Shown piece by piece: positions 1 to 64,000 of a DNA stretch of 64,000 nucleotides. The DNA comes from Escherichia coli (GTDB lineage: Bacteria; Pseudomonadota; Gammaproteobacteria; Enterobacterales; Enterobacteriaceae): NCBI RefSeq assembly GCF_011045215.1, contig NZ_CP049201.1; one strand, given 5' to 3'. The stretch's first letter is position 1. The number at the start of each line of letters is the position of its first letter. The notes under the pieces were generated by a model. It saw only the letters and a list, made by a program, of their open reading frames with translations. It had not been told where the DNA came from and did no database searches. The position numbers were made by a program, and so were the translations under genes.

Positions 1-152
1 ATTCCCGCCTGCTTCATTTTCTCTACTCGAACGTGAATCGTCCCCGGACTGACGCCAAATTGTTTCGCCAGTTCGGCGTAAGCGGTGCGCGCATTGCCCA
101 TTAATGCTTCCAGGATGCCACGGTCCAGATTGTCGATTAGATAATTTTCCAT
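1..152 (-). CDS. asnC: AsnC transcriptional regulator, 5-prime portion only (gene continues past window start)
   Basis: Reverse complement of 1..152 translates MENYLIDNLDRGILEALMGNARTAYAELAKQFGVSPGTIHVRVEKMKQAGI, an Lrp/AsnC-type N-terminal HTH; divergent from asnA. Confidence 0.85.
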   Translation of the reverse strand, partial: MENYLIDNLDRGILEALMGNARTAYAELAKQFGVSPGTIHVRVEKMKQAG

Positions 153-303
153 AGGATTTTCTTATGCGGATTGATGATTCATTCTATTTTAGCCTTCTTT
201 TTTAATGAATCAAAAGTGTGTTAGGCTTTTTATTGAATGATTATTGCATGTGTGTCGGTTTTTGTTGCTTAATCATAAGCAACAGGACGCAGGAGTATAA
301 AAA

Positions 304-1296
304 ATGAAAACCGCTTACATTGCCAAACAACGCCAAATTAGCTTCGTGAAATCTCACTTTTCTCGCCAACTGGAAGAACGTCTGGGGCTGATCGAAGTCC
401 AGGCGCCGATTCTTAGCCGTGTGGGGGATGGCACGCAGGATAACTTGTCGGGCTGTGAAAAAGCGGTGCAGGTAAAAGTGAAAGCTCTGCCTGATGCCCA
501 GTTCGAAGTGGTTCATTCACTGGCGAAGTGGAAACGTCAGACCTTAGGGCAACACGACTTCAGCGCGGGCGAAGGGCTGTACACGCACATGAAAGCCCTT
601 CGCCCCGATGAAGACCGTCTTTCTCCGTTGCACTCGGTCTATGTTGACCAGTGGGACTGGGAACGCGTAATGGGCGACGGTGAGCGTCAATTCTCGACTC
701 TGAAAAGCACGGTAGAGGCGATCTGGGCGGGAATTAAAGCAACCGAAGCTGCGGTTAGCGAAGAGTTTGGCCTGGCACCGTTCCTGCCGGATCAGATCCA
801 CTTCATACACAGCCAGGAGTTACTGTCTCGTTATCCGGATCTTGATGCCAAAGGGCGTGAGCGGGCGATAGCGAAAGATCTTGGTGCGGTATTCCTTGTC
901 GGGATTGGCGGCAAGCTGAGCGATGGTCATCGCCACGACGTGCGCGCACCGGATTATGATGACTGGAGCACCCCGTCAGAGCTGGGCCATGCGGGTCTGA
1001 ACGGCGATATTCTGGTGTGGAACCCTGTACTGGAAGATGCGTTTGAGCTTTCTTCCATGGGGATCCGCGTGGATGCCGACACGCTGAAGCATCAGCTGGC
1101 GCTGACCGGTGACGAAGATCGCCTGGAGCTGGAGTGGCATCAGGCGCTGCTGCGCGGTGAAATGCCGCAGACCATCGGCGGCGGTATCGGCCAGTCTCGT
1201 TTGACCATGCTGCTGCTGCAACTGCCGCATATCGGCCAGGTTCAGTGTGGTGTATGGCCAGCTGCTGTTCGCGAGAGCGTCCCTTCTCTGCTGTAA
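304..1296 (+). CDS. asnA: aspartate--ammonia ligase (asparagine synthetase A)
   Basis: 330-aa [22 protein letters not shown]... matches AsnA over full length. Confidence 0.95.
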
Positions 1297-1300
1297 TAAT

Positions 1301-2752
1301 TTATCGCCGCCAGCGTCTGAGCAGGCGGCTTCGCATCCCGGTATCAAAGCGCCAGATATGATCGAAAATGCGCATGATGCCGGGTTTGCCATGTGCAGAC
1401 ATCGCCACGGCATGAAAGCGATGCTGATGTACCCGCTGCAGCTCTTTCACTTTACTCGTCACGTCGTCAGGCAACCGCTGGGCGATAAAATCAGAAATCA
1501 CCACCGCATCGGCATCAAACCATTCCCTGCTTTGCAAGCGTTCCATAATGGCGCGAAAACAACTGGCAAGATCGGTGCCGCCACGAAACTGCTGGCTTAA
1601 AAAACGGATTGCTTGTTCGATGCCTTGTGGGCCTGAAAGCTCATAACGGACGATCTCGGTGGAAAATAGCATAATATAGCAGCGCCGGTTTTCAGCGAGA
1701 GCAATGCGCATCAAAGCCAGGCAGAACGCTTTCGCACACTGTTCATTAAAGCCGCCCATTGAGCCGGAAGTATCCACGCAGACAATAAACGGTCCGCGCG
1801 GCTGTTCGTCGTAATCTTTATGCACCACCGGGCGTTCGATCACTTTTTCACGCCACGACTCACCGTGCAGGCGATAGGTGAGCAACTGTTTTTCCACCAG
1901 CCGACGGTAAAACTCATACTCCAGTTCCGTTATCCCTAGTGTCGCCAGTTCTGGCGGCAGAAGACGTAAAATATCATCGCTTTGTTGCAGACCATCAACC
2001 TGCTCAGGAACCGTCGCCGGTTCGCGCACCATGGTGCGGAAGGTTTCCATCTGCGCATCGTTGCGCGGTATTGATTTGGCTTCCCGGGAACGCCCCAGCT
2101 GTTCTGCCAGGCGTTTCAGTTCCGGCTGTTCGTTAAGAAATTCACCGTATTTCACAATCAACTGATAGTCGCCACGTTTAAGCTGACCGGCGCTCATATC
2201 CCACAGACGACCAGCTGCGGTATTGTTATCTGCGAGAATCGGTTCAAGTTGTCCGCTCAGCGTCATGCGTTCCTGAACTTCACTTAACAGTTGTTCGCGT
2301 TCTTCTTCTAATAGCTGTTGATTTAACGTCGTTGCTTGCACGATCAGACTTAAACGCCAACGCTGGAGGAAAAGCGTATGTAACGCTGAAGTGATCGTGC
2401 TGTTAGCATCAACCAACTGTCGGGCTTGTTCTGCCCATGGGGAATTCAGACGATGCAGTAAGTCCAGGATCTGTGGTAGCTGCACAATAAACTGCGGCGT
2501 GGAGAGGAGCTGGCTTTGCTGATAGCACATCACCTCTTCGGTGAGTTCCGGCGGGACTCGGGCATCTTTCAGCCGACTGCGCAGCGCCTCACGCCAGCGG
2601 GGAACATCATCAGTGATTGCCGCCTTCAGTCGTGGGAATTTTTCAAAGAAGACTGCCAGCTGCGGTGAGGCCAGCAGCGCGATGATCATCTCTTCGATCA
2701 ATCCCTCTTCGCTGACGGCCAGCATCACATTAAGCGTATCCAGCGTTAGCAT
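1301..2752 (-). CDS. viaA: VWA-domain protein ViaA (RavA partner)
   Basis: 483-aa ORF convergent with asnA, overlapping ravA stop; matches ViaA/YieM. Confidence 0.9.
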
Positions 2753-4242
2753 TGTTGTGCCTGGCGAATCTGTGCACTGACATCCTGTAGGCTGGCTTCA
2801 ATGCGACCTAACCAGTCGCCAGGGATAAACAGACATCTTTGCTGTTCGCTGAATAAAGCGTGTTGCTTGCGCCAGTCGCTTTCAAGCTCTTCCAGTTGTT
2901 GTTTTATTTCACCTGGCAGACCTTCAGCCGATGAACCGGGAAGTGCCAGCGTACTGCCTTGTAAACTTACATCGCGTACAACAAGATGTTGGGCGCTATC
3001 CACTTCCAGATTCAATTTCTGGGCAAAGCCGATACCGTTCAGTTTGCCGCGAATTTCACCACCTTTACTCAGCCACTGTTCCAGCGCGTTACGCTCAAAG
3101 GAGATATGAACCACTTCCATATCATGCAATTTTAACGGTTTTTGCAGCAGCAGAGTCAGAGTGGAAGCAGTAACGTTAACAGGAAGTTGATACTGCTGAC
3201 GACGGCTGAAAATGCCGCCCAGACGAATTACCGTTAAGGCTGTTTTATCGCTTTGTTGCTGCTGGAGTTGCAGGTGACGTTGCACAATCGCGCCAAGGCG
3301 AGTCAACATCCCTTGCTGTTGCCAGGCGTGACCGGTCATCAATACATCAATTTGTTGTTGTATCAAATTCAGGCTTTGCGCGTCATACCACAGGCAATCT
3401 TTTAGCAAAATGAGATCAACCGGGGCAACAGCACTGCGACCGCTAAAAAAGGCGCTGGCCTGCAATAATCGAATCGCTTTTTTCCAGCGACGATCCGAGA
3501 CATAAGGCGCATCCGGTAATTTATCCAGTTGCTGGCGCAGCATAAAAATCAGCTCAAATACATGATCGGGCAGCGTAATTTCACCAATCTCTTTCTGCCA
3601 GCGTTCATATTCTTCATCTGTGACCTGCAAGGAGGCTGGAACCGGATTGTCATTTTCATCCTGTTGACTGGTCAGCATGGAGCGGAAATTCGCTTTATCC
3701 TGCACTTTATCTAACCACAGACGAATCAGCATGCGGTCATATAACGCTTCCAGACTGCTGTCTGCTTCCGGCAGCTCGTTGGAGGCCGCCACCAGTAGAC
3801 GCATCGGGATTTTTTCTACGTGTGCACCGTTGCGGAACTGGCGCTCGTTAATGGCGGTGAGCAAGGTATTAAGAATTGCCGGGCCCGCTTTCCAGATCTC
3901 ATCCAGAAAGACAATTTCTGCTTCTGGCAGGTAACCGCTGGTTAAACGTTCATAGCGCCCTTCATCTTTTAGCGCCTGAATAGAAAGGGGACCAAAAACC
4001 TCTTCCGGCGTGGAGAAGCGAGTCATCAGATATTCAAACGCGCGGGCATTCTGAAAGGCGAATTTTAAGCGCCGGGCGATCAAACTTTTGGCAATACCTG
4101 GCGGGCCAAGGAGGAACACACTTTCACCACTTAATGCCGCTAATAAACACAAGCGGATGGCGTGGCTACGTTCATAAAGCCCCTTTTCCAACGAACTGCT
4201 CAGGCGGGAAATTCTTTCCGCTAATAAATGAGGGTGAGCCAT
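2746..4242 (-). CDS. ravA: AAA+ ATPase RavA
   Basis: ORF 2746..4266; start placed at internal Met ([14 protein letters not shown]...); Walker A GPPGIAKS present. Confidence 0.9.
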
Positions 4243-4464
4243 AATGAAGTGGCGTCCTTTCGTCAAAAGTTCTGCGTAAATTGCGAGTATAGACGTTTCT
4301 TGCTGGTGGCTAAAATAGTCTCAAAGGGGGGGTATTTTTCTTTGAGCCAGGTTAATGTGGCCGCATTTAGGAGTACGATTTTGCCGTTAATCGTGCATAC
4401 TGTGCGCTTTTTTGTGGGCCAAGGGACTAAGCACACATTTCATATTTCAACGAAAGACTAGTCT

Positions 4465-6333
4465 ATGAGCACTGATAATAAGCAATCATTGCCCGCGATT
4501 ACCCTCGCGGCGATTGGAGTTGTCTACGGCGATATTGGTACCAGCCCGTTATATACACTTCGTGAATGTTTGTCCGGCCAGTTTGGTTTTGGCGTTGAAC
4601 GCGATGCCGTGTTTGGCTTTTTATCGCTGATCTTCTGGCTGCTAATCTTTGTGGTTTCCATTAAATATCTCACCTTCGTGATGCGGGCAGATAACGCCGG
4701 TGAAGGGGGGATCCTGACGTTGATGTCGCTTGCCGGGCGTAATACGTCGGCGCGAACCACATCAATGCTGGTGATTATGGGGCTAATCGGCGGCAGCTTT
4801 TTCTATGGTGAAGTCGTCATAACACCCGCTATTTCGGTGATGTCAGCCATTGAAGGTCTGGAAATCGTCGCCCCGCAGCTGGATACCTGGATAGTTCCCC
4901 TCTCAATTATCGTTCTCACTTTATTATTTATGATTCAAAAGCATGGCACGGCTATGGTCGGTAAGCTGTTTGCGCCGATCATGCTGACCTGGTTTTTGAT
5001 TCTGGCAGGACTGGGGTTACGTAGCATTATTGCTAACCCGGAAGTGCTGCATGCGCTGAATCCGATGTGGGCGGTGCATTTCTTCCTTGAATACAAAACG
5101 GTTTCTTTTATTGCATTAGGGGCAGTGGTGCTGTCGATTACGGGGGTCGAGGCGCTGTATGCTGATATGGGGCACTTTGGTAAGTTCCCTATTCGCCTGG
5201 CGTGGTTCACCGTCGTATTACCTTCCTTGACCCTTAATTACTTCGGTCAGGGAGCGTTGTTGTTAAAGAACCCGGAAGCGATTAAGAACCCGTTCTTCCT
5301 GTTGGCACCGGACTGGGCGCTGATCCCACTGCTGATCATCGCCGCACTGGCGACGGTAATTGCCTCGCAGGCGGTTATTTCGGGCGTCTTCTCATTGACG
5401 CGTCAGGCGGTACGTCTGGGATATTTGTCGCCGATGCGCATTATTCACACCTCCGAAATGGAGTCAGGGCAAATCTATATTCCGTTTGTGAACTGGATGC
5501 TCTATGTCGCGGTCGTGATTGTGATTGTCAGCTTTGAGCACTCCAGCAACCTGGCGGCGGCGTACGGGATTGCGGTGACCGGAACCATGGTGCTGACGTC
5601 TATTCTCTCGACGACTGTGGCACGTCAGAACTGGCACTGGAATAAGTATTTTGTTGCGCTGATCCTGATTGCTTTCCTTTGTGTCGATATTCCATTGTTC
5701 ACCGCTAACCTCGATAAACTGCTCTCCGGCGGCTGGTTGCCATTGAGCCTCGGTACTGTGATGTTTATGGTGATGACCACCTGGAAGAGCGAGCGTTTCC
5801 GCTTGCTGCGGCGGATGCATGAACATGGTAACTCTCTGGAAGCGATGATTGCTTCGCTGGAGAAATCACCGCCCGTTCGCGTGCCCGGGACCGCGGTGTA
5901 TATGTCGCGTGCAATCAACGTCATTCCCTTTGCGCTGATGCATAACCTTAAACATAACAAGGTATTGCATGAGAGGGTTATTCTGTTAACTCTGCGCACC
6001 GAAGACGCGCCATATGTCCATAACGTCCGTCGGGTACAGATTGAACAACTGTCGCCCACTTTCTGGCGCGTGGTGGCAAGTTATGGTTGGCGAGAAACGC
6101 CAAACGTGGAAGAAGTTTTCCACCGCTGCGGTCTGGAAGGATTAAGTTGCCGGATGATGGAAACCTCCTTCTTTATGTCGCATGAGTCGTTGATCCTCGG
6201 CAAACGCCCGTGGTATTTGCGTCTGCGCGGCAAGCTGTACTTGCTGCTGCAACGTAATGCGCTGCGTGCACCAGATCAATTTGAAATCCCGCCAAACAGG
6301 GTTATCGAACTGGGTACTCAGGTCGAAATCTAA
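4465..6333 (+). CDS. kup: low-affinity K+ uptake transporter Kup
   Basis: 622-aa polytopic membrane [33 protein letters not shown]... Confidence 0.95.
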
Positions 6334-6339
6334 CGCCAG

Positions 6340-6371
6340 ACGCCTCCTTTCTCCATAAGGGGGCGTTTTTG
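6340..6371 (+). terminator. putative intrinsic terminator after kup
   Basis: ACGCCUCC / GGGGGCGU stem (one G-U pair) with 11-nt loop followed by TTTTT. Confidence 0.45.
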
Positions 6372-6468
6372 TTTTCATGGTTAATCACCATGTAAAACGT
6401 TTCGAGGTTGATCACATTTCCGTAACGTCACGATGGTTTTCCCAACTCAGTCAGGATTAAACTGCGGG

Positions 6469-6488
6469 TCAGCGAAACGTTTCGCTGA
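6469..6488. promoter_or_regulatory. RbsR/PurR-type operator palindrome upstream of rbsD
   Basis: Perfect 20-bp palindrome TCAGCGAAACGTTTCGCTGA 12 bp before the rbsD start; a related half-site (AAACGTTTCG) lies near 6395..6404. Confidence 0.7.
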
Positions 6489-6499
6489 TGGAGAAAAAA

Positions 6500-6919
6500 A
6501 TGAAAAAAGGCACCGTTCTTAATTCTGATATTTCATCGGTGATCTCCCGTCTGGGACATACCGATACGCTGGTGGTGTGTGATGCTGGTTTACCCATCCC
6601 CAAAAGTACAACGCGTATCGATATGGCATTAACCCAGGGTGTACCTTCTTTTATGCAGGTGCTGGGCGTCGTCACAAATGAAATGCAGGTCGAGGCTGCC
6701 ATTATCGCGGAAGAGATCAAACAACATAATCCGCAACTCCACGAAACGTTGCTCACTCACCTTGAGCAGCTGCAAAAACACCAGGGAAATACCATTGAAA
6801 TTCGTTACACCACGCATGAACAATTCAAACAACAAACCGCAGAAAGTCAGGCGGTAATTCGCAGCGGAGAATGTTCTCCGTATGCGAATATCATTCTCTG
6901 TGCTGGCGTGACGTTCTGA
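6500..6919 (+). CDS. rbsD: D-ribose pyranase
   Basis: ORF 6488..6919; start at [22 protein letters not shown]... Confidence 0.93.
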
Positions 6920-6926
6920 GGCCGTC

Positions 6927-8432
6927 ATGGAAGCATTACTTCAGCTTAAAGGCATCGATAAAGCCTTCCCGGGCGTAAAAGCCCTCTCGGGCGCAGCGTT
7001 AAATGTCTATCCGGGCCGCGTGATGGCGCTGGTGGGCGAAAACGGCGCGGGTAAATCCACCATGATGAAAGTGCTTACTGGCATCTATACTCGCGATGCC
7101 GGTACGCTTTTATGGCTGGGGAAAGAAACGACATTTACCGGGCCGAAATCTTCCCAGGAAGCCGGGATTGGGATTATCCATCAGGAACTGAACCTGATCC
7201 CGCAGTTAACCATTGCCGAAAACATTTTCCTCGGTCGTGAGTTTGTTAATCGCTTTGGCAAAATTGACTGGAAAACCATGTATGCCGAAGCGGATAAATT
7301 GCTGGCTAAACTTAACCTGCGCTTTAAAAGCGACAAGCTGGTGGGCGATCTTTCCATCGGTGACCAGCAAATGGTTGAAATAGCCAAAGTGCTGAGCTTT
7401 GAGTCGAAAGTCATCATTATGGATGAACCGACCGATGCGCTGACCGATACCGAAACCGAATCCCTGTTCCGCGTCATCCGCGAGCTGAAATCGCAAGGCC
7501 GCGGCATTGTCTATATCTCCCACCGTATGAAAGAAATCTTCGAGATTTGCGATGACGTTACCGTTTTTCGTGACGGACAATTTATTGCTGAGCGCGAAGT
7601 GGCATCACTGACCGAAGATTCGCTGATTGAGATGATGGTGGGTCGCAAGCTGGAAGATCAATATCCGCACCTGGACAAAGCGCCGGGAGATATCCGCCTG
7701 AAAGTCGATAATCTCTGCGGACCTGGCGTTAACGATGTCTCTTTTACTTTACGCAAAGGCGAAATTCTTGGCGTCTCTGGTTTGATGGGCGCAGGTCGTA
7801 CCGAACTGATGAAAGTGCTCTACGGCGCACTATCGCGCACCAGCGGTTACGTCACCCTGGATGGGCATGAAGTCGTTACCCGTTCACCGCAGGATGGCCT
7901 GGCAAACGGCATTGTGTATATCTCCGAAGACCGTAAACGTGACGGTTTAGTGTTGGGCATGTCAGTAAAAGAGAACATGTCGCTGACCGCGCTGCGCTAC
8001 TTCAGCCGCGCTGGCGGCAGTTTGAAGCATGCCGATGAACAGCAGGCAGTGAGTGATTTTATTCGCCTGTTCAATGTGAAAACGCCGTCGATGGAACAGG
8101 CAATTGGTCTGCTTTCCGGTGGCAATCAGCAAAAAGTGGCGATTGCCCGCGGTCTGATGACACGGCCCAAAGTATTGATCCTTGATGAACCTACCCGTGG
8201 CGTAGATGTCGGCGCGAAAAAAGAGATCTATCAACTGATTAACCAGTTCAAAGCCGATGGCTTGAGCATCATTCTGGTGTCATCGGAGATGCCAGAAGTA
8301 TTAGGCATGAGCGATCGCATCATCGTCATGCATGAAGGGCATCTCAGCGGGGAATTTACTCGTGAGCAGGCCACCCAGGAAGTGTTAATGGCTGCCGCTG
8401 TGGGCAAGCTTAATCGCGTGAATCAGGAGTAA
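6927..8432 (+). CDS. rbsA: ribose ABC transporter ATP-binding protein
   Basis: 501-aa ORF with duplicated ABC ATPase domains ([17 protein letters not shown]). Confidence 0.95.
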
Positions 8433-8436
8433 AAAA

Positions 8437-9402
8437 ATGACAACCCAGACTGTCTCTGGTCGCCGTTATTTCACGAAAGCGTGGCTGATGGAGCAGAAAT
8501 CGCTTATCGCTCTGCTGGTGCTGATCGCGATTGTCTCGACGTTAAGTCCGAACTTTTTCACCATCAATAACTTATTCAATATTCTCCAGCAAACTTCGGT
8601 GAACGCCATTATGGCGGTCGGGATGACGCTGGTGATCCTGACGTCGGGCATCGACTTGTCGGTAGGTTCGCTGTTGGCGCTAACCGGCGCAGTTGCTGCA
8701 TCTATCGTCGGCATTGAAGTCAATGCGCTGGTGGCTGTCGCTGCTGCTCTCGCGTTAGGTGCCGCAATTGGTGCGGTAACCGGGGTGATTGTAGCGAAAG
8801 GTCGCGTCCAGGCGTTTATCGCTACGCTGGTTATGATGCTTTTACTGCGCGGCGTGACCATGGTTTATACCAACGGTAGCCCAGTGAATACCGGCTTTAC
8901 TGAGAACGCCGATCTGTTTGGCTGGTTTGGTATTGGTCGTCCGCTGGGCGTACCGACGCCAGTCTGGATCATGGGGATTGTCTTCCTCGCGGCCTGGTAC
9001 ATGCTGCATCACACGCGTCTGGGGCGTTACATCTACGCGCTGGGCGGCAACGAAGCGGCAACGCGTCTTTCTGGTATCAACGTCAATAAAATCAAAATCA
9101 TCGTCTATTCTCTTTGTGGTCTGCTGGCATCGCTGGCCGGGATTATTGAAGTGGCGCGTCTCTCCTCCGCACAACCCACGGCGGGGACTGGCTATGAGCT
9201 GGATGCTATTGCTGCGGTGGTTCTGGGCGGTACGAGTCTGGCGGGCGGAAAAGGTCGCATTGTTGGGACGTTGATCGGCGCATTAATTCTTGGCTTCCTT
9301 AATAATGGATTGAATTTGTTAGGTGTTTCCTCCTATTACCAGATGATCGTCAAAGCGGTGGTGATTTTGCTGGCGGTGCTGGTAGACAACAAAAAGCAGT
9401 AA
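8437..9402 (+). CDS. rbsC: ribose ABC transporter permease
   Basis: 321-aa hydrophobic ORF in rbs operon position. Confidence 0.95.
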   Translation: MTTQTVSGRRYFTKAWLMEQKSLIALLVLIAIVSTLSPNFFTINNLFNILQQTSVNAIMAVGMTLVILTSGIDLSVGSLLALTGAVAASIVGIEVNALVAVAAALALGAAIGAVTGVIVAKGRVQAFIATLVMMLLLRGVTMVYTNGSPVNTGFTENADLFGWFGIGRPLGVPTPVWIMGIVFLAAWYMLHHTRLGRYIYALGGNEAATRLSGINVNKIKIIVYSLCGLLASLAGIIEVARLSSAQPTAGTGYELDAIAAVVLGGTSLAGGKGRIVGTLIGALILGFLNNGLNLLGVSSYYQMIVKAVVILLAVLVDNKKQ

Positions 9403-9426
9403 TAACGACTACAGGACATCTTGAAT

Positions 9427-10317
9427 ATGAACATGAAAAAACTGGCTACCCTGGTTTCCGCTGTTGCGCTAAGCGCCACCGTCAGTGCGAATGCGATGGC
9501 AAAAGACACCATCGCGCTGGTGGTCTCCACGCTTAACAACCCGTTCTTTGTATCGCTGAAAGATGGCGCGCAGAAAGAGGCGGATAAACTTGGCTATAAC
9601 CTGGTGGTGCTGGACTCCCAGAACAACCCGGCGAAAGAGCTGGCGAACGTGCAGGACTTAACCGTTCGCGGCACAAAAATTCTGCTGATTAACCCGACCG
9701 ACTCCGACGCAGTAGGTAATGCTGTGAAGATGGCTAACCAGGCGAACATCCCGGTTATCACTCTTGACCGCCAGGCAACGAAAGGTGAAGTGGTGAGCCA
9801 TATTGCATCTGATAACGTACTGGGCGGCAAAATCGCCGGTGATTACATCGCGAAGAAAGCGGGTGAAGGTGCCAAAGTTATCGAGCTGCAAGGCATTGCT
9901 GGTACATCCGCAGCCCGTGAACGTGGCGAAGGCTTCCAGCAGGCCGTTGCTGCTCACAAGTTTAATGTTCTTGCCAGCCAGCCAGCAGATTTTGATCGCA
10001 CCAAAGGTTTGAACGTAATGCAGAACCTGTTGACCGCTCATCCGGATGTTCAGGCTGTATTTGCGCAGAATGATGAAATGGCGCTGGGCGCGCTGCGCGC
10101 ACTGCAAACTGCCGGTAAATCGGATGTGATGGTCGTCGGATTTGACGGTACACCGGATGGCGAAAAAGCGGTTAATGATGGCAAACTAGCAGCGACTATC
10201 GCTCAGCTACCCGATCAGATTGGCGCGAAAGGCGTTGAAACCGCAGATAAAGTGCTGAAAGGCGAGAAAGTTCAGGCTAAGTATCCGGTTGATCTAAAAC
10301 TGGTTGTTAAGCAGTAG
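9427..10317 (+). CDS. rbsB: ribose-binding periplasmic protein
   Basis: ORF 9421..10317; start at [23 protein letters not shown] (signal peptide). Confidence 0.95.
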
Positions 10318-10442
10318 TTTTAATCAGGTTGTATGACCTGATGGTGACATAAATACGTCATCGACAGATGAACGTGTAATATAAAGAAAAGCAGGGCACG
10401 CGCCACCCTAACACGGTGGCGCATTTTATGGACATCCCGAAT

Positions 10443-11372
10443 ATGCAAAACGCAGGCAGCCTCGTTGTTCTTGGCAGCATTAATGCTGACCACATTCTTA
10501 ATCTTCAATCTTTTCCTACTCCAGGCGAAACCGTAACCGGTAACCACTATCAGGTTGCATTTGGCGGCAAAGGCGCGAATCAGGCTGTGGCTGCTGGGCG
10601 TAGCGGTGCAAATATCGCGTTTATTGCCTGTACTGGCGATGACAGCATTGGCGAGAGCGTTCGCCAGCAGCTCGCCACTGATAACATCGATATTACTCCG
10701 GTCAGCGTGATCAAAGGCGAATCAACAGGTGTGGCGCTGATTTTTGTTAATGGCGAAGGTGAGAATGTCATTGGTATTCATGCCGGCGCTAATGCTGCCC
10801 TTTCCCCGGCGCTGGTGGAAGCGCAACGTGAGCGTATTGCCAACGCGTCAGCATTATTAATGCAGCTGGAATCACCACTCGAAAGTGTGATGGCAGCGGC
10901 GAAAATCGCCCATCAAAATAAGACTATCGTTGCGCTTAACCCGGCTCCGGCTCGCGAACTTCCTGACGAACTGCTGGCGCTGGTGGACATTATTACGCCA
11001 AACGAAACGGAAGCAGAAAAGCTCACAGGTATTCGTGTTGAAAATGATGAAGATGCAGCGAAGGCGGCGCAGGTACTGCATGAAAAAGGTATCCGTACTG
11101 TACTGATTACTTTAGGAAGTCGTGGTGTATGGGCTAGCGTGAATGGTGAAGGTCAGCGCGTTCCTGGATTCCGGGTGCAGGCTGTCGATACCATTGCTGC
11201 CGGAGATACCTTTAACGGCGCGTTAATCACGGCGTTGCTGGAAGAAAAACCATTGCCAGAGGCGATTCGTTTTGCCCATGCCGCCGCTGCGATTGCCGTA
11301 ACACGTAAAGGCGCACAACCTTCCGTACCGTGGCGTGAAGAGATCGACGCATTTTTAGACAGGCAGAGGTGA
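10443..11372 (+). CDS. rbsK: ribokinase
   Basis: ORF 10416..11372; start at MQNAGSLVVLGSINADHIL; PfkB motifs including GAGDTF. Confidence 0.93.
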   Translation: MQNAGSLVVLGSINADHILNLQSFPTPGETVTGNHYQVAFGGKGANQAVAAGRSGANIAFIACTGDDSIGESVRQQLATDNIDITPVSVIKGESTGVALIFVNGEGENVIGIHAGANAALSPALVEAQRERIANASALLMQLESPLESVMAAAKIAHQNKTIVALNPAPARELPDELLALVDIITPNETEAEKLTGIRVENDEDAAKAAQVLHEKGIRTVLITLGSRGVWASVNGEGQRVPGFRVQAVDTIAAGDTFNGALITALLEEKPLPEAIRFAHAAAAIAVTRKGAQPSVPWREEIDAFLDRQR

Positions 11373-11375
11373 CGC

Positions 11376-12368
11376 TTGGCTACAATGAAAGATGTTGCCC
11401 GCCTGGCGGGCGTTTCTACCTCAACAGTTTCTCACGTTATCAATAAAGATCGCTTCGTCAGTGAAGCGATTACCGCCAAAGTTGAAGCGGCGATTAAAGA
11501 ACTCAATTACGCGCCATCAGCTCTGGCGCGTAGCCTCAAACTCAATCAAACACATACCATTGGCATGTTGATCACTGCCAGTACTAATCCTTTCTATTCA
11601 GAACTGGTGCGTGGCGTTGAACGCAGCTGCTTCGAACGCGGTTATAGTCTCGTCCTTTGCAATACCGAAGGCGATGAACAGCGGATGAATCGCAATCTGG
11701 AAACGCTGATGCAAAAACGCGTTGATGGCTTGCTGTTACTGTGCACCGAAACGCATCAGCCTTCGCGTGAAATCATGCAACGTTATCCGACAGTACCTAC
11801 TGTGATGATGGACTGGGCTCCGTTCGATGGCGACAGCGATCTTATTCAGGATAACTCGTTGCTGGGCGGAGACTTAGCAACGCAATATCTGATCGATAAA
11901 GGTCATACCCGTATCGCCTGTATTACCGGCCCGCTGGATAAAACTCCGGCGCGCCTGCGGTTGGAAGGTTATCGGGCGGCGATGAAACGTGCGGGTCTCA
12001 ACATTCCTGATGGCTATGAAGTCACTGGTGATTTTGAATTTAACGGCGGGTTTGACGCTATGCGCCAACTGCTATCACATCCGCTGCGTCCTCAGGCCGT
12101 CTTTACCGGAAATGACGCTATGGCTGTTGGCGTTTACCAGGCGTTATATCAGGCAGAGTTACAGGTTCCGCAGGATATCGCGGTGATTGGCTATGACGAT
12201 ATCGAACTGGCAAGCTTTATGACGCCACCATTAACCACGATCCATCAACCAAAAGATGAACTGGGGGAGCTGGCGATTGATGTACTCATCCATCGGATAA
12301 CCCAGCCGACCCTTCAGCAACAACGATTACAACTTACTCCGATTCTGATGGAACGTGGTTCGGCTTAG
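11376..12368 (+). CDS. rbsR: ribose operon repressor (LacI family)
   Basis: 330-aa [33 protein letters not shown]... Confidence 0.95.
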
Positions 12369-13761
12369 ATTTACGCTGTCTTTTGATCAAATTATTACCA
12401 TCGGTTGTTTTCAGAAGCATGAACATTGCTGCTGAAGCAACAGTAATAATGCCCATTGTGATAAACGTATAGTGGAATTGTTCGACAGTCGTTGTGCCTT
12501 CCATTCCTTCATAAACGCGAAGGACGGCCGCACTTACAGCTACGCCTAAACTGATAGACAGTTGCTGCGTGACCGCCAGAACACTGTTACCGCTGCTGGC
12601 GTTGTCATCGGTCAGATCGGCAAGTGTGATGGTATTCATCGCGGTAAACTGCGTCGACATAGCCATCCCTAATATAAACAACGGCAAGATCAGCATCCAT
12701 ATTGCCATTGCCGGTGATTGCAAAGAGAACTGAGCGATCATTAGCCCAATAATCACCGTGATCCCCACTAATGTATGGCGATAGCCCAGACGACGTAAGA
12801 CTTGGGTAACCATCGATTTTGCAATAATGGAACCTAACGCTGTCGGTGCCATCATACAGCCAGCAATAAACGCCTGATAACCAAATCCTACCTGTAACAT
12901 TAATGGCATAAGGAACGGTACACAGCCGGTCCCCAGACGGGTTGCAATATTGCCTACGATACCGATCGAGAAAGTGCGGGTTTTAAATAAATCTAATGAA
13001 ATTAATGGGTTTGGCGTGCGTCGTGCATGGAGAATATAGAGAAGCAGTAACCCGATGCTGGTGACAATTACCGTCAAGGCAATCCAGCTGGCGACAATCT
13101 TTTCCCCGAATAGCTCTATTCCGCTTGAGAAGAGAACAAGGCTGAGGCCAAACAGCAAAAAGCCAGTGATATCGAATCTGCGTCGTGCGGTGGTGAAATT
13201 GGGCATATGTTTGCGCGCGTAAAGAAGGCCCGCAATACCTATGGGGATATTGATTAAAAATATCCAGTGCCAGGTTGCCCAGGTGACCAGCACGCCGCCA
13301 AGAACGGGGCCTAAAATTGGCCCCACCAGACCCGGCATGGCGACAAAATTCAATACTGGAAGAAGTTCATTACGAGGATAAGCGCGCAGTAAGGCCAGCC
13401 GAGCAACAGGCATCATCATTGCGCCGCCTATCCCCTGAATAACCCGGAAGACAACCAGCTGTGGTAGCGAATTAGAAAGTGCGCAGGCCAGAGAACCCAA
13501 TGTGAACAGACTCACGGCAAGGGTAAAAATGCGACGCGTACCGAAGCGATCGGCTAGCCATCCGCTTACCGGAATAAGCATCGCCACCGTCAGCGTATAA
13601 CTGATGATGGCTGATTGCATCGCGAGAGGAGAACGATTAAGGCTATGAGCGATTGCGGGTAAGGCGGTATTCAGAATAGTGGCATCAAGTGCCTGCATGA
13701 AGAAGGCCATCGCCGCGATCCACGGCAAACCCGCCATACTGCGCTTCTTTTTATCGCTCAT
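12334..13761 (-). CDS. hsrA: MFS efflux transporter
   Basis: 475-aa multi-TM ORF convergent with and overlapping rbsR 3-prime end. Confidence 0.85.
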
Positions 13762-13783
13762 TCAATGTCCTGTTATCGGGTTA

Positions 13784-14476
13784 TCACTTATCAGGTGAGC
13801 GTAGCAGCGCCTGACAAGCTTTAAATGCCGCGTCGCCATCGCTTTGGATAATCGCATCGACAATCGCCTGATGCAGATCCAGCTTTATCACTGTGTCGCT
13901 GGTAATTGACGTGAAGTAAGTGTGATAAACCGAATGGAATAGCGAGGCGAATGAGGTCAAAAACGGATTGGCGCTCATTTCATAGATATGCTCATGCCAG
14001 GCCATATCGACTTCGATCCAGCGTTCACGGCGAAAGTTCTCTTTTAATGCCGCCATTTCGGCCATTAACGTATTGAGATGCGCTTTCTGTTCCGCGGTGC
14101 CAACCGTTGCTGCCAGTAGGCAAGCTTGTGGCTCCAGACAGATACGCATAACCAGAAAGTGATTGATGACCTGATGAAAGTTCTCTTCTGTCATCCACCA
14201 GGTAAGCAATTCCTGATCAAGAAAATTCCAGTTCGATTGTGGCATGACCCGGGTACCAATTCGCGGTCGCGGTAAAACCATCCCTTTTGCCGTTAACGTT
14301 TTGACCGCTTCGCGTACCGCTGTACGACTCACTCCAAATTGCTCGCCCAGCTCAATCTCACCAGGCAAAATGGTGCCGGGTTCATATTCACCTTTTAAGA
14401 TCCGTTGCGCCAGCTTCTCAGCCAGAACATACGAAAGGTTTTTCTGTGCAGCTAACTGTTGTGCGCTTAAAGGCAT
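13784..14476 (-). CDS. yieP: GntR/FadR-family transcriptional regulator
   Basis: 230-aa ORF with N-terminal wHTH (GEIELGEQFGVSRTAVREAVKTL). Confidence 0.85.
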   Translation of the reverse strand: MPLSAQQLAAQKNLSYVLAEKLAQRILKGEYEPGTILPGEIELGEQFGVSRTAVREAVKTLTAKGMVLPRPRIGTRVMPQSNWNFLDQELLTWWMTEENFHQVINHFLVMRICLEPQACLLAATVGTAEQKAHLNTLMAEMAALKENFRRERWIEVDMAWHEHIYEMSANPFLTSFASLFHSVYHTYFTSITSDTVIKLDLHQAIVDAIIQSDGDAAFKACQALLRSPDK

Positions 14477-14628
14477 TACTTATCTTCCTTTTTCTTTTTA
14501 TTCCTCCTTAGTATGCCACCAGGAAGTGTGATTACGGTTGCAAAAACGGCAAATTGCTTGTTTTATGGCACATTAACGGGGCTTTTGCTGAAAAAATGCG
14601 CGGTCAGAAAATTATTTTAAATTTCCTC

Positions 14629-14656
14629 TTGTCAGACCGGAATAACTCCCTATAAT
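14629..14656 (+). promoter_or_regulatory. rrn P1 promoter
   Basis: TTGTCA, 16-bp spacer, TATAAT, then GC-rich discriminator GCGCCACC; A/T-rich UP-like tract immediately upstream. Confidence 0.6.
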
Positions 14657-14747
14657 GCGCCACCACTGACACGGAACAACGGCAAACACGCCGCCGGGTC
14701 AGCGGGGTTCTCCTGAGAATTCCGGCAGAGAAAGCAAAAATAAATGC

Positions 14748-14775
14748 TTGACTCTGTAGCGGGAAAGCGTATTAT
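14748..14775 (+). promoter_or_regulatory. rrn P2 promoter
   Basis: TTGACT, 16-bp spacer, TATTAT, about 120 bp downstream of P1. Confidence 0.55.
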
Positions 14776-14812
14776 GCACACCCCGCGCCGCTGAGAAAAA
14801 GCGAAGCGGCAC

Positions 14813-14825
14813 TGCTCTTTAACAA
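14813..14825 (+). promoter_or_regulatory. rrn leader boxA antitermination element
   Basis: TGCTCTTTAACAA in the 16S leader; a second boxA-like TGCTCTTTAAAAA lies in the 16S-23S spacer near 16733. Confidence 0.6.
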
Positions 14826-14956
14826 TTTATCAGACAATCTGTGTGGGCACTCGAAGATACGGATTCTTAACGTCGCAAGACGAAAAATGAATACCAAGTC
14901 TCAAGAGTGAACACGTAATTCATTACGAAGTTTAATTCTTTGAGCATCAAACTTTT

Positions 14957-16498
<1,542 letters not shown>

Positions 16499-16583
16499 CC
16501 TTAAAGAAGCGTTCTTTGCAGTGCTCACACAGATTGTCTGATAGAAAGTGAAAAGCAAGGCGTCTTGCGAAGCAGACTGATAC

Positions 16584-16659
16584 GTCCCCTTCGTCTAGAG
16601 GCCCAGGACACCGCCCTTTCACGGCGGTAACAGGGGTTCGAATCCCCTAGGGGACGCCA
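16584..16659 (+). tRNA. gltU: tRNA-Glu (UUC) in 16S-23S spacer
   Basis: GTCCCCTTCGTCTAGAGG...CTTTCAC...GGGACGCCA; 76 nt with CCA end. Confidence 0.95.
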
Positions 16660-16852
16660 CTTGCTGGTTTGTGAGTGAAAGTCACCTGCCTTAATATCTC
16701 AAAACTCATCTTCGGGTGATGTTTGAGATATTTGCTCTTTAAAAATCTGGATCAAGCTGAAAATTGAAACACTGAACAACGAAAGTTGTTCGTGAGTCTC
16801 TCAAATTTTCGCAACACGATGATGAATCGCAAGAAACATCTTCGGGTTGTGA

Positions 16853-19755
<2,903 letters not shown>

Positions 19756-19848
19756 ACAACGCCGAAGCTGTTTTGGCGGATTGAGAGAAGATTTTCAGCC
19801 TGATACAGATTAAATCAGAACGCAGAAGCGGTCTGATAAAACAGAATT

Positions 19849-19968
19849 TGCCTGGCGGCCGTAGCGCGGTGGTCCCACCTGACCCCATGCCGAACTCAGA
19901 AGTGAAACGCCGTAGCGCCGATGGTAGTGTGGGGTCTCCCCATGCGAGAGTAGGGAACTGCCAGGCAT
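19849..19968 (+). rRNA. rrfC: 5S ribosomal RNA
   Basis: TGCCTGGCGGCCGTAGCGCGGTGG...GGGAACTGCCAGGCAT; 120 nt. Confidence 0.97.
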
Positions 19969-20020
19969 CAAATTAAGCAGTAAGCCGGTCATAAAACCGG
20001 TGGTTGTAAAAGAATTCGGT

Positions 20021-20097
20021 GGAGCGGTAGTTCAGTCGGTTAGAATACCTGCCTGTCACGCAGGGGGTCGCGGGTTCGAGTCCCGTCCGTTCCGCCA
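20021..20097 (+). tRNA. aspT: tRNA-Asp (GUC)
   Basis: GGAGCGGTAGTTCAGTCGGTTAGAATACCTGCCTGTCACGCAGG...CGTTCCGCCA; 77 nt. Confidence 0.95.
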
Positions 20098-20105
20098 CCC
20101 TAATT

Positions 20106-20181
20106 AGGGGCGTAGTTCAATTGGTAGAGCACCGGTCTCCAAAACCGGGTGTTGGGAGTTCGAGTCTCTCCGCCCCTGCCA
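20106..20181 (+). tRNA. trpT: tRNA-Trp (CCA)
   Basis: AGGGGCGTAGTTCAATTGGTAGAGCACCGGTCTCCAAAACCGG...CCCCTGCCA; 76 nt. Confidence 0.95.
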
Positions 20182-20187
20182 GAAATC

Positions 20188-20217
20188 ATCCTTAGCGAAA
20201 GCTAAGGATTTTTTTTA
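20188..20217 (+). terminator. rrn operon intrinsic terminator
   Basis: ATCCTTAGC-GAAA-GCTAAGGAT hairpin followed by TTTTTTTT. Confidence 0.85.
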
Positions 20218-20276
20218 TCTGAAATAACCCTCTCTGAAGTAAATCCTTCTACCGGCATCCTTGCCAGCCATTCAGA

Positions 20277-21116
20277 TTAATACACTTCATCCAGCACGTT
20301 AATTTTCAATAGATCGCGAATCAACGTATTTTTATCGCTATTTTGCAGCCATATGGCATAAAGCGGCCGTGAAAGTGTTGTGCTATCGACAACGGTATGC
20401 AGGCCGCCTTTTTTACGCGCCCAGCTGACGGGTAGCCAGGTGCAACCATTAAGCATCGCAATCTGTTGCTGTGCCAGTTCAGCAGAACTGGTTGTCAGAA
20501 TGGGCACTTCGTCAGCACCGATCAAACCTGCCTCATGCTGTTGAAAATCTGGCCCCCACTCCAGTCGCAGATAGTTAAGATCTCCCTTTAGTTTAGAAGG
20601 GGCACTGGTATAAAGCGCTAAAGTGAAATACCCCAGCAACTGACTACTAAATTCGTCCATTTTGGGCGCTTCAGTGGTAATAAGAAGATCAAGCTGGCGT
20701 TCATGCAGCTGTTTTACCAGAGACTGCCGTTGGGCAATTCGCGCTTCGAACTGTAAGCCTGTATGGGCATCCTGATTTTGATACAAACGTCCCAGCCACT
20801 GATTAAGCATACATTCCCACAATGAGGCGCTGGCACCGATAGAAAACTCGTTATGTCGTGAGGTATGCGCCACCTCCTTACGGGCGGCCTGCCAGGTGCT
20901 CATGAGCGTTTCTGCATAAGGCAGTAGTTTTTCACCGGCAGCGGTTAAACGGATATTGTTTCTGTGGCGGGTGAAAAGGTTCACACCCAGTTGATTTTCC
21001 AGTTGTCTGATTCGAAAGCTCACTGCTGACTGGGTCAGATAGAGCGATTCAGCCGCTCGACCAAAGTGACGCGTTCGGCTAACTTCCAGGAAAGTTTTTA
21101 ACAATTCCGTATCCAC
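20277..21116 (-). CDS. hdfR: LysR-family regulator HdfR
   Basis: 279-aa [43 protein letters not shown]... Confidence 0.92.
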
Positions 21117-21234
21117 AGTGCTCTCCGCAAAATTATTTGTCGTTATGATTTAAATGTTTTGTTTTACACTCTGTCAAGCGTAACTAATACTCCGCGCCAT
21201 AACTAGCTCGGTCAAAGAATTAGGAGCGTGCAGG

Positions 21235-21573
21235 ATGGCGGAAAGCTTTACGACGACTAATCGATATTTCGACAATAAACATTATCCACGTGGATTCTCT
21301 CGCCATGGTGATTTCACCATCAAAGAGGCACAACTGCTTGAGCGTCATGGTTATGCCTTCAATGAGTTGGATCTTGGCAAACGCGAGCCGGTTACCGAGG
21401 AAGAGAAACTCTTCGTAGCAGTATGCCGTGGCGAACGTGAGCCAGTGACAGAAGCAGAACGCGTGTGGTCCAAGTATATGACGCGTATCAAGCGTCCAAA
21501 ACGTTTTCACACCCTTTCCGGCGGTAAACCGCAGGTTGAAGGTGCTGAAGACTACACCGATTCTGACGATTAA
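21235..21573 (+). CDS. yifE: conserved protein YifE
   Basis: 112-aa [45 protein letters not shown]... Confidence 0.9.
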
Positions 21574-21575
21574 TA

Positions 21576-21597
21576 AAAAGGGCGAAATGCCCTTTTT
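21576..21597. terminator. bidirectional intrinsic terminator between convergent yifE and comM
   Basis: AAAAAGGGC-GAAAT-GCCCTTTTTTT: hairpin with A-run on one side and T-run on the other. Confidence 0.75.
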
Positions 21598-22956
21598 TTA
21601 TGTCAGTAGTTTTTGCAGATGGATGAGCAAACGGTCAATCGCACGATAGCTAACTGCCTCCTGCAAATGCTGACGTGTGATAATGTCAGACTGATCAATA
21701 TCAGCAATGGTTCGTGCAACTTTCAATAACCGCTGCCAGGCACGAATCGATAACCCCAGATGGATCAGCGTTTCTTCCAGCCACTGCGCATCTTCGCTCT
21801 CAAGCTTGCAGAATTTGCGTATTTCCGGACTATCCAGCCAGGCATTCAGTTTATTCTGCCGCTTAAATTGGCGCTCTCTGGCGGCCATTACGCGTTGTTT
21901 AACGGTGGCGCTGCTTTCTCCCGGCACTACCGTTTTACTCAAAATGCCGGGGGGTGGTAATGGGATCTCCAGTGAGAGATCGAAGCGGTCGAGAAAGGGC
22001 CCCGAGAGCCGGTTGAGATAACGTAATGTCTGTTCTGGCGTGCAGCGGTTATGGTTTCCCTGATAATGTCCGGTAGGGCTGGGATTCATCGCCGCAACAA
22101 GCTGGAAACGGGCTGGATAGGTTATTTTTGCTCGTGTGCGTGAAAGATGGATCTGCCCGGATTCAATCGGCTCTCGCAAAGCATCCAGTGTACGCCGTTC
22201 AAATTCAGGTAGCTCATCAAGAAAAAGCACGCCGTTATGCGCCAACGAAATTTCACCAGGCCCTGGAATTGCACCACCGCCCACCATCGCAGTTAACGAC
22301 GCACTGTGATGCGGTGAGCGGAACGGGCGCTGCCGCCATTGTTTTTGTACTGATTCAGCATTTACCAGACTTAATATCGCAGCGCTCTCCAGTGCCTCTT
22401 CATTGCTTAAATCTGGCAAAAGACCATTAATACGGCTGGCGAGCATTGTTTTACCTGTTCCCGGCGGTCCAATCAGTAAAAGGTTGTGCCCACCAGCGGC
22501 GGTAATTTCCAGTCCTCGCTTTCCTTGCTCCTGACCGACAACATCACTGAGATCATGTTGTAGCGCCCGGGATACTGCATCAGTTGGTTTCGGGCGTTCG
22601 AGAGTGTGCTTACCTTCCAGAAACGCACAGACAGCCTGCAGATGATCGGCTATCAAGCATCCTTCTCCGTTAATTAGCCCCACTTCATCTTCGTTATCTT
22701 TCGCGACGATAATTTTTCTGCCCGACTTAATAGCTTCAGTTGCACTGGAGATTGCGCCGGGAACGCCACGCAGAGCGCCTGTAAGCGCCAGTTCTCCGAC
22801 TAATTCATATTCATCTAACTTATTGGCTGTAAGCTGTTCTGAGGCCGCCAGCAACGCAATGGCGATAGGTAAATCATATCGTCCCCCTTCTTTTGGTAGA
22901 TCGGCTGGAGCAAGGTTAATGGTGATTTTTTTCGCCGGATATTCATATCCGCTATT
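21598..22956 (-). pseudogene. comM: comM C-terminal fragment (Mg-chelatase-like AAA+ competence protein), separated from its 5-prime end by the island
   Basis: ORF 21598..23001; ComM-like sequence from ...NSGYEYPAKKITINLAPADLPKEGGRYDLPIAIALL onward; the first codons (GTG at 23001, MIYQLDSISYANLV) are island-derived. Confidence 0.85.
22947..22956. repeat. left junction direct repeat (att core copy) ATCCGCTATT
   Basis: Identical 10-mer at 35360..35369; comM coding sequence is continuous across the two copies if the intervening DNA is removed. Confidence 0.8.
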
Positions 22957-23026
22957 TATAACTAAATTCGCATAACTTATTGAATCTAATTGATAAATCA
23001 CACTATAAATAACGTTAGAAATCGCA

Positions 23027-23084
23027 AATTAACTACACCATTAACTACACCGTTCGGTGCACTGTATGGAACAACTTGGAACAA
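23027..23084. repeat. left-arm repeat module: tandem ATTAACTACACC x2 plus GGAACAA x2 (putative integrase arm-type sites)
   Basis: 26-bp exact match AATTAACTACACCATTAACTACACCG with 35207..35232, then shared GGAACAAC(T/C)TGGAACAA. Confidence 0.6.
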
Positions 23085-23172
23085 ATAGACACAAGCGATA
23101 TACAGGAAGGGACAATTTTTCTATGCAGATTTGCATAGTTCCAAATGAAGCTGGTGGATGATCAGGGATAAC

Positions 23173-23196
23173 CCGATATGGGAATCCCCATATCGG
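23173..23196. repeat. 10-bp-stem inverted repeat CCGATATGGG-AATC-CCCATATCGG
   Basis: Perfect 10-bp inverted repeat with 4-nt spacer; no T-run, so more likely a binding site than a terminator. Confidence 0.5.
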
Positions 23197-23201
23197 CATC
23201 G

Positions 23202-23241
23202 CGTAGTTAATCGTAGTGGCTACCGTAGTAGCCTCCGTAGT
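23202..23241. repeat. phased CGTAGT x4 array
   Basis: CGTAGT at 23202, 23212, 23224 and 23236, spacing about 10 to 12 bp. Confidence 0.55.
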
Positions 23242-23282
23242 TGAGTCGCAGGGATGTAACAACCTGCCAGGAAGGAAATGAT

Positions 23283-23318
23283 CGTGACTCGCCGTGACAT
23301 GACGTGATTAATCGTGAC
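23283..23318. repeat. phased CGTGAC x4 array, exact 10-bp register
   Basis: ATCGTGACTC GCCGTGACAT GACGTGATTA ATCGTGACAC: core at 23283, 23293, 23303, 23313. Confidence 0.6.
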
Positions 23319-23386
23319 ACCAAACAAAAAGCCTTACCCGTAGGCTTAATGCTTGGCTTGACTGTAGGCTTACCGTAACGCGCCGC

Positions 23387-23566
23387 TCACCGTCGCAGCC
23401 TGTCCGGTTTCCGCCACTGATACGGCCTCACATTATCATGCTGGTGGCGTTCCTGTTGCAGCACAACGGAAACAGGCGCTGAACACCTGTTAATTTTGCT
23501 TGCTGGTTGTTTGATTCCGGCAATGCTGCGGATCATCTTCAGCAAATCGGCTTCGGTGATGGTCAT
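23387..23566 (-). CDS. small hypothetical protein, 59 aa (below the ORF-track threshold)
   Basis: Hand translation MTITEADLLKMIRSIAGIKQPASKINRCSAPVSVVLQQERHQHDNVRPYQWRKPDRLRR with AAGGTG-like SD upstream of the ATG. Confidence 0.35.
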   Translation of the reverse strand: MTITEADLLKMIRSIAGIKQPASKINRCSAPVSVVLQQERHQHDNVRPYQWRKPDRLRR

Positions 23567-23598
23567 GGTTTACACCTTAGGAAATCTTAGGGGGCTGG

Positions 23599-23858
23599 TT
23601 GACACTTTCCGGCTTAAGACCTTAACAAACCTTAACATCGCAGGTTGACACACTTGACACTTTTTCGCGAAAAACCTTATCAAACCTTAGCATTTCTAAG
23701 CATGGCAACTTGACACTTTTCGCGATTTTTTTCGGCTTTTTGACGTGGTAAATCTGGCGCAAGGCCAGTAACGGCGGGGCTTACAGCGAGGTTGACACTT
23801 TTTCGCGTTCAGAGTGTAAAGTGTCAACCCGGCAAGCTGCTCAACTTGACACTTTTTG
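23599..23858. repeat. array of six direct and one inverted copies of TTGACAC(T)TTTT(T)CGCG, interleaved with AACCTTAnC repeats
   Basis: Copies start near 23599, 23645, 23654, 23710, 23792, 23846; inverted copy 23821; immediately 3-prime of the HTH gene 23862..24389. Confidence 0.6.
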
Positions 23859-23861
23859 ATG

Positions 23862-24389
23862 TCATTGATGGTCTGATTTTTCCCATTCAGCCAGGGCGTT
23901 TAGCCCGGCTTCACTCCATGATTCCAGTTCATCGGCATAATCACCTGCAACATAGCAGAGTTCGCAACGCAGCATACGAATTGCCAGCCTGGCATTACCT
24001 CGCAAATTGTATTGTTCAAAGTAATGCTGCCCGTCGCAATCCTCAAGGCAGATAGCACCATCATCAAGAAAGTGCACTTCCCAGCCTAATTCCCCGGCTG
24101 CATCCAGCACACGCTGCTGTATGCCCTCGTCCGTTGCTGGCGCAGGAATTTTACCGTCTCTGGCCTTAACTGCTTTCCAGAACTCGCCCCACGTCATTTC
24201 CAGCGTTCTCTCTGGCCACATTTCAGAAACTGTGTCTTTTCCCTGTGCTGGTGGGCTGTTCCGCTGCTCTGTCGCTTCCACATCGATTTTTTTACCGGAC
24301 ATGACCACTTCGCCTTTCTCGATCCAGTCGTAAACTGTCTGGCGGCTTACGCCTTTGTGTTTGGCATATTCTGCCTTACTCATCAGCAT
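23862..24389 (-). CDS. island protein A: N-terminal HTH (excisionase / terminase-small-subunit-like) with C-terminal Cys pairs
   Basis: 175-aa ORF MLMSKAEYAKHKGVSRQTVYDWIEKGEVV...; C-terminal CLEDC and CELC pairs; assignment by eye only. Confidence 0.4.
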   Translation of the reverse strand: MLMSKAEYAKHKGVSRQTVYDWIEKGEVVMSGKKIDVEATEQRNSPPAQGKDTVSEMWPERTLEMTWGEFWKAVKARDGKIPAPATDEGIQQRVLDAAGELGWEVHFLDDGAICLEDCDGQHYFEQYNLRGNARLAIRMLRCELCYVAGDYADELESWSEAGLNALAEWEKSDHQ

Positions 24390-24395
24390 TATGAC

Positions 24396-25067
24396 TCACC
24401 CTTCTTTTTCCAGTTGAGCCAGCCGCCCGGATATTTCTTCCAGTTTTTCCAGGGCTGGCTTGCAGGCCGCATCAATAACGTCCCGGACCATTCCGGCAAG
24501 CTGCTCTTCTGCTGTCGGCGTTGTTACCTCCACACCCGATGGTTTCCCATCCTTATCCCATACGCCCAACGGTACGAGTGCAACGTGATCGATAAGAAAT
24601 GGCGTACCCTCAATAAAAAAATTGTCCTCGCCCATTACATCAGGAACTTCAGCCCCACCGGACGCACCACAAAACACAACCGACGGACTGGTGGATACCT
24701 CCCCCCGTGCTTTCTGGATGTAATCGATGATTTCCTGCCCGTAAATCCGGCATACGCCCCACACCTCGTCACCGCGAATATACGGCAACATGACGGTGCC
24801 AATAATGCGCGACCGTTCGCCCACGTCTTCAAGGGTTTTGCTTTCGGGATGGTCGATAATGACGGGTACTCCGGCGCAACGTTCCAGGAACTGCGGATTG
24901 AGATAAGTTTGCGGTGAACGCCAGACAAATTCTTTTTCTTCGGCGCGGTAGGCCATTCCGGTTCCTGTGATACGCAGGTTAACCAGCCACATGTTGGAAA
25001 ACTGATAAGGCGACGGTAGCTGTCCGTCCCGAATCTGCTTCGCCGCCTCAATTTCTGTTAAAAGCAT
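24396..25067 (-). CDS. island protein B, hypothetical (223 aa)
   Basis: Protein-like ORF MLLTEIEAAKQIRDGQLPSPYQF..., same strand and operon as A and C; no family recognised. Confidence 0.45.
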   Translation of the reverse strand: MLLTEIEAAKQIRDGQLPSPYQFSNMWLVNLRITGTGMAYRAEEKEFVWRSPQTYLNPQFLERCAGVPVIIDHPESKTLEDVGERSRIIGTVMLPYIRGDEVWGVCRIYGQEIIDYIQKARGEVSTSPSVVFCGASGGAEVPDVMGEDNFFIEGTPFLIDHVALVPLGVWDKDGKPSGVEVTTPTAEEQLAGMVRDVIDAACKPALEKLEEISGRLAQLEKEG

Positions 25068-25131
25068 AATGTTATCCGGTTATAAGCAATAAGCCCCGCC
25101 AAATCCGGCAGGGCTGAAATCAGCACGTTTT

Positions 25132-25716
25132 TCATGCCCCCGCGAGGCTTGCAACGTTAATTTTAACCAGGCGACGGGGAGGGATTTTGAAAGCACTAAG
25201 CCAGTTATTCGGATCTCCCTGATATTCAGTAATCCGCCGTCCGGCTTCATCCATTCTTACGGTTTTACGCAAATAGCCCGGCGTGTTTTCCACGGCCCAC
25301 TGAGCACTTTCCTGAGCAGCCTTGTAAATCTGATCTTCCAGCACCGCCAGCGTTGCAGAATCTGAAACGGAACGAATATCCACATCACTGAATTTTTTAG
25401 CCAGCTTCTGTGCACCAATTAATGCACGCTTGCGGTAATCCATCGACTTTTCACCAGCAAACGGGGCCGGAGCGCGACGGCCCATATTGCTGTATGCGGA
25501 ATCCGCTTTAGCCTGGGCTTCTGCCAGTGAGGATTCATCTTCGACTGACGCGACGATGTTTTGATTAGCGTTATCCTCGTCCGCTTTTGTGAAATCCTGC
25601 GCGGGGATCGCATTCAGCATTTCGATAATCTCCTGCGGAGTGCTGCCCTGCGACTCTGACAGAGCGTTAACCACCTCCATCAGTTTTAATCGCAAATCTT
25701 CTTTGCTTGCTGGCAT
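25132..25716 (-). CDS. island protein C, hypothetical (about 194 aa)
   Basis: ORF 25132..25725; start placed at ATG 25716 (MPASKEDLRLKLMEVVNAL...) preceded by GAGGTGG. Confidence 0.45.
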   Translation of the reverse strand: MPASKEDLRLKLMEVVNALSESQGSTPQEIIEMLNAIPAQDFTKADEDNANQNIVASVEDESSLAEAQAKADSAYSNMGRRAPAPFAGEKSMDYRKRALIGAQKLAKKFSDVDIRSVSDSATLAVLEDQIYKAAQESAQWAVENTPGYLRKTVRMDEAGRRITEYQGDPNNWLSAFKIPPRRLVKINVASLAGA

Positions 25717-25755
25717 TGTTACCACCTCTCTTTTTTCACCAAAAAATCACGACCA

Positions 25756-25929
25756 TCAGGCCGGACGTTCTACGGGATAAAGCGCCCGCTGCATTAAACG
25801 CCGGGCGACCTCATGAATGCTCGGAGCAATCCCCAGCGGAGAATTGCGGCGTTCCTCGTCCTGGATGCGCTGTAATGCTTCAATCTGCTCACGAGCGAGT
25901 AAAACGGGTTTCACGCTGGCTTTTCTCAT
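25756..25929 (-). CDS. small hypothetical protein, about 57 aa, first gene of the C-B-A module
   Basis: ORF 25756..25953; start placed at MRKASVKPVLLAREQIEALQRIQ... with GGAGAT 6 nt upstream. Confidence 0.4.
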   Translation of the reverse strand: MRKASVKPVLLAREQIEALQRIQDEERRNSPLGIAPSIHEVARRLMQRALYPVERPA

Positions 25930-25977
25930 AGTCATATCTCCTGAACAAAACAATGATTATGATTGCATAAACTGAAA

Positions 25978-45476: not shown

Positions 45477-45926
45477 TCAATTTATGAGCGATATGGCATT
45501 GATTGACTTGATGACCGCCCTCTGTATGTCTGCAACCAACTCATGTGGCAAACATTGATTAAGATACCCTCTGTAAGTTCTTGCTCTGTTTAATCTGTTT
45601 CGACTGACTTGTTGTACCAGGTCGGCTTTGGCCCAACGAATCTGCTGATCAAAGAATTGCAGGTCATTGATAATATTACTGGCTATTTCAACATGCATTC
45701 CACGATTTAACTTGTCATGGTCGCGAGTGGTTGATAATGGAACGACGATACATGCGTTGCCATTAATTTTTCCGTTGAGCACGACAACTAACCTGTTTTT
45801 TATCATTTCAGGAGGAATGCGGCCATCGTAATACGTCGTGCTGAACGGCCCATTTTGGCTAACAGGATAGTTACCAAAGTTGCATTCCAGTATTTCACCA
45901 ACCTTAGGGCTGAAATTAATCGCCAC
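45477..45926 (-). CDS. yifN: PemK/MazF-like fold protein
   Basis: ORF 45477..45968; start placed at GTG after AGGAGAG SD; MazF-like patterns GEILECNFG, RLVVVLNG, CIVVPLSTT. Confidence 0.6.
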   Translation of the reverse strand: MAINFSPKVGEILECNFGNYPVSQNGPFSTTYYDGRIPPEMIKNRLVVVLNGKINGNACIVVPLSTTRDHDKLNRGMHVEIASNIINDLQFFDQQIRWAKADLVQQVSRNRLNRARTYRGYLNQCLPHELVADIQRAVIKSINAISLIN

Positions 45927-46142
45927 GAGTAAACCTCTCCTTAGTAAACTCTGAAAAAGTAATAACACAACGTTACGACCCGATATTTTCTAAGTCTAAT
46001 GGATTCACGATGAACTCCGATTTCGGTCTTCTCTCTCTGATTTAAACATCCGCAGCCAACCGGTTAGCGGCTTACACGCGGTCACATTCAAATGCGATTC
46101 TGCTACAATCCTCCCCCCGTTCGAAGATTGAGCAATACACCT

Positions 46143-48164
46143 ATGCGTCTAAACCCCGGCCAACAACAAGCTGTCGAATTCGTTACCGGCCCCTGCCTGG
46201 TGCTGGCGGGCGCGGGTTCCGGTAAAACTCGTGTTATCACCAATAAAATCGCTCATCTGATCCGCGGTTGCGGTTATCAGGCGCGACATATCGCGGCGGT
46301 GACCTTTACCAATAAGGCGGCGCGCGAGATGAAAGAGCGTGTAGGGCAGACGCTGGGGCGCAAAGAGGCGCGTGGGCTGATGATCTCCACTTTCCATACG
46401 TTGGGGCTGGATATCATCAAACGCGAGTATGCGGCGCTTGGGATGAAAGCGAACTTCTCGTTGTTTGACGATACCGATCAGCTTGCTTTGCTTAAAGAGT
46501 TGACCGAGGGGCTGATTGAAGATGACAAAGTTCTCCTGCAACAACTGATTTCGACCATCTCTAACTGGAAGAATGATCTCAAAACACCGTCCCAGGCGGC
46601 AGCCAGTGCGATTGGCGAGCGGGACCGTATTTTTGCCCATTGTTATGGGCTGTATGATGCACACCTGAAAGCGTGCAATGTTCTCGACTTCGATGATCTG
46701 ATTTTATTGCCGACGTTGCTGCTGCAACGCAATGAAGAAGTCCGCGAGCGCTGGCAGAACAAAATTCGCTATCTGCTGGTGGATGAGTATCAGGACACCA
46801 ACACCAGCCAGTATGAACTGGTGAAACTGCTGGTGGGCAGCCGCGCGCGCTTTACCGTGGTGGGCGATGACGACCAGTCGATCTACTCCTGGCGCGGCGC
46901 ACGTCCACAAAACCTGGTGCTGCTGAGTCAGGATTTTCCGGCGCTGAAGGTGATTAAGCTTGAGCAGAACTACCGCTCTTCCGGACGTATTTTGAAAGCG
47001 GCGAACATCCTGATCGCCAATAACCCGCACGTCTTTGAGAAGCGTCTGTTCTCCGAACTGGGTTACGGCACAGAGCTTAAAGTTTTAAGCGCGAATAACG
47101 AAGAACATGAAGCCGAGCGCGTCACTGGTGAACTGATTGCGCATCACTTCGTCAATAAAACGCAGTACAAAGATTACGCTATTCTTTATCGCGGTAACCA
47201 TCAGTCGCGAGTGTTTGAAAAATTCCTGATGCAAAACCGCATCCCGTACAAAATTTCTGGTGGTACGTCGTTTTTCTCTCGTCCTGAAATCAAGGACTTG
47301 CTGGCTTATCTGCGCGTGCTGACTAACCCGGACGATGACAGCGCATTTCTGCGTATCGTTAACACGCCGAAGAGAGAGATTGGCCCGGCGACGCTGAAAA
47401 AGCTGGGTGAGTGGGCGATGACGCGCAATAAAAGCATGTTTACCGCCAGCTTTGATATGGGCCTGAGTCAGACGCTTAGCGGACGTGGTTATGAAGCATT
47501 GACCCGCTTTACTCACTGGTTGGCAGAAATCCAGCGTCTGGCGGAGCGGGAGCCGATTGCCGCGGTGCGCGATCTGATCCACGGCATGGATTATGAATCC
47601 TGGCTGTACGAAACATCGCCCAGCCCGAAAGCCGCCGAAATGCGCATGAAGAACGTCAACCAACTGTTTAGCTGGATGACGGAGATGCTGGAAGGCAGCG
47701 AACTGGATGAGCCGATGACGCTCACCCAGGTGGTGACGCGCTTTACTTTGCGCGACATGATGGAGCGTGGTGAGAGTGAAGAAGAGCTGGATCAGGTGCA
47801 ACTGATGACTCTGCACGCGTCAAAAGGGCTGGAGTTTCCTTATGTCTACATGGTCGGTATGGAAGAAGGGTTTTTGCCGCACCAGAGCAGCATCGATGAA
47901 GATAATATCGATGAGGAGCGGCGGCTGGCCTATGTCGGCATTACCCGCGCCCAGAAGGAATTGACCTTTACGCTGTGTAAAGAACGCCGTCAGTACGGCG
48001 AGCTGGTGCGCCCGGAGCCGAGCCGCTTTTTGCTGGAGCTGCCGCAGGATGATCTGATTTGGGAACAGGAGCGCAAAGTGGTCAGCGCCGAAGAACGGAT
48101 GCAGAAAGGGCAAAGCCATCTGGCGAATCTGAAAGCGATGATGGCGGCAAAACGAGGGAAATAA
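46143..48164 (+). CDS. rep: ATP-dependent DNA helicase Rep
   Basis: ORF 46092..48164; start at [33 protein letters not shown]. Confidence 0.95.
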
Positions 48165-48210
48165 TCAAGGCCGGAAAAGATGCGTCAGCATCGCATCCGG
48201 CACTTACTCA

Positions 48211-49695
48211 TTAATGCACTTCCAGCGGCCAGTGGACATAGCTCTGCCACTGGCTTTCCTGAGCAATAATCTCTTTACCCAGCGGATGTTGGGTTAGCCA
48301 ACCTTGCGGAAGCGTCAAGGTCAACAGTTCATGGTTAGCCTGTAATGTCATCTCTGGCACGAGATCGTCACGGCGACGGCTGGCAAAAATGATGGCCAGG
48401 CGGAGTAAACGGCAGAGTTGTTCTGCGACGCGCGGCGGTACGGCATTTTGCTGATGCAGCGATGAGAGATCGACCGGATTAGTCTGGTTGAGCAGTAGCG
48501 TCGCCAGCAATTTTTTCTGTGCGGGGGTAAAACCGGGAAGATCCAGATTACGCACCAGATAAGCAGCGTGTTGCGGCGCTTGTTTAAAGTCAACGCTCAG
48601 GCCGATTTCATGAAGCTGACAGGCGCTGATGAGCAAATCGCGGCTTATTGCTTCAAGATGCCATTCCTTTTCCACCTGATCGAAGAAGTTAGCCGCAACT
48701 TTGGCTACGCGCTGCGCCTGATCAATATCGATCATAAAGCGGCGCTGAATATTACGCAGCGTACGGCTGCGAATATCCTGCTCGACGGCCAGATGCAACA
48801 TGCCGTAGACCAGGCCTTCACGCAGCGCACCGCCCGCCAGGGTCATACACTGAATATTCAGTTCGGTAAAAATGGCGATCAGGATCGCCAGACCACTCGG
48901 GAACACTAACGCACGTTCCAGCGTCAGCCCGTCAATCTCCAGTTCCTCCAGCCGACCGCAATGAATGGCTCGCTGTTTCAATTGCTGCAACTTTTCCAGG
49001 GTAATGCGTTCATCCATCCCCTGTGCCATCATGATTTCCTGTAACGCCTGCACGGTGCCGGAAGCACCAACGCACACTTTCCAGCCGTGATACCGTAATT
49101 CATCGGCAACCGGACGTAACACTTCGCGTGCCGCTTTTTCTGCAGCATCAAAATTTTCCTGCCCCAGATTACGATCGGCAAAATAGCGTTCCAGCCAGGT
49201 GACGCAGCCCATCGACAGGCTGAACAACGAGGTGGTTTGTGCACCCGTGCCGGTTACCAGTTCAGTACTGGCACCGCCTATATCCACCACCAGGCGCTGA
49301 TCGGCACCGCCAGTTGTGTGAGCAACGCCCTGATAAATCAGACGTGCTTCCTCTTCACCGCTGATCACCTGTACCGGACAACCGAGGATTTCCTGCGCTT
49401 TGGCAATAAAATCACCCGCATTGACGGCAAGACGTAATGTCGCCGTAGCGACAACGCGAATTTGCGAGGGAGGGATATCTTGCAGACGTTCAGCAAACAG
49501 GCGCAGACATTGCCAACCGCGCTCCATTGCTTCATTAGACAGGGCATTTTCGCTATTCAGGCCAGCAGCCAGACGCACTTTGCGTTTTATTCGCGTCAGC
49601 GTCTGGATGCTTCCAGCCACCTCGCGCACAACCAGCATATGAAAACTATTCGAACCGAGATCAATGGCTGCATACAGCGACGAGGTGGAACCCAT
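48211..49695 (-). CDS. gppA: guanosine pentaphosphate phosphohydrolase
   Basis: ORF 48211..49704; start at [23 protein letters not shown]. Confidence 0.93.
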
Positions 49696-49828
49696 ACTCT
49701 TCATCCTTCAATCTGTCTCTGTGTTGGCTGCATTCTTTCACCTGAATCACTTACTACAGTATGCTCATCGGGATTCATTCTCTTGCCATCTTGATACAGT
49801 TTGAATGATTTTGAGTATGACATTTTAT

Positions 49829-51094
49829 TTAACCTGAACGACGACGATTACGCGGAGCGCCAGTACGACGCGGACCATTGCCTGTACGTGGGCGCGTGAG
49901 GCGCAGCGGTTTTGGCAGATCGGTCATCAATGCGTCCGGATTGTATTTGCTTACCGGAATTGAGTGACCAATATAGGTCTCAATAGCAGGCAAATTCAAT
50001 GCATACTCTTCACACGCCAGGCTGATAGAGTGACCGCTTGCGCCTGCGCGACCTGTACGACCAATACGGTGAACGTAATCTTCACAGTCATCGGGTAAAT
50101 CGTAGTTAAAGACGTGCGTCACTGCCGGAATATGCAAACCACGCGCGGCAACGTCGGTGGCAACCAGAATATCCAGATCGCCACGGGTAAATTCATCAAG
50201 AATACGCAGACGTTTTTTCTGCGCGACATCGCCTGTCAACAAACCGACACGATGACCATCTGCCGCCAGGTGGCCCCAGATCTCTTCACAACGGTGTTTG
50301 GTATTGGCGAAAATAATCGCTCTGTCTGGCCACTCTTCTTCGATCAGCGTTTGCAGCAAACGCATTTTTTCTTCGTTAGAAGGGTAGAAAAGCTCTTCTT
50401 TAATACGGTGGCCCGTTTTCTGTTCCGGTTCCACTTCAATATATTCGGCATTGTTCATCTGCTCAAACGCCAGTTCACGTACCCGGTACGAAAGCGTGGC
50501 AGAGAACAGCATGTTGAGGCGCTGGTTTGCAGGCGGCATACGGCGGAACAGCCAGCGGATATCTTTAATAAAGCCCAGATCGTACATGCGATCGGCTTCG
50601 TCCAGTACCACTACCTGAATGGCACCGAGGTTAATGTGGTTCTGCTTGGCGTAGTCAATTAAACGACCCGTGGTGCCAATCAGAATGTCAACGCCGCTTT
50701 CCAGCACTTTCAGCTGTTTGTCGTAACCATCACCACCGTAAGCCAGACCCAGCTTCAGGCCGGTAGCTTCCGCCAGCGGTTCCGCATCGGCATGGATCTG
50801 GACGGCAAGTTCACGCGTCGGTGCCATAATTAAGGCACGCGGCTGATTCACCTTGCGATCGGCAATCGCGGGATGAGAGAGAAGATAATGAAACGTTGAC
50901 GTAAGAAACGCCATCGTTTTCCCGGTACCGGTTTGCGCCTGCCCGGCTACGTCACGACCCGCCAGCGTCAGCGGAAGGGCCAGTGCCTGAATGGGCGTAC
51001 AGTTATGAAACCCTTTTTTTTCAAGGGCTTCTACAACCTTCGGATGCAGGGCGAAGTCGGAAAACTTCTGTTCTGTTAAATGTGTTTTGCTCAT
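49829..51094 (-). CDS. rhlB: ATP-dependent RNA helicase RhlB (DEAD-box)
   Basis: 421-aa ORF with AQTGTGKT and DEAD motifs; Arg-rich C-terminus. Confidence 0.95.
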
Positions 51095-51224
51095 AGTGTG
51101 GTAGAATATCAGCTTACTATTGCTTTACGAAAGCGTATCCGGTGAAATAAAGTCAACCTTTAGTTGGTTAATGTTACACCAACAACGAAACCAACACGCC
51201 AGGCTTATTCCTGTGGAGTTATAT

Positions 51225-51554
51225 ATGAGCGATAAAATTATTCACCTGACTGACGACAGTTTTGACACGGATGTACTCAAAGCGGACGGGGCGATCCTCG
51301 TCGATTTCTGGGCAGAGTGGTGCGGTCCGTGCAAAATGATCGCCCCGATTCTGGATGAAATCGCTGACGAATATCAGGGCAAACTGACCGTTGCAAAACT
51401 GAACATCGATCAAAACCCTGGCACTGCGCCGAAATATGGCATCCGTGGTATCCCGACTCTGTTGCTGTTCAAAAACGGTGAAGTGGCGGCAACCAAAGTG
51501 GGTGCACTGTCTAAAGGTCAGTTGAAAGAGTTCCTCGACGCTAACCTGGCGTAA
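51225..51554 (+). CDS. trxA: thioredoxin 1
   Basis: ORF 51120..51554; start at [37 protein letters not shown]. Confidence 0.95.
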
Positions 51555-51694
51555 GGGAATTTCATGTTCGGGTGCCCCGTCGCTAAAAACTGGACGCCCG
51601 GCGTGAGTCATGCTAACTTAGTGTTGACTTCGTATTAAACATACCTTATTAAGTTTGAATCTTGTAATTTCCAACGCTTCCCGTTTTATCTTAA

Positions 51695-51796
51695 ATGCGA
51701 AGTGAACAGATTTCTGGCTCGTCACTCAATCCGTCTTGTCGTTTCAGTTCTGCGTACTCTCCTGTGACCAGGCAGCGAAAAGACATGAGTCGATGA
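51695..51796 (+). CDS. rhoL: rho operon leader peptide
   Basis: Hand translation MRSEQISGSSLNPSCRFSSAYSPVTRQRKDMSR (33 aa). Confidence 0.8.
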   Translation: MRSEQISGSSLNPSCRFSSAYSPVTRQRKDMSR

Positions 51797-51880
51797 CCGT
51801 AAACAGGCATGGATGATCCTGCCATACCATTCACAACATTAAGTTCGAGATTTACCCCAAGTTTAAGAACTCACACCACT

Positions 51881-53140
51881 ATGAATCTTACCGAATTAAA
51901 GAATACGCCGGTTTCTGAGCTGATCACTCTCGGCGAAAATATGGGGCTGGAAAACCTGGCTCGTATGCGTAAGCAGGACATTATTTTTGCCATCCTGAAG
52001 CAGCACGCAAAGAGTGGCGAAGATATCTTTGGTGATGGCGTACTGGAGATATTGCAGGATGGATTTGGTTTCCTCCGTTCCGCAGACAGCTCCTACCTCG
52101 CCGGTCCTGATGACATCTACGTTTCCCCTAGCCAAATCCGCCGTTTCAACCTCCGCACTGGTGATACCATCTCTGGTAAGATTCGCCCGCCGAAAGAAGG
52201 TGAACGCTATTTTGCGCTGCTGAAAGTTAACGAAGTTAACTTTGACAAACCTGAAAACGCCCGCAACAAAATCCTCTTTGAGAACTTAACCCCGCTGCAC
52301 GCAAACTCTCGTCTGCGTATGGAACGTGGTAACGGTTCTACGGAAGATTTAACCGCTCGCGTACTGGATCTGGCATCACCTATCGGTCGTGGTCAGCGTG
52401 GTCTGATTGTGGCACCGCCGAAAGCCGGTAAAACTATGCTGCTGCAGAACATTGCTCAGAGCATTGCTTACAACCACCCGGATTGTGTGCTGATGGTTCT
52501 GCTGATCGACGAACGTCCGGAAGAAGTAACCGAGATGCAGCGTCTGGTAAAAGGTGAAGTTGTTGCTTCTACCTTTGACGAACCCGCATCTCGCCACGTT
52601 CAGGTTGCGGAAATGGTGATCGAGAAGGCCAAACGCCTGGTTGAGCACAAGAAAGACGTTATCATTCTGCTCGACTCCATCACTCGTCTGGCGCGCGCTT
52701 ACAACACTGTTGTTCCGGCGTCAGGTAAAGTGTTGACCGGTGGTGTGGACGCCAATGCCCTTCATCGTCCGAAACGCTTCTTCGGTGCGGCGCGTAACGT
52801 GGAAGAGGGCGGCAGCCTGACCATTATCGCGACGGCGCTTATCGATACCGGTTCTAAAATGGACGAAGTTATTTACGAAGAGTTTAAAGGTACAGGCAAC
52901 ATGGAACTGCACCTCTCTCGTAAGATCGCTGAAAAACGCGTCTTCCCGGCTATCGACTACAACCGTTCCGGTACCCGTAAAGAAGAGCTGCTCACGACTC
53001 AGGAAGAACTGCAGAAAATGTGGATCCTGCGCAAAATCATTCACCCGATGGGCGAAATCGATGCAATGGAATTCCTCATTAATAAACTGGCCATGACCAA
53101 GACCAATGACGATTTCTTCGAAATGATGAAACGCTCATAA
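51881..53140 (+). CDS. rho: transcription termination factor Rho
   Basis: ORF 51809..53140; start at [33 protein letters not shown]. Confidence 0.97.
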
Positions 53141-53156
53141 ATTTGTCTTATGCCAA

Positions 53157-53189
53157 AAACGCCACGTGTTTACGTGGCGTTTTGCTTTT
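53157..53189 (+). terminator. intrinsic terminator after rho
   Basis: AAACGCCACGT-GTTT-ACGTGGCGTTT hairpin followed by a T-rich run. Confidence 0.8.
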
Positions 53190-53379
53190 ATATCTGTAAT
53201 CTTAATGCCGCGCTGGCGATGTTAGGAAAATTCCTGGAATTTGCTGGCATGTTATGCAATTTGCATATCAAATGGTTAATTTTTGCACAGGACTGGTGGG
53301 TTCGGAACGGACTTTCCCTTCTGAATAAAGGTCTTCGTGGTTATACTTCTGCTAATAATTTTCTCTGAGAGCATGCATT

Positions 53380-54483
53380 GTGAATTTACTGACAGTGAGT
53401 ACTGATCTCATCAGTATTTTTTTATTCACGACACTGTTTCTGTTTTTTGCCCGTAAGGTGGCAAAAAAAGTCGGTTTAGTGGATAAACCAAACTTCCGCA
53501 AACGTCACCAGGGATTGATACCTCTCGTTGGGGGGATTTCGGTTTACGCAGGGATTTGCTTCACGTTCGGAATTGTCGATTACTATATTCCGCATGCATC
53601 TCTCTATCTCGCTTGTGCCGGTGTGCTTGTTTTCATTGGCGCGCTGGATGACCGTTTTGATATCAGCGTAAAAATCCGTGCCACCATACAGGCCGCTGTT
53701 GGCATTGTTATGATGGTGTTCGGCAAACTTTATCTCAGTAGCCTGGGTTATATCTTTGGCTCCTGGGAGATGGTGCTCGGACCGTTTGGTTACTTCCTGA
53801 CGCTATTTGCCGTCTGGGCGGCCATTAATGCGTTCAACATGGTTGATGGCATTGATGGCTTGCTGGGCGGGTTGTCCTGCGTCTCGTTTGCAGCAATCGG
53901 TATGATTTTGTGGTTCGACGGGCAAACCAGCCTCGCAATCTGGTGCTTTGCGATGATCGCCGCCATCCTGCCATACATCATGCTTAACCTTGGTATCCTG
54001 GGTCGCCGCTACAAAGTCTTTATGGGTGATGCGGGCAGTACGCTGATTGGTTTTACCGTGATCTGGATCCTGCTCGAAACGACCCAGGGTAAAACCCATC
54101 CCATCAGCCCGGTTACCGCTTTGTGGATAATCGCCATTCCGCTAATGGATATGGTGGCGATTATGTACCGTCGCCTGCGTAAAGGCATGAGCCCATTCTC
54201 TCCTGACCGTCAGCATATTCACCATTTGATCATGCGTGCCGGGTTTACTTCCCGCCAGGCGTTTGTGCTGATTACCCTTGCCGCAGCACTGCTCGCTTCC
54301 ATTGGCGTGCTGGCAGAATATTCTCATTTTGTCCCGGAGTGGGTCATGCTGGTGCTCTTTTTGCTAGCATTCTTCCTCTATGGATATTGCATTAAGCGTG
54401 CCTGGAAAGTTGCTCGCTTTATTAAGCGCGTAAAACGCAGACTGCGTAGAAATCGTGGTGGCAGCCCCAATTTAACTAAATAA
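53380..54483 (+). CDS. wecA: UDP-GlcNAc:undecaprenyl-phosphate GlcNAc-1-phosphate transferase
   Basis: 367-aa membrane ORF with GTG start, MNLLTVSTDLISIFLFTTLFLFFARKVAKKVGLVDKP... Confidence 0.93.
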   Translation: MNLLTVSTDLISIFLFTTLFLFFARKVAKKVGLVDKPNFRKRHQGLIPLVGGISVYAGICFTFGIVDYYIPHASLYLACAGVLVFIGALDDRFDISVKIRATIQAAVGIVMMVFGKLYLSSLGYIFGSWEMVLGPFGYFLTLFAVWAAINAFNMVDGIDGLLGGLSCVSFAAIGMILWFDGQTSLAIWCFAMIAAILPYIMLNLGILGRRYKVFMGDAGSTLIGFTVIWILLETTQGKTHPISPVTALWIIAIPLMDMVAIMYRRLRKGMSPFSPDRQHIHHLIMRAGFTSRQAFVLITLAAALLASIGVLAEYSHFVPEWVMLVLFLLAFFLYGYCIKRAWKVARFIKRVKRRLRRNRGGSPNLTK

Positions 54484-54494
54484 ATGAGGATGTG

Positions 54495-55541
54495 ATGACA
54501 CAACCAATGCCTGGGAAACCGGCCGAAGACGCTGAAAATGAACTGGATATTCGTGGGTTGTTTCGTACCTTGTGGGCTGGGAAGCTATGGATTATTGGCA
54601 TGGGGCTGGCGTTTGCGTTAATCGCGCTGGCGTATACGTTTTTTGCTCGTCAGGAGTGGAGCTCGACGGCGATTACCGATCGTCCAACGGTGAATATGCT
54701 GGGGGGATATTACTCGCAGCAGCAATTTTTGCGTAACCTGGATGTCCGTTCAAACATGGCTTCTGCCGACCAACCATCGGTCATGGACGAAGCCTATAAA
54801 GAGTTTGTTATGCAACTGGCCTCGTGGGATACCCGCAGAGAGTTCTGGCTGCAAACCGACTATTACAAGCAGCGGATGGTGGGCAACAGCAAAGCCGATG
54901 CGGCGTTGCTGGATGAAATGATTAACAACATCCAGTTTATCCCCGGAGACTTTACCCGCGCGGTCAATGACAGCGTGAAGCTTATTGCCGAAACCGCGCC
55001 TGACGCTAATAACCTGTTACGTCAGTATGTTGCTTTTGCCAGCCAGCGTGCAGCCAGCCATCTGAATGATGAGCTGAAAGGCGCATGGGCGGCACGCACC
55101 ATCCAGATGAAAGCTCAGGTGAAGCGTCAGGAAGAGGTGGCGAAAGCCATCTACGACCGCCGGATGAACAGCATTGAGCAGGCGCTGAAAATTGCTGAGC
55201 AGCATAATATTTCGCGCAGTGCGACAGATGTGCCTGCCGAGGAATTACCTGATTCAGAAATGTTCCTGCTTGGGCGTCCAATGCTCCAGGCTCGACTGGA
55301 AAATTTACAGGCCGTCGGTCCGGCCTTTGATCTCGACTATGATCAGAATCGGGCCATGTTAAACACCCTGAATGTTGGTCCAACCCTGGATCCGCGTTTT
55401 CAGACCTATCGCTATTTGCGTACGCCGGAAGAACCGGTAAAACGCGATAGCCCACGTCGTGCCTTCCTGATGATTATGTGGGGCATTGTCGGGGGGCTGA
55501 TCGGGGCTGGTGTCGCATTAACCCGCCGTTGCTCGAAATAG
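54495..55541 (+). CDS. wzzE: ECA polysaccharide chain-length regulator
   Basis: ORF 54492..55541; start at [27 protein letters not shown]. Confidence 0.92.
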
Positions 55542-55596
55542 CAACACTGCTGCGGTGAGCGCAAAGGTGCTCGCCGCTTATTCGAAGAGAATCGAT

Positions 55597-56727
55597 GTGA
55601 AAGTACTGACTGTATTTGGTACGCGCCCGGAAGCCATCAAGATGGCTCCGTTGGTGCATGCGTTGGCAAAAGATCCTTTTTTTGAGGCTAAAGTTTGCGT
55701 CACTGCGCAGCATCGGGAGATGCTCGATCAGGTGCTGAAACTCTTTTCCATTGTACCTGACTACGATCTCAACATAATGCAGCCAGGACAGGGCCTGACA
55801 GAGATAACCTGTCGGATTCTGGAAGGGCTAAAACCTATTCTTGCCGAGTTCAAACCAGACGTCGTGCTGGTTCACGGCGACACAACGACGACGCTGGCAA
55901 CCAGCCTGGCGGCGTTTTATCAGCGTATTCCTGTTGGTCACGTTGAGGCTGGTCTGCGCACGGGCGATCTCTATTCGCCGTGGCCGGAAGAGGCTAACCG
56001 TACATTGACCGGGCATCTGGCGATGTATCACTTCTCTCCAACCGAAACTTCCCGGCAAAACTTGCTGCGTGAAAACGTTGCGGATAGCCGAATCTTCATT
56101 ACCGGTAATACAGTCATTGATGCACTGTTATGGGTGCGTGACCAGGTGATGAGCAGCGACACGCTGCGTTCAGAACTGGCGGCAAATTACCCGTTTATCG
56201 ACCCCGATAAAAAGATGATTCTGGTGACCGGTCACAGGCGTGAAAGCTTCGGTCGTGGCTTTGAAGAAATCTGCCATGCGCTGGCAGACATCGCCACCAC
56301 GCACCAGGACATCCAGATTGTCTATCCGGTGCATCTCAACCCGAACGTCAGAGAGCCGGTCAATCGCATTCTGGGGCATGTGAAAAATGTCATTCTGATC
56401 GATCCCCAGGAGTATTTACCGTTTGTCTGGCTGATGAACCACGCCTGGCTGATTTTGACCGACTCAGGCGGCATTCAGGAAGAAGCGCCTTCGCTGGGGA
56501 AACCGGTGCTGGTGATGCGCGATACCACTGAGCGTCCGGAAGCGGTGACGGCGGGTACGGTGCGTCTGGTAGGCACGGATAAGCAGCGAATTGTCGAGGA
56601 AGTGACGCGTCTTTTAAAAGACGAAAACGAATATCAAACTATGAGCCGCGCCCATAACCCGTATGGTGATGGTCAGGCATGCTCTCGCATTCTGGAAGCG
56701 TTAAAAAATAATCGGATATCACTATGA
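55597..56727 (+). CDS. wecB: UDP-N-acetylglucosamine 2-epimerase
   Basis: ORF 55555..56727; start placed at GTG giving (M)[22 protein letters not shown]. Confidence 0.92.
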
Positions 56728-57986
56728 GTTTTGCGACCATTTCTGTTATCGGACTGGGTTACATCGGGCTGCCTACAGCAGCAGCGTTTGCCTCACGGCA
56801 AAAACAGGTGATTGGTGTCGATATCAACCAACACGCGGTTGATACCATCAATCGTGGCGAAATCCATATCGTCGAGCCTGATTTGGCGAGCGTAGTAAAA
56901 ACTGCCGTAGAAGGCGGTTTTTTACGAGCGAGCACGACGCCAGTTGAAGCGGATGCCTGGCTGATTGCTGTACCCACGCCGTTTAAAGGCGATCATGAGC
57001 CAGATATGACCTACGTTGAATCGGCTGCTCGCTCCATTGCGCCAGTGCTGAAAAAAGGCGCGCTGGTGATCCTTGAATCCACCTCGCCGGTGGGGTCAAC
57101 CGAGAAGATGGCAGAATGGTTAGCAGAGATGCGTCCGGATCTCACTTTCCCACAGCAGGTGGGCGAGTTGGCGGACGTCAACATTGCTTACTGCCCGGAA
57201 CGCGTGTTACCGGGCCAGGTTATGGTCGAGCTGATTAAAAACGATCGCGTGATTGGTGGTATGACGCCAGTTTGTTCGGCCCGCGCCAGCGAACTGTACA
57301 AAATTTTCCTCGAAGGTGAGTGTGTCGTCACTAACTCGCGGACGGCGGAAATGTGTAAGCTCACCGAAAACAGCTTCCGCGATGTGAATATCGCTTTTGC
57401 TAATGAATTGTCGCTGATTTGTGCCGATCAGGGGATTAACGTCTGGGAACTGATTCGCCTGGCGAATCGTCACCCTCGCGTTAATATTCTTCAGCCTGGC
57501 CCTGGCGTGGGCGGCCACTGCATCGCTGTTGATCCGTGGTTTATCGTGGCACAGAACCCGCAGCAGGCGCGGCTTATCCGTACCGCGCGCGAAGTGAACG
57601 ATCACAAACCGTTCTGGGTTATCGATCAAGTGAAAGCGGCGGTTGCCGACTGCCTTGCTGCTACCGATAAACGCGCCAGTGAACTGAAAATCGCCTGCTT
57701 TGGTCTGGCGTTTAAACCGAATATTGATGACCTGCGCGAAAGCCCGGCGATGGAAATCGCTGAACTAATCGCCCAGTGGCATAGCGGCGAAACGCTGGTT
57801 GTTGAGCCTAACATCCACCAGTTGCCGAAAAAACTGACCGGGCTTTGTACTCTGGCGCAGCTTGACGAGGCGCTGGCAACGGCAGATGTGCTGGTGATGC
57901 TGGTCGATCATAGTCAGTTCAAAGTTATCAATGGCGACAATGTCCATCAGCAGTATGTCGTCGATGCCAAAGGAGTCTGGCGCTGA
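56724..57986 (+). CDS. wecC: UDP-N-acetyl-D-mannosamine dehydrogenase
   Basis: 420-aa [36 protein letters not shown]... Confidence 0.95.
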
Positions 57987-59053
57987 TGAGAAAGATTCTG
58001 ATAACAGGTGGTGCCGGGTTTATTGGCTCGGCGCTGGTGCGTTATATCATCAACGAAACGAGCGATGCGGTGGTAGTGGTCGATAAGCTGACCTACGCCG
58101 GAAACCTGATGTCGCTGGCACCGGTCGCGCAAAGCGAGCGCTTTGCCTTTGAGAAAGTTGATATCTGCGATCGGGCAGAACTGGCGCGCGTATTCACTGA
58201 GCATCAGCCAGACTGTGTCATGCATCTGGCAGCCGAAAGCCATGTTGACCGTTCTATTGACGGCCCGGCAGCGTTTATTGAAACCAACATTGTCGGGACT
58301 TATACATTGCTTGAAGCGGCGCGGGCTTACTGGAATGCGCTGACGGAAGATAAAAAATCAGCGTTCCGTTTTCATCATATCTCCACTGACGAAGTATATG
58401 GTGACCTGCACTCGACGGATGATTTCTTTACCGAAACCACGCCGTATGCGCCGAGCAGCCCTTATTCCGCGTCAAAAGCCAGCAGCGACCATCTGGTGCG
58501 CGCCTGGCTGCGGACCTATGGTCTGCCGACGCTTATCACCAACTGCTCGAATAACTACGGCCCTTACCACTTTCCGGAAAAACTGATCCCGCTGATGATC
58601 CTCAACGCGCTGGCGGGTAAATCGCTGCCGGTATATGGCAACGGGCAGCAAATCCGTGACTGGCTGTATGTTGAAGATCACGCCCGCGCGCTGTATTGCG
58701 TGGCGACCACCGGGAAAGTCGGTGAAACCTATAATATCGGTGGTCACAACGAGCGTAAGAATCTCGATGTTGTGGAAACCATTTGCGAGCTGCTGGAAGA
58801 ACTGGCTCCGAACAAGCCGCACGGCGTGGTGCACTATCGTGACTTGATCACCTTTGTCGCTGACCGTCCGGGGCATGATCTGCGTTATGCCATTGATGCT
58901 TCGAAAATTGCCCGTGAACTTGGCTGGTTGCCGCAGGAAACCTTTGAAAGTGGAATGCGTAAAACGGTTCAGTGGTATCTGGCTAATGAAAGCTGGTGGA
59001 AGCAGGTGCAGGACGGCAGCTATCAGGGCGAGCGTTTAGGTCTGAAAGGCTAA
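57986..59053 (+). CDS. rffG: dTDP-glucose 4,6-dehydratase
   Basis: 355-aa [25 protein letters not shown]... Confidence 0.95.
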
Positions 59054-59071
59054 TTTTCAGCGGAGGCAAAC

Positions 59072-59953
59072 ATGAAAGGTATTATCCTGGCGGGCGGTTC
59101 CGGCACCCGATTGCATCCGATTACGCGCGGCGTATCGAAGCAACTGTTGCCGATTTACGATAAGCCAATGATTTACTATCCGCTGTCGGTGCTGATGCTG
59201 GCCGGTATCCGCGAAATTCTCATCATCACTACGCCGGAAGATAAAGGTTATTTCCAGCGCCTGCTGGGCGATGGTAGTGAGTTCGGTATCCAGCTGGAAT
59301 ATTCCGAACAGCCCAGTCCGGACGGTCTGGCGCAGGCCTTTATCATCGGTGAAACCTTCCTTAATGGTGAACCTTCTTGTCTGGTGCTGGGCGATAACAT
59401 CTTCTTCGGTCAGGGCTTCAGTCCGAAGCTGCGTCATGTTGCGGCGCGCACGGAAGGGGCGACGGTTTTTGGCTATCAGGTGATGGACCCGGAACGCTTT
59501 GGCGTGGTGGAGTTTGACGACAATTTCCGCGCTATCTCGCTGGAAGAAAAACCAAAACAGCCGAAATCAAACTGGGCGGTGACCGGGCTTTATTTCTACG
59601 ACAGTAAAGTCGTGGAGTACGCAAAGCAGGTGAAGCCGTCGGAGCGTGGTGAACTGGAGATTACCTCCATCAACCAGATGTACCTCGAGGCGGGCAACCT
59701 GACCGTTGAACTGCTCGGGCGCGGATTTGCCTGGCTGGACACTGGCACTCACGACAGCCTGATTGAAGCCAGTACCTTTGTGCAGACAGTAGAAAAACGC
59801 CAGGGCTTTAAGATTGCCTGCCTGGAAGAGATCGCCTGGCGTAACGGCTGGCTCGATGACGAGGGTGTGAAGCGTGCTGCCAGTTCATTAGCGAAAACTG
59901 GCTACGGCCAATATCTGCTGGAGTTACTTCGTGCCCGTCCGCGCCAGTATTGA
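59072..59953 (+). CDS. rffH: glucose-1-phosphate thymidylyltransferase
   Basis: 293-aa [49 protein letters not shown]... Confidence 0.95.
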
Positions 59954-60605
59954 GCCACTAACCTGGGAAAACGCCTTCTTTGGTGTTAACAGCGCCATCG
60001 TGCGCATTACGTCTGAAGCACCGCTCCTGACGCCAGACGCGTTAGCGCCGTGGTCACGGGTGCAGGCCAAAATTGCGGCATCAAATACGGGTGAACTGGA
60101 TGCCCTGCAACAGCTGGGATTCTCCCTGGTAGAAGGTGAAGTTGATTTGGCGCTACCCGTGAACAATGCCAGTGATAGCGGTGCTGTAGTGGCACAAGAG
60201 ACCGATATTCCCGCATTACGTCAGTTAGCCAGCGCCGCATTTGCGCAAAGCCGTTTTCGTGCGCCGTGGTATGCGCCTGACGCCAGCAGTCGCTTTTATG
60301 CACAGTGGATTGAAAATGCCGTGCGCGGCACCTTTGATCATCAATGTCTGATTTTACGTGCGGCGTCCGGCGATATTCGCGGCTATGTCTCTTTACGGGA
60401 ACTCAATGCGACAGATGCGCGAATTGGCCTGCTGGCTGGACGCGGTGCAGGTGCTGAGCTGATGCAAACGGCGCTAAACTGGGCGTATGCTCGCGGTAAA
60501 ACAACTTTGCGGGTGGCGACCCAAATGGGCAACACCGCCGCGCTTAAACGATACATACAAAGTGGTGCGAATGTAGAAAGCACCGCGTACTGGTTATACA
60601 GGTGA
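59931..60605 (+). CDS. wecD: dTDP-fucosamine acetyltransferase
   Basis: 224-aa ORF with GTG start in ECA cluster position. Confidence 0.85.
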
Positions 60606-60609
60606 TCAC

Positions 60610-61740
60610 ATGATTCCATTTAACGCACCGCCGGTGGTGGGAACCGAACTCGACTATATGCAGTCGGCAATGGGTAGCGGCAAACTGTGTGGCGATGGCG
60701 GTTTTACCCGTCGCTGCCAGCAGTGGCTGGAGCAACGTTTTGGCAGCGCCAAAGTGTTACTGACGCCGTCCTGCACCGCTTCGCTGGAGATGGCGGCGCT
60801 GCTGCTCGATATCCAGCCTGGCGATGAAGTGATCATGCCGAGCTACACCTTTGTCTCCACCGCCAATGCCTTTGTGCTGCGTGGCGCGAAAATCGTCTTT
60901 GTGGATGTTCGCCCGGACACCATGAATATCGACGAAACGCTGATTGAAGCGGCGATCACCGACAAAACGCGCGTTATCGTGCCTGTGCATTACGCGGGCG
61001 TGGCCTGCGAAATGGACACCATTATGGCGTTGGCGAAAAAGCATAATCTGTTTGTGGTGGAAGATGCCGCTCAGGGCGTGATGTCCACTTACAAAGGGCG
61101 TGCACTGGGAACCATTGGTCATATTGGCTGCTTTAGCTTCCATGAAACCAAAAACTACACGGCGGGCGGTGAAGGCGGCGCGACGCTGATTAACGATAAA
61201 GCGTTAATCGAACGAGCCGAGATCATCCGTGAAAAGGGCACTAACCGCAGCCAGTTCTTCCGTGGTCAGGTCGATAAATATACCTGGCGCGATATTGGCT
61301 CCAGCTATTTGATGTCCGATCTGCAAGCTGCGTACCTGTGGGCGCAACTGGAAGCAGCGGATCGTATCAACCAGCAACGTCTGGCGCTGTGGCAAAACTA
61401 CTACGATGCGTTAGCGCCTCTGGCGAAAGCCGGGCGTATCGAGCTGCCGTCGATTCCCGATGGCTGCGTGCAGAACGCGCATATGTTCTACATTAAACTG
61501 CGGGATATTGATGACCGGAGCGCGTTGATTAACTTTCTGAAAGAAGCGGAAATCATGGCGGTGTTCCATTACATTCCGCTGCACGGTTGCCCTGCGGGGG
61601 AACGCTTTGGTGAGTTCCACGGTGAAGATCGCTACACCACCAAAGAGAGCGAGCGCCTGCTGCGCCTGCCGCTGTTCTACAACCTGTCGCCCGTCAATCA
61701 GCGTACGGTAATTGCGACTTTGTTGAACTACTTTTCCTGA
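60610..61740 (+). CDS. wecE: dTDP-4-amino-4,6-dideoxygalactose transaminase
   Basis: 376-aa DegT/aminotransferase-like ORF MIPFNAPPVVGTELDYMQSAMGSGKLCGDGGFT... Confidence 0.95.
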   Translation: MIPFNAPPVVGTELDYMQSAMGSGKLCGDGGFTRRCQQWLEQRFGSAKVLLTPSCTASLEMAALLLDIQPGDEVIMPSYTFVSTANAFVLRGAKIVFVDVRPDTMNIDETLIEAAITDKTRVIVPVHYAGVACEMDTIMALAKKHNLFVVEDAAQGVMSTYKGRALGTIGHIGCFSFHETKNYTAGGEGGATLINDKALIERAEIIREKGTNRSQFFRGQVDKYTWRDIGSSYLMSDLQAAYLWAQLEAADRINQQRLALWQNYYDALAPLAKAGRIELPSIPDGCVQNAHMFYIKLRDIDDRSALINFLKEAEIMAVFHYIPLHGCPAGERFGEFHGEDRYTTKESERLLRLPLFYNLSPVNQRTVIATLLNYFS

Positions 61741-61741
61741 T

Positions 61742-62992
61742 ATGTCGTTGGCAAAAGCGTCCTTGTGGACGGCGGCCAGTACACTGGTCAAGATTGGTGC
61801 CGGGTTACTGGTCGGTAAGTTGCTGGCGGTGTCATTTGGTCCTGCGGGGCTTGGGCTGGCGGCAAATTTCCGCCAGTTGATTACCGTGCTCGGCGTGCTT
61901 GCCGGGGCTGGCATCTTTAACGGTGTAACCAAATACGTTGCCCAGTACCATGATAATCCCCAACAGCTGCGCCGCGTGGTCGGCACTTCATCAGCGATGG
62001 TACTTGGCTTCTCTACGCTGATGGCGCTGGTTTTTGTGCTGGCAGCTGCGCCAATCAGCCAGGGATTGTTTGGTAATACCGACTATCAGGGGCTGGTGCG
62101 TTTAGTGGCGCTGGTGCAAATGGGGATCGCCTGGGGCAACCTGTTACTGGCGCTGATGAAAGGCTTTCGCGATGCCGCAGGTAATGCGTTATCGCTGATT
62201 GTCGGCAGCTTGATTGGCGTTCTCGCGTACTACGTCAGTTACCGTTTGGGCGGTTATGAAGGGGCGTTGCTGGGTCTGGCGCTGATTCCCGCGCTGGTGG
62301 TCATTCCTGCCGCCATCATGTTGATCAAACGTGGTGTCATCCCGTTAAGCTATCTGAAACCCAGCTGGGATAACGGTCTGGCAGGGCAGTTGAGCAAATT
62401 TACGCTCATGGCGTTGATTACGTCGGTGACTTTGCCTGTTGCTTACATCATGATGCGCAAACTGCTGGCAGCGCAGTATAGCTGGGATGAGGTGGGGATC
62501 TGGCAAGGGGTGAGCAGTATTTCCGATGCCTACCTGCAATTTATTACGGCATCGTTCAGCGTATATTTGCTGCCCACGTTGTCGCGGCTAACGGAAAAGC
62601 GCGATATCACCCGGGAAGTGGTTAAATCGCTGAAATTCGTCTTACCGGCAGTGGCGGCGGCGAGTTTTACCGTCTGGTTGCTGCGTGATTTTGCTATCTG
62701 GCTGCTGTTGTCGAATAAATTTACCGCTATGCGCGATCTCTTTGCCTGGCAGTTAGTGGGTGATGTGTTAAAAGTGGGCGCTTATGTCTTTGGTTATCTG
62801 GTGATCGCCAAAGCGTCACTGCGGTTTTATATTCTGGCGGAAGTCAGCCAGTTCACTTTATTGATGGTATTTGCCCACTGGCTAATCCCTGCGCATGGTG
62901 CACTGGGCGCGGCGCAGGCATATATGGCAACTTATATCGTCTATTTTTCTCTTTGTTGTGGCGTGTTTTTACTCTGGCGTAGGCGGGCATGA
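61742..62992 (+). CDS. wzxE: ECA lipid III flippase
   Basis: 416-aa polytopic membrane [46 protein letters not shown]... Confidence 0.93.
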
Positions 62993-64000
62993 CTGTACTG
63001 ATTCACGTACTGGGATCGGATATCCCTCACCATAACCGAACCGTTTTGCGGTTTTTCAATGACGCACTGGCCGCGACGAGCGAGCACGCGCGCGAGTTTA
63101 TGGTTGTTGGCAAGGACGACGGCTTAAGTGATAGCTGTCCGGCGCTTTCTGTGCAATTTTTCCCTGGGAAAAAATCGCTGGCGGAAGCGGTCATCGCGAA
63201 AGCAAAAGCTAACCGTCAGCAGCGTTTTTTCTTCCACGGTCAGTTCAATCCCACACTGTGGCTGGCTCTGCTGAGTGGTGGCATTAAGCCCAGCCAGTTT
63301 TTCTGGCATATCTGGGGGGCAGACCTGTATGAGCTTTCCAGTGGCTTGAGATATAAGCTTTTTTACCCGCTACGTCGCCTGGCGCAAAAGCGAGTCGGCT
63401 GTGTATTTGCCACCCGCGGCGATTTGAGCTTTTTTGCCAAAACGCATCCAAAGGTGCGGGGCGAACTGCTGTACTTCCCGACGCGGATGGACCCTTCTCT
63501 CAATACGATGGCGAACGATCGGCAACGTGAAGGGAAAATGACCATTCTGGTGGGGAACTCCGGTGACCGCAGCAATGACCATATTGCTGCCTTGTGCGCC
63601 GTTCATCAGCAATTTGGCGACACGGTAAAAGTGGTGGTGCCGATGGGATATCCGCCTAATAACGAAGCGTACATTGAGGAAGTTCGTCAGGCGGGGCTGG
63701 AGTTATTCAGCGAAGAAAATCTGCAAGTTCTGAGCGAAAAACTGGAATTTGACGCCTATCTGGCGCTACTTCGTCAGTGCGCTCTCGGTTACTTTATTTT
63801 TGCCCGCCAGCAGGGCATTGGTACGCTGTGCTTACTGATTCAGGCGGGCATTCCTTGTGTGCTTAACCGGGAAAATCCGTTCTGGCAGGATATGACGGAA
63901 CAGCATTTGCCGGTGCTGTTTACTACCGACGATCTCAACGAGGATATTGTGCGTGAAGCGCAGCGCCAGTTGGCGTCGGTGGATAAAAACACCATTGCCT
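62989..64000 (+). CDS. wecF: TDP-Fuc4NAc:lipid II transferase, 3-prime end beyond window
   Basis: ATG 62989 ([33 protein letters not shown]...), open to the window end; absent from ORF track because no stop is in window. Confidence 0.85.

Follow-up and report, generated by a model that had tools for sequence, protein, structure and literature searches.

Escherichia coli yifN, a PemK/MazF-family gene, is linked to a conserved 79-nt small RNA in a probable toxin-antitoxin module of type III-like kind

The MazF and PemK proteins are textbook toxins that are restrained by protein antitoxins. In these type II systems, represented by MazF, PemK (Kid) and ChpBK, the toxin is a dimeric SH3-like barrel with an E-x4-R...S/T motif, and a gene for a MazE/PemI/Kis-type antitoxin protein lies upstream of it; "solitary" MazF-like genes are, to our knowledge, usually dismissed as orphans. 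Toxins of the Kid/MazF-like fold class are also found in the type III systems (ToxIN, CptIN and TenpIN), whose second component, a small non-coding RNA, has 2–5.5 direct repeats of ~36 nt with pseudoknots and is encoded upstream of the toxin, from which a terminator separates it. The yifN gene of E. coli, studied here in a 64-kb stretch of E. coli DNA (the window; Table 1), encodes a protein of the same family and fold as the type II toxins, with a MazF-like motif and of a similar size class, for which a dimeric SH3-like barrel is likewise expected, but its loci lack an upstream antitoxin gene and the partner of YifN is an RNA. The protein most likely represents a conserved PemK subfamily (COG "YifN") in which a dedicated small RNA replaces the protein antitoxin, and yifN and the RNA gene downstream of it are best read as a single module, with a type III-like toxin-antitoxin pair as the likeliest kind (probability roughly 0.55).

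Table 1. Features of the yifN locus, with positions given in the 64-kb window
Feature	Position	Strand	Description	Basis
yifN CDS	45477..45926	-	149 aa, intact PemK/MazF-family protein	ORF list and PGAP CDS, Pfam, Foldseek, alignment
yifN Shine-Dalgarno AAGGAG	45937..45942	-	Serves the GTG start at 45926	Read from sequence
Small RNA gene (K-12 ecr3777(d+))	45367..45445	-	Conserved yifN partner, 79 nt	Covariance model, published RNA-seq and northern blot
Small RNA sigma-70 promoter	45452..45480	-	-35 TTGACA 45480-45475, 17-nt spacer, -10 GATAAT 45457-45452	Promoter scan
RNA hairpin 1, GCC-CAUAGA-GGC	45431..45442	-	100% paired in 36 sequences; compensatory changes at 2/3 pairs	
RNA hairpin 2, UCCC-CUUGA-GGGA	45407..45419	-	Inner 3 pairs 90-94% paired, outer U-A ~69%; compensatory changes	
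RNA terminator stem-loop, extended (GCGAAGCCCGG / CCGGGCUUUUGC)	45376..45403	-	96.7% paired; compensatory changes at 8/11 pairs	MFE fold
yifN-rep divergent spacer	45927..46142		Usual site for a type II antitoxin gene, absent here	ORF list, repeat search, homologue comparison
Present/absent cassette, yifN and RNA gene	45295..46108		~815 bp; ~40 bp in its place in cassette-less E. coli	

The protein encoded in the window is the same as WP_000996686.1, which PGAP annotates in a 100%-identical E. coli genome as "type II toxin-antitoxin system PemK/MazF family toxin". Its GTG start is backed by alignment, as the family N-terminus M-A/P-I-N-F matches at that position; an alternative GTG start at 45968, which would yield a protein of 163 aa, has no Shine-Dalgarno sequence on inspection. 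An earlier sequence-only reading of this DNA had called the protein MazF-like from its sequence patterns, and the profile search it proposed bears this out: Pfam family PF02452 matches residues 38–141 (E = 9.4e-11; score 42.3 bits, gathering cutoff 23.1) and is the sole family above the Pfam threshold. An AlphaFold model of YifN (pLDDT 78.7, pTM 0.73) has the MazF/Kid/CcdB-type SH3-like barrel fold, and its best 47 Foldseek matches in the PDB are all MazF-family toxins (probability 1.00, target-normalised TM 0.63–0.79), followed at rank 48 by a weak match to the type III toxin CptN (4rmo, E = 0.012). Identity to the solved MazF proteins is 9–20% in these matches, and neither phmmer nor an hmmsearch of the PDB with a YifN profile detected them at the sequence level; only the fold search and Pfam tie YifN to MazF.

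The catalytic-residue comparison that had also been proposed gave a more divided answer. Within the family, E40, R45 and S65 are invariant across 33 YifN homologues. These residues align with E24, R29 and T52 of E. coli MazF and T48 of B. subtilis MazF, with the same E-x4-R spacing, in hhalign alignments that are weak (E 0.02–0.14); E24, R29 and T52 of the former and R25 and T48 of the latter are the residues that we take to serve catalysis and substrate binding. As modelled, YifN is a genuine PemK/MazF-fold protein with a putative MazF catalytic-type motif, E40-x4-R45...S65. It is ~38 residues longer than MazF, mostly owing to a low-confidence insertion of ~20 residues in the beta1-beta2 loop. 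In the PHROGs database YifN matches only phrog_15698, a family of unknown function, and PADLOC returned no match for the locus, so that the module has no direct link to phage defence.

The search for a protein antitoxin covered both flanks of yifN and the surroundings of its homologues. The spacer between yifN and the divergent rep gene measures 216 bp if rep starts at its annotated ATG (46143) and 165 bp, the "170 bp" of the earlier reading, if the longest rep ORF (start at 46092) is taken; it contains a single 28-codon TTG ORF, in agreement with the earlier statement that no antitoxin ORF is visible there. The 198-bp spacer on the ppiC side contains two short ORFs only, one of 32 codons on the yifN strand and one of 47 codons opposite it, such that in a listing of ORFs of at least 25 codons none longer than 32 codons lies on the yifN strand in either flank. 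Tandem repeats were not detected by TRF in the window or in the yifN-rep spacer, nor were ToxI-like repeats upstream. Clustering of all ORFs that reach 40 codons and lie no further than 1.5 kb from one of 42 YifN homologues revealed no neighbour protein family common to these loci. The adjacent upstream ORFs are mutually unrelated (metallophosphoesterase-like and methyltransferase-like, both labels given by eye from the sequence rather than by profile, Rep3, and HTH_36/DnaD_N), and the upstream neighbours are mostly housekeeping or replication genes, with some tightly abutting ones being spurious high-GC ORFs. The regions 5' of the homologues are not conserved and have nothing in common beyond a Shine-Dalgarno sequence, which is weak in several of them. 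Membership of the MazEF/PemIK type of type II system by way of an adjacent protein antitoxin was thus rejected, both here and in ~40 homologue loci. The same absence would fit a type II toxin that is truly an orphan and is kept in check by an antitoxin protein encoded elsewhere, such as MazE, ChpBI or a lost partner, with any neighbouring RNA unrelated to it; the PGAP name and the frequency of orphan toxins in E. coli surveys (PMC10790755) are in line with this explanation, which is weighed below against the distribution of the module.

The sequence-only reading had looked for an antitoxin on the upstream side and among ORFs only. Downstream of yifN, on the same strand and beginning 31 nt past its stop codon, lies the gene for a small RNA, which is matched at 45371-45445 by the covariance model R1 (81.9 bits, E = 3e-17), the sole match in the window. 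The gene has its own sigma-70 promoter, which agrees with the consensus at 11 of 12 positions and whose -35 box overlaps the yifN stop codon; at 32 of the 43 RNA loci a promoter of this geometry reaches 9/12 or better, as compared with 0.6% of positions chosen at random. The RNA is known from K-12, where RNA-seq and northern blotting identified the 79-nt transcript ecr3777(d+) at 3,957,925-3,958,004 on the minus strand of MG1655 (PMC4681348), between ppiC and yifN/yifO; it was reported as a novel transcript (Romero et al. 2014; also Conway et al. 2014). These coordinates map onto positions 45367-45445/6 of the window, and the discrete K-12 transcript has a primary 5' end. It is the same transcript as the small RNA described here, but as published it carries no assigned function, and the searchable literature on ecr3777(d+) neither links it with yifN nor describes a structure for it or any homologue from other taxa.

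Two short hairpins followed by a terminator stem-loop make up the RNA (Table 1). Across the consensus structure 94.9% of cells are paired and compensatory changes occur at 13 of 18 pairs, counts that derive from an alignment fitted to the model; the covariation score is 0.312, as compared with 0.149 in shuffled alignments (reached in 0/500) and no more than 0.088 in slid controls. A nested alternative fold, suggested by the MFE structures of repeat-bearing copies, was rejected, being 63% paired and without covariation as against 96% for the local hairpins. The hairpins look like repeats of one unit, imperfect in E. coli, that change in concert between lineages. In E. coli the two units are GCC-CAUAGA-GGC and CCC-CUUGA-GGG; in the Pasteurellaceae the unit CGG-CWUAGA-CCG is present twice, and perfect duplicates are found both in H. 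paracuniculus and on a 4.3-kb E. coli plasmid, where the unit is UAGCCGCAAGGCAAGUU. The RNAs of Roseateles and Rubrivivax have three units. Rfam gave no match for the E. coli, pCAR1, Glaesserella or ColE1-type copies; the Shewanella copy was the only one to score against RF01772 (the Pseudomonas rnk leader), at 36.9 bits with a gathering cutoff of 55, and this candidate was rejected, the aligned part being the promoter and terminator.

The pyrimidine-rich linker of the RNA, UUUUCUCCCC, resembles an anti-Shine-Dalgarno sequence, and the Shine-Dalgarno region of E. coli yifN reads AAGGAGAGG. An RNA that base-pairs with the yifN mRNA in a type I-like manner, blocking translation or promoting decay with no binding to the protein, would account for this resemblance. 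The predicted duplexes speak otherwise: pairing of the RNA with its cognate yifN initiation region is no better than with non-cognate regions (RNAduplex, -18.9 vs -19.6 kcal/mol, p = 0.69), the 5' regions of the homologues are alike only in having a Shine-Dalgarno sequence, in several cases a weak one, and the conserved parts of the RNA are the hairpin loops and not the linker sequence. We consider such pairing quite unlikely.

The RNA was found by nhmmer and the covariance model beside every full-length YifN homologue with 39% identity or more among the genome loci examined, and beside yifN in 7 of 7 plasmids inspected. The pairing was seen in Enterobacterales, in Pseudomonas plasmids (pCAR1 and p1448A), in beta-proteobacteria and in Legionellaceae; by these sequence comparisons, the coupling spans the gamma- and beta-proteobacteria, probably the alpha-proteobacteria as well, and many plasmids. 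None of the intact core-family yifN genes in the loci examined lacked the RNA. Starting from the RNA instead of the protein, a metagenome scan placed yifN 30–70 nt away at 25 of 26 RNAs verified by covariance model, against 0 of 55 chance loci; the corresponding scan of IMG/VR returned one locus, which neither covariance model confirmed. On at least 120 sequenced plasmids, with catabolic, virulence and resistance plasmids among them, the yifN-type gene bears the annotation "type II toxin", and hosts of the module include E. coli (O157:H7 among them), IncP-7 and pPT23A-type Pseudomonas plasmids and small Pasteurellaceae resistance plasmids. More distant homologues, with 27% identity, occur in the Vibrio "PE" elements, where a promoter and a terminator lie downstream and no convincing two-hairpin RNA was found beside the gene. 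It is very probable that yifN and the 79-nt RNA constitute a functional two-gene pair.

This distribution bears on the orphan explanation. The module occurs in Pseudomonas, Legionellaceae, Roseateles, Pasteurellaceae and small plasmids, a range too broad for one host-encoded antitoxin to serve, and the RNA-first matches tie the RNA to yifN; neutralisation of an orphan YifN in trans is accordingly unlikely. The parts of the earlier reading that stand are the MazF-like character of the protein and the lack of an adjacent protein antitoxin. The choice it offered, between an orphan with another role and a toxin neutralised in trans, is incomplete, as it leaves out the conserved RNA gene directly downstream: with such a partner on both chromosomes and plasmids, yifN does not stand alone and is unlikely to rely on an antitoxin from a distant locus.

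The position of the RNA gene bears in turn on whether it acts in trans at all. Usually it lies on the same strand as yifN, 30–70 nt past the stop codon, and in the E. coli locus, with no terminator between the two, yifN transcripts probably end at the terminator of the RNA; both observations would suit an element that works only in cis, as 3' UTR or terminator of the yifN message, or else as a DNA site of a mobile cassette. However, in some lineages the element is found elsewhere: on the strand opposite yifN in Shewanella and, in Massilia and Herbaspirillum, again on that strand but ~800 bp upstream, with two copies in Herbaspirillum. The strong promoter at a fixed distance in the majority of loci, the discrete K-12 transcript with its primary 5' end and the tolerance of G-U pairs in the stems also argue against a purely cis-acting element, which we regard as most unlikely.

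As in type III systems, then, a gene for a putative endoribonuclease toxin is genetically linked to a gene for a non-coding RNA at the yifN loci. The likeness extends to a small RNA of candidate repeat units that has a strong promoter and would be made in excess, and to modules that are plasmid-borne and patchy in their distribution. The differences are that YifN belongs to PF02452 and not to the ToxN/AbiQ, CptN or TenpN families, consistent with the PADLOC result; that its RNA lies mostly downstream under its own promoter, with a position and strand that vary by lineage, whereas type III RNAs precede the toxin gene; and that the RNA has 2–3 short, simple hairpin units in place of long repeats with pseudoknots. 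A single structured small RNA that restrains a toxic protein with no long array has precedents acting in phage defence, as reported for AvcID and for the phage AbiF system of C. difficile (PMC10511110, PMC12373285); their toxins (in AvcID a deoxycytidylate deaminase, in the other system an Abi_2/AbiF protein) and their RNAs are unrelated to YifN and its RNA. A literature search for RNA antitoxins of PemK/MazF toxins returned nothing relevant and no description of the yifN-RNA pairing, and the literature that mentions yifN contains no study of its function, many of the mentions being OCR artefacts of IFN-gamma.

Under the type III-like reading, YifN would be a dimeric, sequence-specific endoribonuclease that the abundant RNA would bind directly, with one hairpin unit in each active-site groove, as a pseudo-substrate or inhibitor. 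Loss of the module or a stop in its transcription, as by plasmid loss or phage infection, would let the labile RNA decay, and the stable nuclease thus freed would arrest growth. That the RNA is a direct-binding antitoxin of YifN has even or slightly better than even odds. The wider proposal, that these loci form a new, widespread family of RNA-antitoxin (type III-like) systems with a bona fide PemK/MazF nuclease toxin and one hairpin per dimer active site, serving in plasmid maintenance or abortive phage defence, is evenly balanced. An RNA antitoxin would explain the carriage of the module on plasmids, often directly behind replication genes. It supplies functional hypotheses for the uncharacterised yifN of E. 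coli, for a small RNA that has been without a role since 2014 and for a plasmid gene annotated as a type II toxin. If it is true, the module would be an evolutionary bridge between type II and type III systems, and its compact pair of a 149-aa protein and a 79-nt RNA a possible tool; annotation pipelines would also be systematically missing the RNA partners of "orphan" toxins.

Considered by sequence, however, the tight linkage and the covariation fit an RNA that is the substrate or cargo of YifN equally as well as one that inhibits it. YifN could then be a dedicated RNA-binding or RNA-processing protein for the maturation, stabilisation or delivery of an RNA that is itself the effector, a regulatory small RNA with host or plasmid targets, for example in replication control. 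In Glaesserella, Shewanella, Herbaspirillum and Massilia, yifN does lie 2–19 nt 3' of plasmid replication genes, and K-12 expresses the RNA with yifN reduced to a pseudogene, so an independent function of the RNA is possible. The invariance of the MazF catalytic-type residues in YifN and the lack of any conserved target context common to the hosts weigh against an effector RNA, as does the manner in which the two genes decay; we hold this explanation to be possible, if doubtful.

The decay is best followed in E. coli, where yifN and the RNA gene make up a cassette that is carried by 3975 of 5426 complete genomes; in the cassette-less strain ATCC 25922 the ppiC-rep spacer measures only 86 bp. 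The K-12 frameshift in yifN is present in at least 1228 E. coli genomes, and in the nine copies compared, that of MG1655 and those of eight gut contigs with a broken yifN, the RNA is identical. The RNA is likewise retained next to a degraded yifN in Rahnella and H. paracuniculus, and locus L096 holds an orphan RNA. Across these sequences it is the toxin gene that decays while the RNA persists, the reverse never having been seen, a pattern of the kind associated with a harmful gene and its antidote; an RNA antitoxin would explain why the toxin gene of E. coli is so often inactivated with the RNA gene kept. Between E. coli and Superficieibacter, yifN has a dN/dS of 0.048 at a dS of ~2, and the partner RNA shows zero substitutions in the same pair.

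The yifN gene sits in the chromosomal order ilvY-ilvC-ppiC-yifN-rep-gppA, and in a 100%-identical genome PGAP annotates it as WP_000996686.1, 'type II toxin-antitoxin system PemK/MazF family toxin'. It is intact in the window and a frameshifted pseudogene in K-12 MG1655. The sequence-only reading had described its product as a MazF/PemK-like protein without an adjacent antitoxin gene, and the family assignment is borne out by a profile search: Pfam PF02452 (PemK_toxin) matches YifN with an E-value of 9.4e-11 and 42.3 bits (cutoff 23.1). NCBIfam and PADLOC returned no match to YifN. An AlphaFold model based on 33 homologues has a pLDDT of 78.7, and its best PDB matches are MazF-family toxins only, with a probability of 1.00. 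Sequence searches against solved structures found no match to YifN, indicating that it represents a remote branch of the PemK/MazF family. The YifN family is a tight one, labeled 'YifN (PemK superfamily)' in JGI annotation, with a PHROG family match and with hosts among the Enterobacterales, Pseudomonas, Aeromonas, Shewanella, Roseateles, Herbaspirillum and others. Nineteen positions are invariant in 33 sequences with identities down to 44% (P7, G10, C15, G18, P39, E40, K43, R45, N51, V62, P63, S65, W98, K100, V107, S108, R111, L112 and Q135). Residues E24, R29 and T52 of E. coli MazF and T48 of B. subtilis MazF are catalytic or substrate-binding. In profile-sequence alignments that are statistically weak, the invariant YifN residues E40 and R45 pair with EcMazF E24 and R29, with identical E-x4-R spacing, and the likewise invariant S65 pairs with EcMazF T52 and BsMazF T48 (BsMazF sequence checked against PDB 4ME7). 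YifN is longer than MazF mainly through ~20 residues inserted in the beta1-beta2 loop, a segment of low confidence. Comparison of E. coli yifN with the syntenic Superficieibacter gene gave a dN/dS of 0.048 at a dS of ~2, which indicates strong purifying selection on YifN where it is intact. The longest yifN ORF begins at GTG 45966-45968 (-), encodes 163 aa and lacks a Shine-Dalgarno sequence, as against GTG 45924-45926 (-) for the annotated form. Ribo-RET of K-12/BL21 yifN reported both the annotated and upstream starts (bioRxiv 10.1101/520783), so an N-terminally extended isoform may be produced. The longest ORF for rep starts at ATG 46092, compared with ATG 46143 for the annotated 673-aa Rep.

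The absence of an adjacent antitoxin gene was confirmed, as neither the 216-bp yifN-rep spacer nor the 198-bp yifN-ppiC spacer contains an antitoxin-sized ORF. The search was extended to 49 loci from one-genome-per-species contigs, plus metagenome and plasmid loci. When all ORFs of at least 40 codons within 1.5 kb of 42 homologues were clustered, no conserved neighbor family emerged, and the only genus-spanning clusters were yifN and its antisense shadow ORFs. Tightly adjoining upstream ORFs do occur in some loci and are mutually unrelated; they include a Rep3 initiator, an HTH_36/DnaD_N protein, spurious ORFs and, as judged by reading the sequence, metallophosphoesterase-like and methyltransferase-like proteins. 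The defining feature of type II systems, a protein antitoxin gene, is thus missing from the yifN family, and a protein antitoxin acting on YifN in trans is improbable. The sequence-only reading had proposed that YifN is either an orphan or neutralized in trans; this stands in that the family has no protein partner, and it overlooked a conserved RNA gene downstream.

This RNA gene is preceded by a sigma-70 promoter whose -35 element overlaps the yifN stop codon, and an intrinsic terminator follows ~70 nt beyond the promoter. An MG1655 sRNA 'downstream of yifN on the same strand' was detected by Romero et al. 2014 by differential RNA-seq and northern blot (PMC4681348), where it is listed in Table S5 as ecr3777(d+), 3,957,925-3,958,004, 79 nt, and noted as also seen by Conway et al. 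2014. Using the yifN end as the anchor (PMC5460176), these coordinates map to window positions 45446/5 to 45367, exactly the predicted transcript. A C>T substitution at MG1655 3,957,957, which became fixed after 1000 generations in simulated microgravity and was annotated 'intergenic ppiC/yifN' (PMC5460176), falls at window ~45399, within the 79-nt sRNA and in or next to the 5' arm of its terminator stem.

Features of the yifN locus and of selected plasmid loci (window positions unless a fetched locus, L, is named)
Feature	Location	Strand	Details
yifN CDS	45477-45926	-	GTG start after AAGGAG; 149 aa
sigma-70 promoter of the RNA	-35 TTGACA 45480-45475; -10 GATAAT 45457-45452	-	11/12 in promoter scan
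RNA parts, 5' to 3'			5'-GUA tail; hairpin 1 GCC-CAUAGA-GGC; U/C-rich linker; hairpin 2 (U)CCC-CUUGA-GGG(A); long terminator stem
Present/absent cassette	45295-46108		~815 bp
Palindrome GCAGCCAACCGGTTAGCGGC	46052-46071		just upstream of the promoter-like rep site
Promoter-like rep site	46081-46109
Hairpin AAGGCCTTCTCC/GGAGAAGGCCTT	44968-44992		11-bp stem between convergent ilvC and ppiC; sequence looks like a bidirectional terminator
Glaesserella p1613	L180 520-2357		yifN after primase-C protein gene
Shewanella	L035 22-723		yifN after Rep3 gene
Shewanella RNA copy and promoter	L035 719-824	-
Herbaspirillum, Massilia	L043/L046 ~2400-3650		yifN after HTH_36/DnaD_N protein gene
H. parainfluenzae pM1C124_1	L181 1722-3430		Tn3 end (blaTEM-40) at yifN 3' end

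Almost every homologue has this promoter and RNA in the DNA after its stop codon, in genomic surroundings that differ entirely. Searches first with an nhmmer profile and later with covariance model R1 (80 positions, 18 base pairs) detected one full-length RNA copy (30-98 bits) beside every full-length homologue of at least ~39% identity. R1 has a single match in the window (45371-45445, 81.9 bits), and neither search detected the RNA in a yifN-less E. coli locus. A second model, R2, together with direct reading extended the RNA family to a P. avellanae plasmid (homologue of 38% identity), a 4.3-kb ColE1-type E. coli plasmid (31%), small plasmids of Glaesserella and Haemophilus, and the H. paracuniculus chromosome. 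Two MAGs, one alphaproteobacterial and one planctomycete, give weak matches (E 5e-4 and 5e-3) immediately behind homologues of 29-32% identity. In an RNA-first scan of metagenome contigs with the 20-mer GAGGRACYTGCRAARCCYRG, 112 stretches matched and 80 were read as loci, of which 26 were model-confirmed as the RNA (63-97 bits). A yifN homologue was present 30-70 nt upstream of 25 of these 26, compared with none of 55 unconfirmed loci (54 chance metagenome matches and one IMG/VR locus, L066); the remaining RNA, L096, is an orphan, and its promoter is poor. No intact core-family yifN lacking the RNA was found among the loci examined. The Vibrio 'PE' elements (13 kb, Vinavirales-classified; L179 and L184) carry 27%-identical PemK-like genes at one element end, 19 nt downstream of a LexA/S24-like gene. 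Behind these genes come a promoter and terminator but no clear two-hairpin RNA, and such relatives may use a different partner.

The position of the RNA is variable. It is convergent with yifN on the opposite strand in the Shewanella Rep3 plasmid contig. Massilia and Herbaspirillum, the latter with two copies, have it ~800 bp upstream, again on the opposite strand, and in a Haemophilus plasmid it is 1.6 kb from yifN across a Tn3 insertion. In that plasmid, pM1C124_1, the Tn3 end has replaced the last yifN codons, and the original yifN 3' end and an intact sRNA gene with its promoter lie beyond the insertion. Of 43 loci, 32 have a promoter scoring at least 9/12 at a fixed distance from the 5' end of the RNA, a score reached at 0.6% of random positions. 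Separate copies at variable positions and on either strand, with their own promoter, exclude a mere 3' UTR or terminator, and the same observations make a purely cis-acting downstream element highly improbable.

Among 36 distinct RNA sequences, in an alignment fitted to the model, 94.9% of cells are paired, 13 of the 18 pairs show compensatory changes, and covariation is 0.312 compared with 0.149 in shuffles (0/500) and at most 0.088 in slid controls. The two local hairpins are 95.8% paired, with compensatory changes in four of six pairs; a nested alternative fold, taken from MFE folding of repeat-rich copies, is 63% paired with no signal, making the local hairpins clearly better. The two hairpins are versions of one unit that change in concert between lineages. 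In Pasteurellaceae, CGG-CWUAGA-CCG occurs twice, with stems swapped and loops kept; the ColE1-type plasmid RNA has a perfect duplication, UAGCCGCAAGGCAAGUU; and Roseateles chitinivorans and Rubrivivax have three units.

In E. coli, yifN and the RNA gene form a cassette found in 3975 of 5426 complete genomes, with ~40 unrelated bp in its place in the remainder (~1450; e.g., ATCC 25922). One boundary falls 16 nt before the ATG of ppiC and the other ~35 nt before that of rep, so the promoters serving ppiC and rep must differ between strains with the cassette and strains without it. Superficieibacter electus (L014) has the same rep-yifN-RNA-ppiC arrangement, with no RNA substitutions relative to E. 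coli while yifN synonymous sites are saturated. The K-12 frameshift is a 1-bp deletion (...CTTGTC[A]TGGTCGC..., window 45700-45740; allele in L001). An exact 39-mer with this deletion occurs in 1228 complete E. coli genomes and the intact allele in ~1082 (exact matches); the frameshift is not a laboratory artefact. The 13 gut contigs of E. coli type comprise five with an intact yifN, seven with the K-12 frameshift and one with an internal deletion, and all 13 share an identical RNA. A broken yifN with the RNA still beside it is also found in Rahnella and H. paracuniculus. Frequent loss of the putative toxin with retention of its partner RNA is how a poison-antidote pair would be expected to decay; a role for YifN as a protein dedicated to processing or binding a regulatory RNA is unlikely.

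YifN homologues are encoded by 120 PLSDB plasmids, 58 of them conjugative, including pCAR1, pND6-1 and p1448A-A. On small plasmids the homologue lies directly behind replication genes, 2-19 nt downstream, a spacing that suggests co-transcription. In IncP-7 pCAR1-type plasmids (L064, pCAR1 81-91 kb; L004-L007) the module is inside a long unidirectional run of small hypothetical genes, near an orphan N6-DNA methylase, a GNAT acetyltransferase and two protein phosphatases; this region resembles plasmid accessory or anti-defence regions.

The analysis establishes that fold and motif are conserved, that no protein partner exists in the family, and that yifN is obligately linked to a structured RNA built from repeats and transcribed on its own. 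In the interpretation that fits best, YifN would be a dimeric endoribonuclease, and the RNA would be made in excess from its near-consensus promoter and would bind and block it directly, its two concertedly evolving hairpin units matching the pair of symmetric sites on a MazF-type dimer. Together they would form a type III-like toxin-antitoxin module that serves plasmid maintenance or abortive infection; the plasmid distribution, the site behind replication genes and the PHROG match support a role in mobile addiction or defence. Control of yifN mRNA by antisense pairing is quite improbable, as duplexes between an RNA and its cognate 5'UTR are no more stable than those with non-cognate partners (p=0.69) and the 5' regions of yifN homologues are not conserved. 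As a protein YifN belongs to the PemK/MazF superfamily, yet the protein antitoxin of type II systems is absent. The system would work most like type III, pairing a protein toxin, putatively an RNase, with a repeat-containing RNA. However, type III toxins are of the ToxN, CptN and TenpN families whereas YifN is PF02452, their RNA lies upstream of the toxin whereas the yifN RNA usually lies downstream, and their long tandem pseudoknot repeats are absent here. AvcID and C. difficile AbiF are precedents for single-sRNA antitoxins, with toxins unrelated to YifN (PMC10511110, PMC12373285). The yifN gene and the ecr3777(d+) transcript are already on record separately; their pairing, the RNA family and its breadth were found neither in Rfam 15 nor in the literature searched, which lay outside most subscription journals, and the pair may have been described before.

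The CCUUGAG stretch of hairpin 2 (45407-45416) has its complement, CUCAAGG, at the ribosome-binding region of ppiC (45286-45295; inverted repeat I5, 10 nt, 90%). This match is probably due to chance, since the RNA family is found in many contexts without ppiC, but it could mark a local E. coli target. Rfam RF01772, 'Pseudomonas rnk leader', may be a remnant or distant relative of this RNA. The Shewanella RNA copy with its promoter scores 36.9 bits against it, below the gathering threshold of 55, and the 3' parts of the two look alike (..GAGGGcucggaAAAcCCC.. and ..GAGGGACCUGCAAAGCCC.., respectively).
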